From Acidobacteriota bacterium (GTDB lineage Bacteria > Acidobacteriota > UBA890 > WLXD01), in assembly GCA_965205505.1 (NCBI GenBank), contig CBDBHB010000009.1, positions 736,001 through 800,000 of the forward strand: a stretch of DNA of 64,000 nucleotides. Reading direction: 5' to 3'. The position numbers and the translations under genes were made by a program. The notes under the pieces are model-generated. The model ran no database searches and was not told where the DNA came from. It was given only the letters and a program-made list of their open reading frames with translations. Within the stretch, counting starts at the first letter, position 1. Every line of letters begins with the position of its first letter. Positions 1 to 64,000 of this stretch are shown here, one piece after another.

Positions 1-1542
1 GCTCTGTCGCCAGCCGCGGCCTGCCCCCGCTGGTGCCCTCTTGATCACGTAATCCATCGTCGCGTCGCCGGTGGCCTCGACCATGTCGTTGATGTACGGA
101 AGCGTGTGCGACGCGGCGTAGAAAACGCCGGTCTCCGGATCGAACGCCGGCGTGTGCCAGTTCGCCGCACCCCAGGTTCCCGGTACCACGATCGTTCCGT
201 TCGCCGCCTCGTCCGCCAACGACGGCGGCGTGAAGATCGGACCGGTGACGTACTGATTCATGATCCTGAGTGCCTCGGCCCTGAGCTCGGGCGTGAAGTC
301 GATCAGGTCGTCCTCGGTCAAGCCCTGACGGTCGAACGGTGGCGGCTTGGTCGGAAACGGCTGCGTCGGCGAGGTCTGCTCGCCCGGAACCGTCGACTGC
401 GGCACAGGCCGCTCTTCGATCGGCCACACCGGCTCGCCCGTCTCCCGATCAAAGACGTAGACAAACCCGGTCTTGTTGGGCTGCATCACCGCCTTGATCT
501 GCTTGCCATCGACCGTGATGTTACCGAGAACAGGGGCGCCGATGTTGTCGTAGTCCCACAGATCGTGATGAACCATCTGGAAATGCCAAACGCGCTTGCC
601 AGTCTTGGCGTCGATGGCCACAAGGCTGTCAGCGTACAGGTTGTCCCCGGGCCGGTGGCCGCCGTAGAGACTGTTGCTGGGAGCGGTCAGCGGCACATAC
701 ACGTAGCCGAGCTCTTCGTCGGCGCTGAGCCCGCCCCAGGCACCCATGGCGCCCCCGTACCACCACGAGTCGCCCCAGGTGTCGTCGCCGAACTCACCCG
801 GCCGCGGCCTCACGTGGAACGTCCACACGAGCTCGCCCGTACGCACGTCGTAACCCCGTACGTCCTCCGGAGCAGCTTCTTTCTTGTTTCCGAAGTCGCC
901 ACCGCCACCACCGTTCCCGGCGACGACCACAACATCGCCGACGACGACCGGGGCGGCGATCGACCAGCTGTATTCTGCCCACGGCAAGTCGCGGTGAAGG
1001 TCGACGCGCCCGTTTTCGCCGAAGTCGGGGTAGTAGGCGCCGGTTCTGGCGTTGAGGGCATAGAGATACCGGCGCCTCGCCACGAACACCCGCCGGTCGG
1101 TGCCACTCTCCCAGTAGTCGAGGCCGCGGGAGCTCGAACCGCTCATGCCCTCCGGGGTGCTGTCGAACGGCTCCTGTTCCCAGACCGTCTTGCCGGTTCC
1201 GGCGTCGAAGGCCTCCACCAGCCCAACGCCGTTGGGGGCGTAGAGCACCCCACCGACCATGATCGGCGTCGACCGCAGGTTGTCGTTGACGTTGAGATCG
1301 GGGAACGCCTGTTTCAGCTGGGCGGTTACCTTGGGGCGACGCCAGAGAATCTCGAGATCGCCGACGTTGTCGAGATTGATCTGATCGAGAGGCGAGTACC
1401 TCGTGAACCCCTTGTCACCGCCGTAGTAGTGCCACTCGCCCACCGGCTCCGGCACGCTCTCCTGCGCCCGAGCTAACAGGCCAGTCGCCATGACAAGGCC
1501 CACACACAGAGCCGTCCTGATCGATTGTTGGATCCCCAGCAT
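1..1542 (-). CDS. PQQ-dependent (glucose/quinate-type) dehydrogenase, 3' part runs off the window
   Basis: Not in the ORF track. Minus-strand ATG at 1542 after AGGAGGTG; reads MLGIQQSIRTALCVGLVMATGLLARAQ...GEWHYYGGDKGFTRYSPLDQIN, later WHFQMVHHDLWDYD, typical quinoprotein motifs. The + ORF 106..1476 is its antisense shadow. Confidence 0.9.
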   Translation of the reverse strand, partial: MLGIQQSIRTALCVGLVMATGLLARAQESVPEPVGEWHYYGGDKGFTRYSPLDQINLDNVGDLEILWRRPKVTAQLKQAFPDLNVNDNLRSTPIMVGGVLYAPNGVGLVEAFDAGTGKTVWEQEPFDSTPEGMSGSSSRGLDYWESGTDRRVFVARRRYLYALNARTGAYYPDFGENGRVDLHRDLPWAEYSWSIAAPVVVGDVVVVAGNGGGGGDFGNKKEAAPEDVRGYDVRTGELVWTFHVRPRPGEFGDDTWGDSWWYGGAMGAWGGLSADEELGYVYVPLTAPSNSLYGGHRPGDNLYADSLVAIDAKTGKRVWHFQMVHHDLWDYDNIGAPVLGNITVDGKQIKAVMQPNKTGFVYVFDRETGEPVWPIEERPVPQSTVPGEQTSPTQPFPTKPPPFDRQGLTEDDLIDFTPELRAEALRIMNQYVTGPIFTPPSLADEAANGTIVVPGTWGAANWHTPAFDPETGVFYAASHTLPYINDMVEATGDATMDYVIKRAPAGAGRGWRQS

Positions 1543-1736
1543 CGCGACACCTCCTGGTTACTGATTCCCTAGGTCGTTGAACGTCTGCCCCCCGGGCGCC
1601 CGAGCAATGCTAGACGTCTTCCGCACAACACTCCATTCGCGCGACATCGCCCAGCGAACCATCAGGGAGGTGCCGCAGGCAAAACAGTTGCCATTGCTTG
1701 AAGAACTCTGGCCCATCAGCGTTGTGCAACACCGTG

Positions 1737-2706
1737 CTAGAAGGTTGCGATTGGATTCAGTGGCGATCCCGTTCCGCCGGGAACACGCAGGGGCGCCGCC
1801 GTCAGCAGAAACTCCCAACGGTTCTGCCGTGCTGCTTCCGCCGCGACGTCTTCGAGATCGAGGTTGTCGAAGATCGGCATGCCCAGTGCCACGAGTGCCA
1901 GGACGTGGACCGGATGGGTCTCGCCTTCGACACCGGATGGGAACACGTCGGCGGCCGAGTCGCTTCCGAGCATCGCGACGCCGCGCTCCTTGAGCCACTT
2001 GATCGTCGAGGCATGGAGTCCTGCCTCTTGCTCCGCGACGGCCCATGGGCCGTTCTCGTCTCGCAGAGCCCACCGCCCGGTGCGAATCAGTAGCACGTCT
2101 CCCTCGCCCACAGTGACCTGCGCTTGCCGCTCCCAGGCCTCCAGATCTTCGATGTAGATCGGGGTACCGCTGGCGAGGTAGGAAACGTTCTTGAGCCGCG
2201 GGATATCCATGAGAATGCCGCGCGCAAAGATGCCGTCGCGAGCTGCCGTCACCGCCAGCTGCCCGCATCCGGCCTCGGTCACGCTGCTGCGGGCATAGCC
2301 GTTGTACGTCGTCCCATCGTGAAAGCGATGGCAGAGCGCGTCCATGTGGCTGTGAGCATATCCGTGGAAGACCACACCGATGTTGTCGACGGCCCAGGGT
2401 CCCTCAGTGGCGCCATGCAGCAGCATCTCGTGGCGATAGGGATTGCCGTTATCGGGACTGCTCTCGGTGAGCGTGTTATGCGCCATCGATACCGAGATGC
2501 CCTTTGTTACCAAGGCCGCGGCTGCTTTTTGCTTCTCCGGCGTGATGAGATTCAGGGTGCCGAGCTGGTCGTTGTCTCCCCAGCGTCCCCAGTTGGAGAG
2601 CTCCGTCATCCAACGGTTCATAGGTAGCGCGATCCACCGGTGTCGGTCCCTGTGCCGAAAGCGGCGTTGCCAAGAGCAGAACCAACCCAGCCGTCCAAAT
2701 CTTCAT
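1737..2706 (-). CDS. Cyclase family (kynurenine formamidase-like) metal hydrolase with signal peptide; +1 frameshift near 2615
   Basis: NWGRWG, HGYAHSHMDALCH and GSPLNPIA motifs in 1737..2621. The signal peptide MKIWTAGLVLLLATPLSAQ (ATG 2706, GGAGG RBS) lies in another frame and joins at GAA-C-CGT-TGG. Confidence 0.85.
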
Positions 2707-2905
2707 CGTCTTCACGAGACCTCCCGACGGATTCGATGCTGTGCGTCGCAGACTCTTTGCGACCGACTCCTGATCATGAGTACGGTGACGTTTGCAGTAC
2801 ACGCCGGCCCCAGCGTGGATGGTCGAGGGCGTGCCGTTCTTGAAGAAGGAGCACGGCGCCTGGAGGCGGGGACAAGGCGGCTAGTGGCGCATGAGCCGCG
2901 GCGTA

Positions 2906-3271
2906 TCAATGCCGGCGCGGGCCGGTGAGCTGGTCGTAGGCTTCTTGAACCTCTTTGAACTTCTCGCCGGTTAGCTCCACCAGCTCCGGGCCGAGGTGTG
3001 TGACGCGGTCTGGATGGTACTTGCTGGCAAGATTGAGGTAGGCGGCACGGACCTCATCGTCGTTAGCGCTCGCGTCCAACGCGAGGATCTTCAATGCCTT
3101 GCTGCGCTCGCTTCGTTGCCTCGGGCGTGTAATCCGATGGCCGGCGCCCTGTTTGCCTGGGGGCGAGAAAGGACCATCGCCGGCGCGCCGCGAGCCGAGC
3201 CCGAAGATTCGGTCGAGGATCCGGAAGAACATCCAGACGAAGACGAGCGAGATGATTGCTCGTAAGAACAT
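2906..3271 (-). CDS. Small membrane-anchored J-domain (DnaJ/DjlA-like) protein
   Basis: N-terminal hydrophobic helix; C-terminal J domain with YHPD motif and FKEVQEAY. Confidence 0.85.
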   Translation of the reverse strand: MFLRAIISLVFVWMFFRILDRIFGLGSRRAGDGPFSPPGKQGAGHRITRPRQRSERSKALKILALDASANDDEVRAAYLNLASKYHPDRVTHLGPELVELTGEKFKEVQEAYDQLTGPRRH

Positions 3272-3374
3272 CGGTCAACAATATCCTTGCTTGAAACTAG
3301 TGTCCTGTAACAGAGGTTCGTTGCATATTGCTGGGTCCCGTTCGCGTCAGTAGCAAGAGGCGATGGTCATCGGC

Positions 3375-5051
3375 TCAACGGTTGATCTCGTACGCGTGCC
3401 CGGTCAGTTGCCAGCGCACCATCGACACCGGGATCACCCCCACCGCGGCGAACTCGTCCATGAAGCTGCGTAGCGAGAATTCGTCGCCGCGCTGGATGGC
3501 GCGCTCTGCCAGGAGCCGCTCGATCTCGATCTTGCCGATCAAGTAGCTGGTCCCGTAGCCGGGTTGCGTGAGGTAGAAATGCTCCTCGCCCTGGATCGTG
3601 TCGCCGTCGGCCGGCAGCCAGCCACGCGGCACCCACTCAGAGGCGAAGTCGCAGGCCTCCTGATGGGTCCATTCCTGCCCGTGCTGCATCAGGCCGCCGA
3701 GGGCCCGGGCGGCGCGTTGGGCCAGCAAGATCCAGATCAGCTCGCGGGCACGAGGCTTATCGTCGAAGGCGCCGGCGTGCATCATCATTTCCTCGACGCC
3801 CGTGGCCATTCCCTCCGAACGTCCGTCGTAGATGTTGAACAGCGCCGGAACGCGGCGAATCGGGCTCTCGTGCGGCTCCTCTCGCATCCTCGCCAGGTCG
3901 AACCAGTGGTAGCCGTGCGTGCGCATGACCTCGCCGTCTCGATATTCCACCTCAGAGAAGAAGCCGCGCAGACCATCCGGCCTTGTTGGCGGCGCGAATC
4001 TGCCGATCCGCTCGCGCAGCGCGCCATCCATGTAGTCACGGATGGTCAGGATCTCCTCCTCTTGAAGGAAATCCATGTATTCGGTGACCGCCGCGTTGAG
4101 CGCGGCGTCGTAATCCTCGGCGTTCTGCATACGAGTCAGCTGTGGCAGGTGGCGATTGCGGTTCTCCACCAGCCGCAGACTGGCGTGGGCGCGCCACAGC
4201 TCGCGCCGCATCAGCGTCACTTCTTCTTCCCACGTATACGGAACGAGGTGCACGTTGTTCAGGTACCAGGTGTAGTGGTCTTTGCCGACACCCGATATTC
4301 CGGTCTTCGACGGAAGCTCCTGCTCGAGCCACTGAGCGAACCGATCGGTCGCGGCAATCGCGCCTTGCACGGCCGTGTCGAGCGCCGCGCTGGTGCCAGC
4401 CACGTGTTGTCCGAAGATCGCCAGATTACGACTCTGGCCGCGCACCGAGCGGATGCCCAGTCGCCACAGATCGTGCCCCGTACCCACGAGGTTGCGGCGC
4501 GCCTGTTCCAACAGGGACGGGATCACGCGGATCCGCTCGGTGAGCTCAGCGGCGGCGGGCGCCGAAAGCGGATACTCGTAGGTCCAGGTGTCGATCCAGC
4601 CGTGGATAACCGGCCCCTCGTGCGCCGGCACGTCGGACTCCTCCGGGAAGAGCATCACGTAAAACGCCGGGTTGTTGGCCCACGGTCGGCGCACCCGGTG
4701 GTCGAAGTCGAGGCCGTTCATCTCCGCCTTGACCAGTCGCCAATCGATCTGTTGCTCGACCGGCCAGCCGGCGGGCTCGATGGCGTCGAGGCGCTCGTGG
4801 TACGCGCGCAGCTCGCTCTGCTGCTCGGCCATGGCTGCTGCCGTGTAGTCGGGAACCCCGTCGTCGAGCCGCGGCGCCGCGAACTGTCTCCAGTCTTCAA
4901 AGAGCGTCAGCAGGGCTCCGTAGTCGTCCTGGGCGCCGGCCGCGGCCGGCATGGCTGCACCGGCTGCTGGCATGGCTGCACCGAACACGAGCGTTCCGAT
5001 GAGGACGGCGGGCGCGAAAGCCGCACGCGCAGAACGGAGCTCAGCTCTCAC
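3375..5051 (-). CDS. DUF885 family secreted protein (paralog A)
   Basis: Signal peptide, AEMNGLDF...RPW, EGMATGVEE, PGYGTSYLIGK. Start inferred at GTG 5051 after GGAGG. Confidence 0.8.
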   Translation of the reverse strand: MRAELRSARAAFAPAVLIGTLVFGAAMPAAGAAMPAAAGAQDDYGALLTLFEDWRQFAAPRLDDGVPDYTAAAMAEQQSELRAYHERLDAIEPAGWPVEQQIDWRLVKAEMNGLDFDHRVRRPWANNPAFYVMLFPEESDVPAHEGPVIHGWIDTWTYEYPLSAPAAAELTERIRVIPSLLEQARRNLVGTGHDLWRLGIRSVRGQSRNLAIFGQHVAGTSAALDTAVQGAIAATDRFAQWLEQELPSKTGISGVGKDHYTWYLNNVHLVPYTWEEEVTLMRRELWRAHASLRLVENRNRHLPQLTRMQNAEDYDAALNAAVTEYMDFLQEEEILTIRDYMDGALRERIGRFAPPTRPDGLRGFFSEVEYRDGEVMRTHGYHWFDLARMREEPHESPIRRVPALFNIYDGRSEGMATGVEEMMMHAGAFDDKPRARELIWILLAQRAARALGGLMQHGQEWTHQEACDFASEWVPRGWLPADGDTIQGEEHFYLTQPGYGTSYLIGKIEIERLLAERAIQRGDEFSLRSFMDEFAAVGVIPVSMVRWQLTGHAYEINR

Positions 5052-5101
5052 GGTTGCCTCCAGGATCATGTCTCGGATCGGTCGCAGCGGAGCTGTGTGT
5101 C

Positions 5102-6736
5102 TCATCGAGAAGATTCCGGCCATAGCTCTTTGATCTCGTCGTCATGCCCGGTCATCTCCCAGCGGATCAGCGACACGGGGATCACGCCTGCGGTATAGAA
5201 CTCGTCCATGAACTGTTTCACGGTGAAGTCGTCGCCCAACTGCTGTGCTCGGTCGCGGAACAGCTTCATGAAGTGGACCTTACCGACCACCATTTGCGCA
5301 TGCCAGCCGACATGCACCAGGGTAGTCTGCATCTCACCCCACAGGTGAGGGCTGTCATCGAGCAGTTCCCCGTGCGGCGCATTCGCCACGGCAAACTCCA
5401 TCGCCTCCGTCAGGCTCCAATCCCGACTGTGCATATACACGTCTGCGAGCGCCCTGACCGTGCGAAACGCCGCCTGCTCGTAGGCGACTTCTCGTGCTCT
5501 GCGCGGCCGCTCGTCGAGATAGCCTGCGTGCATGAGTAGCTCCTCGAAAGCGAACGCCAGTCCCTCCAGACGGGCGACCGCCATGTCATAGGGCCCTTCG
5601 TGCTCCCTGGCGCCCCGAATGGGCCGGTCGTCGTGTTGGGCTCTGAGCAGGTCGAAGTGGTGCCCCACCATCTCGTGGGTCTCTTCCATGAGCGATTCGC
5701 GGTGCGAAAAATTGAAGAAGTAGTCGTGCGTTTCGGGCCACGGGCGGCGGGTCGCGCGCAATCGACCCTGCCGATAGTCGTCCACCACGATGTAGTCCTG
5801 AACCGTGAAGATCTCGTCGTCGCGGATGAAGCTCATGACACGCTCGAGGGAGCTCAGGACGCTGCGACGACGCTCCTCCTGCGATGTTACGGGCGTAAGC
5901 GGCGGAAGATTGCGATTGCGGTTTTCCTCGAGCTTCTGGAACGTGATGACGCGATTGTCCTCAAGCTCCACGATCGTCCGAATCTCATCCCAGGTATAGG
6001 GAAACAGATAGACGTTCTTCATCATCCAGTTGTAGTTTTCGACTCCGACCCCGGCTGAAGCGGTCATCTCGCTCCGGTTTCCCTCGAGCCAGTCGAGGTA
6101 GCCGTCGATTGCAGCCTCAGCTGCCTGGGCATCGGGTAGAAGATCGGGATGGTATTCGCCGAGCTGGGCGACGAATTCCGCCAACCGATCATCGCCTTGC
6201 TCGAGCTCATGAATCGCGAGGATTGCGAGGTCACCGGGTATTCGGGATAGGTCGCCGCCACCGAGATTCCCTTTTGCCTGCTCGTAGTATTCAGGGATTG
6301 CCCGCAGCCTCGATTGAAACTCGGCAATGCGCTCACCCTCGATAGGCAGGCCGGGGAGCCTACCCAGGCCGCCCCTGCCGCCGGCGTAGAAAGCGGGATC
6401 ACGCACCCATGGACGCAGAACCCGAAGCTCGAACTCGAGCCCGTTCATCTCGGCACGGACCAGGTGGTAGTCGACCTGATCGGCGACCGACCAGCTGCCT
6501 ATGTCGATCGCCGCCAGGCGACGCTGAAAATCCTGTAGGTTGGCAAACCGGGTCTCCATGGCCGAAGCGTAGCCGGATAGATCGCCGCGGTAATCGTCCT
6601 GCGAGAAGGCGCGAAACTCCTCGAAAAGGCCTGAGAGATCTGCGTAACCAGCACCGTCTTGGCCGGAGACGTCGGAGCCGAGTGCGGCGAGGAGGAAGGA
6701 CAGAAGAACAACTCCGGGAACCGATGCGAGTCTCAT
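5102..6736 (-). CDS. DUF885 family secreted protein (paralog B)
   Basis: Start MRLASVPGVVLLSFLL (signal peptide); AEMNGLEF...RPW, THEMVGHH, EGLAFAFEE; clearly similar to paralog A. Confidence 0.8.
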   Translation of the reverse strand: MRLASVPGVVLLSFLLAALGSDVSGQDGAGYADLSGLFEEFRAFSQDDYRGDLSGYASAMETRFANLQDFQRRLAAIDIGSWSVADQVDYHLVRAEMNGLEFELRVLRPWVRDPAFYAGGRGGLGRLPGLPIEGERIAEFQSRLRAIPEYYEQAKGNLGGGDLSRIPGDLAILAIHELEQGDDRLAEFVAQLGEYHPDLLPDAQAAEAAIDGYLDWLEGNRSEMTASAGVGVENYNWMMKNVYLFPYTWDEIRTIVELEDNRVITFQKLEENRNRNLPPLTPVTSQEERRRSVLSSLERVMSFIRDDEIFTVQDYIVVDDYRQGRLRATRRPWPETHDYFFNFSHRESLMEETHEMVGHHFDLLRAQHDDRPIRGAREHEGPYDMAVARLEGLAFAFEELLMHAGYLDERPRRAREVAYEQAAFRTVRALADVYMHSRDWSLTEAMEFAVANAPHGELLDDSPHLWGEMQTTLVHVGWHAQMVVGKVHFMKLFRDRAQQLGDDFTVKQFMDEFYTAGVIPVSLIRWEMTGHDDEIKELWPESSR

Positions 6737-6865
6737 GATCGCTCCAGTGGCTGTCAATGACCGGCCCGAGAGCCGCTGCGGGTTGTGTGGAGACCGTGTC
6801 TTTCTGTTGACATCTTCGTTTGCAATAGGAACGCTTCCGCTTTGACACAACGAAGGAGGTTGCCG

Positions 6866-7261
6866 ATGAAGAAGCTCGTTCCCGCTTGGCTCGCCGCAAC
6901 GATCACGGCGTTTGCCCTGTCTCTCGTCTGGCACTTGCTGTTGATGGCAGATTTCTACGCCGACCATGCTCAGGCCGTGGCCAGGGCAGAGCCCGACTTC
7001 AGATTCATCATCTTGGGCTACGTCGTCCTCGGCCTTCTCATGGCGATCGCCTATCCAATTGGCTACAAGGGCGGCTCTCCGATCGCCGAGGGGTTTCGCT
7101 TCGGCGCCCTCTTCGGCCTCATTTGGATCCTGCCCTGGTCCTTGATCATCGTCGGGATCTGGAACGTGTCGTTTGCGGGAGTCGCAGTCGATGCTCTCTG
7201 GCACGTAGTCGAAGAAGGAATCGCCGGAATCGCCGTAGCATACGCGTATGGGAAGTCGTAA
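6866..7261 (+). CDS. Small four-helix membrane protein (DUF1761-like)
   Basis: ATG after AAGGAGG; four hydrophobic segments. Confidence 0.7.
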   Translation: MKKLVPAWLAATITAFALSLVWHLLLMADFYADHAQAVARAEPDFRFIILGYVVLGLLMAIAYPIGYKGGSPIAEGFRFGALFGLIWILPWSLIIVGIWNVSFAGVAVDALWHVVEEGIAGIAVAYAYGKS

Positions 7262-7423
7262 TCCTGAGACCGGCTGCGTGACCATGGGCGCGGGTGGCCA
7301 ATAGCCTAGCGAGCGGACGTGAGCCCGGAACACCTCGGTCTGCGACCGGGCGATCGTAGACTTGGCCCGGGCGACAGTCGCCAGCGGTGCACCGTTATCT
7401 GCAAGCTAGCCAAAGGAGGAGCC

Positions 7424-10400
7424 ATGCGTCGCCCAGTTGCCGGTGGCAGAGCGGTGGTTCGAAGCGTCGCGATACCGGCTCTAATCCTTCTTGCGTCGCT
7501 GTCATTCGGCGCCGACAGCGACTGGGACGTGACCGATACTGGGCAGCCCTATATCGACGCTGAGTTTACCGTTACGGAGGGCACATGGATGAGCGTCGAT
7601 GTCCATCCCGACGGCGGGAGGATTCTGTTCGACCTACTGGGCGATATCTACAGCATCCCCGAGACAGGCGGTGAGGCGATGTTGTTGCATGGTGGGTCCG
7701 CCATGCAGATCATGCCGAGCTTCAGCCCGGACGGCGGCAAGATCCTTTACCTGAGCGATGCAAGCGGTAGCGACAATATTTGGGTGTCCAATGCAGACGG
7801 CTCCGCGGCGCGCCAGATCACCAACGAGACCACCGACGTGCTCGCCGGACCTGCCTGGGATCCCGGCGGCGAATATGTTGCTGCAGCGAAACGATATGGG
7901 GCATTTCCGAAGGTACGGGCATCGGAAATACGACTGTTTCATCTCGATGGCGGCAGCGGGCGGCTACTTGTCGAGACCCCGGCGAACCAGAGAGACGTGC
8001 ACGAAGCAGAGTTCTCGAATGATGGGCGTTTCTTCTACTACACCGAGCGGGTTGGAAGCCCGAGTATTTTCGTTGATGCGAATCACGCGGGCTTCGCGAT
8101 AAAGCGTAGAAATCTAGCCAGCGGGGCGACGGAAGAGATTCTGCGTGGCCTTGGTGGAGCAACGACCCCGCAGGTGTCGCCGGACGGCAAGCGAGTGGCG
8201 TTCATTCGGCGCGTCAAAGCGAAGACCGTGCTGTTCGAGCTCGATACAGAGACCCGGCAGCAGCGACCGATTTACGATGATCTCGACCGCGACGCCCGCG
8301 CCGACTTCATGCAGCAGAGTGCGTACTATCCGCAATTCGACTGGTTTCCCGACGGCCGTCATGTAGCGATCTGGGGCAAGGGCAAGCTTCTGAAGATCAA
8401 CATGGATACGGCGGCAGCCGAGGAGATTCCGTTCCGCGTTACCGCCCGCCACCGTATTACCAAGACGGCTCGCTTCGAGATCGATCTGGCGCCAGAGCAG
8501 ACGATCGTGCGGGCGGTTCGTCACCTGGCGCCGGCGCCAGATGGAAGCGCCGTCGTCTTCAATGCCCTGGGGCACCTGTGGCAACAGACGCTGCCTGAAG
8601 GAAAGCCGAGTCGGCTGACCGATACCACCGCGTTCGAGGCGGAACCGGTCTATTCGCCGGATGGCGGCTCGATTGCTTACGTCGAGTGGGACGACGAGCG
8701 CGGCAGCTCGCTGAACGTGATTGCCTCTGGCGGCGGGAGCCCCAGGACCGTCGAAAGCAGCAGCGGCGTGATCCGGCAGCCGGCATTTTCGCCACACGGG
8801 GAGCGACTCGTCTATCGAGTCGAGGCTGCCACCAAGCATATGGGCGGCTACCGCGCCAAACCCGGGATCTATTGGGTCTCCATTGCCGACGGCGAGAGCC
8901 ATTTCGTTGCCGAACGGGGATTCACGCCGACCTTCTCGCCGGACGGCCAGCGCATCTTCTATTCCTATATCAGCTCTGACGGCGCCGGCGGCTTCTACTC
9001 CACGGCGACTCGTGTGGGCAAGTTGGAGAGCAGCAACCTGGACGGTTTCGATGTGCGCGAACATGCCTTCGGCACAGACGTTCTGGAGCTGACGTTGAGC
9101 CCAGATCTGGCCTGGCTCGCCTTCAGCTACCACAAGCAGTACTACGTGCTTCCGTACCGGGAAACGGGCGTTCCTCTGGAGGTCAGGTTCCACAGCAACG
9201 CCATGCCGGTAGCAGCGCTGACCGAGTACGGTGGCTACGACCTCGTCTGGAGCGCCGACTCACAGACCGTTCAATGGACGCTGGGATCGTCCTTGTATCG
9301 TGCTTCGGTCGCCGAGCAGTTCGCAGCGCCTGAAGCACCGGCCGCGTCAATCGACCTGGTCGTACCGACCGATGTGCCGGAAGGTGTGCTGGCCCTCACC
9401 AACGCCCGCCTCATAACGATTAACGGCGACGAGGTTATCGAGGACGGCACCGTTGTCGTCGAGGGGAATCGCCTACGGGCGATCGGCGACAGTGATGAGA
9501 TCGCGATCCCCGACGGGGCGACAGTCATCGATGCGAGCGGCAAGACAATCATGCCTGGCCTGGTCGACATGCACGGTCATATCGATTGCTGCTATGCGCC
9601 CGCCGATCTCATGCCGCAGAAGCAACCGCGCCGCTATGCTGCGCTCGCCTACGGTGTAACGACCAACTTCGATCCCTATTCGACCGACATGCCTGCCTAC
9701 GCCATTCACGAAATGAACTTGGCGGGCATCACCGTCGGGCCGCGAGCGGTCAACGTGGGAAGCGTCGTATACGGGCGCTCACAGAAACCCGACTTCGTGT
9801 ACGCACCCATCAACGACTTTGCCGACGCTCAGGCAGTCATGGTTCGCAAGAATGCTCTTGGGGGCGGGATCGTCAAAAGCTACAAGCAGCCGATGCGCAG
9901 CCAGCGCCAGCAGCTTGTCAAAGCCGGCCGCGACGCCGGGATCATGGTCGACGTCGAAGGCGAAAGCCACTTCTACAACAACGTGTCGATGGTGTTGGAC
10001 GGTCATGTTGCTGTGGAGCACAACTTTCCGGTCGCCAACTACTACGACGATCTGGTCCAGCTGTTCGCGCATAGCGAGGTCGCTCACACGCCAACGCTGG
10101 TCGTCGCGTTCGGCGAGCTGTTTGGCGAGAACTTCATCTATCAGACCAAGCGCGCGTGGGATGACCCCAAGGCAAGGACGTACGTCCAGAGAGTAACCGC
10201 GGGTTACAGCCCCATAGCCACTCCCGCCGGGGCCCCGCCTCATGTCCGGGGAATGACCACCATTCACGTGGCGGACGAGCTCTGGGACATCGGTTTCAGG
10301 GCAGTGTCCCGCTCGATGAAGAAGCTCGACGATGCCGGCGTGCTGATCAACGCGGGCTCACATGGGCAGACCGCTGGACTGGCGCTGCACTGGGAAATGT

Positions 10401-10717
10401 GGCTGCTGGCGCAGGGCGGCATGTCCAATCACCGTGTGCTGCGCGCCGCGACGCTCAACGGGGCGATGACAATCGGTCTGGACAAGCAGATAGGCAGTCT
10501 CGAGGAAGGGAAGCTCGCTGACTTGATCGTGCTTGACGAAAACCCGCTGGAAGACATCGAGCACACCAACACGGTTGTGTATTCGATGGTCAATGGCCGC
10601 CTTTACAACTCGCTCAGCATGAACGAGATCGGCAACTACGATCGACCCCGCAGCAAGTTCTACTGGGAGCTCGAGGACAACAACGGTATCGACTGGAATG
10701 AAGCCTGGGCGCAATAG
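7424..10717 (+). CDS. Secreted amidohydrolase with N-terminal TolB/PD40 beta-propeller repeats
   Basis: EGTWMSVDVHPDG, repeated PxFSPDG motifs, MPGLVDMHGH, GSLEEGKLADLIVL; AGGAGG RBS. Confidence 0.92.
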   Translation: MRRPVAGGRAVVRSVAIPALILLASLSFGADSDWDVTDTGQPYIDAEFTVTEGTWMSVDVHPDGGRILFDLLGDIYSIPETGGEAMLLHGGSAMQIMPSFSPDGGKILYLSDASGSDNIWVSNADGSAARQITNETTDVLAGPAWDPGGEYVAAAKRYGAFPKVRASEIRLFHLDGGSGRLLVETPANQRDVHEAEFSNDGRFFYYTERVGSPSIFVDANHAGFAIKRRNLASGATEEILRGLGGATTPQVSPDGKRVAFIRRVKAKTVLFELDTETRQQRPIYDDLDRDARADFMQQSAYYPQFDWFPDGRHVAIWGKGKLLKINMDTAAAEEIPFRVTARHRITKTARFEIDLAPEQTIVRAVRHLAPAPDGSAVVFNALGHLWQQTLPEGKPSRLTDTTAFEAEPVYSPDGGSIAYVEWDDERGSSLNVIASGGGSPRTVESSSGVIRQPAFSPHGERLVYRVEAATKHMGGYRAKPGIYWVSIADGESHFVAERGFTPTFSPDGQRIFYSYISSDGAGGFYSTATRVGKLESSNLDGFDVREHAFGTDVLELTLSPDLAWLAFSYHKQYYVLPYRETGVPLEVRFHSNAMPVAALTEYGGYDLVWSADSQTVQWTLGSSLYRASVAEQFAAPEAPAASIDLVVPTDVPEGVLALTNARLITINGDEVIEDGTVVVEGNRLRAIGDSDEIAIPDGATVIDASGKTIMPGLVDMHGHIDCCYAPADLMPQKQPRRYAALAYGVTTNFDPYSTDMPAYAIHEMNLAGITVGPRAVNVGSVVYGRSQKPDFVYAPINDFADAQAVMVRKNALGGGIVKSYKQPMRSQRQQLVKAGRDAGIMVDVEGESHFYNNVSMVLDGHVAVEHNFPVANYYDDLVQLFAHSEVAHTPTLVVAFGELFGENFIYQTKRAWDDPKARTYVQRVTAGYSPIATPAGAPPHVRGMTTIHVADELWDIGFRAVSRSMKKLDDAGVLINAGSHGQTAGLALHWEMWLLAQGGMSNHRVLRAATLNGAMTIGLDKQIGSLEEGKLADLIVLDENPLEDIEHTNTVVYSMVNGRLYNSLSMNEIGNYDRPRSKFYWELEDNNGIDWNEAWAQ

Positions 10718-10740
10718 TGAACGGAGGAGGGATCGGAGAG

Positions 10741-11517
10741 ATGGGTGTCATCGGAACGGTGGACAGCCTCTGGCGCTATCCAGTGAAGAGCATGCGAGGC
10801 GAGGAGCTGCACGAGGCGTTCATAGGGTTTTCCGGGGTGTACGGTGATCGTCTGTTCGCCTTTCGCAGCTCCGCTGGCGTCCCGGGCTTTCCCTACCTGA
10901 CGGGTCGAGAGCTCGGAGAGATGCTCCGCTATCGTCCACGTTTCCGGCACCCGGACAAGGCAGTGTGCCCGCCGAATCTGGCCGAAGCCGAGAGCATCGC
11001 GCCCGGCCTGAGCCCCGTCTTCTCCAGCCCGGCGGAACTCATGGTCGATGTCGAGGCTCCCTCGGGAGACCTGTTCGCCATTGACCAGCCCGAGCTATTG
11101 GACATGCTCGGCAACGACACACGTGCGCTGACGTTGCTTCGATCGGAGCGGGCGATGACGGACTGTCGTCCGGTATCGCTCTTCGGTCTGCAGACCGTAG
11201 GCCAGCTCGGCGAGGAGATCGGCTCACCCGTCGACAAGCGATGCTTTCGAGCCAATATCTACGTCGATTTCCAAGGTGCCCAGGGATTCTCTGAAGACGC
11301 GCTTGTCGGACAGTCGCTGCAAATTGGATCCAAGGCCGTGATCTCGATTCTGGAGCGCGATCCGCGCTGCAAGATGATCAGTCTGGATCCCGACACCGGC
11401 GAGTCGAATCCGGAGATCCTACGAAAGGTCGCCCTCTCGCACGATGGCAAGGCCGGAGTCTATGGGGCGGTGCTCGTTGAAGGCATGATCCAAAAGGGCG
11501 ATGTAGTTGTGACCTGA
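10741..11517 (+). CDS. MOSC domain-containing protein
   Basis: LWRYPVKSMRGE, GDRLFA, RCFRANI, RC...DPDTG, GVYGAV. Confidence 0.9.
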   Translation: MGVIGTVDSLWRYPVKSMRGEELHEAFIGFSGVYGDRLFAFRSSAGVPGFPYLTGRELGEMLRYRPRFRHPDKAVCPPNLAEAESIAPGLSPVFSSPAELMVDVEAPSGDLFAIDQPELLDMLGNDTRALTLLRSERAMTDCRPVSLFGLQTVGQLGEEIGSPVDKRCFRANIYVDFQGAQGFSEDALVGQSLQIGSKAVISILERDPRCKMISLDPDTGESNPEILRKVALSHDGKAGVYGAVLVEGMIQKGDVVVT

Positions 11518-11569
11518 TCGCTTTCCCACCGAAACATGAGCGTGCGGAGGGCGCCGGAGTCCGATTCCG

Positions 11570-11598
11570 TTGACTTGGCAGGGGGGGCACGGCAGTAT
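11570..11598 (+). promoter_or_regulatory. Candidate sigma70-type promoter (TTGACT-17 bp-CAGTAT) with a G7 tract in the spacer
   Basis: Sequence match only, about 50 bp upstream of the GTG at 11649. Confidence 0.35.
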
Positions 11599-11648
11599 CC
11601 GCGCCCGAGACTCAGCCCCGAGTCGGGGCGTTCACCAGGAGCTGCCCC

Positions 11649-12866
11649 GTGAGAAAGACACGAGTCGCTGTTGCGCTTACCGTTGCGTTGGCCATCGCCA
11701 TTCCGGCAGTCGCCTAGCTGTGCACGATCGATGCGGTGTCGGCTGCCACGCTCCTACTGCCCTACTTCGAGGTCAACCTCAAGAAACTCGACAGCACCCA
11801 GCAGAAGGAATCGACGCTCTTCTCGATCAACAACGCGAGTGCGGCGCCGACGATTGCCCACGTCGTGCTCTGGACCGACATGTCGATCCCGGCGCTCGCC
11901 TTCGACGTGTTCCTCACCGGATACGATGTGCAGACCATTTACATGGACGACCTGTTCCGCGGCGACATTCCCGGATTCATGTCTGACGGCTGCGTAGGAC
12001 AGCCGGACACGACCACGCTTACCGACGGCGAGCTGCTCGACCTGCGCGACTCGCACATAGGAAACCAGGTGGGCGGCCTCTGCCTCAGCCAGCGGCACAC
12101 CGACCAGATCGCCCGCGGCTATGTGACGATCGACAGTGTCAACAACTGCTCGACGCTCTTCCCCGGCGACAGCGGCTACTTCGGCAGCGGTGGCGTGGCC
12201 ACCGACGACAACGTGTTCTGGGGCGAGTACACGGTGTTCAACACCAAGCGGAAGTACGCCGAGACCGAGCAACTCGTCTCCGTCGAGGCGGCGGCGCCAT
12301 TCGGCACCTCCACCACCGATACCACCTTCGGCCCCGGCTCCTACACTTTCTACGGCCGCTACGTCGACTGGGACGGCAGCGATAACCGCGAGCCGCTGGT
12401 CTCCCCGTGGGGGGCGCGGTACTGGAACCAGGGCAGGAGCAATACCGCGAGTCAGGTAGTCGTGTGGCGCGACTCCGGCTTCGAGCAGCAGCCGTTCGAG
12501 TGCAACTTCAGCCCGGGCGACTTCTGGTATCCGCTGAGCCAGGAAAAGATCCTGATGTACGACGAGGAAGAGCTCGTCGCGGAAGTCTTCGGTGTTCCGG
12601 TGCCGTTCCCTGCCGAGACGCAGCAGGTCAGGGTGGGGAGCAACTTGCTGCCGACCCCCTACTCGGTTGGCTGGTTGTACCTGGACCTGGGGGTCGGCGG
12701 CCAGCCCCTGCAGTCCCACGTCACGGTGCGTCACGCCTTCGTCCACAAGAAGGCGCGGTCCCGTGTGGCCGGCATCGGGGGGCCGCTGTTAAGCGACAAT
12801 GGCGACGGGATAGTCTTCCAAGGCTGTCCCGCGGCGCCCGACTTCTCGGTGTCGGAAACCCGGTGA
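11649..12866 (+). pseudogene. Secreted hypothetical protein (CTIDxVxAATLLLPYFEV-type N-terminus) interrupted by in-frame TAG at 11715
   Basis: GTG 11649 after CAGGAG gives signal peptide MRKTRVAVALTVALAIAIPAVA, then TAG, then LCTIDAVSAATLLLPYFEV in the same frame as ORF 11736..12866. Confidence 0.7.
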
Positions 12867-12912
12867 CCATGACCGGAGGGTCCCGACGCGTACCGAAAGG
12901 TAGATCGACGGA

Positions 12913-14256
12913 TTGAGCCGTTGTCTGCCCGCGTCGCGGCGGCTGCTTTTGGGTCTTCTCGCGATGCTGCTGATCGCTTCGAGTGGCACCGGTCAGGGAA
13001 CCGAAGATCTCGAGTTGGAGTTGATCGGTGCCGGGCTGCCGGATCGTGGACAGTGGCGCAACGGGTTCGACGTTGCCGACATGAACGGCGATGACGCTCT
13101 GGATATCGTTCATGGCCCGCCGCGCGCCGGCGACGGGCGACCGGTCATCTACCTCGGTGACGGCGCTGGCAGCTTCAAGCGCTGGGAAGCGGCCGCATTC
13201 CCGAACCTACCGTACGACTATGGCGACGCCGCGGCCGCCGATTTTGACGGCGACGGCTCCATGGACCTGGCGCTGGCCGTTCATCTCCGTGGGATCGTGG
13301 CGCTGCTCGGCGATGGAGCCGGGAACTTCCGCAGCTGGCGGGACGGGCTCGCACTGGCGGTTCCCGGTGACGGGTCGAGCGCGCGCCCGTTCTCGTCCCG
13401 AGCCATTCACGCCGCCGACTGGAACGGCGACGGCCGTCCGGATCTGGTCGCCCTGGGCGAGGGCCCCGGCCGCGGCGACTTCACCACGCCTGGCACCGGC
13501 GCCGATTCCTCATACGGGATCCGCGTCTGGCTGAACCCCAGCACGCCCTCCAGCAGCTGGCAGTTGGTGACCCCGCCCGATCCGGAAAAGTCGGTGTTCG
13601 GCGACTCTCTTGCGGTTGCCGACCTCAACGGCGACGGTCGGCTCGACCTGGTGACCGCGTCGCAGATCTACTCGCGTCGCGACATCGTGAACTTCGGCCG
13701 CCAGGATGACGGTTGGACCGTCATCGATGTGACCGCTCTGCCCCGGCGGGCGTATGTGTCGCCCGTCGCCGCGACCGATCGTGACGGCGATGGCAGAAGC
13801 GAGCTTGCCGTCGCCTCCTTGCGGCTACGGGCCGGGGATTGGGTGAGTCGTATCGACGTGCTGGCATGGCAGTCGGGCAGAGGGTTTTCCAGTCATCTGG
13901 TGGCGGAGTTGGTGGACCGGGGTGGCTTCGCGGGCCTCGCCTGGGGCGACCTGAACGGAGACGGCGCCAGCGACCTGGTGGCCGCGCACGCTTCCGGCGC
14001 CGTTTGGATCTTCGTCGGCGACGATGCCGGCGGGCTAACCTGGGCGCGCGCCCCCATGCTGGGATCGGCTGGTGAGGTCTGTAAGGGCTATCACGTGAGG
14101 CTCGCAGATCTCGATGGCGACGGCCGCGACGAGATCATCGCCGCCTTCGCCGGTGAGCCGCCGCCTCCAGCCGCTGCACTGACCGGCTCGTCAACGACGG
14201 CCGGGTGCGTCTCGGGCGGCAGCATCCGTGCGTGGAGATTGCGGCTCGAGCAGTAG
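12913..14256 (+). CDS. FG-GAP/VCBS repeat secreted protein
   Basis: Signal peptide plus about seven DxNGDGxxDL-type repeats. Confidence 0.88.
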   Translation: MSRCLPASRRLLLGLLAMLLIASSGTGQGTEDLELELIGAGLPDRGQWRNGFDVADMNGDDALDIVHGPPRAGDGRPVIYLGDGAGSFKRWEAAAFPNLPYDYGDAAAADFDGDGSMDLALAVHLRGIVALLGDGAGNFRSWRDGLALAVPGDGSSARPFSSRAIHAADWNGDGRPDLVALGEGPGRGDFTTPGTGADSSYGIRVWLNPSTPSSSWQLVTPPDPEKSVFGDSLAVADLNGDGRLDLVTASQIYSRRDIVNFGRQDDGWTVIDVTALPRRAYVSPVAATDRDGDGRSELAVASLRLRAGDWVSRIDVLAWQSGRGFSSHLVAELVDRGGFAGLAWGDLNGDGASDLVAAHASGAVWIFVGDDAGGLTWARAPMLGSAGEVCKGYHVRLADLDGDGRDEIIAAFAGEPPPPAAALTGSSTTAGCVSGGSIRAWRLRLEQ

Positions 14257-14368
14257 CCCCGCCAAAGGCGGCTACCGGTCATGGCTCGTCCGAATCCGCC
14301 CGGCGCAGCGCCCGCGCCGACCGACTATTCTCACAATCTCGTCGATACTCCGAGCCAAGGAAATTCCC

Positions 14369-17134
14369 ATGCGAGCCAAGTTCGCACCGCTCCCGTGCGT
14401 CACCGCACTTTCCACGTTGCTCCTAATCATCTCTGTCGCCAGCGATGCCCCAGCGCAGCAGCTCTCGGAGCAGTTTCTGGAGCGGGTCCATTACCGGGAG
14501 ATCGGCCCGACGCGCCAGGGGGGGCGCATCGTCGACCTGGCAGTTCCCGACCGCACCAAGCAGCCGTATACCTTCTACGTCGCGGCGGCGAACGGCGGTC
14601 TATGGAAGACCACCAACAACGGGCAAACTTTCGCGCCCATCTTCGACGATCAGAACGTCATCGCCATGGGCGCCGTTGCGGTTGCTCCTTCGGAGCCGGA
14701 TGTTGTCTGGGTCGGCACCGGCGAGGCCAACAACAGCATCACGGATCCGTATGCCTCGTACTGGGGCGACGGTGTCTACAAGTCGACGGACGGCGGTGCG
14801 AGCTGGGCGAACATGGGTCTGGGCGACACGCACCAGATCGGCCGCATCGTCGTTCATCCGCAAGATGCGGACGTCGTCTACGTGGCGGCGCTTGGCCACC
14901 TGTACTCCGACAATGCCGAGCGGGGCGTGTTCAAGACCGACGACGGAGGCGTTACCTGGGCCCAGGTATTGAAAATCACCGAGGGTGATCGGCACATCAG
15001 CGTGGTCGACCTGGTGATGAGCCCGCAGGATCCGGAAGTGCTCTACGCCGCCGCGTATGACCGCGCCGCCACCCCGTGGATGTTCCGTCAGGGCGGCCCG
15101 GCGGGTGGCATCTACAAGACCACCGACGGGGGTGCGACCTGGACGAAGCTGGACGGCCTGCCGCCGGGCGATATCGGCCGGATCGGGCTGACGATCTCGC
15201 CGCGGAACCCCGAGATTCTCTACGCCAGCGTCCTGCTGCCGGGTGATTCGCAGGAGCCGGAGCGCCGGTACGAAAACTGGGTCTACCGCACCGACGATGC
15301 CGGTGAAACGTGGCTACGGACGCACTCCGAGCCGCTCGTGGGTGGCTCCTATTTCGGCCAGATCCGCATCGATCCGAACGACCCGGAGCACGTCTACGTG
15401 CTTGCCTTCGGCAATCAGCATTCCGTTGACGGGGGTCGAACCTGGAGCCTCGCCTTCCGCTGGGGCGGCGACAACCATGCGCTGTGGATCGATCCGAGCG
15501 ATTCTCGGCACATGCTGCTCGGATACGACTACGGCATGGCGATCACCTACGACTCCGGCGACAACTGGTACCACCCCGACGAGCTGCCCCTGGCACAGTT
15601 CTACGGCATCTGTACCGACATGGCGTATCCGTACAACGTTTACGGAGGAACACAGGACTTCGGGACGTGGAAGGGTCCGAGCACCAAGAAGGGTCGCTTC
15701 CCGATCCGTTTCGAGGATTGGGAGCACATGCTCGGGGGGGACGGGTACTTCTGTCAGGTCGACCCGACGAACAACCGATGGCTGTACGCGGAGTCGCAGA
15801 ACGGCTCGCTGTCGAAGGTCGACATGCGGACGGGAAGGCGCAAGGGCATTCGGTATCGAGGTTCCGATCTGCGCTTCAACTTCGATGCGCCGCTGCTCAT
15901 CTCGCCGCACAACAGCGATGTCATCTATCACGGTGCCAACGTGCTGCTGCGCTCCGCCTTCCAGGGCGAGAACTGGGAGGCCATCAGCCCGGATTTGACC
16001 ACCAACGACCCGCAGCGCCGCGATGTCGGACCGCTCGCCTACAGCACCCTCACCACGTTGGATGAGTCGCCGGTGCAACAGGGAGTGATCTGGGTCGGCA
16101 CCGACGACGGCAACGTGCAGCTCACCCGCGACGGGGGCGAGAGCTGGGAGTTGCTCAACGACAGCATCGTGGGCAACCCCGGGTACTGGGTTTCGAGCGT
16201 GGAGGCGTCCCACCACGACGCCGGCACGGCCTTCGTCGCCTACTTTGGCAGGCGGCGCGACGATTTCCGGCCGTTCGTGTTCAAGACGACCGACTTCGGC
16301 GCTACCTGGACGGAGATCGTCGACGGCCTGCCCAACGATGAGCCGATCAACGTGGTGGTCGAGGACCACAAGAATCCGAACCTGCTGTTCGCCGGCAGCG
16401 AGAAGGCTGTCTACGTGAGCATCGATGGCGGCGCTCACTGGGCGCGAATGCAGAGCAACATGCCCAGCGTCGGCGTCCACGACCTGGTGATTCACCCACG
16501 CGAGAACGATCTCGTCGTCGGCACCCACGGACGTGGCTTCTTCATCGCCGACATCTCGCCGTTGCAGGAGCTCGACCCCGAGTTGATGGCGAGTGACGCG
16601 CATCTGTTCGACATAGAGCCCGAGGTTCAGTGGGTCATGCCGTCGCAGCGGGCCGTCAGCGCCCAGAACTTCGCCGGCGAGAACGAGCCGTATGGGGTGG
16701 TCATCAACTACTATCTCCGCGAGGCTGTCGCAGGCGGTGGGAGCGTTCGAATCTACGAAGGCATCCGGCTGATCAATGAGCTCAGCGTCACTGCAGACGC
16801 CGGGTTGAACCGCGCCATCTGGCCAATGACGTGGCGGCAGCCACGGTCGCCTGAAGCGATCGCCCGGTGGGATCGGCGTCAGGAGTTTGGCGCCCGGGAT
16901 CCGCAGTTCTTCGACTACTACGACACGGTGGATTTCTACGGCGACCCGAATGAAGAGGTCACCGCCGACGGCATGTCGATGCGCACCAGGGTGGACGATG
17001 CGGGCCCAACCGAGCGTGATTACAGGTATTTTCGCGTCCAGCCAGGCACCTACCGGATTGTTCTCGAAGTCGTCGGAGAACAGCTGCAGGGACAGGCCGA
17101 GATCCTCGTGGACCACTGGTTCGAGCGCCGCTGA
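14369..17134 (+). CDS. VPS10/sortilin-like BNR-repeat (glycosyl hydrolase-like) secreted protein
   Basis: REIGPTRQGGRI, many SxDGGxTW Asp-box repeats, VYGGTQD, GTHGRG. Confidence 0.9.
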   Translation: MRAKFAPLPCVTALSTLLLIISVASDAPAQQLSEQFLERVHYREIGPTRQGGRIVDLAVPDRTKQPYTFYVAAANGGLWKTTNNGQTFAPIFDDQNVIAMGAVAVAPSEPDVVWVGTGEANNSITDPYASYWGDGVYKSTDGGASWANMGLGDTHQIGRIVVHPQDADVVYVAALGHLYSDNAERGVFKTDDGGVTWAQVLKITEGDRHISVVDLVMSPQDPEVLYAAAYDRAATPWMFRQGGPAGGIYKTTDGGATWTKLDGLPPGDIGRIGLTISPRNPEILYASVLLPGDSQEPERRYENWVYRTDDAGETWLRTHSEPLVGGSYFGQIRIDPNDPEHVYVLAFGNQHSVDGGRTWSLAFRWGGDNHALWIDPSDSRHMLLGYDYGMAITYDSGDNWYHPDELPLAQFYGICTDMAYPYNVYGGTQDFGTWKGPSTKKGRFPIRFEDWEHMLGGDGYFCQVDPTNNRWLYAESQNGSLSKVDMRTGRRKGIRYRGSDLRFNFDAPLLISPHNSDVIYHGANVLLRSAFQGENWEAISPDLTTNDPQRRDVGPLAYSTLTTLDESPVQQGVIWVGTDDGNVQLTRDGGESWELLNDSIVGNPGYWVSSVEASHHDAGTAFVAYFGRRRDDFRPFVFKTTDFGATWTEIVDGLPNDEPINVVVEDHKNPNLLFAGSEKAVYVSIDGGAHWARMQSNMPSVGVHDLVIHPRENDLVVGTHGRGFFIADISPLQELDPELMASDAHLFDIEPEVQWVMPSQRAVSAQNFAGENEPYGVVINYYLREAVAGGGSVRIYEGIRLINELSVTADAGLNRAIWPMTWRQPRSPEAIARWDRRQEFGARDPQFFDYYDTVDFYGDPNEEVTADGMSMRTRVDDAGPTERDYRYFRVQPGTYRIVLEVVGEQLQGQAEILVDHWFERR

Positions 17135-17218
17135 ACGCGAGTCGTTCTGGTTGGGAGGAATGGCGAGGGCACCGGCAAGAGAAACGACCAACGACAGCGC
17201 CGCCAGGCGAATGAGCAT
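17131..17218 (-). pseudogene. Orphan signal-peptide stub (MLIRLAALSLVVSLAGALAIPPNQ...)
   Basis: ATG 17218 after AAGGAG; a textbook signal peptide that runs directly into the antisense of the convergent VPS10 gene. Confidence 0.5.
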
Positions 17219-17283
17219 TCGGTTTCTCCTTGGTGTTCGCGATCGACCCGAGCCCGACATCGGCCAGAGATCTGAGAATGTCG

Positions 17284-19059
17284 TCAGTCTGCTTCGCCGG
17301 TTTGCAGTCGCCAGAGCGCTGCATACAGCCCGTCGTGGCCGACCAACTCCTCGTGCGTTCCACTCTCGACGATGCGGCCGTGATCCAGTACATGAATGGC
17401 GTCGGCGTGGCGGACGGTCGATAGTCGGTGCGCCACGATGAGCGTTGTGCGGCCGCGGGCGGCATGGACCAGCGATCGCTGGATGGCGGCCTCGGTCTCG
17501 TTGTCCACCGCCGAGGTAGCTTCGTCGAGTACCAGGATCGCCGGGTCGCGGTAGAAGGCGCGCGCTAGGGCGATGCGCTGCCGTTGGCCGCCCGACAGCT
17601 GGGTGCCGCGCTCGCCCACCAGGCTCAGGTAACCGTGCGGCAGCGTCTGGATGAAGTCGTGTACCTCGGCGGCGCGGGCGGCGACCTCGACCGCGTCCAT
17701 GTCGGGGGTGAGCTCGCCATACGCGATGTTCTCGGCGACGGTGCCGTCGGTGAGGAAGGGATCCTGCGCGACATAACCGATCGCCTCGCGCAGCGACCCG
17801 GGGTCGTAGTGGGTTATGTCCGTGCCGTCGAGCAGAATGCTGCCGCGCGTCGCGTCGAGAAAGCGCATCAGCAGCTTCAGCACCGTGCTCTTGCCGCCCC
17901 CGGTGGCGCCGACGAGGGCTACGGTGGCACCGGCGGGAACTTGGAAATCGACCCCGCTGATGGCTGGTTTGCCGTCGTATGCGAAGTGCAGGTCTTCGAA
18001 GCGGAGCTTTGCGGTGGCACCAGCGGGTACCGGCGCATCGGGCCGTGCCGGAGCCGGCGTGTCCAGTAGGTTCATGATGCGGGTTACCGAGGCCATGGCG
18101 CGGTTGTACAGGTCGGTCAGCTCGGCCATGGCGGTGAGAGGCCAGAGCAGACGCTGTGTCAGGTAGACGAGAGCGGAGTAGCTGCCGACGCCGATGGTGC
18201 TGCGTAGCGCCAGGATGCCGCCGTAAAGCAGGGTGGCGATGAAGCCCAACAGCACCGCCATGCGAATCACCGGGTTGATGGCGGCGGCGAACCGAATCGC
18301 GTCGGCGTTGCGGGCGCGGTAGGCGTCGGAGGCGGAACGCAGGTGCTCGGCCTCGAACTCCTCGGCCGTATACGCCTGGATGGTGGCCATGCCAAACAGG
18401 TTGTTGTTGAGACGCGCCGAGAGCGCACCTGCCGCATCGCGTGCGGCCGCATAGCGTGGTGCCAGGCGTCGTTGAAACCAAAAGGCACCGAAGATGATCA
18501 AGGGAATCGGCAGGAGGGCCAGCATCGCCAGGTCGGCGGTGATCGCGAAGAACACCGCGCCCACCAGAATCGACGAGAAGAACACCTGGATCAGGTTGTT
18601 GGCGCCAGTATTGAGAAAGCGCTCGACCTGGTTGACGTCCTCGTTGAGCAACGCCATCAGACGGCCGCTGCGCTCTTGCTCGATGAATGCCGGAGGCAAC
18701 TGCTGAAGGTGTGAGTAGGCGGCCTGGCGCAGCTCGTGCTGAAGATCCTGTGCCAGCCCCCGCCACTTGAGCGCGTACAAATACTCGAAGAACGATTCCA
18801 GGGCCCACACCACCACCGTCAGCGCCACCAGCACCCACAGCTGCTGGACAGGGTCGGCGATACCCCGCCGTGCCAGGAACGAGTCGCGCTGGTTCACCAC
18901 CACGTCCACAGCGACGCCGATCAACAGCTCCGGCAACACATCGAAGAACTTGTTGAGCAGTGAGTACGCAGTGGCGAGGTAGGCGTCGCGTCGAAAAGGT
19001 CGGGCAAAGCCGAAGAGCCGGCGAAGTGGGCTGAGTTCGGGCGCGTGGGGTGCGGTCAT
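17284..19059 (-). CDS. ABC transporter, fused permease/ATP-binding protein (MsbA/MdlB-like)
   Basis: TM domain, Walker A GATGGGKST, LSGGQRQR, LDEATSAVD, AHRLST. Confidence 0.95.
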   Translation of the reverse strand: MTAPHAPELSPLRRLFGFARPFRRDAYLATAYSLLNKFFDVLPELLIGVAVDVVVNQRDSFLARRGIADPVQQLWVLVALTVVVWALESFFEYLYALKWRGLAQDLQHELRQAAYSHLQQLPPAFIEQERSGRLMALLNEDVNQVERFLNTGANNLIQVFFSSILVGAVFFAITADLAMLALLPIPLIIFGAFWFQRRLAPRYAAARDAAGALSARLNNNLFGMATIQAYTAEEFEAEHLRSASDAYRARNADAIRFAAAINPVIRMAVLLGFIATLLYGGILALRSTIGVGSYSALVYLTQRLLWPLTAMAELTDLYNRAMASVTRIMNLLDTPAPARPDAPVPAGATAKLRFEDLHFAYDGKPAISGVDFQVPAGATVALVGATGGGKSTVLKLLMRFLDATRGSILLDGTDITHYDPGSLREAIGYVAQDPFLTDGTVAENIAYGELTPDMDAVEVAARAAEVHDFIQTLPHGYLSLVGERGTQLSGGQRQRIALARAFYRDPAILVLDEATSAVDNETEAAIQRSLVHAARGRTTLIVAHRLSTVRHADAIHVLDHGRIVESGTHEELVGHDGLYAALWRLQTGEAD

Positions 19060-19120
19060 GCAGGGAGGGCTCGCGATCGAAGAACTGGCGGCATCGCGCC
19101 AGGTTGCTGCTTCTGCCTGG

Positions 19121-19930
19121 CTAGCGGGGCAGCTCCTGGCGATAGAGATTACCCGTCGCGTCGGTACGCGAGTAGACGATCTCGAATGGCGTCGGCGAGG
19201 CCGACGGAACGGCGAAGAACTGACCGCTCAGCAGGCGCCGGGCCCCGGCGCTCTCGAACGACTCGCCGGTCGGGTACTCGGGCAAGCCGGCGGGTATCTC
19301 CAGCCCCTGGGCGTTCTCCAGCGCCCAGGTGGTGGCGATCATGCCGGCGTTGGTGAACAGGAACCAGCGATTTCCTGGCGTCCAGTAGAAGTCCCAGCCG
19401 CGCGCCAGGAACCTGGGCTCCGCCTCGCCTGCCGGGGTGGCCTCGGCGAGCTTGGCGAGACCGAAGTCGAGGACCTTGGTCTGGCCGTCCTTGGAGATCA
19501 GCAAATTGTCTGGTTTCAGGTCGCGGTGCACGATGCCGGCGGCGTGGGCGGCGGTCAGTGCTCCGGCGACCTGTTGACTGATCTCGATGACCTCTTGTAG
19601 TGGCAGACGCCCGGCGTCCAGACGCTCCCGCAGCGTCTGACTGTCGAGATACTCCTGCACCATGAAGTGGAGGGTCTGCCCGTCGTCCGTCGCTATTGCT
19701 CCGACGTCGTGAACCACCGCGATGTGCGGATGGTTCAACGCGGCCGCCGCCTGTGCTTCCTGTTTGAAGCGCGCCAGGCGGTCGTGATCGTCGGCCAGCT
19801 CCGCTGGCAGCACCTTGATCGCCACCTTGCGGCCCAGGCGAGTGTCCTCTCCCAGGTACACCTCACCCATGCCGCCAGCACCGAGCTGCTCGAGAATCGC
19901 GTAGGGGCCTAGTCGAGTTCCGGGTTCCAT
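19121..19930 (-). pseudogene. Hanks-type Ser/Thr kinase with large in-frame internal deletion
   Basis: LGAGGMGEVY, VAIK, HRDLKPDN and DFGLAK present; the GTxxYMSPE motif and whole C-lobe are absent, replaced by about 100 aa of beta-rich tail. Confidence 0.75.
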
Positions 19931-20132
19931 AGAGGGGCAGACTACGCTTCGGCAGCGTCGGGCTTCAACTCGGACGTCGGCTGCTCTGGCTGAGCTGCCT
20001 GCATGCGGGCAGGCCCACGAACGTGAACGATGCCGCCGACGCGTTTACCATGCAGCGGAGTCATCGCCCAATCGATAGCCCGCTAACCTCACGACAACGG
20101 TGGCGCCGCGCTGCCGCAACAGGACCCCGACC

Positions 20133-22382
20133 ATGAAACCGTCCCGCCTGTTCCCCCGCGTGGCAGCCCTGCTGCTCACCCTCGCGCTGGCGCCCGTGGC
20201 GTGCGCTTCCCAGCAAGCGGCCGATCCCGAGGTCCTGGCCTGGCAGGGGCGCGCCGCCGAGATCACCATCATCCGCGACGACTGGGGCATTGCCCACGTC
20301 TACGGCGCCACCGATGCCGACGCGGTCTTCGGAATGATCTACGCCCAGGCCGAGGACGACTTCAACCGCATCGAGGTGAACTATCTCAACTCGATGGGCC
20401 GGCTGGCCGAGGCCGAGGGCGAGGCGGAGATCTACCGCGATCTGCGCATGAAGCTGTTCATCGTTCCCGAGGAGATGGAGGCCCAATACGAAGCGAGCCC
20501 GGACTGGCTCCGGGCACTCATGGATGCGTGGGCCGACGGGCTCAATTACTTCCTGCACACGCATCCACAGGTGCAGCCTCGGGTGATCCTGCGCTTCGAG
20601 CCGTGGATGGCGCTGACCTTCAGCGAGGGCAGCATCGGCGGCGACATCGAGCGAGTCTCGCTGGGCGATCTCGAGGGCATGTACGGGTCCCCACCCGAAG
20701 CCGGCATGGATGGTGCCCCCTCGGCAGATCTCCTCGCATCGTTGCAGCGCGCCGCCAGCGACGATGAGCTCTACGCTGAGCTATTCGCCGAGCCCGCCGG
20801 CTCCAACGGCTTTGCTATCGCCCCCGCCAACACCGTCAACGGCAACGCTCTGCTGCTCATCAACCCTCATACGTCGTTCTATTTCCGCTCCGAGCTACAC
20901 ATGGTGAGCGACGAGGGATTGAATGCCTACGGTGCCGTCACCTGGGGGCAGTTCTTCGTCTACCAGGGCTTCAACGAGAGCGCCGGTTGGATGCATACAT
21001 CCACCACCGCCGACAACATCGACGAGTACGGCTACGAGGTGAGCGTCCGCGACGATGGCGTTTACTACGCGTACGGCGACGAGGAACGGCGCATGCGCGA
21101 AGCGGTCATCGCGGTTCCCTACAAGGACTCCGACGGCATGGCCGAGCGGCAGTTCACCGTCTACTACAGCCACCATGGGCCGATCGTCCGGACGCTGGAC
21201 GGACGCTGGGTCGCGGTGAAGCTGATGAACGAGCCGATGAGCGCGTTGACCCAGTCGTATACGCGCACCAAGGCGGCCAACTACGCACAGTACAGACAGA
21301 TCATGGAGCTGCACACCAACTCCTCGAACAACACGGTCTTCGCCGACGGCGAGGGCAACATCGCCTACTTCCACTCCAACTTCGTGCCGATCCGCGACAC
21401 GCGCTTCGACTGGAGCGAGCCGGTCGATGGAAGTGATCCAGCCACCGAGTGGCAGGGCTTGACCCCGGTCGACGAGTCGCCGAACGCTCTCAACCCGCCT
21501 GGAGGCTGGATACAGAACACCAACAACTGGCCCTATTCGGTGAGCGGCGACAGCAGCCCTAGGCAGCACGACTACCCCTCCTACATGGACACGCGCGGCG
21601 AGAACGCCCGCGGCATGCACGCCCTGCGCGTGCTCGACGGCAAGACCGATTTCACGCTCACCAGCCTCATCGAGGCTGCCTACGACAGCTACCTCACCGC
21701 CTTCGAGCCGTTGATTCCGGCGCTGCTGAGCGCCTACGACCAGACACCCGCCGCCGAGCCGCTCAGGGCCAAGCTGGCCGAGCAGATCGAGATTCTGCGC
21801 GGTTGGGATCTGCGCTTCGGCGTCGACTCGGTTGCCACCTCCCTGGCCATCTTCTGGGGCGACGAAGCCATGCGCGATGCGGCGCCCTCGGCTCGCGCTG
21901 CGGGCATGTCGGTGTCTGACTACGTCGCCACCCGAGCACCCGCCCGGCAGCTCCTCGAAGCGCTGGCCGCGGCGTCGGATCGCCTCACCGAGGACTTCGG
22001 CTCCTGGCAGACTCCATGGGGCGAGATCAATCGCTTCCAGCGCATCACCGGCGACATCGTCCAGCCGCACGACGACAACGCTCCCAGTATCCCGGTTGCC
22101 TTCGCCTCATCACGCTGGGGGTCGCTGGCCTCCTTCGGCGCCGGTCGCTTCAACACCAAGCGGCTCTACGGCACTGGCGGTAACAGCTTCGTCGCCGTCG
22201 TCGAGTTCGGTGACCGCTTGCAGGCGCGCGCCGTCACCGCAGGCGGCGAGAGCGGCGACCCGGCGTCACCGCACTTCGATGACCAGGCAACCCGGTATGC
22301 CACCGGGGATCTGCGGCCGGTGTACTTCTACCGGGAGGACGTCGAGGCGAGTCGGGAGCGCGAGTACCACCCGGGGGAGTAA
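20133..22382 (+). CDS. Penicillin acylase family (S45, Ntn hydrolase) lipoprotein
   Basis: IIRDDWGIAHVYG, YAQAED, GSNGFAI (catalytic Ser), INPH, QNTN; lipobox-like PVAC. Confidence 0.93.
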   Translation: MKPSRLFPRVAALLLTLALAPVACASQQAADPEVLAWQGRAAEITIIRDDWGIAHVYGATDADAVFGMIYAQAEDDFNRIEVNYLNSMGRLAEAEGEAEIYRDLRMKLFIVPEEMEAQYEASPDWLRALMDAWADGLNYFLHTHPQVQPRVILRFEPWMALTFSEGSIGGDIERVSLGDLEGMYGSPPEAGMDGAPSADLLASLQRAASDDELYAELFAEPAGSNGFAIAPANTVNGNALLLINPHTSFYFRSELHMVSDEGLNAYGAVTWGQFFVYQGFNESAGWMHTSTTADNIDEYGYEVSVRDDGVYYAYGDEERRMREAVIAVPYKDSDGMAERQFTVYYSHHGPIVRTLDGRWVAVKLMNEPMSALTQSYTRTKAANYAQYRQIMELHTNSSNNTVFADGEGNIAYFHSNFVPIRDTRFDWSEPVDGSDPATEWQGLTPVDESPNALNPPGGWIQNTNNWPYSVSGDSSPRQHDYPSYMDTRGENARGMHALRVLDGKTDFTLTSLIEAAYDSYLTAFEPLIPALLSAYDQTPAAEPLRAKLAEQIEILRGWDLRFGVDSVATSLAIFWGDEAMRDAAPSARAAGMSVSDYVATRAPARQLLEALAAASDRLTEDFGSWQTPWGEINRFQRITGDIVQPHDDNAPSIPVAFASSRWGSLASFGAGRFNTKRLYGTGGNSFVAVVEFGDRLQARAVTAGGESGDPASPHFDDQATRYATGDLRPVYFYREDVEASREREYHPGE

Positions 22383-22602
22383 GGGATGCGTGGCGCCAGG
22401 CCCGCTACCTGTGTGTGGGATAGTCCAGTCTCGACCATGAGTTGCTGGAACCACAGCGCCGCTCGGAGCCCCCCGTACGAGGCGTTTGCTCGGACGGACA
22501 CCGCCGACTAGATTACGTTTGCGATCATGAGCTTGTTGTCGGAGTCTCCCTTGGCCCGCGTGCCTCTACCTCCTTTCGTCGGCCCGCCCGCTCACGGCAC
22601 CG

Positions 22603-23721
22603 ATGTCTGCTGACCCCTCGCCCGACAGAGTCAGCTGGCGCGGCCCGCTGCAGCCGCTTGCTTTGCTGGCGCTGCTCTACGGCTTCTTCGTTGGCCTCGA
22701 CCTCATGGGGCTGGCGTTCAAGCTGTTCGGGCGGGGCTTCGCGGAGATGCTCATCGAGCAGACCGCCAACCCGCTGGTCGGTCTGTTCGTAGGCGTCCTG
22801 GCCACCAGCCTGGTGCAAAGCTCGTCGACGACGACGTCGATGACCGTCGGCCTGGTGGCTGCTGGCGCCCTCACCGTCGAAGGCGCTATCCCCATCGTCA
22901 TGGGAGCCAACATCGGCACGTCGATCACCAACACGCTGGTCTCGCTGGCCCACGTGACGCGGCGTGAGGAGTTCGAGCGCGCCTTCGCCGGGGCTACCGT
23001 GCACGACTTCTTCAACCTACTTGCCGTGGCGATCCTGCTACCTGTGGAAATGGCGACCGGCTACCTGGCCCGGGTGGCCACCATTCTCGAGTATGGCCTC
23101 GAGGGCACGGCTGGAATCAAGTTATTCGATCCGCTGCGAGCGGTCGTCCGTCCGGTTGCCGAGAGTGTGGTCAGTCTGGCGGGCGATTCGGGGATCATCG
23201 CCCTGATCATCGGCATAGCGCTGCTCATGGCCTGTTTGAAGTTTCTCGTCGATCTCTTGAAGGTGCTCATGTCGGCGCGCGCCGAGCGCGTCCTGCATGC
23301 AACTCTGCTGCGCTCGACCGTCGCCGCCGTTGCCGCCGGTACGGTGATGACCGTGATGGTGCAGAGCAGCTCGATCACCACCTCGGTGATGATCCCGCTG
23401 GTCGGTGCGGGTATCGTGACGCTGGAGCAGATGTTCCCGCTTACCATCGGCGCCAACCTCGGTACGACGATCACCGCAATGCTGGCGGCGCTGGCCACCG
23501 GTAACCCGGCTGCGGTGACGGTGGCGTTCGCGCATGTGATGTTCAACGTGACGGCGATTCTGTTGGTTTTCTTGCCGCCACCCATGCGGCGAATACCGCT
23601 CAGACTGGCGCGCTGGATGGGGCGCGTGGGGAGTCGCAATCGGCTGTTGGCAGCCGCCTACATCATCGTGGTTTTCTTCCTGATACCGCTCTCGCTGCTG
23701 TTGATCAGCGGCACCCTGTAG
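22603..23721 (+). CDS. Na+/phosphate symporter (NptA-like)
   Basis: Two QSSS repeats with GANIGTS and GANLGTT. Confidence 0.92.
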   Translation: MSADPSPDRVSWRGPLQPLALLALLYGFFVGLDLMGLAFKLFGRGFAEMLIEQTANPLVGLFVGVLATSLVQSSSTTTSMTVGLVAAGALTVEGAIPIVMGANIGTSITNTLVSLAHVTRREEFERAFAGATVHDFFNLLAVAILLPVEMATGYLARVATILEYGLEGTAGIKLFDPLRAVVRPVAESVVSLAGDSGIIALIIGIALLMACLKFLVDLLKVLMSARAERVLHATLLRSTVAAVAAGTVMTVMVQSSSITTSVMIPLVGAGIVTLEQMFPLTIGANLGTTITAMLAALATGNPAAVTVAFAHVMFNVTAILLVFLPPPMRRIPLRLARWMGRVGSRNRLLAAAYIIVVFFLIPLSLLLISGTL

Positions 23722-23734
23722 CTGGAGAGCTGAG

Positions 23735-24388
23735 ATGTTCAAGCGTCTGTTCGGAGCGCGAGCCCAATCAACGCTGATCGACGAAGGCTTCGAGACGATC
23801 TCGGGGATGCTCACTCACGCCGCCGAGATGTATGACATCGCTATCGAGATGCTCCTCGACAACCGGCCCGCGGACGTCGATCTTGATGCGCTCGACGACC
23901 GTATCGATGACGGGGAGCGCCAGGTACGTCGGACGGTGCTGCAGCATCTCGCCGTCGATCCACGGCACGACCTCGTAGCGAGCCTGATACTGGTGTCGAT
24001 CGTGCAGGACGCCGAGCGGATCGGCGACTTCGCGCGAGGTCTCGGCGATCTCGTCGAGCTCAAGGAGGGGCGTCTCGAGGGTGAGTTCGCCGATGACCTG
24101 CGCCAGATCGCCGAGCGGATCCGACCGAGCTTCGAAGTGTGTGCTGCCGCGTTTGGTGACGATGACGCCAAGGGCGCCAGCCAGCTGATCGAGCGCCACG
24201 TCGAGACCAAGGTCGTCGTTCGAGAGTACATGTCTCGGCTGGCAGCCAGCGATCTGTCGGCCGACCCGGCAGTGGTCTACTCGAGCGCCGTGCGTATCCT
24301 CGCACGGGTGAGCGCCCACCTCAGCAATATCGCCTCCTCGGTTGTGCAGCCGTACGACCGAATACGACACGGCGACGAGGAGGTCTGA
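23735..24388 (+). CDS. PhoU domain-containing protein
   Basis: DDRIDDGERQVRR, DAERIGD, RVSAHLSNIA; directly downstream of the Na/Pi symporter. Confidence 0.85.
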   Translation: MFKRLFGARAQSTLIDEGFETISGMLTHAAEMYDIAIEMLLDNRPADVDLDALDDRIDDGERQVRRTVLQHLAVDPRHDLVASLILVSIVQDAERIGDFARGLGDLVELKEGRLEGEFADDLRQIAERIRPSFEVCAAAFGDDDAKGASQLIERHVETKVVVREYMSRLAASDLSADPAVVYSSAVRILARVSAHLSNIASSVVQPYDRIRHGDEEV

Positions 24389-24453
24389 CGCCAGCGGTGA
24401 AGGGGCACCTTTACTTGTGAGAGTAGACGACGAACCCCAGGGAAAATCGCTCG

Positions 24454-26409
24454 CTAATCCAGACCGAAGGCCAGCAGCACGTTTCCGGGGGCGTTGCCGA
24501 GAATCGCGTAGCCGGAGCCGACGTAGAGCATGCCGTCGACGATCGACGGTCCCGCCCCGCCGATGCCGCCGCCGAAGCCGGCCACGCCGTTCACGGTTTC
24601 GAACTCACGCGCGGTATTGAACTCCCACTGGATGGTGCCGTCCTCGGTGGAGTACGAGCGCAGCACCCCGTTGCGCGAGCCGGTCAGCACAGCGCCGGCG
24701 ATGGCGGTGGCCGCAGCCCAGTTGCCCGAGTGGCAGGTCATCTCCTCCTCCGGGTCGGGGCAGTCGCTCGGCTTGGGTAGCTTGGTGTTCCAGACCCGCG
24801 ATCCGTCCTCTACGCGCAGAGCGGCAATGCTGCCGGTACCGTCTGACTGAGGCACTGGCTTGAAGTAGTACTCCCCGTCGAAGGCGCCGCCGAAGCCCGC
24901 GTCGGTAGGTGCCATCTCATCTCCCGCCTGAGCTACCCACAGAACAGCCCCGCGGTTGTCCGGATCGAGCGCGGTTACACGGCCGCTCTCCTGACCTTGA
25001 ATGAGGATTCGACTGCCGTCGGCCAGCCTGTGCAGCACCGGCGATCCGGAGGGGTCGTCGTCGGGGGTATTGACGAAGCCAGGGCAGTTCAGGCGCCGCT
25101 CATCAGCAGTGCTTCCGCAGCCACCGTCGTGTCGATCGTTCGGCACCAGCTGAGTCCACCAAAGGCGCGCTCCGGTATCCAGGTTGAACGCCATCACCGA
25201 CACGCAGGTACCGTCGTCGAATCCGATGGGGTCGTCGAAGAACTCCGAGATGTAGCAAGTTCCCGTCGTCGAGTAGAGCTTGCGATGCTCCAGGTCCAGT
25301 GTCGGCGCGTTCCACACTGCGGCGCCGGATGGACCGTACAACTGTGTGCCGGCCGAGTTTCTGCGTAGCGGCCGTGGACGCTCCGACATCGTGTACGTCT
25401 TCCAGACTCGGCGCCCGGTGCTCAAGTCGAGCGCGGTGATGCTGCCCTGGAAGGTGCAGCACTCGTAGCTGATCTGTCGCGCCGGAATCTGTGCCCACGA
25501 CGAAACGCCGACGTACAGGTACCCGCCGGGCGAGGGATCGAGCACCGGCGGCCCGGTGATCTTCGCCGCCGGATGGTCGTCGGGGCGCATCGACCAGAGC
25601 TCCTCGCCGGTCTCGGCGTTGATTGCAGTGACGTAGCCCATGTAGTCACCGAACGCGGCGGCGTAGCGAACGCCGGGCAGGCCGTCCACCGCGCCGATGC
25701 TCACCGCCGTGCGCACCTGACCGGGTGCCTCGTACGACCAGTGCACGCAGCCGCTCTTGGCGTCGAGCGCATACACGAAGTTGTTGTCGCTGCCGATGAA
25801 CAACGTCCCGCCGACGATCGTTGGCTGTGCCCACGATGCCGAGGCAGCACCCGGTAGGGCAAAGGCCCATTTCAGCTTCAACTGTGGTACCTGCGAACCG
25901 GTGAGACCGGCGGCGGCGTTCTCTTGAAAGCGGTGTGAACGGGTCGGATCCGGAGTCCAGCCGTTCCACTGTGGCCCTTCGAAGGGGTCGTTCAACGACA
26001 GCGGATTGGCGCAGGGATTGCTCATCGCGGTCGCGGCGCGATCGGCGGTTCCGCCGAACGGATTGCCGGTGACCAGCTCGGCCAGCGCTCCCAGCTGCTC
26101 CTCCCTGAGCCCGCGCACGAACTCGACCATCGGGCCCGTGGTAACTGCTGCGAGTACCCGCTCGGTCGCCAGCTGCCGCAGGGTGTCGCGGCTTGGGGCA
26201 CGGTTGTTCGGGCTTCTGTTGTCGTGGCAGCTGGCGCACCGCATCTCGTAGTCGAGCACCATGCTGGCCGGCGTTGCGGGCCCCGCTGGGCTCCATCCCT
26301 GCGGCGCGGGTTCGCCCGATGCTTCGAGAGGCTGCACGAGCCAGAGGACCGCGAGAATCGTGAGCGCTACCAGGGCGCTTGGCAGGAACGCGAGTCGTCT
26401 CATCGACAC
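24454..26409 (-). CDS. Quinohemoprotein: N-terminal cytochrome c plus PQQ beta-propeller (polyvinyl-alcohol dehydrogenase-like)
   Basis: Signal peptide, CASCH heme motif, LKLKWAF, YECCTFQGS, GMLYVGSGY...GNVLLAF. Confidence 0.88.
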   Translation of the reverse strand: MSMRRLAFLPSALVALTILAVLWLVQPLEASGEPAPQGWSPAGPATPASMVLDYEMRCASCHDNRSPNNRAPSRDTLRQLATERVLAAVTTGPMVEFVRGLREEQLGALAELVTGNPFGGTADRAATAMSNPCANPLSLNDPFEGPQWNGWTPDPTRSHRFQENAAAGLTGSQVPQLKLKWAFALPGAASASWAQPTIVGGTLFIGSDNNFVYALDAKSGCVHWSYEAPGQVRTAVSIGAVDGLPGVRYAAAFGDYMGYVTAINAETGEELWSMRPDDHPAAKITGPPVLDPSPGGYLYVGVSSWAQIPARQISYECCTFQGSITALDLSTGRRVWKTYTMSERPRPLRRNSAGTQLYGPSGAAVWNAPTLDLEHRKLYSTTGTCYISEFFDDPIGFDDGTCVSVMAFNLDTGARLWWTQLVPNDRHDGGCGSTADERRLNCPGFVNTPDDDPSGSPVLHRLADGSRILIQGQESGRVTALDPDNRGAVLWVAQAGDEMAPTDAGFGGAFDGEYYFKPVPQSDGTGSIAALRVEDGSRVWNTKLPKPSDCPDPEEEMTCHSGNWAAATAIAGAVLTGSRNGVLRSYSTEDGTIQWEFNTAREFETVNGVAGFGGGIGGAGPSIVDGMLYVGSGYAILGNAPGNVLLAFGLD

Positions 26410-26518
26410 TTACTCCAGGTGGAGGGGTTGCTCATTCTCGGCACCTCAGGCAGGGTCGTCAACCGACGCGGCCAAGTGCCAGCGCGCCAACATCGTTTCT
26501 TCGAACCCGGACGCCAAC

Positions 26519-27646
26519 ATGCCAGGCTTACTTCCTCACGTGGATCCAGACGGTCTCCTGGAGTACTCGGTGGTCTTCACCGACCGCTCGCTCAACCACA
26601 TGTCGCGGACGTTCCAGGGGGTGATGAACGATATCTCCACGACCCTGAAGGTGGCCTACGGTGCCGACGCGGTGGTCGTAGTCCCCGGGGGAGGCACCTT
26701 CGGAATGGAGGCGGTGGCACGGCAGTTCGCCACCGGTAAGCGGTGCCTCGTGATCCGAAACGGCTGGTTCAGCTTTCGCTGGTCGCAGATCTTCGAAATG
26801 GGCGGTATTCCGTCCGCCTGCACGGTGTTGAAGGCGCGAGCCCTCGATGGCGGTGCGCAGCCGGCGTTCGCGCCCGCACCGATCGAGGAGGTCGTCGCGA
26901 CGATCGCGGAGGAACAGCCCGACTTGGTCTTCGCTCCGCATGTCGAGACCTCGTCGGGAATGATCCTGCCCGACGACTACATCGGCGCAGTGACCGAGGC
27001 AGTGCACTCGGCGGGAGGCATGTTGGTCCTCGATTGCATCGCCTCGGGCGCCATATGGGTCGACATGAAGACGGTGGGCGTCGACGTGCTGATCAGCGCG
27101 CCGCAGAAAGGCTGGAGCGGCTCTCCCTGCGCCGGCCTGGTGATGATGAGCGAGCTGGCGCAAGAGCGTATCGGAGCCACTACCAGCAGCAGCTTCGCTG
27201 CCGACTTGCGCAAGTGGCTCGAGATCATGCAGGCCTACGAGGGTGGCGGCCACGCTTACCACGCCACCTTGCCGACCGATTCATTGACGCGTTTTCGCGA
27301 CGCCATGCGGGAGACCGAGGCGTACGGGTTCGCCAGGGTGCGGACGGAGCAACAGGAGCTCGGCGACAAGGTGCGCGCGCTGCTCGTCGGCAAGGGCTTC
27401 AAGAGCGTGGCGGTTGCAGGGTTCCAGGCACCCGGGGTGGTCGTGAGCTACACGGACGATGCCGATATCCAGAACGGCAAGAAGTTCGCTGGTGTAGGCC
27501 TGCAGATCGCCGCCGGCGTTCCCCTCCGCTGCGACGAGCCGGAGCCCTTCAGCACGTTTCGCCTCGGGCTGTTCGGTCTGGACAAGTTGCACAACGTCGA
27601 TCGCTCGGTCGAGGCGCTCGAGCGCGCATTGAGCCAGATTCTCTAG
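26519..27646 (+). CDS. Class V aminotransferase (serine-pyruvate/alanine-glyoxylate-like)
   Basis: GLLEYSVVFTDRSLNHMS, PGGGTFGMEAVA, HVETSSG, SAPQKG (PLP lysine). Confidence 0.92.
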   Translation: MPGLLPHVDPDGLLEYSVVFTDRSLNHMSRTFQGVMNDISTTLKVAYGADAVVVVPGGGTFGMEAVARQFATGKRCLVIRNGWFSFRWSQIFEMGGIPSACTVLKARALDGGAQPAFAPAPIEEVVATIAEEQPDLVFAPHVETSSGMILPDDYIGAVTEAVHSAGGMLVLDCIASGAIWVDMKTVGVDVLISAPQKGWSGSPCAGLVMMSELAQERIGATTSSSFAADLRKWLEIMQAYEGGGHAYHATLPTDSLTRFRDAMRETEAYGFARVRTEQQELGDKVRALLVGKGFKSVAVAGFQAPGVVVSYTDDADIQNGKKFAGVGLQIAAGVPLRCDEPEPFSTFRLGLFGLDKLHNVDRSVEALERALSQIL

Positions 27647-27666
27647 CGAATCGGACACCCGGGCTC

Positions 27667-28602
27667 GTGATCACCGTCCTCGGAATCGTCGCCCCTGTCT
27701 TCGGCCTCATCCTGCTGGGCTTCGCCGCTTCCAGGCTGCGGATGCTCGATGCGGCGGCCGTAATCGGTCTGGTGGTGTTCGTCTTCCACTTCGCCATACC
27801 GGCGATGCTGTTTCGCAACCTGGCGAGGGCGGAGCTGCCGGCCGATATCGAGTGGAGCTTCCTGCTATCGTACTATGGAGGCACGTTCGTGGTCTATGCA
27901 CTCGGCATGGGTGTGGGTCGGTATTCCTTCCGCCGACCCCTCGCGATCCAGGCGACCTGCGGCATGGCGGCGGGGTTCTCCAACACCGTGTTGCTGGGGA
28001 TTCCCCTGTTGCTGACGGTCTTCGGATCGGAAGCGGCGCTCGCCATCTTCATGCTGGTGTTGCTGCATTCGCCCACGCTCATGACGCTGACGATGGTCCT
28101 CATCCGGCTAGGGCGCGGCCGCGAGGTTTCGGTGGGCGCGCAGCTGCGCGGCGTCCTCGCCGAGGTGATTCGTAACCCGATCATTCTGGCCCTGGTGGCG
28201 GGCTTGACCGCGAACCTGGCTGAGCTCGTTCTACCGGGGCCAGTGGAGACAGTCGTGCGGATGCTGGCTGCAGCGGCGGTGCCGTGTGCCCTGTTCGCCA
28301 TGGGTGCCTCGCTGGCCGCGTACCGGCTGGCGGGCGATGTTCTCTCGACCTTCCCATTGGTGGCGCTGAAGCTAGTGGTACATCCGCTACTGGTCTGGGT
28401 GCTGGCGGTACCGGTTCTCGGGCTGGAAGGGGTGTGGGTACCGGTCGCGGTGCTCATGGCCACGATGCCGACCGGTATCAACGTCTACCTGGTGGCGACA
28501 CGCTACGAAGCCGGCACAACCGTGGCCGCCCGAACCGTCTTTCTGAGTACGGTGATCTCTGTGCTGACAATCTCGGCCGCGCTGTACGTGCTTGGAAGCT
28601 GA
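27667..28602 (+). CDS. AEC family transporter
   Basis: About ten TM segments; FSNTVLLGIP, NPIILA, KLVVHP, MPTG. Confidence 0.9.
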   Translation: MITVLGIVAPVFGLILLGFAASRLRMLDAAAVIGLVVFVFHFAIPAMLFRNLARAELPADIEWSFLLSYYGGTFVVYALGMGVGRYSFRRPLAIQATCGMAAGFSNTVLLGIPLLLTVFGSEAALAIFMLVLLHSPTLMTLTMVLIRLGRGREVSVGAQLRGVLAEVIRNPIILALVAGLTANLAELVLPGPVETVVRMLAAAAVPCALFAMGASLAAYRLAGDVLSTFPLVALKLVVHPLLVWVLAVPVLGLEGVWVPVAVLMATMPTGINVYLVATRYEAGTTVAARTVFLSTVISVLTISAALYVLGS

Positions 28603-28748
28603 CCCTACTGACTCACGGCGAGGCCGACCTGGCGTACCATCGCCCTCGCAACGTAGGCTGCGCCTATTGGCCGCGCCCGTGGGCCTCTCACCGCGTCGGC
28701 GGCGCGGCGCACCTGAAGACCGAACCGTGACAAGGGCAGGAGTGGGTA

Positions 28749-31196
28749 ATGAGCAAGCAAATCGCATTCGCCGGGCTGGCATGTCTCTTCATCGTCGCTT
28801 TCGCGGCGCCGGCGCAGGCTCAGATCGGCTACGGCTCGGCCGTGGCCGTCGGCGACGGCGAGGTCTTTGTGGGCGAGTCCGGAAACCAAGTGACCTCCGG
28901 GTTCGTGTACGTCTATCGACCCGGTAGCGGCGGCTGGGGCGAGACGTCCCGCATCGCCGCACCGGACGCCGCCGAAGCCGACGGATTCGGTCGTGCGATC
29001 GCCACCAGCGGGACCATCCTGATGGTCGGGGCGAGCGCCGCCGACCACGGCGTCGTGCACGTGTACCAACGTCTCGACAGCGGCTGGATGGTGACCGGGA
29101 GGATTACCCCCGCCGAGGAGCTGGCGGGCTTTGGCAGCGTGCTGGCGATGAGCGGAGATCTCGTCATCGTGGGCTCCCCGGCCGCCACTGACGAGGCAGG
29201 AGCCGCCTTCATATATGCCCGCCAAGGCGACTCCTGGGTACGGCAGGCAAAGCTCACGGGCGATCCGCCGGCAATGCTCGGCGGATCGGCGGAAACCGCG
29301 GCTTCGGAGCCGGGCGATCGAGCTGATCCTACGATGCCCGAGCGCTACGGTGCCGCTGTGGCGATCGACGGCGACTGGGCTCTGGTCGGCGCGCCGAGCG
29401 CGGCCAGCCGCTTCGCCGGCCTCACCGGCATCGGGGGCGGCGCGCTACCCGGCAGCGTCTATGCCTACCATCGCCAGGGCGATGCCTGGGAGCAGGTGGC
29501 GAGGATCACGCCGGAAACCGCCACGCCGGGCTCGGCCTTCGGCATCGCCTTGGCGCTGCGCGACGGCGAAGCGCTCATCGGCGCTCCGCGTGCCAACAGC
29601 GGTTCTGGTGGCGTCCACGTTTACACCTACGACGCCGAAGCCGAGCAATGGACGCCGGGCACGACTCTGCTGCCGTTCGACGCCACGCAAGGCATCGCGT
29701 TCGGCAGCACCGTCGCCCTTTGTGATCGCGAAGTCTACGTGGGCGCACCGGGCGTCGACGACCGTCGCGGCGTCGTTTATCACGTTACCCGTGATGCCGA
29801 TGGCAACTGGACCGATGTGACGAAGTACGGAACGAACGGCCTGGGGCGGGGCGCCAGCTTCGCCAGCGCCTTGGCGGCTCGAGGCGACACGCTGGTCGTG
29901 GGGATCCCCGGCGACGACTACGGAGCCGGGACCGCCATGATCCTGTCGCGCGCCCTCGGCGGCTGGGACCGCTCACGGGTTCTCAGCGACATCCGCGGTC
30001 TCGATCCCATCACCGGAGTCGCGGTGCCGTGTCGCAACGGCAAGGCAGATCGTTTCCCCTGCCAGGAGGTCGACCTGCTCTCGTTCCTGCCGGTCGGTGC
30101 GCTCGGCGGCGGTCGTGGCGTGCGAACAAACGATATCTGGGGCTGGACGGATACGGAGACCGGTCGTGAGTACGCGCTCGTGGGGCTCACCGATCGGGCC
30201 TCCTTCGTCGACGTGACCGACCCGGTCAACCCGACCTTCGTCGGCAGCCTGTTGAGGACCGACGGTTCGCCGGGGAGCTCCTGGCGCGACATCAAGGTCT
30301 CCGGCAACCACGCATTCATCGTGTCCGATGCGGCCGCCGAGCACGGCGTGCAGATCCTCGACTTGACCCGCCTGAGGGAGTTCGATGGTACGCCGATCAC
30401 GTTCACGGAAGATGCTCACTACGATCGCATCCACAGCGCCCACAACATCGTCATGAACGAGGAAACAGCGGTCGCGTTCGTGGTCGGCGCCAGCGGCGGA
30501 GGAGACACCTGCGGCGGCGGGCTCCACATGATCAACGTCGAGGACCCGCGCGATCCGGTCTTCGAGGGCTGCTTCGCCGATACCGCGACCGGCCGAGCCA
30601 ACAGCGGCTACTCCCACGACGCCCAGTGCGTGACCTACGCTGGTCCGGACAGGCGCTTCGAGGGCCACGAGATCTGCTTCGGATACAACGGCACGGCGGT
30701 GAGCATCGCCGACGTCAGCGACAAGCGGAACCCGGTGGCCGTCGCCGTCGCGACCTACCCGAACTACGCCTACTCACATCAGGGATGGCTGACCGAGGAC
30801 CACCGCTACGTCTACATGAACGACGAGCTGGACGAGGTCTCTGGGCTTACCGAGGGTACCCGCACGATGATCTTCGACGTTCAGGAGCTCGATGACCCGA
30901 TCTTGGTCGGCGAGTACGTCTCCGACAACAAGGCGATCGACCACAATCTCTTCGTGCGTGGCGGGCGGATGTACCAGTCGAACTACGACTCGGGGCTGCG
31001 CGTTTTTGACATCAGCGATCCCGAGAACCCGCAGCCGGTCGGTTACCTCGACACCGTGCCGTGGGGTGAGGACGGCAGCGGGATGAGCGGCTCGTGGGGC
31101 AACTACCCGTTCTTCGAGAGCGGCGCGGTGGCAGTCACCAGCGGCCGCCAGGGGCTGTTCCTCGTGCGAGTGCGTGGAGAGGAGGGACAGAAATGA
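28749..31196 (+). CDS. Choice-of-anchor B family protein with N-terminal FG-GAP repeats
   Basis: FG...GAP repeats, then NDIWGWTD, SSWRDIK, AHNIV, YSHDAQCV, HQGWLTED, IDHN, WGNYPFF. Confidence 0.9.
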   Translation: MSKQIAFAGLACLFIVAFAAPAQAQIGYGSAVAVGDGEVFVGESGNQVTSGFVYVYRPGSGGWGETSRIAAPDAAEADGFGRAIATSGTILMVGASAADHGVVHVYQRLDSGWMVTGRITPAEELAGFGSVLAMSGDLVIVGSPAATDEAGAAFIYARQGDSWVRQAKLTGDPPAMLGGSAETAASEPGDRADPTMPERYGAAVAIDGDWALVGAPSAASRFAGLTGIGGGALPGSVYAYHRQGDAWEQVARITPETATPGSAFGIALALRDGEALIGAPRANSGSGGVHVYTYDAEAEQWTPGTTLLPFDATQGIAFGSTVALCDREVYVGAPGVDDRRGVVYHVTRDADGNWTDVTKYGTNGLGRGASFASALAARGDTLVVGIPGDDYGAGTAMILSRALGGWDRSRVLSDIRGLDPITGVAVPCRNGKADRFPCQEVDLLSFLPVGALGGGRGVRTNDIWGWTDTETGREYALVGLTDRASFVDVTDPVNPTFVGSLLRTDGSPGSSWRDIKVSGNHAFIVSDAAAEHGVQILDLTRLREFDGTPITFTEDAHYDRIHSAHNIVMNEETAVAFVVGASGGGDTCGGGLHMINVEDPRDPVFEGCFADTATGRANSGYSHDAQCVTYAGPDRRFEGHEICFGYNGTAVSIADVSDKRNPVAVAVATYPNYAYSHQGWLTEDHRYVYMNDELDEVSGLTEGTRTMIFDVQELDDPILVGEYVSDNKAIDHNLFVRGGRMYQSNYDSGLRVFDISDPENPQPVGYLDTVPWGEDGSGMSGSWGNYPFFESGAVAVTSGRQGLFLVRVRGEEGQK

Positions 31197-31207
31197 GCCG
31201 CGGCCTG

Positions 31208-31858
31208 CTAGGGAGCGAGCTCCGGCTCGCGAGGGAGTACCCGGATTGCGCCGTGGCGTCGCCGGGCGATGAACGCCGTGAGCCTCAGTAGCAGCGAGCC
31301 GATCAACAACGATGTGATCGACAGATAGAGCCACCGCTCGGCCATCAACCCACGTCGCACCGTCGACAGCGAATACAGCCAGTTCGTCCTGAAGAACACC
31401 CACCAGAGCCCGTACATCCCGAGCGTGTGGAGCAGGCGCCAGGCGCCGGGGGTCATCCGTTTGCTGAACCGGTCGAATGACGTCAGCGCCAGTGCGACAA
31501 CGACAGCGAGACCGCCGTACGATTCGACCCGATCCAGCACCGACAGTCCGCTCCAGGCGACGCCACGATTGAAGCTAGCCAGCCATACGATCGCCAACAT
31601 GTTCAGCGCGAAGCCGTAGGCAAAGGCGAGGCCGAGGTGCTTGCGGTTGTCCAGCAACCAATTTGCGGTGCCACCGGGCCACAGCGTGCCGACGGCCGCG
31701 GCAACGAAAGCCAGCAGAAAGGGCACCACGGAGGCGCGAATGGTCCAGCGGACCAGCAGACGCGCCGTTTCCTCGTCCTCTGCCCCGGCCACGAGGCCCC
31801 ACACGGCGACCGCCGTCATTGCGGCCGCAGTAGCCCAGAACAGCGTCCACCGTCGCAT
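31208..31858 (-). CDS. Membrane protein, ferric reductase/MsrQ-like transmembrane family
   Basis: Six TM segments; NRKHLGLAFA, LALTSF, WRLLHTLG. Confidence 0.65.
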   Translation of the reverse strand: MRRWTLFWATAAAMTAVAVWGLVAGAEDEETARLLVRWTIRASVVPFLLAFVAAAVGTLWPGGTANWLLDNRKHLGLAFAYGFALNMLAIVWLASFNRGVAWSGLSVLDRVESYGGLAVVVALALTSFDRFSKRMTPGAWRLLHTLGMYGLWWVFFRTNWLYSLSTVRRGLMAERWLYLSITSLLIGSLLLRLTAFIARRRHGAIRVLPREPELAP

Positions 31859-32173
31859 GGCGTGATTCCTCGGGAGCGTGGATCGTAGCCTGCCAGCTGT
31901 GGCATCGTGGCGCCACCGTGAGCCTTGAATTTCTTCGCGTTCGTCCCCCGGGTGACGACGGCAGTGGGATGAGGTGCATACGTTGGACGAGAAACTGAGA
32001 GAACCGGCGGCGATCGCCACCGAGCGCTCCTATTGGTGGAGCGTGCATTGTTTGCTTGATGCCGACGAAGGACAACCCGAACCAGATCACCTCGATGACG
32101 GCGATGGTGCTGATGTTCGAGCAGGTCGCGTTGATCGCCGACACGCTACGCAACACAGGTCCGTGAGGCCAGC

Positions 32174-34453
32174 CTAGCGGGCGCCAGCGGGTAGGTTCTC
32201 GGTTAGGTAGCGCGTCAACAACCCATACAGATGCCGCGTCGTTCCCCCGCCCTCGGAGATACCGTGGGTTCGGTTCGGGTAGGCCATCATGGTGAAGTGC
32301 TTGCCGGCGGATACGAGGCGGTTGATCAACGCCTCTGTGCCCTGGTAGTGCACGTTGTCGTCGCCCGTCCCGTGCACGATCAGCAAGTTGCCCACGAGCC
32401 CATGGGCGTGGGTAATCGGTGAGCCCTTGCGGTAGCCCTCCGGGTTGCCCTGCGGCGTCCCCATGTAGCGCTCCTGATAGATGGTGTCGTAGTAGCGCTG
32501 GTCGGGCACCGGTGCTACCGACATCCCGATGCTGTAAATCTCGGGATGGCGAAACATCGCGTTTAGCGTCATGGAGCCGCCGCCACTCCAGCCCCAGATG
32601 CCGATGCGGTCGGGGTCAACGTAGTCGCGGGTAGCGATAATCTGCCGCACCGCGTCGGCTTGGTCCTGCGAGGCCAGCGTGCCGATCTCGCCGTAGACGA
32701 TCTTGCGCCAGTCGCGACCGCGTGGCGCCGGTGTGCCGCGGTTGTCGACGCTTACGACCAGGTAGCCGAGCTGGGCGACGTAGCGATGCCAGAGCATCCG
32801 AGATCCACCCCACCGGTCGAGCACCGTCTGGTCCCACGGCTCGCCGTAGACGAAGAAGAGCACCGGGTACCTGCGGGCGGGGTCGAAGTCGGGCGGGTAC
32901 AGCACCCAGGCGTCGAGGTCGAGATCAGGCTTGGTCTGGACTCGGAAGAACTCCACCGGCGGCAGGTCGAGAGCCTCGATTCGCTGACGTGCGACAGCGT
33001 TGTCGACCAACACACGCACCGAGGCGTGCTCCGGCAATGAGACCAGCTCGACCTGCGGCGGTGTGGAGAAGCTGGACCAAGTGTGGAATGCCCAACGGCC
33101 TCCTGGCGCGACGTCGTAGGTATGGTCGCCGCCGGTGTCTACTGGTGTCAGGGCCTCTGCGGTTGGCTGCGGACCCACGGGCGCCAAGGGCGTGCGGTAA
33201 AGGAAACGTTGGGACGGATCGGGGGTGGCCAGGTAGTAGAGCCAGCCGCCAGCCTCATCGACCCGTACTACTCCTAGAATGTCGGAACCTGTCGGAGTGA
33301 GCGCCACCACCGAGCGTCCATCGCGTGAGATCCGGTAGACACGTCGCCAGCCGTCGCGCTCGCTCACCCAGGTGAACGCGTTGCCGCCGTCGAGCCAGCG
33401 TAGGTCGTCGCGGACGTCGACCCACGCCTCGTCGGTCTCGACCAGCACCTCGAGAGCCTTGCCGGTACGGGTGTCGGCCAGATAGACCGTGTTCTCGTTC
33501 TGACGGCGATTCAGGTACTGAACCACGAGCTGCGTCGAGTTCGTCGCCCATTCCATCCGCGCGATGTAGTTGTTGCGCGGCGAGCCGGGCAGCGCTACCC
33601 ATACGGCGTCGCCGCCGCCTGCGGGAATGATCGCGAGGCGCGCCGCCGCGTTTACCTCTCCGGCTTTGGGGTATGGAATCTCGGTGAGCACCGGGTACAG
33701 CTGCGCGGTGTTGTTCGCTAGCGTGAACTTGCGCACTAGCGACTGGTCGAGCTGCCAGAAGGCGATGTGGGTGCCGTCGGGACTCCAGCGAAACCCGTCG
33801 CGCAGACCTAGCTCTTCCTCGTAAACCCAGTCGAATGTCCCGTTGATGATGGTGTCCGACCCGTCGTGCGTCAGCTGTGTAACCACGTCGTTGCGTAGGT
33901 CGTGCATGAACAGGTTGTTGTCCGTGACGTAGGCGATGCGGCTGGAGTCGGGCGAGAACTTGGCAAACATCTGCCGCGCGTTTCGCATCGTGCTGCCGAC
34001 CTTACGCAGGTCGCCCGAATCGAGATCCAGCACCCAATAGTCGCCGCGCGTGTTTCGGCGCCAGACGCGCTGCGAGTTGGTGAAGATGCTCAGCAGACGG
34101 CCGTCGGGTGACCAGTCGTAGTCGTCGATCGACAAGGCCTGTTCGCGATTGAACTCGGGAACAAGGCGCTCGGCGCCCACCAACACCTGCCGGTCGCCGC
34201 TAGCGGCGTCGTAACGCACGATGTCCTCGGCGCCGGGCAGGCGTGCGGATGGTTCGACGGTCGTGTAACTGTCGCCGTCCAGCCAGCGCGCCGGGCCGAA
34301 GGTGTCGACCGGGTAGACGTCGCTCGAGAAGATGGAATCGAGCGTCAGATCCTGCTGGACGGAGGCTGTTTGGCCTATAGCGGGGCTCGCCGTTGCGGCA
34401 AGCGACAAAACGAGAGCACCAACCGCGAGCCAACATTGACGACAGGGGACCAT
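32174..34453 (-). CDS. S9 family peptidase (dipeptidyl peptidase IV-like)
   Basis: NGTFDWVYEEE, YPKAG, GWSGGG, HGTGDDNVH, YPNRTH. Start approximate. Confidence 0.95.
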   Translation of the reverse strand: MVPCRQCWLAVGALVLSLAATASPAIGQTASVQQDLTLDSIFSSDVYPVDTFGPARWLDGDSYTTVEPSARLPGAEDIVRYDAASGDRQVLVGAERLVPEFNREQALSIDDYDWSPDGRLLSIFTNSQRVWRRNTRGDYWVLDLDSGDLRKVGSTMRNARQMFAKFSPDSSRIAYVTDNNLFMHDLRNDVVTQLTHDGSDTIINGTFDWVYEEELGLRDGFRWSPDGTHIAFWQLDQSLVRKFTLANNTAQLYPVLTEIPYPKAGEVNAAARLAIIPAGGGDAVWVALPGSPRNNYIARMEWATNSTQLVVQYLNRRQNENTVYLADTRTGKALEVLVETDEAWVDVRDDLRWLDGGNAFTWVSERDGWRRVYRISRDGRSVVALTPTGSDILGVVRVDEAGGWLYYLATPDPSQRFLYRTPLAPVGPQPTAEALTPVDTGGDHTYDVAPGGRWAFHTWSSFSTPPQVELVSLPEHASVRVLVDNAVARQRIEALDLPPVEFFRVQTKPDLDLDAWVLYPPDFDPARRYPVLFFVYGEPWDQTVLDRWGGSRMLWHRYVAQLGYLVVSVDNRGTPAPRGRDWRKIVYGEIGTLASQDQADAVRQIIATRDYVDPDRIGIWGWSGGGSMTLNAMFRHPEIYSIGMSVAPVPDQRYYDTIYQERYMGTPQGNPEGYRKGSPITHAHGLVGNLLIVHGTGDDNVHYQGTEALINRLVSAGKHFTMMAYPNRTHGISEGGGTTRHLYGLLTRYLTENLPAGAR

Positions 34454-34687
34454 GCGTGTGTCCTCAGGAGATGCGCGGTGCCTGCGGTACCGAAGCACGC
34501 CAGGTGCCGGGCGCGGATGGTCCAACGCGTTGGATACCAACCCGAGCATAGCCGATGCCGGTGCACCGAGCACGAGTATGGTTGTAGGGTGTCGTCCACC
34601 GGGTTCAACGCCCGTGAGGTACGCTCTGGCGCTGCCCGGTTCGCACTTCGGCCACTCCAAACGCAAGGCTCCGAGTAGATTCACAGA

Positions 34688-36514
34688 ATGCTGATCCAAC
34701 GCACCCTCGTTGTCGCCGCGGTCGGTTGCACGCTTCTAGCGGGCCTGACAACGATTCCCTCTGCCGCGCAGGAAGCTGCGGGCTGGCGTCAATGGGGCGG
34801 CCTGGGCCGCGACTTCATCACCGACGTCACTGGCCTTGCCGACAGATGGCCGGCGGAGGGCCCGCCGGTTCTCTGGAGCCGCCCGCTCGGTACCGGCCAC
34901 TCGGCGATCCTCGTCGACGACGGACGCCTGTTCACACAGTACCGCGTCGGTAACGGCCGGGATCGCGGTGGGCCGTGGGATGAGGAAGAGATCGTCATCG
35001 CCCTCGCGGCCTCCGACGGCGCCACTCTGTGGGAATACACCTACCCGTCCCGGCACGAGAACTTCGACTACGGCGCCGGCCCACACGCTACGCCGCTGCT
35101 GGTCGGCGATCGGCTCTTCGCCGCCGGCACCAACAAGCAGCTGTTCGCCTTCGACAAGCGGTCCGGCGAAGTGCTGTGGTCACATGACCTGATCGCCGAT
35201 TTCGGTGCGCCAACCAACCTGATTCGAGCGATCGTCAAGACGGGCTTTGGCAGCAGCCCCATCGCGTACAAGGACATGGTGATTGTTCCAGTCGGCGGCC
35301 CCGGGCAGTCGTTGATGGCGTTCCGTCAGCGCGATGGCGAGGTGGCATGGCGCGGCGGCGATTTCTTGTTTTCGCCCTCGCCTCCGATCCTCATCGACCT
35401 CGATGGGCAGACGCAGCTCGTCTACCTGGCCGGCGCCAGCGTCGTGGGCCTCGATCCGGACGACGGCCAGGTGCTGTGGGCAGTGCCGCACGACCCCGGC
35501 AACGACCTCAACATGACGGCGCCACAGTGGGGCGACGACAACATCCTGTTCCTTTCCTCCGGGTACAGGGCGGGAAGCCGCGCCATTCGGCTGACGCTCG
35601 ACGGCCAGACCAGCAGGACCGAGGAGCTGTGGTTCACGTCCCGAATTCCGTTCATGTTCCTGAACACGATCCGGCGCGGCAGCTTCGTCTATGGAACCAG
35701 CGGGACCTTCGGGCCCGCATTCATGACCGCGCTCGACGTGCGAACCGGCGAGCCCGCCTGGCAGCAGCGCGGCTTCAAGCGCGCCAGCCTGCTGTACGCC
35801 GACGATAAGTTCATCGTCATGGACGAGGACGGCGACCTGGCGCTCACTCGCATGACGCCCGAAGGGATGACCGTGCTGGCGCGGGCGCCGCTCTTCGACA
35901 CCACCTCGTGGACCGTACCGACCCTGGTCGGCACCACGCTCTATGCGCGCGATCGCGAGAAGATCGTGGCGCTCGATCTTGGCGCAGCGGAGCCGCCGGC
36001 GGCTCGGGCGGTCGGTAGCGACGGGACATCGGCTTCCGGCGAGACGCAGTCGGGCGGGCCCAGCAGGACGCCGAGGCCAACCGCGCACACTCACCCGAAC
36101 CTCTCCGGCATCTGGCAGCTCGACCGCGATGCCAGCCAGATAGGTACCACGGCCGCTCTCGCCGGCCTCGGCGACGGCGGCGCTCCGCTGACGCTATTCG
36201 TTACTCAGGCGGCGAACGGTACCCTCCTGCTGTCGAGCGAGGACAACCCCACGCAGGCGCGTGCCTATGCCATTGGTGGCGAGAGCCCGGTGCCGATCCT
36301 GGCCGACGACGGCGAGCCGAACACCATGACGATCGCGTCGCGATGGGACGACGGCCGGCTGGTGAACGAAGGCAGGCACCAGCGCGGCGTCACGGTGATC
36401 GACGTGCGCGAGGTGATGTCGCTGAGCGCCGACGGGCAGACGCTGATCATCGAGGTGGAGATCGACGGATCTCCCTTGCAGGGAACGTCGCGACTGCTTT
36501 ATCGACGGAGTTGA
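34688..36514 (+). CDS. PQQ-like beta-propeller protein with extra C-terminal beta-barrel-like domain
   Basis: WRQWGG, PPVLWSRPLG, GPHATP, SWTVPTL...LYARD; low-complexity linker; then PNLSGIWQLD domain. Confidence 0.8.
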   Translation: MLIQRTLVVAAVGCTLLAGLTTIPSAAQEAAGWRQWGGLGRDFITDVTGLADRWPAEGPPVLWSRPLGTGHSAILVDDGRLFTQYRVGNGRDRGGPWDEEEIVIALAASDGATLWEYTYPSRHENFDYGAGPHATPLLVGDRLFAAGTNKQLFAFDKRSGEVLWSHDLIADFGAPTNLIRAIVKTGFGSSPIAYKDMVIVPVGGPGQSLMAFRQRDGEVAWRGGDFLFSPSPPILIDLDGQTQLVYLAGASVVGLDPDDGQVLWAVPHDPGNDLNMTAPQWGDDNILFLSSGYRAGSRAIRLTLDGQTSRTEELWFTSRIPFMFLNTIRRGSFVYGTSGTFGPAFMTALDVRTGEPAWQQRGFKRASLLYADDKFIVMDEDGDLALTRMTPEGMTVLARAPLFDTTSWTVPTLVGTTLYARDREKIVALDLGAAEPPAARAVGSDGTSASGETQSGGPSRTPRPTAHTHPNLSGIWQLDRDASQIGTTAALAGLGDGGAPLTLFVTQAANGTLLLSSEDNPTQARAYAIGGESPVPILADDGEPNTMTIASRWDDGRLVNEGRHQRGVTVIDVREVMSLSADGQTLIIEVEIDGSPLQGTSRLLYRRS

Positions 36515-36580
36515 CGATGTCGACCGCCCACACGCTGGGCGCGATGATCGCGAAATCAGAGCCGTTCCGGCTCGGTCGGC

Positions 36581-37072
36581 CTATTCCGCCGGCACGGTCT
36601 GGAAATGCAGGTGGACGATCTTCCATCCGTCGTCCTGCATCATCATGCTGGTCGACATCTGGATGTTCGACTGGGAGACCGAGCCATCCGCGCTGCGGTA
36701 GTCGGCCGTCAACATGTAGGACACTACCGCCGCGTCCCCCGACGGCGAGAGCTGCACTAACGCGTTCGAGACTCTCGCCGACGCCACGCCACCGCCGCTG
36801 GCGACGTACTCGGTCCACGATGAGTGATACGCGTCCCAGCTGCCGCGGCCGCCCGGACCCCACCACGTCAGCTCCTTGGCGTAGTGGCCCAGGTACCCGT
36901 CCACGTCGTTGGCTCGGTACGCATCGGTCATCGACTCGACGTGCGCCAGCGCCGACTGCTCGAGATCACTCATTTCCTGCGCCGTGGCCAGCGGCGTCGT
37001 GACGCCGGCGCCAACAAGCACAGCGACCGCGATCAGCGTCAAAATCCGTTGCCTTCTCCAAGAGCTCAACAT
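36581..37072 (-). CDS. NTF2/SnoaL-like (DUF4440-type) secreted protein
   Basis: GGAGG RBS, signal peptide, C-terminal DGWKIVHLHF. Confidence 0.8.
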   Translation of the reverse strand: MLSSWRRQRILTLIAVAVLVGAGVTTPLATAQEMSDLEQSALAHVESMTDAYRANDVDGYLGHYAKELTWWGPGGRGSWDAYHSSWTEYVASGGGVASARVSNALVQLSPSGDAAVVSYMLTADYRSADGSVSQSNIQMSTSMMMQDDGWKIVHLHFQTVPAE

Positions 37073-37263
37073 GAACTGTTCCTCCGCTGTGTTCGCTTCG
37101 GTCAAGATCTCGGCCGCACACTACTCCTGAGATCGAGAATCCGCAAAGGGCGAGGGCCGAATAGCCGTTACCGGTCAGGCGAGGCTCAATCGGGCCGGAT
37201 CTCGGTTTGGCCGGGCGACAGGACCGCGACGCCGGCGGCCCTGGCGGCGCGCGCCAACGCTAG

Positions 37264-37548
37264 GCCGGCTTTGATGCGGCGCGCGACATCGTCGCCATCG
37301 TCAACAACCGCTGGCCGCACGGTTATGCTGGCGCGTCGAACGATCTCTACGATCCCGAATGGGGCTACGACGAAGCGCCGTGGGTGGTGGGTCGCAAGCG
37401 CTTCGGCCGCATCGCCATCGCCAACTCGGATGCGGCCGCGACCTGCCTCACCCAGGCGGCCTGGGACCAGGCGCACCGGGCCGTGCAGGAGTTGCTGACC
37501 GATGTGATTCGGCCGGAGTTTCAATATCCGTGGGCGGAGAGGACCTAA
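37264..37548 (+). pseudogene. C-terminal remnant of a spermidine dehydrogenase-like flavoprotein
   Basis: Frame with no credible start, absent from the ORF track: AGFDAARDIVAIVNNRWPHGYA...PWVVGRKRFGRIAIANSDAAA...AAWDQAHRAVQEL...stop; in-frame TAG at 37261. Confidence 0.75.
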
Positions 37549-37589
37549 CAGGGTGCTTCAGCACCCTGTTAAGCCAGCCGCCAGATTTC

Positions 37590-40306
37590 CTACTGCTGCC
37601 TGAGGGAGACCACGGGATCGACCTCGGCCGCTCGCCGTGCCGGCAACAGGTTGGCCATCACCGTGACCACCAGGAAGAGAGCCAGCACTCCGGCCAGCAC
37701 CGTCAGATCCACGGGTGCGACCTCGAACAGTAGGCTCGACAGCAGGCCGCCGGTCGCCATTGATCCCACGCCACCGATGACCAGCCCGGCCAGCGCCGGC
37801 GCCATGCCGGAGCGCAGCGCCGAAAGGACGACGTCGCTGCGGGTAGCACCTAGGGCGAGGCGCACGCCGAACTCGTGGGTGCGCTGGCTGACGATGTAGG
37901 TCATTACGCCGAACACGCCGATAGCTCCCAGCGCCAGCGCTAGCAGCGCGAACACGGAGAACAGCAGCGTCGTGGAGCGGGGGGTGGCCATCGAGCGGTC
38001 GAGCGGTCGAGCACCTGCTGCATCGTCGTTTCACCAGAGACTACAGCGTTCGGGTCGACCGACCAGATCGCCTCGCGCACGGCGGCAGCGACGTCGACCT
38101 CGCCGGCGAAGCGCACCGCGACGTGCATGGTGCTGAGCCACGATTCCTGGTCGTACGGAACGTACGCCTCGGGACCTGTCTCGGCGGACAAAGCGGTCTG
38201 GTGGAAGTCGCCGCCGACCCCGATCACGGTGAACCATGGGTCACCAGTTGACCAACTGACCTGCTCGCCGACGGCGCTTCCGTCCGGCCACAGCCGGCGT
38301 GCCAGCGCCCCGTTGATCAGCCCCGCCGGGGCGCCGCCCAAGCGATCCTCCGGACCGAGATCTCTGCCTTCCAGCAACGGAATCTGGAACGTGTCGACAT
38401 AGCCCAGTGTCACCGCTCGGTAGCTGATGAACTCGCGCTCGATGCCCGACGGCACCGGCAGGCCGTCTGGCGAGATGGCCACCCCCATCACGCCTTGGCT
38501 CAACGGCAACACGTTGACCAACCCCACCGAGACAACGCCCGGCAGGGCAGTGACGCGCTCCTCGACCTGTCGGTAGTACAGTCGGCGCTGTTCTTCGTCC
38601 GGGTAGGCTCCTGCCGGCGGGGCGATGTGCATGGTGGTTACGCTGCCGACGTTGAATCCGGGGTCGACCTGCTGAAGCAACCACAGGCTCTTGACCAGCA
38701 ATCCGGCGGCGACGACCAGGATTACCGAGATTGCCACCTCGGCGGCCACGAGCCCGTTGTTGAGGCGGAATCGATGCCGTCCCGCCGTGATCCCACGGCC
38801 ACGCTCTCGTAGGGCCGGCCGGTCAGCGCGGGTCACCCGGAATGCCGGTACCAGCCCGAACACCAGACCGGCGACGAGCGATATCCCCAGGGCGAACGTC
38901 AGCACCGTGGCGTCGATGCTGACCTCGTCGGTGCGCGGTATGTTGGCAGGTAGCAGACCCAGCAAGAACGACATGCTGCCCTGTGCGGCCGCCAGCCCGA
39001 CCAGGCCGCCGGTCACACCGAGCACGGCGTTTTCCGTCAGCAATTGACGAATGATGCGCCACCTGCTGGCGCCGATGGCGGCGCGAACAGCAACCTCTTG
39101 CTGGCGCACGCCGGATCGCGCCAGCAGCAGGTTGGCGACGTTGGTGCAGGCGACCAGCAACACCGCCCCCACCGCTGCGAGCAGAATCCAAAGGGTCCCG
39201 CGCACGCCGCCGACTCGAGACTCGTGGTAGGTGACCACTTGGGCGATCTCCGGCGCGTCGCGGTTGAACACCGGCGTCTCGCCCGCCGCCAGGCGAGCCG
39301 TGACGCCCTGGAGCTCTGCCTGGGCGTTGGTCACCCCGACATCCGACCGCAGGCGGCCGAGCAGCCAGAAGCGGTGCATGTCGTCGTAGTCGTGGGTGCC
39401 GGGCTCGACGATCATCGGAACGAAGATCTCCGAGTGCCAGGGGAACGGCTCGTACGCCGGCGGCATCACCCCGACGACCGTCCGCGAGAGCGCGCCTTCG
39501 CCCTCGACTGCGAGCGAGCGGCCGATCACGTCGGGGTCGGCGCCGAACCGGCGCACCCAGTAGCCGTTGTTGAGGATGGCTACAGGCGAGGCACCGGGCT
39601 CGGAGTCGTTGGGCTGGAAGGTGCGACCCAGAGCCGGCGGCACACCCAGAACATCGAAGTGGCCGGCCCCGACGACGCTGCCGCCGAGCTGCTCCGGCGC
39701 CCCATCGCCGATCGTCGTGAAGGTGCCCGGCGAGCCCGCCGCGATTGCCTCGTAGGAGGCGGTCTCCTGCTGCAGCGCGATCACCTGGCGGGCGGAGAAG
39801 AAGTGCGACGGCCACAAACGCGCGATGCGCGCAGAGTCAGGGAACGGAAGCGGTCGAAGCACCACCGCGTTGACCACACTGAAGATCGCCACGTTGGCCC
39901 CGACCCCGAGCGCCACGGTCAGCACGGCTACCAGCACGAAGCCCGGCGCCATCAGGAAGCCGCGCACGGCGTAGCGGATGTCCTGGAGAAACGACGCGAG
40001 CAGTTCGCGAAGAGACTGGCGGCGGTCCTCTCCGAGTCGGCGCCGCTCGGGGCCGATGCTTGCGAGCAGGTCCTTGGCCAGCTGCCACCACACCCGCATG
40101 GGATAGGTGCCGGGGTGATCGCGCTGCTCTTTGTGCCAGCGGTGCCGAAAGACCTGCAACATTTCCGCCCCGTAGCGCTGCCGGAACTGCGCCGGGTAGA
40201 GACGGAGGGCCAGCCGATAGACGCGGTAGGTCGCACGGTAGGTCCATCCAGATTCGCTCGGCGCATGCTGGCGCGGCGTCGATAGCGGATCGGGTAAGGT
40301 GCTCAT
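37590..40306 (-). pseudogene. ADOP-type duplicated ABC permease (MacB/FtsX-like), frameshifted by an 8-nt duplication at about 37991-38006
   Basis: QDIRYAVR...PGF...LGVGANVAIFSVV, ACTNVANLLLAR, DPGF; the C-terminus (RTHEFGVRLALGA...DPVVSLR) is in another frame. Confidence 0.88.
37991..38012. repeat. Tandem repeat (TCGAGCGG) x 2.75
   Basis: tcgagcgg tcgagcgg tcgagc; removing one unit restores VLDRSMATPRS. Confidence 0.9.
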
Positions 40307-40644
40307 CGGCCGCGCCCCTCGAGAACGTCCTTTTCGCGCGCCACCCGCACCACCTGGGCCCAGCGCTGCGACTCGGCCTCGACGGCATGCCGTCCCGAGG
40401 ACGTGATGCGGTAGTAACGTCGCCGCGGGTCGTCGAGCTCCGGCGCCGGGCGCTCGGCAGTCTCCTCGATCAGGCCAACCCCGACCATCTTCTTGATCGA
40501 TCCGTAGAGGATCCCCGGCCCCAGCTTCAACTCGCCGTCGGAGCGACTCTCCACCTCCTCGACGATGCCCAGCCCGTGTCGGTCGGCGTCGGCCAGGGCC
40601 AGGAGGATGTGGAAGGAGGCGGTGGTGAGCTTCTTGTCGGTCAC
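40303..40644 (-). CDS. PadR family transcriptional regulator
   Basis: FHILLALA...HGLGI...LGPGILY...RRRYYRIT; ATGA overlap with the permease. Confidence 0.93.
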   Translation of the reverse strand: MTDKKLTTASFHILLALADADRHGLGIVEEVESRSDGELKLGPGILYGSIKKMVGVGLIEETAERPAPELDDPRRRYYRITSSGRHAVEAESQRWAQVVRVAREKDVLEGRGR

Positions 40645-40669
40645 GGTCAGATTCTCCTGGCGTCGAAAA

Positions 40670-40701
40670 TATCAAGTTCTGATATATATCAGAAGTCGAT
40701 A
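40670..40701. promoter_or_regulatory. Palindromic operator upstream of padR
   Basis: Perfect 18-bp palindrome TTCTGATATATATCAGAA (40677-40694) extended by TATC/GATA arms; AT-rich patch about 30 bp before the start. Confidence 0.75.
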
Positions 40702-40800
40702 GTTCTGGCTAGGTCGATCCGCGGAGCGCAATTTGAGCGAGGCACTGAGGCCGAGTCGCCGGTGGGCAGGGAACCTGAAGCCGGCGGAAGTGCCGCGTGC

Positions 40801-42208
40801 CTACTGCAGATAACCCAGGGCCTTGAGCTGACGGAGCTCTTCCTGAGTCAGTTGCACGGGGCCGGCAACGTAGCCTGCTTTCTCCCACAGATCTTCGCGG
40901 ATGGCGGTCAGGCGGTTCCACATCTGTCGGCCCTTTAGCGGTCGCTCTGATGCCACGTCGACCAACTCGCCCGGATCTTTCTGAAGGTCGATGAGATGAC
41001 CGTTGGCGAAGATCTTGAAGCGGTCGATGATCAGGGTCGCGTCGTCCCAGTTCGGATTCTCGGAGAACACCTCCCGAGACTCCTGTTCTGAACCTGTCCA
41101 GATCGGCTCGAGGCTGCTGCCCTGCCACACCTCCGGGATCTCTAGGCCGGCCAGGCTCAGCAGGGTCGGGGCAATTATCGATGTTGCGGACCCGCTGATT
41201 GAACTCGCGGCCGACGGGCACGCCGGGCCCGGCGATGATCAACGGCGTGCGGATTACCTCGTCGTAGAGAGTCCCGTGACGTGCCATGTAGCCACGCTCG
41301 CCAAACTCCTCGCCATGATCCGACAGGACGACCACGAGGGTGTTGTCGCTGAGCCCGAGCCTGTCGAGCGAATCCAGGAACCGCCCGATGACATCGTCGA
41401 GATGAGCCAACTCGGCGTCATACAAGGCCACCACGTAGTCCCGATCGTCGTCGGTCAGCTCCTCCGCAGGATACCCTCTCGCGGCCATCTCCCGCATCAA
41501 GTTCTCCGTGATGTCGAGGTCGCGCAGTGGCCCGTCGTAGTACGGCGAGACAAAGCGCCGCTTGTATTTCTCCAGCGGCTTGTACCCGAGGTGTACCTGA
41601 TAGGTGTGCATGAATAGGAAGAACGGCTGGGCCTGTCTGCCGACCCACTCCTGCATCTCCTTGAGCGTCGACTCGAGGTCCCGATCGACGGGACCGGTCT
41701 CCCATTCCCCGTCGCGCCAGGTGTACTCGTCGAATCCCCTGCGGAAGCTGAGACCCAAGAACTGGGAGAACGCGACGGTGGCGTAGCCGTTGTCCTGCAG
41801 TACCTCCGCCAGCAAGGGGATTTTCGGGTCCAGGACCTGGCCCTGCTCGATGACCTGATGAACCGAGGCGTACATCGACGTGAGGATCGAGGTCTGGGAT
41901 GGTCCGGTCCAACCAGCCTGTGCGTAGTTCCGCAGGAAGAGGCTGCCACGCTCCGCTAAAGCATCTATGTACGGCGTGGTATCGAGCTTGTATCCGTAGG
42001 AGCCGAGGTGATCGGCGCGCAGCGTGTCAAGATCCAGAATCACGATGTTCGGCCGCTGGGGCGGCGCGGAGCAGCCGATGGCCACCGAGCCCATGAGGTA
42101 CAGGGCGAGCAGACCGGTGAGGCGTCGGAAGCCGCGCTCGCCGCTCAATCCGGACGAGCTCGGTGGCGGTTGCTGAGGAGCGGGCGCATCGATCAGCCGT
42201 ATCAGCAA
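40801..42208 (-). CDS. Sulfatase family protein; +1 frameshift at about 41175
   Basis: PNIVILDLDTLRADHL, WTGPSQTSILT, LSDHGEEF; removing one base restores VRNIDIAPTLL and joins the tail QLKALGY. Confidence 0.85.
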
Positions 42209-42254
42209 TGGGAACCCTCCAACGACAGGGGTCCAAGCGAGAGCACCGATAATT

Positions 42255-42395
42255 CTACGACACACGAAACACCGATATGTGTTGTTGCCGACGGCTGAGT
42301 ACGCTCGGACCGGAGGTGGAGGTGTCCTCGGCCGGCAGGGCACAGCCGACTGCGAGCGCGGCACAAGCCATCACCAGCAGATGTGAGCTCTTCAA
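42255..42395 (-). pseudogene. Orphan lipoprotein signal stub (MKSSHLLVMACAALAVGC...), 46 aa
   Basis: TTG after GAGGG, lipobox LAVGC, S/T linker, early stop. Confidence 0.45.
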
Positions 42396-42428
42396 GGGTC
42401 CCTCGGTTGATCTCGATGCCGATAGTGC

Positions 42429-43640
42429 TTACGCGTTGCCAGGCGAGCGGGATAGCACGAAATCCGCGTAAGCGCGGGCTGAGCTGCTGTACCACTGGAA
42501 CGCTCCTTCGCGCACGGTGCGCCACGAGTCGTAGATCTTGCGGTATCCGGCATCTGCTGCGGCATTTTCCTCGAACAGCTCGAACGAGCGATCGAAGGCC
42601 GCGTTGAGCACGTCGTCTGAGAACGGTCGAAGCTGTACGCCGGTGGCCAGCAAGCGTTGAAGCGCCGGCGGGGTGAGTGCCTCATAGCTGGCCGTCATGT
42701 GCGCCGCTACGTCGGCGGTGGCGCTCTCGAACATTGCCTGGTACTCCAGCGACAGCCCGTTCCAGCGGTCACGGTTGACGTAGAACGACAGCATTGGTCC
42801 GGGTTCCCACCAGCACGGGTGGTAGTAGTTCTTGGCGATCTCGTGGAAGCCGAGTTGCTCGTCGTCGTAGGGCCCGGCCCATTCGGTGGCGTCGATAGCG
42901 CCGCGCTCCAGCGCCGGGTACACGTCGCCGCCGGCGATCACCTGCACGATCACCCCCATGCGACGCATCACCTCGCCGCCGAGCCCGGGGATCCTCATCT
43001 TCAGCCCCTGCAGATCGTCCAGGCTGTTGACTTCACGCTTGAACCAGCCGCCCATCTGGGAGCCCGTCGACCCGGCCGGGAAGGTGATCGCGTTGAAATC
43101 GGCCAACACCTCGCGCATGAGCTCCAGCCCGCCGCCCCGATACAGCCAACCAAGCTGCTGCGACGCCATGAGACCGAACGGCATGCCGATCTCGAATGCG
43201 AACGCCGGGTTCTTGCCGGTGTAGTAGTAGCTCGCTGTGTGGCCGACCTCGATGGTGCGCTGCTGCACCGCGTCGAGTACTTGTAGTCCGGGAACGATCT
43301 CTCCGGCAGGATAGGGCCGCAGCTGAAACAGGCCGCCCGACAGTTGGTCCAGCCGCTCGGCCAGCCGCTCGTTGATGCCGTAAAGCAGGTCCAGTCCACG
43401 TGGAAAGCTCGACGTCAGTCGCCAGTGCACCCGCTCGCGGGTGTGGACCGCTGGGGCCGCTTGCTCCGAGCGACAGGCGGCCCCGGCTGTGGCGCTGGCC
43501 GCCGTGGCGACGATCGCCTGCCTGACGAAAGTCCTGCGGTCGAGGGGCGCCGTGGCGTTGGATCGACGACCCGAGCGAGATGTTGCTGTCGAGCTCACGC
43601 CGCTATGCGGCGCACGGCACCCTTTCTCGTCGTTGACCAT
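42429..43640 (-). CDS. TRAP substrate-binding protein (TakP-like DctP), Tat signal
   Basis: DRRTFV twin-arginine motif, QMGGWF, LKMRIPG, ALERGAIDATEW, WWEPG. Start approximate. Confidence 0.92.
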   Translation of the reverse strand: MVNDEKGCRAPHSGVSSTATSRSGRRSNATAPLDRRTFVRQAIVATAASATAGAACRSEQAAPAVHTRERVHWRLTSSFPRGLDLLYGINERLAERLDQLSGGLFQLRPYPAGEIVPGLQVLDAVQQRTIEVGHTASYYYTGKNPAFAFEIGMPFGLMASQQLGWLYRGGGLELMREVLADFNAITFPAGSTGSQMGGWFKREVNSLDDLQGLKMRIPGLGGEVMRRMGVIVQVIAGGDVYPALERGAIDATEWAGPYDDEQLGFHEIAKNYYHPCWWEPGPMLSFYVNRDRWNGLSLEYQAMFESATADVAAHMTASYEALTPPALQRLLATGVQLRPFSDDVLNAAFDRSFELFEENAAADAGYRKIYDSWRTVREGAFQWYSSSARAYADFVLSRSPGNA

Positions 43641-43741
43641 GGCGCGCCAGTTTCTCACGCCTTACCCGCAGGCCGCACTTGGCCCTCGGGGGACCCTCGG
43701 CCGAGCTTCCGGGCGGTCGATGCCGATGCTGCGAGTCGAGG

Positions 43742-44047
43742 GCCGGGATCGAGGGCGGCCTGCTGTTTGATTCGTCCGACGGGCAGGGCTTCAACAGCAT
43801 GTTCGCCTGGCGAGGCCCTTACATCACCGATGCCGTCGACCCCGACCCTTGGGGCAACCGCTACATGGCGAACGTGTTTGCTCTTCACGTACCGCAGGGC
43901 TGGGACGCCGACGGGTTCACCAGCGCTGTCGTGTGCTACTCGGCCGGCCCGGACGAGGAGGTCGACACCAGCTTCAGCCAGCCCGGCGGCTGGAGCACTG
44001 GCGATGACGACGTGACGGCGTTGCTCAACGCTGCCGGGAGCCGATAG
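43742..44047 (+). pseudogene. C-terminal remnant of a type II secretion GspG-like pseudopilin
   Basis: WRGPY...DPWGNRY...SAGPD...GDD; no prepilin N-terminal motif upstream. Confidence 0.65.
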
Positions 44048-44779
44048 GTGAGCAGGCGGCGGGCGAGTATCGGTCGGGTGATCATGCCGTGCCTGCTGGC
44101 GGTGAGTATGGTCGGTACGGTCGCCGATTCGGCCGGCGGTATGGAGGAGTATCGGGCGATCGATGGAAGTGGCAACAGCTACCTGAAGCCTGATCGTGGC
44201 GCGGCGGGAACGTACCTGATGCGGCTCGCGGGCCATGCGTATGCCGATCTGATGTCGGAGCCATCGGGTCCCGACCGACCCAGCGCGCGCGAGATCTCCA
44301 ACGAGGTAGCGCAACAGACGAAGCTCGCCTTGAACCACGCTCGCGGCACCGACTACATGTGGTTGTGGGGGCAGTTCCTCGACCACGACATCGATCTGTC
44401 GCCCGAAATGGGCCCCAAAGAGCCATTTCCTATCAAGGTCCCGGTAGGCGACCCGCATTTTGACCCCGCCAGAACCGGCACGCAGGTGATCGGTTTGAAT
44501 CGCAGCATCTACGACACCGGCACAGGCCAAACACGCAACAACCCGCGTCGGCAGACGAACATGATCACGGCGTGGATCGATGCCTCCAACGTCTATGGCT
44601 CCAGTCGCTCCCGCGCTGATGCCCTTCGCCGCCACAATGGGGATGGCCTGCTGAAGACGAGTGCGGGCGATCTATTGCCGTTCAACACCGCCGGCCTCGA
44701 TAACGCCGGTGGGCCCGGCCCGGCACTCTTCCTGGCGGGGGACGTGCGCGCCAACGAGCAGGTGGGGTTGACGGCACTG
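44048..44779 (+). pseudogene. Animal-type heme peroxidase, N-terminal fragment
   Basis: YRAIDGSGN, REISN, WGQFLDHD, IDASNVYGS, AGDVRANE; similarity stops before the expected HxxFxREHN. Confidence 0.85.
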
Positions 44780-44940
44780 CCGCGGTGGTGCTGCCCGGTA
44801 AGTTGCTGGCATCCGACCTCGCCGTGCGCACCGAAGGGCGGCCGCTTCGCAGCGGCGTGTCCTCGGGGCGAAGGTAGCTGGGCCCACGGTATGGCCATCC
44901 CGGCGGAGTACTACCTGGATGAGAAGCACTACTTGAACGC
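44780..44940 (+). pseudogene. Possible N-terminal fragment of a Rieske oxygenase alpha subunit
   Basis: GMAIPAEYYLDEKHY resembles the LPxxxYxD motif preceding Rieske domains; no CxH motif follows. Confidence 0.35.
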
Positions 44941-45030
44941 CGGACCTGAAGTCGGGACGACCCGCAGCGCAAGCCCCAGCAGGGACGCTCCGACGGCGGT
45001 CGGCGCTTGCTTGACTACGACAGGTCGGAT

Positions 45031-45969
45031 CTACGGTGTCGACTTCAGGAACACGCCCTCCTGAAGATCTCGGTACGCTTGGGCGAGCTCGGCACGGGTG
45101 TTCATGACGATCGGGCCGCGCCAGGCGACCGGCTCCTGCAGTGGCTTGCCGGACACGAGCAGGAAACGGAGCCCCTCCTCACCCGATTGCACAACGATCT
45201 CGTCACCGCGGTCGAAAAGCACCAATGAACGGTTGTCGGCGTGGACCACCGGCGTTCCGGTAGCTTCACCCTCGAGCATCGCCTCGCCGTTGTCCACGGC
45301 CACCCATTCGGTCGGAGCCGCCAGCGGATCCGACGCATTGAGAAACTGTCCGTCTCCGGCGAACACGTAGGCGAACGCGTGGCGCTGCGTTTCGACCGGA
45401 ATTCGCTTCTTGGTGTTCGGTGGGATCGATACGTCGATATAGTGCGGATCAGTGGCGATTCCGTCTACCGGACCTGTTGCTCCCCAAACGTTGCCGCAGA
45501 TCACGCGCACCTTGGTGCTGTCGTCGTCGACCACCTCGGGGATATCAGCGGACTTGATGTCCTGATAGCGGGGTGGCGTCATTTTGAGCGCGCGCGGCAG
45601 GTTCGCCCAAAGTTGGAACCCATGCATGCGCCCGTCGGCGTCGCCCTTGGGCATCTCCTGGTGGATGATGCCGCTGCCCGCTGTCATCCATTGGACGTCG
45701 CCCGGCGCAATCGCGCCCGAGTTGCCGAGGCTGTCGCCGTGATCCACGGTGCCCGCCAGCACGTAGGTGATCGTCTCGATGCCGCGGTGTGGGTGCCACG
45801 GGAATCCCGCAAGGTACTCTTCGGGCACATCGTTGCGGAAATCGTCGAGCAGCAGAAACGGGTCGAAGTCGTCGGTCTTGCCAAAGCCGAAGGCGCGTCG
45901 CAAGTGTACGCCGGCGCCCTCGATGTGCGGAGCGGCGCTGACGAGGTTTTTCACGGGCCGTATCGACAT
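45031..45969 (-). CDS. Pirin family protein
   Basis: DPFLLLD, GFPWHPHRGIET, QWMTAGSGIIHQE, GPIVMN. Confidence 0.95.
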   Translation of the reverse strand: MSIRPVKNLVSAAPHIEGAGVHLRRAFGFGKTDDFDPFLLLDDFRNDVPEEYLAGFPWHPHRGIETITYVLAGTVDHGDSLGNSGAIAPGDVQWMTAGSGIIHQEMPKGDADGRMHGFQLWANLPRALKMTPPRYQDIKSADIPEVVDDDSTKVRVICGNVWGATGPVDGIATDPHYIDVSIPPNTKKRIPVETQRHAFAYVFAGDGQFLNASDPLAAPTEWVAVDNGEAMLEGEATGTPVVHADNRSLVLFDRGDEIVVQSGEEGLRFLLVSGKPLQEPVAWRGPIVMNTRAELAQAYRDLQEGVFLKSTP

Positions 45970-46086
45970 GTAGCTTCGTTCCTGGTCTATTGAACGGACC
46001 CGGACAGCATAACGTTAGCTACGTACGTCGCGCCCCTCCATCGGTTGGCTGACGCGGGTGAGCACGACAATGACCAGGAAACCTCA

Positions 46087-47472
46087 ATGCGCGTCCTGCT
46101 GATCTCGACCTACGAGCTTGGTCGACAGCCGTTCGGTCTGGCGTCGCCGGCGGCGTGGATTCGCGCCACTGGTGCCGATGTGGAGTGCCTCGATCTGGCC
46201 TTGCAGGACCTCGACGAGGACGCCGTGCGCCGCTCCGACGCGGTGGGCTTCTATCTTCCAATGCATACCGCCACGCGGATCGCGCTGGCGGCGCTTCCCA
46301 AGCTACGCGATTGGAACCCCATCGCGAGGCTGTTCGCCTGGGGGCTGTACGCACCCGTTTGCGCGGCGGAGCTGCGTAGCCGCGGAGTCAGCTTTCTCGT
46401 AGGCGGCGAGTTCGAGCTCGATCTTCTCGACTTCTTGCAGAACCGTCATGGCGACGATTGCAGCGATGGTGTCAGGATTTCCCACGAGCGCTTGGACTTT
46501 CGGGTGCCAGACCGGACCGGGCTACCGCCCCTGCGGGAGTATGCTCACCTCTGCATGCCCGATGGCACCGAACGGATCGTCGGGGCCACCGAGGCATCAC
46601 GGGGCTGTAAGCACCTGTGCCGTCACTGTCCCGTGGTTCCCGTCTACGGCGGCAAGTTCCGCATCGTGCAGCCCGACGTCGTGCTCGCCGATGTAGCGCA
46701 GCAGGTCGAGGTCGGCGCCCAGCACATCACCTTCGGGGATCCCGACTTTCTCAACGGCCCCAAGCATGCGATGCGCGTCGTGGAGACGCTGCACGAACGG
46801 TTCCCAGATGTGACCTACGACGTCACCGTCAAGATCGAGCACATCCTCGACAACCGGGAATGCCTGCCGACGTTGCGCGACACCGGCTGCGTTCTGGTGA
46901 CGAGTGCGGTCGAGTCGATCGACGACGCCACCCTGTGGATCCTCGACAAAGGCCATACGCGCGACGATTTCGTGCGCGCGGTTGAGCTATGTAGGAACGT
47001 GGCACTGCATCTGCAGCCGACGTTCGTGCCGTTCAATCCCTGGACCAGCCTCGAGGGCTATGCCTCGCTGTTGGAGAGTCTGGTCGAGCTTGGTCTCGTG
47101 GGTCAGGTAACTCCTATCCAGCTGGCGATCCGTTTGCTGATTCCGCGCCGATCGAGGCTCATGGAGCTGCCGGAAGTTGCGTCGGATGTGGGCCCCTACG
47201 ACGAGGCGATACTGGGTTACCCGTGGGCGCACGCCGATCCTCGCGTAGATGCCCTGCAACTTCAGATTGAGCGGTTGGTCGCGCAGGCTGCGGCCGCCGG
47301 TCAGGAGCGCGGCAGCACGTTCGCGCAGGTATGGGAAGCTACGCGTGCGGCCGATCGCACCACGCGCCTTCCGGAGCTCCCGGACGTCCCGGCTCGAGCC
47401 ACGATCCCTTATCTCACCGAGCCGTGGTACTGCTGAGCGGAGCCCACCGCGGAGCAGTTAGCTCCGTACTAG
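46087..47472 (+). CDS. CUAEP-tail radical SAM selenoprotein (UGA 47434-47436 read as Sec)
   Basis: ASRGCKHLCRHC (CxxxCxxC). After YLTEPWYC the frame continues TGA GCG GAG CCC ACC GCG GAG CAG TTA GCT CCG TAC TAG = U-A-E-P-T-A-E-Q-L-A-P-Y-stop. Confidence 0.9.
47449..47467 (+). promoter_or_regulatory. Putative bacterial SECIS hairpin
   Basis: Stem CGGAGC/GCTCCG with loop AGTTA; loop begins 19 nt after the UGA and has G-U near its start. Confidence 0.7.
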
Positions 47473-47498
47473 TGGCACCCAGCTGCCGCAGCTCCGCG

Positions 47499-48836
47499 CT
47501 ACTGCTGCAGTTCCGCGGCCACCCGCTCCACCTGACGCAGCGCCCGCAACAGGTTCAGCCCGACGATCTTGCTGACGTCCTCGTCGCTATGTCCGCGGCG
47601 CAACAGCTCGGCGACCAGGTACGGATAGCGCGTCACGTCCTCGAGCCCTACGACCATCGACGGTGTGCCGCTGTCATAGAAATCCGAGCCGAAGCCGACG
47701 TGGTCGATGCCGGCGACCTCGATGATGTGCTCGATGTGGTCGGCCACATCCGAGAGGGTTCCGCGCGGGGCCGGGTTGGCCTCTGCCCATAGCTCGAGCC
47801 GGCGGGCGATCTCGGCGGCGTCGTCGAGCTCGGCGCGCAGGCGCTCGAGCATGTCGTGGCTGCGAACGGCCCACAGTGGCTCGACGCCCGTCAGCATGCT
47901 GATCATCGTTTCGCGCATCGTGTCGGCGCCGTAGGTGCGGTCCCACTCCGCCCGCGTCGGCGCCACGTAGCCGGCGATGAAGTTCACCATCACCACGCCG
48001 CCGTTCTCTGCCACCAGCTGCAGGATGTCGTCGGGCACGTTACGCCGGTGCGGGTTCACACCGCGAGCGCTGGAGTGCGAGTACAGCACCGGCGCGCGGC
48101 TCACCCGAAGCGCGTCGCGCATGGTGTCGTCGCTGACGTGCGACAGGTCGACGAACATGCCCAGTCGGTTCATCTCGCGCACCACACGCTCTCCGAACTC
48201 GGTGAGTCCGCCGTGCAGCGGCATGTCGGTTGCCGAGTCGGCCCAGTCGGTGCTGCGAAAGTGCGTCAACGTCATGTATCGGGCGCCGAGCTCGTAGAAC
48301 AAGCGCAGCGCCGCAAGCTGGTTGTTGATCATGTGGCCACCCTCGATGCCGATCATCGAGCCGATGCGACCGGCGGCGAAGATGCGCTCGACGTCGTCGG
48401 CGGTATCGGCGAGCTCCAAGTCGTAGTAGGCGGCGACGAACTGCCGTACCACATCGATCGCGGTGAGCGCCGTCTCCAGCTCGGTGTCGGTCCACATGGT
48501 GGCCGACTCGGAGAACGCAGCCCAGAATTGACCGCCGACCATGCCCTCGCGTAGCCGCGGGATATCAGCCGCCAGCATCGCCTGGCGCTGGTTCAGATCC
48601 ACGCGCGACGGTTCCGAATCGTGCTGTAGGGTGATCGTGTAGGCGAGGTCGTTGTGCCCATCGATCAACGGTACCCGTGCGAGAATCTCGCGGGCGCGCG
48701 TCAGGTACTCGTCTTCTTGTACCTGGGGGCCCGGCGCGGCGGCCAGAGCACCCGCCGTCAGCAGGAGCGCCGCGGTGATGGTGAGCACGCAGGGTGAGCA
48801 AATCGGCTCGAAACGGCGCCTGTTCCTCATCGTCAC
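47499..48836 (-). CDS. Membrane dipeptidase (M19)
   Basis: IDGHNDL, GGQFW, GIEGGH, MTLTH, DLSH, SHSS, RNVPD, HVGFGSDF. Confidence 0.95.
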   Translation of the reverse strand: MTMRNRRRFEPICSPCVLTITAALLLTAGALAAAPGPQVQEDEYLTRAREILARVPLIDGHNDLAYTITLQHDSEPSRVDLNQRQAMLAADIPRLREGMVGGQFWAAFSESATMWTDTELETALTAIDVVRQFVAAYYDLELADTADDVERIFAAGRIGSMIGIEGGHMINNQLAALRLFYELGARYMTLTHFRSTDWADSATDMPLHGGLTEFGERVVREMNRLGMFVDLSHVSDDTMRDALRVSRAPVLYSHSSARGVNPHRRNVPDDILQLVAENGGVVMVNFIAGYVAPTRAEWDRTYGADTMRETMISMLTGVEPLWAVRSHDMLERLRAELDDAAEIARRLELWAEANPAPRGTLSDVADHIEHIIEVAGIDHVGFGSDFYDSGTPSMVVGLEDVTRYPYLVAELLRRGHSDEDVSKIVGLNLLRALRQVERVAAELQQ

Positions 48837-48942
48837 CAAGCCTCCTGATCGCAGTCGCGGTTGGAACTATGTGGCGTCGAGAGAGTATCGTCTCAGCGGT
48901 CAACTATCTGTATTGCCAATTGTTCACAGTGGAGGTTTCAAC

Positions 48943-50259
48943 ATGTCGCGTCGAGTCGCCGCTCTGTTCGTCATCACTTTCTTCATCGCGGTGACGTCGG
49001 CAGCTGCCATCGCACAGCAGTGGACCCCGGACAAGCCGGGCAGCGACAACATCGAGGTGGTGTCGCACCTGCCGCTCGGTCCGGCGCTCAGCACTGCCGA
49101 CATCGAGATCGAGCAGGAGCTATCGCGACCCTACGCCTACGTGGCGCGCGAGATTTTCGGCGAGTTCGGTGAAAAAGGCTTGGACGTGATCGATCTCACC
49201 GATCCGGCCAATCCCAAGCGCATTCACGAATGGCGCATCGAGGACCAAGACCTACACGCCGGCGCCGGCGGCAAGGACGTCAAGTACTTCATGTGGGAGG
49301 GCCGCTACTACGTCGTGCTTTCCGTCCAGTTCGCTCAGGGCGGACCGAACCCCGACCTCGGCGCGATCATCTTCGACGTGACCGACCTGCCGGAGAAGAT
49401 CGTCGAGGTGGCGCGCATCCGCGAGCCGGAGCTCGTCGGCGGATTCCATAATATCTTCATCTATGCGCACAGCAACGGTCGCCCGCTGCTGTTCACCACG
49501 CTGCGCGGGCCCGGCGCCGGGGTCTATGACCTGGTGCATGTGCTCAACGGAGCCATGGACGATGCGCGTGTCGCCAACGTACCCGTCGGAACCGGCGCGG
49601 ATGGCGATCGCGGCTACCGCGGCTACCACGACTTCTACGTTGGCTGGCACGAGGACACCCAGACCGATCGTTTTTACGGCGGCGGCACCGACGGGTATTA
49701 CATCTACGACGTCACCAACCTCGAGGCCCCCGAGCTCCTGATATCGCTCACCGGCATTTCCGGGGTGCAATACGGCCACACGTTCACACCCACACCGGAC
49801 GGTCGCTACGTGATCGCCGAGACCGAGTACCAATACGCGCCGCTGCGGATCTTCGACCTGCAGCCGGCGCTCGATGGCGAGGTACAGAACATCCGTAGTC
49901 CGATCGGCGCGTGGACAGCCGACTGGCGCCACCTGGTACACAACCATGAGGTGCGTTGGCCCTACGTGTTCGTCTCGGGCTATTTGGATGGGCTGCAGGT
50001 GTTCAGCATGATGGACCCGGCAAACCCGGTGACGGTCGCCTATTACGACACCTATCTGGGATCGCCGAACCCCGGCGGTGGCACCGGCGCGATGTTCAAC
50101 GGCGCCTGGGGCGTCGACGTGCGCAACGAGGACGGCCTCATCGTAATCAGCGACATGACGACGGGTTTCTGGGCCTTCAGGATGGATGGCTTCAGCGGTT
50201 GGAATGGCGCCGACTGGGGCATGCCCGAGACCTCGAGCGCACAGGTGTGGACACGGTAG
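48943..50259 (+). CDS. Secreted LVIVD-repeat / choice-of-anchor B-like propeller protein
   Basis: GGAGG RBS, signal peptide, GLDVIDLTDPANP, GFHNIF, HNHEV, GAWGVD, SDMTTG. Confidence 0.8.
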   Translation: MSRRVAALFVITFFIAVTSAAAIAQQWTPDKPGSDNIEVVSHLPLGPALSTADIEIEQELSRPYAYVAREIFGEFGEKGLDVIDLTDPANPKRIHEWRIEDQDLHAGAGGKDVKYFMWEGRYYVVLSVQFAQGGPNPDLGAIIFDVTDLPEKIVEVARIREPELVGGFHNIFIYAHSNGRPLLFTTLRGPGAGVYDLVHVLNGAMDDARVANVPVGTGADGDRGYRGYHDFYVGWHEDTQTDRFYGGGTDGYYIYDVTNLEAPELLISLTGISGVQYGHTFTPTPDGRYVIAETEYQYAPLRIFDLQPALDGEVQNIRSPIGAWTADWRHLVHNHEVRWPYVFVSGYLDGLQVFSMMDPANPVTVAYYDTYLGSPNPGGGTGAMFNGAWGVDVRNEDGLIVISDMTTGFWAFRMDGFSGWNGADWGMPETSSAQVWTR

Positions 50260-50303
50260 CGTACGGCTGTCGCAATCGAGACTCTGCCAGAGCGGCGACA
50301 AGC

Positions 50304-51311
50304 ATGACCCTTCGCGTCGGGCGACTCTCCACGCTGGTCGTCGGCCTCGTGGGCGGCGCTGCTGTTCTCGGCGCCATCCCGGTCAGCAGCCCGACCTCTA
50401 CGTTCGAGCGGCTGTACTCCGATGACAGCCCGTTCAACCAGAAGATCGCAGTGGGCGCGCCCATCGACTCGAAGTCGGCGCACATGATTGGCAGCCTGGT
50501 GCGAGCGGGCCGTAAGCAGGGGTTTCTGATCGCGCTCAAGCGCTGGACGATTCCGATCTACTACGCCAGCGCCGACACTCCCCGCTACCGCGTGCGGATG
50601 ACCGCCAAGTGGGCGCCGGCGAGCTGGTTCGAGGGTGTGCCCATTCCCGACGGCGCGGCGCCAGACCCGGCGGCCGACGGGCACATGGTCATCATCGACC
50701 GCGACACCGGGTGTGAATACGACTTCTGGCGGGCCAAGAAGCGCAAGAGCGGCAAGTGGCGGGCGAGCTGGGGAAATAGCTTGCGAACCGACGGCGACGG
50801 CATCTTCCCGCGCGGGCTTTCGGCGCGCGGCTCCGGGTTCGCGCTCCCCGCCAGGATGATCTTCCCCGACGAGCTTGTCGACGGCCGCATCGATCACGCG
50901 CTGCAATTCAGCTACGACTACCCGAAGCGCGGCGGTCCGGTGGAGCCGGCTACCGAGAGCGATGGGCATTCGAGGCGATCGGACGCGATTCCCGAAGGTG
51001 CGCGCCTACGACTAGATCCGACGCTCGAGCTCGACTCACTCGGCCTCACTCGCTACGAGCGCATCATCGCCGAGGCGCTGCAACAGTACGGCATGATCCT
51101 CGCCGACAATGGCGGCGGCGTGGAGCTACAGGCCGTGCACCCGATGAGCTACGACGACGATGTCTATGCAGGCGTCCTGCCGGATCGGCGGTACGTGTAC
51201 TTGAACAACATTCCCCTCGATCGATTCGAAGTGCTGCAGCTGCCGCCGGAGACCGACCTCGAGAACGCCATCGTGCCCTCGGGCTGCGGCACGCTGACGC
51301 GCCGGCGGTAG
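50304..51311 (+). CDS. Secreted conserved hypothetical protein
   Basis: Signal peptide; enzyme-like motifs DGHMVIID, EYDFW, IDHAL, SDG, IPEGARLRL, ALQQYGM..DNGG. Confidence 0.7.
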   Translation: MTLRVGRLSTLVVGLVGGAAVLGAIPVSSPTSTFERLYSDDSPFNQKIAVGAPIDSKSAHMIGSLVRAGRKQGFLIALKRWTIPIYYASADTPRYRVRMTAKWAPASWFEGVPIPDGAAPDPAADGHMVIIDRDTGCEYDFWRAKKRKSGKWRASWGNSLRTDGDGIFPRGLSARGSGFALPARMIFPDELVDGRIDHALQFSYDYPKRGGPVEPATESDGHSRRSDAIPEGARLRLDPTLELDSLGLTRYERIIAEALQQYGMILADNGGGVELQAVHPMSYDDDVYAGVLPDRRYVYLNNIPLDRFEVLQLPPETDLENAIVPSGCGTLTRRR

Positions 51312-51342
51312 CGTCGCAAGCGCGTCCAAATACGGAGAGCCG

Positions 51343-52920
51343 ATGCAGGTTCCATTGCTGGTCAACGACTTTCTGTCGCGCCCGGCGCTGCTGTATCCCG
51401 AAAAGACAGCGGTAGTCGACGGTGAGCGGCGCTTCTCGTATCGCGATCTTCAGGTGCGCGCCAACCGGCTGTCCAACGCGCTCGTCGGGCTCGACGTTGG
51501 CAAGGGAGATCGGGTGTGCATGCTCAGCCCCAACTCGCACTTCTTTCTGGAGAGTTTCTACGGCACCAGTCAGATCGGTGCGGTGCTGGTGCCGCTGAAC
51601 TATCGCCTCATGGCTGCCGATCACGAGTACATCCTCAACCACGCGGGTGTGACGGTAGTGCTCGTCGACCATGAGTATGTCGAGCTGGTCGACGAGATTC
51701 GACCGCGACTGCCGACCGTCCAGCACTGGATCGTGGCGCAAGACGAGGGCGACGCGCCGGAGGGGTGGGTTGCTTGGGAAGCGCTGATCGCCGCCGCCAG
51801 AGACGCATCGCCGACGGTGCCCGAGCTCGGCGAGAGCGACCTGGTGTCGATCAACTACACGTCCGGCACCACGGCTCGCCCGAAGGGCGTGATGTTGACG
51901 CACCGCAGCCTGTACCTGAACGCCTACAGCATGATCGCTCACCTGGGTATCGGCCACGACGACGTCGAGCTTTGGACGCTGCCCATGTTTCATTGCAATG
52001 GTTGGGGCGCCGTCTATGCGCTCACCGGAATGGGTGGCACCCACGTGGTGCTGCGCGCCATCGATGCCGAGCGGATCTTCAGCCTGATCGCCGGGGAAGG
52101 GGTGACCTTCGCCTGCATGGCGCCGGCGGTGCTGAACGCGATCCTGGAGTACCCCGACGCCGCCCGGCACGAGATCAGCACCAAGCCGCGCTTCGTGGTT
52201 GCGGGAGCCCCGCCTCCGGCGGCGTTCATCGAGCGCCTCGAGCAGGAGCTCGGCTGGGAGTTCATGCAGATCTACGGGCTCACCGAGACATCGCCGTACC
52301 TGACCGGCAACTTCGTGAGTCATGGTACCGCCCAGGACGACTATGATCGCCGCTCGCGTGTCGGTGTGCCGGGGCTCGGGGTGGACATCGTGCTGCTCGA
52401 CGACGACGGCAAAAAGGTACCGCGCGACAACGCCACCGTCGGTGAGATCTGCGCCCGCTCCAATGTAGTCTTCGAAGGTTACTGGAAGCAGCCAGAGGAG
52501 ACCGAGAAGGCGATCCGCGACGGCTACTTCCATACCGGCGACCTGGCGATCTGGGACGAGGTCGGCAACGTGAGCATTGTCGACCGCAAGAAAGACGTGA
52601 TCATTTCAGGCGGCGAGAACATCAGCTCCGCCGAGGTCGAGGACGCCCTCTATCAGCACCCCGCTGTGCTGGAGTGCGCCGTCATCGGCGTACCGCACGA
52701 GAAGTGGGGTGAGACGCCGATGGCGCTCGTCGTCCTGCGTGAGGGCGAGATCGCCGACGAAGACGCCCTGCTCGAGTTTTGCCGTCAACATCTAGCGCAC
52801 TTCAAGTGCCCTAGCTCGGTGCGCCTCATCGATGCGCTGCCGCGGACCGCGACCGGAAAGCTCCAGAAGTTCCGTTTACGCGAGGAGTTCTGGGAAGGCC
52901 AGGAACGCCGAGTGAACTGA
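51343..52920 (+). CDS. Acyl-CoA synthetase / long-chain fatty-acid-CoA ligase
   Basis: YTSGTTARPKG, YGLTET, FHTGD, DRKKDVIISGGEN, PRTATGK. Confidence 0.95.
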   Translation: MQVPLLVNDFLSRPALLYPEKTAVVDGERRFSYRDLQVRANRLSNALVGLDVGKGDRVCMLSPNSHFFLESFYGTSQIGAVLVPLNYRLMAADHEYILNHAGVTVVLVDHEYVELVDEIRPRLPTVQHWIVAQDEGDAPEGWVAWEALIAAARDASPTVPELGESDLVSINYTSGTTARPKGVMLTHRSLYLNAYSMIAHLGIGHDDVELWTLPMFHCNGWGAVYALTGMGGTHVVLRAIDAERIFSLIAGEGVTFACMAPAVLNAILEYPDAARHEISTKPRFVVAGAPPPAAFIERLEQELGWEFMQIYGLTETSPYLTGNFVSHGTAQDDYDRRSRVGVPGLGVDIVLLDDDGKKVPRDNATVGEICARSNVVFEGYWKQPEETEKAIRDGYFHTGDLAIWDEVGNVSIVDRKKDVIISGGENISSAEVEDALYQHPAVLECAVIGVPHEKWGETPMALVVLREGEIADEDALLEFCRQHLAHFKCPSSVRLIDALPRTATGKLQKFRLREEFWEGQERRVN

Positions 52921-52988
52921 GGCCTGGCCCCGCCATGAGCCACCGAGTGCACTGCCGCGCGACATGACCCGGCGTGCGGATCTCGTCC

Positions 52989-53051
52989 ATGATATGCCAG
53001 TTATCATAAGAAATGTCATGAAATCTATTTCGTGACATTCTTGATATATCA
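52989..53051. promoter_or_regulatory. AT-rich TA promoter with palindromic operators
   Basis: AATGTCATGAAAT-CT-ATTTCGTGACATT (53012-53039, 12/13 arms), ATGATA-N7-TATCAT (52989-53007), TGATATATCA (53042-53051). Confidence 0.7.
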
Positions 53052-53058
53052 TGGGGAT

Positions 53059-53355
53059 ATGAGCGACTCGGTTACGAAGATCGGAAAGGGTGGCCGCGTG
53101 GTCATCCCTTCAAGACATCGGAAGGCGCTGGGAATCGAAGAGGGGCAACAGGTCATCGTGAGCCTCGATCGTGACGGAATCTGGATCAGAACTCCCGAGC
53201 AAGCAGTGGCACACGCTCAAAGTCTGGTGCGTGAGCATGTTGGCAAGGGCAAGAGCCTTGTCGACGAGTTGCTCCGTGAGCGCCGCCGCGAGGCGCTTGG
53301 TGACGATGCGTCAGACGTCCCGCGTCCGCGGTCGGATAACTCGCGTCGGCGATGA
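53059..53355 (+). CDS. AbrB/MazE/SpoVT family antitoxin (VapB-type)
   Basis: KIGKGGRVVIPSRHRKALGIEEG...SLVDELLRERR; ATGA overlap with the toxin gene. Confidence 0.9.
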   Translation: MSDSVTKIGKGGRVVIPSRHRKALGIEEGQQVIVSLDRDGIWIRTPEQAVAHAQSLVREHVGKGKSLVDELLRERRREALGDDASDVPRPRSDNSRRR

Positions 53356-53735
53356 GCTCGCCGGTCTTGGACGCCTCGGCGGTGCTTGCGTTGCTCAACG
53401 ACGAACCCGGTGCTCACGAGGTGGCGAACACGCTTCCGGGGGCCCTGCTGTCGACGGTGAATCTCGCCGAGGTCGCTGGCAAGCTCGTCGACCACGGGAT
53501 GGCGGACAACGCGCTACGAGCGGCGCTAGGTGGGCTGGGGCTCCGTATCGTGAAGTTCGACGAGGAGCTGGCGTACCGGGCGGGCTCACTCCGGCGTTCG
53601 ACGCGCCGTGCGGGCCTGGCCCTCGGCGATCGGGCCTGTCTATCGGTTGGCCAGGAGCTGGAGTGCACCGTCCTGACCGCAGATCGGCGTTGGTCCGAGC
53701 TGGATCTCGGGATCGATATCCGGGTTATTCGCTAG
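53352..53735 (+). CDS. vapC: VapC/PIN domain toxin
   Basis: VLDASAVLA, VNLAEV, LGDRACL, LTADR. Confidence 0.93.
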   Translation: MSSPVLDASAVLALLNDEPGAHEVANTLPGALLSTVNLAEVAGKLVDHGMADNALRAALGGLGLRIVKFDEELAYRAGSLRRSTRRAGLALGDRACLSVGQELECTVLTADRRWSELDLGIDIRVIR

Positions 53736-53776
53736 CCGCTTTTCCCGTCGGTGCCGCCGACGCTGCTGGGCGTCAA

Positions 53777-54283
53777 TTATCGATCTTCGGGGTTATCTGA
53801 CCGCGCCGCGTTATCGAGCTCGATGAGGCGCTCCTCGATGCCGACATCCTTGGAGACCGGCTCGCCGAGGATGCGGTGCTCCATCGACTCCAAAGCGCGG
53901 GCTGCCAGTCGGTCGCGCACCCGCTCGATGTGGGCGGTGCTCTGGTGCGCCGAGAACAGCCGCTTCTCCAGGTTGGCAAGAGCGATCTCAGCGTTCCAGC
54001 GTTGGCTTGGCCACCGGAGCAACAGGTCTCGACCTGCGGCCGCGAGCACGACGGTCATCCCGACGAAGATCCACAAGACTGCAGCCAGCGCGATGTCGAC
54101 TGCTCCGCCGTCGAAGGGCGCCCGGGTGGCCGACCACACGATGCGGAATCCACTGAGTGCCGCATAGAGCAGCGCCGCGATCGCGATGATCGCCCAGGCG
54201 ACGAAGGTGCTCATCAGCACGCAGGCAGTCTTCGGGCCAGCCTCCGCAAGGTAGTGCTCGACCAAACGTCTGAGAGCCATCAT
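53777..54283 (-). CDS. Hypothetical membrane protein (two TM segments plus coiled-coil-like tail)
   Basis: Hydrophobic segments in ORF 53777..54448; start inferred. Confidence 0.5.
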   Translation of the reverse strand: MMALRRLVEHYLAEAGPKTACVLMSTFVAWAIIAIAALLYAALSGFRIVWSATRAPFDGGAVDIALAAVLWIFVGMTVVLAAAGRDLLLRWPSQRWNAEIALANLEKRLFSAHQSTAHIERVRDRLAARALESMEHRILGEPVSKDVGIEERLIELDNAARSDNPEDR

Positions 54284-54429
54284 GGTCGGGCTACTTTTAT
54301 CCCCTCGATGGGCCAGAACAAGCCCTGGCGGCGCGATGGCCTGTGGAATGAAAGCTCCGCCTCGGTTGGCTAAGAACGCGAGTCCCCGCCGACCGACGAA
54401 GGACGAGGTACCGAACGGAGGCCGACGTG

Positions 54430-54705
54430 ATGGCGCAGTCTGCATCAACCACTCGAGCTCGAATCACTCTCGCACTGGGCGCGCTGGGGCTCATGCTCGC
54501 CTTTACTGCCTCATCGTTGGCACAGCGACCTCCGGGCGGAGGGTTGCACTTCGGTCCGGTGACCGACGCTCAGTATCGCGACGGTGGCCAGTTCAACGCC
54601 GATGCGGTCGAGCTCGGTCGACTGCTGTTTTTCGACCAGATTCTCAGCGGCAACGGCAATATCTCGTGCGCTACCTGCCACAACCCTGCCACCACGGCCT
54701 GCTAA
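54430..54705 (+). pseudogene. Di-heme cytochrome c peroxidase/MauG family, N-terminal fragment
   Basis: GGAGG RBS, signal peptide, VELGRLLFFDQILSGNGNISCATCHNP, then stop; second heme domain absent. Confidence 0.85.
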
Positions 54706-54729
54706 GGCTGCTCCACGGCGGGGCGTCTC

Positions 54730-56622
54730 GTGAACCGACTGCGCGCGGTTTTGCGGGGCGCCCCGTTGCTTGCTCCCCGAATCGCGGGTACATTCGCGAG
54801 CCGATTGCTAACTCGCTACGCGGAGGGCTCCGGAATGTCGACGATGGGGGCGCGAGCGGCATCGGTCACGATGCTGGCGAGCGCGTTACTGACTGCTGGA
54901 GCACAAGGCCAGTCCGGGTCTCGGGAGGGCGCCACCATCGTTGCCCGCGAGGGCGAACGTTACTGGGAGCATGTGGTCGAGCGCAGCCTCTACCAGCGCC
55001 TGACGCTCGGGTTGCCGATCGAATCGCTCGACTATCCGACCGCGGCCGCCGCTGAGCGCTCGGCCGCCTTCGCCCGTTCGTTGCTACAGCGGCTCGATGC
55101 GGTGGATGTCGCGGCGCTATCGCACGCGGATGTTCTCAACCTCGAGACGCTGCGCTGGTTAGCTCAAAGTCTCGCCGACTCGGCGCCGTTCTATTGGTTT
55201 GGATTCGAGGTCACGCCCTACTCCTCGCCCCTGCCTGAGCTGCGACAGGCGCTGCTGTCCCGGCCGCTGGCGACACGGGAGGGCCGGGATCGATATCTGA
55301 GGCTGCTCGACGAGGCCGTGGAGTTCATCGACTCGTTGCATGCACGGCTCCGCGGGCAGGCGAATCGGGGGATTCGCGTACCGTTGCCCGAGCTCGACAC
55401 GGTGGTTCCGTTCGTCTCGGCGATGATCTCTGAGGGGTCGAGCAGCCCGTTCGGTGTTCACCGGGATCGGCTCGCTACCGTAGATGACGCCGAGTCCGAC
55501 GCGTTCCTCGCCGCGGTGGACGTCGGTATCGTCGAAGCGAATCGGGCGCTCCGTGAGATCGTCGAGCTGGTGGATGGAGCCGAGTACCGCAACGCGGCGC
55601 CGGTGGGGGTTGGGGCCTGGCAGTTTCCTGGCGGCGAAGATTGGTACCGGCACTCGGTGCGCCAGCGTACGACGCTCGACATAACGCCCGAGGAGGTTCA
55701 CGAGATCGGCGTCGAAGAGGTCGCGCGCATCGACTCGACAATGGCCACGCTACGCGACGATCTGGGCTATGAGAGCACCAAAGCCGACTTTCTCAGCTTT
55801 CTCAGGCCCGATCCGCGCTTCTTCCCCGAGACACCACAGCAGATCCATGACGTGTTGATGGGCTACGCCAATGAGATGGAGGACCAGCTGGACTCGATGT
55901 TCCTGCGTCGTCCCGAGGCGCCGTATGGGGTCAAGCGCCTCGAGCCGGAGCGTGGGCCCGGCATGACCTTCGGAACCTACGAGGTACCTACTCCCGCCGA
56001 GCCGACCGGCTACTACCGATACAACGGCTCCCAGCTCGACGAGCGCTCGATGCTCTTCTTCCAGGCGCTCACCTACCATGAGCTCGTGCCCGGCCACCAT
56101 TTCCAGATGAGCTTGCAGGCGGAGAACGCCGGACTGCCCGACTTCCGTCGCTTCTCGTCGTTCGACGCGTTCACCGAGGGATGGGGTGACTACGCCTCGT
56201 CGCTAGGGATCGAGGCCGGGCTCTACGATGACCCCTACGATGCCTACGGTCGCCATTCGATGGACATGTTCATCTCCGTGCGACTCGTGGTCGACACCAA
56301 CGGAATGAACCTACTCCGCTGGCCGCGCGCGCGTGCCACCCGGTACATGCTCGACAACGTGATCGAATCGGAGACACAGATCGCCAGCGAGACACTGCGT
56401 TACGCGGTCGACATGCCCGGCCAGGCGCTGGCCTACAAGGTGGGATCCCAGCTTTTCTGGGATCTGCGCCGCCGCGCCGAGCAAGCGCTGGGCGACCGCT
56501 TCGATCTGGCGCGTTTCCACGACGCGATCCTGAGTCAGGGCTCCATGCCGTTGCAGGTGCTCGAGCAGCATGTCGCCTGGTTCATCGAGCAGGAGCAGGG
56601 CGAGGGCGGCGCGATTGAATAG
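54730..56622 (+). CDS. DUF885 family protein (canonical type)
   Basis: YHELVPGHHFQ, FTEGWGDY, RLVVDT, PGQALAYKVG, FHDAIL. Start may be 54835. Confidence 0.92.
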   Translation: MNRLRAVLRGAPLLAPRIAGTFASRLLTRYAEGSGMSTMGARAASVTMLASALLTAGAQGQSGSREGATIVAREGERYWEHVVERSLYQRLTLGLPIESLDYPTAAAAERSAAFARSLLQRLDAVDVAALSHADVLNLETLRWLAQSLADSAPFYWFGFEVTPYSSPLPELRQALLSRPLATREGRDRYLRLLDEAVEFIDSLHARLRGQANRGIRVPLPELDTVVPFVSAMISEGSSSPFGVHRDRLATVDDAESDAFLAAVDVGIVEANRALREIVELVDGAEYRNAAPVGVGAWQFPGGEDWYRHSVRQRTTLDITPEEVHEIGVEEVARIDSTMATLRDDLGYESTKADFLSFLRPDPRFFPETPQQIHDVLMGYANEMEDQLDSMFLRRPEAPYGVKRLEPERGPGMTFGTYEVPTPAEPTGYYRYNGSQLDERSMLFFQALTYHELVPGHHFQMSLQAENAGLPDFRRFSSFDAFTEGWGDYASSLGIEAGLYDDPYDAYGRHSMDMFISVRLVVDTNGMNLLRWPRARATRYMLDNVIESETQIASETLRYAVDMPGQALAYKVGSQLFWDLRRRAEQALGDRFDLARFHDAILSQGSMPLQVLEQHVAWFIEQEQGEGGAIE

Positions 56623-56705
56623 GACCCTTTGCAGAGCCGCTATGGGGTGTTGCCAGAGCCGGGCGCGCCGGCGAAGCTAACCGAAAACGAGCCGCGAGGA
56701 AGCAG

Positions 56706-57689
56706 ATGACCGCTACCCATGCCATACGAATCCACGAGTACGGCGGACCGGAGGTGCTTACCTGGGAGGAGGTCGAGCTTCCCGAGGTCGGTCCTGGCGA
56801 GGCGCTTGTTCGGCATACGGCGATCGGGCTGAACTATATCGATACCTATCATCGATCGGGCCTCTATCCGGTTGCTGAGCTACCGGCCGTGCTTGGGGTC
56901 GAGGCGGCGGGCATCGTCGAGGCGGTCGGCGAGGGCGTAGAGCACATCGCAGTGGGTGATCGGGTAGCGGAGGGAACCGCGTCGGGCGCCTACAGCGAGC
57001 GCCGCGTGTTGGCGGCCGAGCACCTCGTCAAGCTGCCGGCCGATGTCGATGACGAGCAGGCGGCAGCGATCATGCTCAAGGGCTTGACCGCTCGCATGTT
57101 GTTGCGCCAGACGTACTGTGTCGAGCCTGGCGACACGGTGCTGGTTCACGCTGCCGCCGGTGGCGTTGGCACCATTCTCTGTCCCTGGGCCAAGGCGCTC
57201 GGGGCCACCGTCATCGGCACCGCCGGCACCGATGAGAAAGCGGCAATGGCGGCGGCGAACGGCTGTGACCACACCATCGTCTACACGCGTGAGAGCTTCG
57301 CCGAGCGCGTTGCCGACATCACCGAAGGGAACGGCGTCCAGGTGGTCTACGACGGTGTCGGCAAGGTGACCTTCGACGAGTCGCTCGAATGCCTGGCACA
57401 CAACGGACTAATGGCGAGCTTCGGAAACGCGTCGGGGGCTGTCGAGCCGTTCAGCATCCTGCGGCTGCTTCCCAAGGGTCTCTACCTGGCGCGCCCGTCG
57501 ATGTCCAGCGAGATCATTCCGGGCGAGGGGCTACGTCCTGCCGCCACCGAGCTATTCACTGCGGTTGCCGACGGCATAGTCACCCCCACCATCGGGGTGC
57601 GATTCCCGCTGGCGGAGGTCGCCGCCGCCCACCGGTCGCTGGAGTCACGCGGCACGACCGGCTCGACTGTCCTGCTGCCGCATCTCTGA
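56706..57689 (+). CDS. qor: NADPH:quinone oxidoreductase (zeta-crystallin family)
   Basis: GGPEVL, IGLNYID, HAAAGGVG, VYDGVGK, FGNASG, TTGSTVL. Confidence 0.93.
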   Translation: MTATHAIRIHEYGGPEVLTWEEVELPEVGPGEALVRHTAIGLNYIDTYHRSGLYPVAELPAVLGVEAAGIVEAVGEGVEHIAVGDRVAEGTASGAYSERRVLAAEHLVKLPADVDDEQAAAIMLKGLTARMLLRQTYCVEPGDTVLVHAAAGGVGTILCPWAKALGATVIGTAGTDEKAAMAAANGCDHTIVYTRESFAERVADITEGNGVQVVYDGVGKVTFDESLECLAHNGLMASFGNASGAVEPFSILRLLPKGLYLARPSMSSEIIPGEGLRPAATELFTAVADGIVTPTIGVRFPLAEVAAAHRSLESRGTTGSTVLLPHL

Positions 57690-57729
57690 GCGAGCGCGCC
57701 GCTGCAGGGTGGAGATGGGCTGGCCCCTC

Positions 57730-57769
57730 TCGCCACCACCGTGTAGATGGGGCCAACGATGTCGGCCAC
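57730..57769 (-). repeat. Degenerate direct repeat of the acetamidase 3' end (partner at 58462-58501)
   Basis: 34/40 identical by manual alignment; encodes VADIVGPIYTVVA versus VANIVDPIYTVVA. Confidence 0.9.
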
Positions 57770-57788
57770 TGTCTTGGTGACGGTTGCG

Positions 57789-57817
57789 CATCATAAGTAT
57801 GATGAAATATACATACT
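57789..57817. promoter_or_regulatory. TA operator palindromes
   Basis: CATCATA-AG-TATGATG (57789-57804) overlapping AGTATG-N10-CATACT (57796-57817) in an AT-rich patch. Confidence 0.7.
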
Positions 57818-57855
57818 AACTATTCTTATTCCGTGTGCGACCAACTGAGGCTCCC

Positions 57856-58071
57856 ATGCGAAAGAAGCGCATCACGGTAACCGTCGACCCGGATATCGCC
57901 GACTACCTGGACTCGGTGCCCAACAAGAGCCGGGTCGTTTCCGAGGCGGTGCGAAGCTACAGCACTGCAGAGCTCGAGCTCCAGCTCCAAGACGCGTATC
58001 GCAGAGACCACGAGGACGCCTCCCGGCTCGCCGCGGAATGGGAGCCGGCTGACGCCGCGGTCGAGGAATGA
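57856..58071 (+). CDS. Ribbon-helix-helix antitoxin
   Basis: MRKKRITVTVD...NKSRVVSEAV; acidic tail; ATGA overlap with the toxin gene. Confidence 0.82.
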   Translation: MRKKRITVTVDPDIADYLDSVPNKSRVVSEAVRSYSTAELELQLQDAYRRDHEDASRLAAEWEPADAAVEE

Positions 58072-58427
58072 AGCGTGTGCTCGAGCGCGGCGACGTCGTG
58101 CTCGTCAGACTCGATCCCGCCGAAGGTAGGGAGATCCGGAAGACGCGTCCCGCCGTGTTGGTGTCGAACGGCGCCGCGTGTCGTTTCGACGCGGTGCTCC
58201 AGGTGGTCCCGGTGACGGCACTTCGCGATCGGCCCCTCCGGCCTTACGAGGCGCAGCTCGGTTCATCTCAGTGCGGGCTCGCGAAACTTTCTCGTGCGGT
58301 CGCCAATCAGCTTCGAACTGTTACCCGGCAGCGCGTCATCGATCGCCTGGGTAGGCTGACGCCGACGGAGCTCAGAGCAGTGGATCAAGCTGTCTCCATC
58401 CAGCTCGGCCTCTGGCGCGCGCCCTGA
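58068..58427 (+). CDS. mazF: PemK/MazF family endoribonuclease toxin
   Basis: RGDVVLVRLDPAEGREIRKTRPAVLVSN, VVPVT, QLRTV. Confidence 0.93.
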   Translation: MKRVLERGDVVLVRLDPAEGREIRKTRPAVLVSNGAACRFDAVLQVVPVTALRDRPLRPYEAQLGSSQCGLAKLSRAVANQLRTVTRQRVIDRLGRLTPTELRAVDQAVSIQLGLWRAP

Positions 58428-58432
58428 GGAGG

Positions 58433-59407
58433 CTACTTCGGTAGATACCGCTTGGGGAACTTCGCTACTACCGTGTAGATCGGGTCGACGATGTTGGCCA
58501 CCGAGCTCTCGCCGAGCTCTCCGACGAGATGGTACGCGTCCCAGCGGTCGAAGCCGTAGTCGGCTTCGAGCCACTCGATGAGCTCGACGTGGGCGAGCCG
58601 AAACGCATCGATCAGCGGCCGGGCGCTGCCGGCGACCATGATGTACTCGTCGTCCTCGAGCCGAGGCCAGTCGATACCGGTGTCCTTGATCAGGTCGATG
58701 CGCAGCACCACGTCCATCGCCGTCTCCAGCCCGGTGCCGTTGACCTCGCCCTCGCCTTGGCGGGCGTGACCGTCGCCGAAGTAGAAGTACGCGCCTTCGT
58801 GGAACACCGGTAGGTATACGGTGGTTCCCGGGGACACCTCCTGGGCGTCGAGGTTACCGCCGAAGTCGCCCGGCCAGAGGCCGGCGAATGCCTCCTCGCC
58901 ACGCGGGGCCACTGCAACCCGGCCGAGCATCGGCTTGAGGTCGATGGTGATGCCGCCGCTCTCGCTGTTGGGCAGGTCAACGGTGCCGGTCATCGCCTCG
59001 CGATCGAGCCGCCACTCATAGCGCCGAAACGGAATCGGGTCGTTGAGCAGCCGCAGCCGGGAGTCGCTAGCGAGGCCGCCGAAGCCAGGACTTATCTGCG
59101 CCCCCGCAGTGTCCATGTTGGGCATGACCTCGATGATCTCGACGACCAGCGTGTCCCCCGGCTCCGCTCCCTCGACGTAGAACGGGCCCACCTCGCCAGG
59201 GAAAGCCCCGCCGCCCGGCTCGTAGTAGGGGCCGTTGTTGGTGCGCGAGTGCAGCTCGGTGTTCGGCTGTATGAGCAGCACCGGCTCACGCACCGCGAAC
59301 GTCGGGTAACCGACGGTGGGCTCGAAGTGGACGACTTCTTGCCCCAACGCCGTAGCCGGCAACACGATTAGCAGGGCCAATAGGGTGAGCGAGACAGCGT
59401 TACGCAT
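58433..59407 (-). CDS. Acetamidase/formamidase family protein, secreted
   Basis: GPFYVEGAEPGD, PMLG, GGNLD, GDGHARQGEGE..GTGLE. Confidence 0.92.
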   Translation of the reverse strand: MRNAVSLTLLALLIVLPATALGQEVVHFEPTVGYPTFAVREPVLLIQPNTELHSRTNNGPYYEPGGGAFPGEVGPFYVEGAEPGDTLVVEIIEVMPNMDTAGAQISPGFGGLASDSRLRLLNDPIPFRRYEWRLDREAMTGTVDLPNSESGGITIDLKPMLGRVAVAPRGEEAFAGLWPGDFGGNLDAQEVSPGTTVYLPVFHEGAYFYFGDGHARQGEGEVNGTGLETAMDVVLRIDLIKDTGIDWPRLEDDEYIMVAGSARPLIDAFRLAHVELIEWLEADYGFDRWDAYHLVGELGESSVANIVDPIYTVVAKFPKRYLPK

Positions 59408-59478
59408 GGCGTTCTCCGAACGATGACTTGAGGTAGGGCTGCGGCAACGTACGTGGCGCCGAGCGAACAGTCAACAGA

Positions 59479-60683
59479 TCAGCTGCGCTGAGGTCCGATT
59501 GCGGCTCCGGAGCTCAGCATCGCCTCGATCTCGGCCTTGTCGTAGCCAGCCTCGCTCAGCACCTGCCGGGTGTGTTGTCCGAACTGCGGCGCCGGGCCGC
59601 GAACCGACGCGGGGGACTCACTCAGCTTGATCGGAGGCCCGATAGTCGGCACACGACCGGCAGTGGGGTGGTCGACATTCGTGAGCATGCCGCGTGCAAG
59701 GCTCTGCGGGTGATGCAGCGCCTCTCCCACCGAAAGCACCGGCCCTGCGGGTATGCCTGCGGCGCCCAGGGCAGCGAGCCAATCGGCGGCGCCCTGCTGC
59801 TCGAGTCGCTTCTGCACGAGATCCACGAGCACCTGGCGATGCTCGAGCCGACCGGCATTGTCGGCGAAGCGCTCGTCGTCGAGTAGCTCCGGCATTCCGA
59901 GAACCCCCGGGAGTCGCTCCCAATTCGTTTGGGTGGGTGTGCCCAGGGTGATCCAACCGTCGGCGGTGCGGAAGGCCTCGTAGGGTGCCGAAAGCGGATG
60001 CGCACTGCCCATCGGACCAGGGGACTTGCCGGTGGCGAGCGCAATGGCCGCCTGCCAGAGGGTGGTCAGGAGGCCGGCTTCAAACAGCGACGTCTCGACC
60101 TGCTGGCCGCGGCCGGTCTGGTTGCGCCGGTGTAGCGCCGAGACCACGCCAAGGGCTGCGAGGATGCCAGCGCTGATGTCAGTGAGCGGCACGCCGACCT
60201 TCACCGGCGGACGCCCCTCGCCCTCACCGGTGATGCTCATGATGCCCGAGTACCCCTGTGCGACGAGATCCAGGCCACCTTCTTCGGCCATCGGTCCGCT
60301 ACTGCCGTAGCCGGTGATACTGCAGTAGATGAGCTCCGGAAAGTCGGCCTCGAGCGACGCGTAGTCGAGGCCGAGGCGTGCCAGGCTCCCGGGACGATAG
60401 TTCTCGATCAGGACGTCGGCGTCGCCCAGCAGCCGCAGCAATACGTCGCGTCCGTCGGCACTCTTGATGTCGAGCGCGATGCCCCGCTTGTTGCGGTTGA
60501 GCATCAGGAACGCTGCCGCTTCGCCGCCCTGCTCAGGCGGTACGAACTTGCGCGTCGGGTCGCCAGTTGGACGCTCGACCTTCACCACGTCGGCCCCCAG
60601 GTCGGCAAGCATCAAGCCGCACACCGGGCCCCCATGACGTGTGCCAGCTCGATCACGCGGACGCCGTCGAGGGGGCCGCTCAT
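59479..60683 (-). CDS. Family III CoA-transferase (CaiB/BaiF); -1 frameshift at about 60630
   Basis: N-terminus MSGPLDGVRVIELAHVM (ATG 60683) is out of frame with LADLGADVVKVE, NRNKR, ENYRPG; adding one C restores MAGPVC. Confidence 0.88.
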
Positions 60684-61459
60684 CGACCTTCGAACTTCGG
60701 CGTGCGCTTGTCGAGGAACGCTTGAAAGCCGGTACGGTAGTCCTCGGATCCGAAGCATGCGTAGCCTTCGGCGATCTCCACGTCGGTCAGCGGTGCCGGA
60801 TCCTCGAGCCGGCGAATGAACTTCTTGTGCCAGCGATTGACCAGCGGTGCGCGGGTGACGATGAGTTCGGTCAGGGTGGCCACCTCGCTGTCGAGCTGGT
60901 CGTCGGGGACGACACGGCCCACGAGGCCGAGCGCCAGGGCCCGATCGGCGCCGAACACCTCCCCCGACAAGAGGATCTCCGATGCGGCGGCGGGGCCAAC
61001 CGTGCGTTGAAGCAGCGCCAGCTCCCCGTAGGACATGGTCAGGCCGAGCTGGTTCACTGGCACCCCGAAGCGGCTCGATTGTGCGCACACCCGCAGGTCG
61101 CAGGCCAGGGCCACCTCGAGCCCGCCGCCGACGCATACGCCGTGAATCTGGGCGACGGTCGGATGTCGGCAGGTCATGGCCGCCTCAATGCCGGCGAGCT
61201 CGATTTTGCCGTAGGCCGTGGCCCGTTCGATATCGGAGCGCTGCTCGGCGAACTCCGCCACATCGGCCCCGGCGCAGAAGGCTCGATCGCCGGCTCCGCG
61301 CACCACGATGCAGCGCACTTCGTCGTTCGCATCAAGAGCTTTGAACGCCTCGCCCAGCAGGCGCCACGACTCCTTGTCGAGCGCGTTGAGTCGCTCCGGA
61401 CGGTTCAGCGTCACCGTCGCCAGCGGCGTCGTTGCGTCGACCAGGATCTTGTCAGTCAT
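60680..61459 (-). CDS. Enoyl-CoA hydratase/isomerase family protein
   Basis: TLNRPERLNAL, AFCAGAD, GGGLEVALACDLR, AFLDKR. Confidence 0.93.
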   Translation of the reverse strand: MTDKILVDATTPLATVTLNRPERLNALDKESWRLLGEAFKALDANDEVRCIVVRGAGDRAFCAGADVAEFAEQRSDIERATAYGKIELAGIEAAMTCRHPTVAQIHGVCVGGGLEVALACDLRVCAQSSRFGVPVNQLGLTMSYGELALLQRTVGPAAASEILLSGEVFGADRALALGLVGRVVPDDQLDSEVATLTELIVTRAPLVNRWHKKFIRRLEDPAPLTDVEIAEGYACFGSEDYRTGFQAFLDKRTPKFEGR

Positions 61460-61478
61460 GCGGGCCACCGGTTGCGCG

Positions 61479-62768
61479 TCAGGCTGCTCCGAAGAGCAGT
61501 CGCACCAGACTGAGCGGTATGGCGGGAACGTACGTGACCAGAAGCAGCGTTACCAGCAAAGCGCCGACGAACGCGACGTTCACTTTGCTGACCTCCCAGA
61601 TGTCGGCCTTGGCCACCGAGCACGCGGTGACCAGAACCGACGCCACGGGTGGTGTTTGCTGCCCGATCCCCAGATTGAGCGTCACCACTAGCCCGAAGTG
61701 GACCGGGTCGATTCCGACGGCGTGCACCAGGGGCATGACGATCGGTACGACCAGAATGATCGCCGCCGCCGAGTGCAGGAACAGCCCGATGACCAGCAGC
61801 AGCAAGTTGAGCAGCAACAGCACCATCCAGGGGCTGTCGGTAAGCCCGGTGATCCCGGCGGCGAGCTGCTGCGGCACCTGCGCCTGGGTCAGGAAGGTAC
61901 CGAGCAGTGCCGATGTACCGACCAGCAACATGACGACGGCAGTCTGCACGCCACCCTCGAGCATGGCGCTGCGCAGGTGCATCCAGTCGAGCTCGCGATA
62001 GACGAGCCCGCCAATGAGGATCGCTGCTACCACCGCCAGCCCGGCGCCCTCGGTAGCGGTGACGAAGCCGCCGAATATGCCGCCGAGGATGATCGCCGGT
62101 AGCGACAGTGCCCACATCGCGTCACGGAAAGTCTGCCGCAGGCGTCGTAGCTCGAATGCCTCCTCGACCGGGAAGTCGTGGCGGATCGCCATGCCGTAGG
62201 CAATGCCCATCATCAACAACCCGCCGATCAAGCCCGGGATCACCCCGGCGACGAACAGCTCGATTACCGAGGTGCCCGACATCACGGCATACAAGATCAT
62301 CGGGATCGACGGCGGAATGATCACCGCCAACGTCGCCGAGGACGAGGTCACCGCCGCGGCGAACTCACGCGAGTAGCCCTTGCGCTGCATGGCCGGGATG
62401 AGGATCGAGCCCAGCGCCGCCACGTCGGCCACTGCCGATCCGGAAATCTCGGCGAAGAACAGCGAGGCGCCGATCGTCACCATCGCCAGGCCACCTCGAA
62501 CGAAGCCTAGCAATGCCGAGGCGAACGCAACCAGGCGTCGGGAGATGCCCGAGGCGTTCATGATCGCCCCTGCCAGAATGAAGAGTGGAATGGCAATGAG
62601 CGGGAACTTGGTGGTGCCGTCGAACAGCACCAGCGCGACGTTGGGCAGTATCGCCACCCCAGAAGTCGCCAGCATGGCGGCCACTGCCACCACCCCCAGC
62701 GCCACGGCGATCGGCACATTCAGGAGCACCAGCCCCACCAGCCCGACGAGCATCCAAAGCAGCGTCAC
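61479..62768 (-). CDS. dctM: TRAP transporter large permease
   Basis: AIPLFILAG, ISGSAVAD, IIPPSIP, TATE, DPVHFG, TPPV. Confidence 0.95.
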   Translation of the reverse strand: MTLLWMLVGLVGLVLLNVPIAVALGVVAVAAMLATSGVAILPNVALVLFDGTTKFPLIAIPLFILAGAIMNASGISRRLVAFASALLGFVRGGLAMVTIGASLFFAEISGSAVADVAALGSILIPAMQRKGYSREFAAAVTSSSATLAVIIPPSIPMILYAVMSGTSVIELFVAGVIPGLIGGLLMMGIAYGMAIRHDFPVEEAFELRRLRQTFRDAMWALSLPAIILGGIFGGFVTATEGAGLAVVAAILIGGLVYRELDWMHLRSAMLEGGVQTAVVMLLVGTSALLGTFLTQAQVPQQLAAGITGLTDSPWMVLLLLNLLLLVIGLFLHSAAAIILVVPIVMPLVHAVGIDPVHFGLVVTLNLGIGQQTPPVASVLVTACSVAKADIWEVSKVNVAFVGALLVTLLLVTYVPAIPLSLVRLLFGAA

Positions 62769-63292
62769 GGTGCGCCTGCGGCGGACGGGCCAGATGGTGC
62801 CTCGGGTCGCGCCGAGGTGCCGAGCGACCAGGCTTCGGCGGCCGCCGACAGCTCTGCCATCACGAACAGCAGCGCGCCGATCGGTATCACCGACTGACTC
62901 AGTGCCACCGGTACCCACGGCAGCCCAACCAGGTAGGTGCCGGCCAGCGCGCGCACCACCTGGGCGCCCGAAACGGCCACCAGTAAGAAGAAGCCGATCA
63001 CGATGATCTCGCGCAACGCCCAGGCGATTTTCTGTCGGAACGGCGCCAGCCCTTGGATGAGTGTCGGGAAGCCGATGTGGCGCCCGTTCACCGCTGCCAG
63101 TGCGGCACCGTAGTAGGTCAGCCAGGCGAGGAGGATGGATGCCAGCTCGTCGTACCAGGCCAACGCCATGCCCGCCTTGCGGAAGCCCACCCCGAGCAGC
63201 ACGACGATCGCGAGGCTGCCGATGAGCCCGAGCACGATGCTCTCGAGCAGCCGCTGCAGGGCGCCACGCCAGCGCCCCAGATCAGTCGGCAC
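62765..63292 (-). CDS. dctQ: TRAP transporter small permease
   Basis: Four TM segments; WYDELA...WLTYYGAA...HI; lies between dctP and dctM. Confidence 0.88.
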   Translation of the reverse strand: MPTDLGRWRGALQRLLESIVLGLIGSLAIVVLLGVGFRKAGMALAWYDELASILLAWLTYYGAALAAVNGRHIGFPTLIQGLAPFRQKIAWALREIIVIGFFLLVAVSGAQVVRALAGTYLVGLPWVPVALSQSVIPIGALLFVMAELSAAAEAWSLGTSARPEAPSGPSAAGAP

Positions 63293-64000
63293 CGAGTTCC
63301 AAGACCGCGCCCAGGAGCTCGTCGCCGCCCTCGACCTCGGCGGCGAACTCCGCGTAGATTGAACGGCTGGCGCTGCTGAAGGCCTGGCGATCGACGTCGT
63401 TGACCTGTAGCCCGTCGCCGCGGAGCTTGTCCAACAACTCGGCATCGAGGCGGGCGGCGGTCTCGTGCACGAAGAGCTGCATGTCACGCGCGATCCGTGC
63501 CACGTCCTCGCGAACGCCGGTGGGAAGAGCGCCCCAGCGCCCGGAGCCGGTGGTGACGTAGGCGGGAGTGTAGACGTGACCGGTCAACGACAGATACGTC
63601 TGTACCTCCTGGAACTGCTGGCTGTCGATCTGCGTGAGCGGGTTTTCTTGCCCGTCCATCACCCCGGTCTGCAACGCCACGAAGACCTCTGCCATCGGCA
63701 TCGGGCTGGGGTTGGCGCCAAAGGCCTGAAACATCTTCACCCGCCACAGGCCCCGCGGTGTGCGCAGCTTGATGCCGCGCAGATCGTCGGGTGTGTACAC
63801 CGGGCGCACGTTGCTGGTGACGTGGCGAAATCCGTTCTCCCACACCGCCAGGATCTCGAAACCGTGTCGCTGCGCCTGCGGGGCCAGCCGATCCCAGAAC
63901 ACCGCTGCTTCGATCTGACGCATGTGCTGGCGATCGCGCACCAGGTAGGGCAACTCGAACAGACCGAAGACGGCCACATTCGATGACATCACCGTCGACG
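63282..64000 (-). CDS. dctP: TRAP substrate-binding protein, 5' part outside the window
   Basis: ENGFRH, GIKLRTP, ALQTGVMDGQENP. Confidence 0.92.
   Translation of the reverse strand, partial: STVMSSNVAVFGLFELPYLVRDRQHMRQIEAAVFWDRLAPQAQRHGFEILAVWENGFRHVTSNVRPVYTPDDLRGIKLRTPRGLWRVKMFQAFGANPSPMPMAEVFVALQTGVMDGQENPLTQIDSQQFQEVQTYLSLTGHVYTPAYVTTGSGRWGALPTGVREDVARIARDMQLFVHETAARLDAELLDKLRGDGLQVNDVDRQAFSSASRSIYAEFAAEVEGGDELLGAVLELGAD

Follow-up and report, generated by a model that had tools for sequence, protein, structure and literature searches.

How a toxin-antitoxin (TA) cassette without mobility genes comes to lie between two conserved genes, with a diverged copy of the end of one of them on its far side, is the question raised by the junction of qor and an acetamidase gene in the 64-kb stretch of acidobacterial DNA analyzed here (the whole stretch of 64,000 nucleotides, hereafter the window). 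Two 40-mers, one between qor and the cassette (the dead copy) and one within the intact acetamidase gene (the live copy), form direct repeats. The original prediction, that these are 34/40 identical, are spaced 732 bp apart and differ at four of six mismatches by synonymous third-position changes, was recovered exactly. In a self-BLAST of the 64-kb window, the pair is the third-best non-self match (E = 4.5e-5); the two matches ranking above it lie between paralogous DUF885 genes. Read on the minus strand, both 40-mers keep the acetamidase frame. The two remaining mismatches are replacements (N>D and D>G), and the third-position share of 4/6 is by itself nonsignificant (P = 0.09). Similarity ends abruptly on either side of the 40-mers, the last nine codons of acetamidase are absent next to the dead copy, and the longest exact identity between the copies is 11 bp. 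The second TA of the window is without a flanking repeat. The match is short and lies in DNA of 65% GC, as chance similarity or an assembly artifact would allow. Chance has to account for a window-wide E value of 4.5e-5 in an in-frame match at an adjacent position, with nothing comparable in 79 control loci; had the assembly duplicated the segment, its copies would be almost the same, and segment X beside the dead copy (Table 1) resembles another species. We regard both explanations as hardly credible.

Table 1. Features of the qor-acetamidase junction, in window coordinates.
Feature	Position	Strand	Evidence or remark
qor, NADPH:quinone reductase, left flank	56706..57689	+	NF008024, E = 3e-104
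X, homologous to cassette-free intergenic DNA of L002 (10934-10973), absent from L003	57680..57719		25/40 ungapped
10 bp standing where the displaced gene would continue (final nine codons, stop and bases beyond); putative deleted remnant	57720..57729		Gapped alignment to L002
Dead copy, 13 acetamidase codons, displaced gene end	57730..57769	-	Two replacements at invariant positions
Junction of dead copy and cassette, 7 bp	57770..57776		L003 alignment stops at about 57777
AT-rich promoter/operator region, putative operator	57777..57855	+	GC minimum; palindrome with 7-bp arms at 57789-57804
Antitoxin ORF, 71 aa, probably ribbon-helix-helix type	57856..58071	+	4-bp overlap with the start of mazF
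PemK/MazF-family endoribonuclease toxin, 119 aa, intact	58068..58427	+	PF02452, E = 7.9e-20
Y, last six codons of mazF, stop and 3 bp	58407..58430	+	Retained in cassette-free L001 and L002
Intact gene of the acetamidase/formamidase family (324 aa), right flank and proposed homology anchor	58433..59407	-	PF03069, E = 5.4e-24
Live copy, within acetamidase gene	58462..58501	-	Repeat comparison

The material enclosed by the repeats proved to be as described beforehand: an AT-rich stretch, a 71-aa antitoxin ORF, mazF, and the last nine codons and stop of acetamidase. The claim that no recombinase is on board also held for the 52 window ORFs scanned against Pfam, among which no recombinase, integrase or transposase family was found, several of these ORFs matching no family at all. 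The predicted toxin matches PF02452 over positions 1 to 108 of a 109-position profile (71.5 bits against a cutoff of 23.1) and also matches MazF9 (PDB 6kys; E = 6.6e-16) and EndoA (PDB 4mdx; E = 3.5e-11). R27 and T50, which we take to be the catalytic Arg and Thr of a PemK/MazF toxin, are invariant across 28 aligned sequences. The antitoxin gives only a subthreshold match to the MazE-family antitoxin model NF050104 (E = 1.9e-5; 24.9 bits, under the 65-bit cutoff), no Pfam family above cutoff and a single, nonsignificant match in the PDB. Its own cluster, P0241, occurs on 8 contigs. Its homologue P0242 resembles Acidobacteriota clusters of 71 aa and a CopG/RHH_1 cluster (score 0.91, 36% of members). 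By sequence, the label "mazEF-like" therefore appears fair for the pair, while assignment of the antitoxin to MazE itself is unsupported by a curated model. The pair is like MazF9/EndoA (YdcE)-type PemK toxins in its full-length match and in its overlapping operon with the antitoxin first; it differs in that its antitoxin falls under the family cutoffs.

Upstream of the antitoxin, 60-mers at 57771-57850 fall to 33-37% GC compared to 65% overall. This promoter region is present but diverged in L003, the closest syntenic relative, and contains no consensus sigma-70 site at the threshold of the tool used. Its palindrome resembles a dif-like layout; a dif/Xer site was rejected, as L003 does not conserve the palindrome and the GC skew has no switch anywhere in the window. 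A hairpin or REP-like element at the dead copy was likewise discarded (folding z-scores of -1.1 to +0.2 in seven stretches). No Rfam match at E <= 1 was found in 57400-58700, and no tRNA or tmRNA in the window. A mobile-element source of MazF was rejected because its matches in 93 plasmid and 28 phage records are every one under 60% identical, the nearest plasmid homologue being ~42% and the nearest phage homologue ~34% identical.

To place the junction among relatives, species-representative genomes were scanned with the acetamidase, and the best 80 of 163 relatives were taken. Among these, synteny with qor was found in three Acidobacteriota metagenome-assembled genomes (L001, L002 and L003), so that the syntenic comparison rests on three relatives with a single genome per species. 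Mean dS to the window is 0.20 for L003, 0.52 for L002 and 0.71 for L001, and acetamidase identity to the three is 91-95%. The gap between qor and acetamidase measures 743 bp in the window, 670 bp in L003, 88 bp in L002 and 72 bp in L001. In L003 this cassette is found at the corresponding site, with 91% DNA identity (toxin 89% and antitoxin 92% identical), and the 40-mer is present in a single copy, which might conceivably reflect a later deletion there. L003 ceases to align with the window at about 57777, and its qor stop lies ~15 bp further on. The dS of the cassette between the window and L003 (0.17) is like that of ten neighboring genes (0.20); the cassette has therefore been coinherited since these two lineages split, with no recent foreign arrival. 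L001 and L002 lack the cassette and hold the 40-mer in one copy. The locus thus has the features of a TA islet, in that a TA pair, with no other gene, stands between two genes that neighbor each other in relatives, its distribution is patchy (one of three syntenic relatives) and remnants persist in the other two. Of the two findings that the original prediction had named as fatal to it, neither was encountered: a second full acetamidase paralog was looked for at the junction in L001, L002 and L003 and is absent, and TA-free alleles exist in L001 and L002.

These two alleles are the candidate empty sites. They do hold one 40-mer and no cassette, but 14 to 24 bp of the mazF end remain. This stretch (Y) is matched at 14/14 positions in the L001 gap and at 20/24 in the L002 gap (empirical p = 0.0008 and 0.0004, respectively, against real GC-matched DNA). 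In L002 its distance to the acetamidase stop is the same as in the window, and its three coding differences are all at third positions. A four-residue tail after QLGL is found in 82 of the 110 MazF homologues that could be parsed (of 118), 41 ending in P. Such a tail is the family norm, and Y is therefore most likely mazF's own and not host DNA that has been read through. The gaps of L001 and L002 accordingly look like imprecise deletion scars rather than untouched sites, as far as their sequences can tell. By this reasoning, mazF would have stood beside acetamidase in the ancestry of all four genomes and would have disappeared on two or more occasions, through imprecise deletion instead of clean excision. 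The best explanation of the cassette is that it is an ordinary chromosomal type II TA islet, long resident at the qor-acetamidase junction of this clade and lost repeatedly by imprecise deletion.

Could the islet nevertheless be mobile, as first proposed, with an att-like site inside the acetamidase gene? In its most active form this would be a live satellite of 0.73 kb that excises as a circle and was integrated in trans, a reading that accommodates the unit length, the gene-restoring geometry and the cassette as sole cargo. Yet the repeat is absent from L003, and MazF was found beside acetamidase at one locus among the best 80 of 163 relatives (L003) and nowhere else. A convincing second gene end was found in none of 79 loci tested among the same 80 (L042 is without the C terminus); 71 of the 79 have at least 800 bp downstream. 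Short matches of 15 to 45 bp occur in 16 loci (E = 1e-5 to 0.009, compared to 2.5e-8 for the window as control). Direct matches of 18 to 20 bp some 0.5 kb downstream in L053 and L065 were counted as chance, that of L065 lying inside an intact dehydrogenase ORF. Nor did 68 distant loci yield an integrase, recombinase or transposase among 124 ORFs lying downstream of acetamidase, these ORFs having been chosen by codon score and trimmed to 340 aa. Excision would also be destructive. The K-F-P of the acetamidase tail is present in 119 of 119 parsed homologues, and recombining the two copies would replace the invariant K-F-P...Y-L-P tail with a run of 82 unrelated codons that extends antisense into qor, wrecking the C terminus. 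With at most 11 bp of exact identity, which is below the length RecA needs, and with the C terminus lost on excision, the unit now looks locked. A live satellite is thus very improbable. The predicted att-like site and the predicted mobile minimal islet are both unsupported: L003 has the cassette without a repeat, mazF remnants persist in cassette-free alleles, excision would not restore the gene and, at the loci tested among the best 80 of 163 relatives, no other acetamidase locus has MazF, a convincing second end or an adjacent integrase.

A less demanding version holds that the junction is the remnant of a larger integrase-encoding element (a prophage, integrative mobilizable element [IME] or island) whose target was the 3' end of acetamidase and which eroded to its addiction module. 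The geometry is the same as that of icd-e14-icdC in E. coli, described in PMC13626634, in which a 15-kb prophage lies between an intact gene and a C-terminal pseudogene, and e14 is excised after SOS induction by site-specific recombination, leaving a working enzyme. As there, an intact gene stands on one side and a diverged C-terminal fragment with synonymous differences on the other. Unlike e14, the unit here is 0.73 kb long and has no recombinase, its excision destroys the C terminus and its repeat is absent in L003. Eroding prophages are known (PMC6379469), and stepwise erosion to TA-only islets is among the proposals in PMC13617665. An eroded integrase element may well have been the first route of the cassette into the clade. 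As an account of the repeat, it has to explain why the dead copy lies only 7 bp from the cassette, why neither the window nor the 124 ORFs beside acetamidase in 68 distant loci contain an integrase, why mazF was at the locus before the repeat arose, and why the nearest plasmid and phage homologues are only ~42% and ~34% identical. We therefore judge it improbable.

What the dead copy is can be read from its differences and its surroundings. The dead 40-mer matches the three relatives at 32 to 34 of 40 positions, compared to 38/40 (L001), 37/40 (L003) and 36/40 (L002) for the live 40-mer. In four of the six mismatches the dead copy has a state of its own, shared with none of the others, and two of these private changes fall at residues invariant in 119/119 parsed homologues. 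Private changes at invariant residues imply that the dead copy decayed after displacement and did not diverge under selection. Its four private changes compare with an expectation of 3.8 for release at the window-L003 split, 8.8 at the L002 split (P = 0.043) and 11.4 at the L001 split (P = 0.005). They fit the window-L003 split, so that the repeat is younger than the presence of the cassette at the locus. The claim that this is not a fresh target-site duplication is supported. The codon argument that had accompanied it stands in part: valine codons are indeed GTG GTG in the dead copy and GTA GTA in the live copy. As evidence of origin the difference is weak, since GTA at the second valine is also found in L001 and L003, the live 40-mer is nearer to the relatives than the dead one is, and 4/6 mismatches stem from changes in the dead copy alone.

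X, which lies between the dead copy and the end of qor, resembles the cassette-free intergenic DNA of L002. The ungapped 25/40 match has an empirical p of 0.004, a 20/30 match a p of 0.016 and the gapped alignment a p of 0.0095; the match is short, four targets including L002 were compared, an initial local shuffle test gave p = 0.044 and the mismatches are not rich in transitions. The distance between X and L002 (Jukes-Cantor [JC], 0.52) equals the window-L002 dS of 0.52, as expected for neutral DNA inherited since the split. X does not match the mazF end of the window itself or of L003 (p = 0.44-0.999), and the dead tail does not match the intergenic DNA of L001 (p = 0.39-0.70). Three further relationships were tried and gained no support: that the dead tail is a decayed version of the live gene's last codons together with the mazF end (p = 0.24-0.25); that X derives from MazF coding sequence by decay, which is suggestive by eye, with a frameshift-tolerant back-translated profile (p = 0.57 for L002 and 0.30 for the window; positive control, 0.002); and that the short spacer of L003 is what remains of the dead segment (p = 0.95). 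Because X is like the L002 gap and unlike the window's own mazF, the qor side of the window appears to descend from a cassette-free, L002-like allele. The dead 40-mer is thus probably the gene end displaced from a cassette-free allele, and the part of the original prediction that saw in it the displaced original gains support from this resemblance.

We therefore propose that the repeat is the scar of a single additive RecA-type recombination that reinserted the cassette from a relative through homology in the acetamidase gene (probability roughly 0.6). Cassette-bearing (L003) and cassette-free (L001 and L002) alleles coexist among relatives, and this is the observed starting point. The ancestor of the window would have had a cassette-free, L002-like junction, and the incoming fragment from a cassette-bearing relative would have consisted of the acetamidase 3' end with mazF, antitoxin and promoter. 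Host homologous recombination would then have acted through acetamidase, either on a fragment that had circularized, by a single crossover, or by homology-facilitated illegitimate recombination (HFIR) with the nonhomologous joint at about 57770-57776. The incoming end would have completed the acetamidase gene, shifting the resident end 732 bp away. Decay of that end is observed (four private changes and the loss of the last nine codons), and it locks the cassette in place. No recombinase, whether its own or a helper's, would be required. The event itself, its direction, its donor and its pathway are all deduced from the junctions. The geometry of additive integration is present at the locus: one acetamidase anchor, an abrupt joint at 57770-57776, and a duplicated 40-mer followed by DNA of the cassette-free type. 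By eye, the joint has no obvious microhomology; it is old, and the 3 to 10 bp usual in HFIR are not obligatory. The original prediction had included homology-assisted recombination as one route, and this is the same as the best-supported mechanism.

The same structure would result from the opposite polarity, in which a cassette-bearing, L003-like chromosome took up a cassette-free fragment (qor end, X and acetamidase end) anchored in qor. A clean replacement would have dropped an addictive cassette, so that the additive product alone survived, and the dead copy would be the incoming piece. No gain of the cassette is then needed, as it was coinherited with L003; the qor stop of the window is altered precisely at the junction; and most validated TAs in PMC13617665 are addictive. 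The C terminus of qor is two codons longer in the window than in L001 to L003 because the native stop is gone at the junction. Over its last 250 bp, qor differs from L003 by 8.8% and from L002 by 16%. The window qor is thus L003-like to its last codons, which leaves no L002-like tract brought in through qor and demands an unsampled close relative as donor, and the lean of the live end toward L001 is left unexplained. Opposite polarity is unlikely.

That lean concerns the last 69 bp of the live gene, in which six sites agree with L001 and one with L002, compared to 326 and 562, respectively, in the flanking genes (Fisher p = 0.012). In L003 the same 69 bp divide 4 to 3 between L001 and L002, and several of the window's sites may be private to L002. 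We take this as a weak sign in the sequence that the live end may be of different, L001-like ancestry. For the prediction of a replacement 3' end from a related genome, the L001 lean is favorable, if weakly so, while the live end is not obviously foreign. At 53400-54300, 3 to 4 kb off, identity to L003 falls from about 95% to 71-76% (L003 and L001 are 87% identical there), which implies that this lineage takes up divergent homologous DNA nearby.

A donor could be dispensed with altogether if gene end and cassette had been duplicated in tandem in cis and most of the second cassette then deleted. The dead 40-mer is of an age consistent with duplication at about the window-L003 split; at position 18 the dead and live copies agree with L003 and differ from L001 and L002, a state common to all three; and internal deletions that keep the mazF end do occur here (L001 and L002). 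Duplication in cis predicts ~90% likeness to the window's own downstream DNA, and this is absent (p = 0.24 in the local test; 0.44-0.999), the segment being L002-like instead. We consider this course quite unlikely, and additive recombination with DNA from a relative is retained as the preferred reading.

Both elements of the proposal, islets without mobility genes and additive gene-end recombination, have precedents. TA-only islets without mobile-element genes, with proposed spread by homologous recombination at flanking genes, are the subject of Belot et al. 2026 (PMC13617665), in which loss by deletion and regain at the same place are described or proposed. The locus shares with them a TA-only insert between conserved genes, no mobility gene, a patchy distribution and deletion remnants. 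It differs from their double-crossover replacement, which leaves no duplicated gene end, in being an additive product with a displaced gene end; the term "direct repeat" does not occur in the main text of that paper. In E. coli, according to PMC3240628, nonreplicating fragments carrying a gene end yielded duplications of that end of 109 to 950 bp by a single crossover in 56 of 60 clones and HFIR in 4. Integration was RecA dependent, and joints were often without microhomology. Those products likewise arose from a fragment with a gene end and foreign DNA and carry a duplicated gene end. They were made in laboratory E. coli under selection, whereas the event here would be natural, old and decayed, with ~40 bp of duplication visible of what may originally have been ~100 bp. 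Transformation is also reported to produce duplications (PMC3784515). MGE-free hotspots, in which recombination drives the turnover of genes lying between core genes (Oliveira et al. 2017, PMC5635113), are similar in their gene turnover between conserved flanks without an integrase and perhaps in their mosaic flanking genes. At this junction only one cassette turns over, and the genomes are too few for the label of hotspot. In the open-licence literature, supplements aside, we found no description of a TA-only insert flanked by a displaced protein-gene end. On the best-supported view, the feature works as an additive, homology-driven integration and belongs with the recombinase-free TA islets; placement in the att-site class is unsupported.

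The route by which TA-only islets reach fixed places without mobility genes has so far been argued mostly from patterns of presence and absence. This locus seems to keep the junctions of one event, in a history in which two lineages lost the cassette by deletion and a regain by additive homologous recombination stranded the old gene end. A caution also follows, namely that an att site need not be the explanation when a small cassette is surrounded by a diverged gene-end repeat. Being a single event, old, locked and from an uncultured lineage, the locus serves as a useful example and is no new system. Its value would rise were similar scars to turn up, in a genome-wide search, next to many TA islets. 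A bolder and rather unlikely reading is that gene end and TA pair together form a recurrent, recombinase-free mobile unit of ~0.75 kb that circularizes, homes to the acetamidase 3' end and reinvades deleted alleles. Either a single crossover through RecA or a helper integrase acting in trans would then bring about the homing, and addiction would favor the additive product. If this were true, the regain of chromosomal TAs at fixed addresses would have a general signature that can be searched for, namely displaced fragments of gene ends next to TA islets.

Beyond the mazF cassette, the window carries a second toxin-antitoxin pair with an AT-rich promoter of its own, which is present in L003, the closest syntenic Acidobacteriota relative, but missing in the more distant relative L001. 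No repeat flanking this pair was found in the window. Identity between the window and L003, about 95% immediately upstream of the divergent tract, falls to 71-76% over 53400-54300 and to 57-71% past 54300. The open reading frame at 53777 is 71% identical to its counterparts in both L003 and L001, which share 87% with each other. On these identity profiles, the tract looks like a homologous replacement from an unsampled lineage, and one that, by starting within vapC, appears to have left the antitoxin-toxin pair chimeric. Separately, the window's di-haem cytochrome c peroxidase gene is cut down to 92 codons; the protein in L003 is 466 aa, its gene about 1.1 kb longer.

Coordinates of features in the window and at related loci
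Sequence	Positions	Feature
Window	3375-7333	Two tandem DUF885 paralogues
Window	44048-45064	Haem peroxidase-domain ORF
Window	53032-53735	Second pair: AbrB-type antitoxin, PIN/VapC toxin
Window	about 53400-54700	Divergent tract, start within vapC
Window	54427-54705	Truncated peroxidase gene
Window	54730-56622	Third DUF885 gene
Window	57680-57689	End of qor
Window	59340-59407	Hydrophobic start of acetamidase
L001	10976-11030	55-bp stretch
L001	12199-15332	Insert: 603-aa and 399-aa ORFs
L002	10969-11000	Two tandem repeats
L002	from 12149	End of 603-aa ORF
L031	13111-13353	DUF433 ORF

The qor stop in the window lies two codons further on than in L001, L002 and L003. In L002, a cassette-free relative like L001, two short imperfect tandem repeats sit directly beyond the qor stop; the window lineage may have lost its original stop through a deletion between repeats of this kind. 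In L001, the acetamidase stop and the mazF remnant are 55 bp apart; the stretch between them has a short inverted repeat at its edges and shows no relationship to the sequence of the window or of L002. An insert of about 3.3 kb, missing in the window and L003, lies between qor and DUF885 in L001, whose DUF885 gene has an internal deletion; by eye, the 603-aa ORF of this insert resembles a winged-helix/TPR regulator, and its end is visible in L002 before the contig ends.

The two strongest self-BLAST matches of the window are between the tandem DUF885 paralogues. Elsewhere in the window, an ORF of this bacterial genome matches PF03098, the animal haem peroxidase domain, with E 1e-46; the match takes in no more than profile positions 1-226 of 530.

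Among 68 distant acetamidase loci, drawn from the best 80 of 163 relatives, the sole toxin-antitoxin-like neighbor is a small ORF of DUF433, a toxin-antitoxin-associated family, about 2.1 kb downstream of the acetamidase at locus L031. The acetamidase-family protein and its homologues begin, by eye, with a hydrophobic, signal-peptide-like stretch, which suggests that the enzyme is exported.
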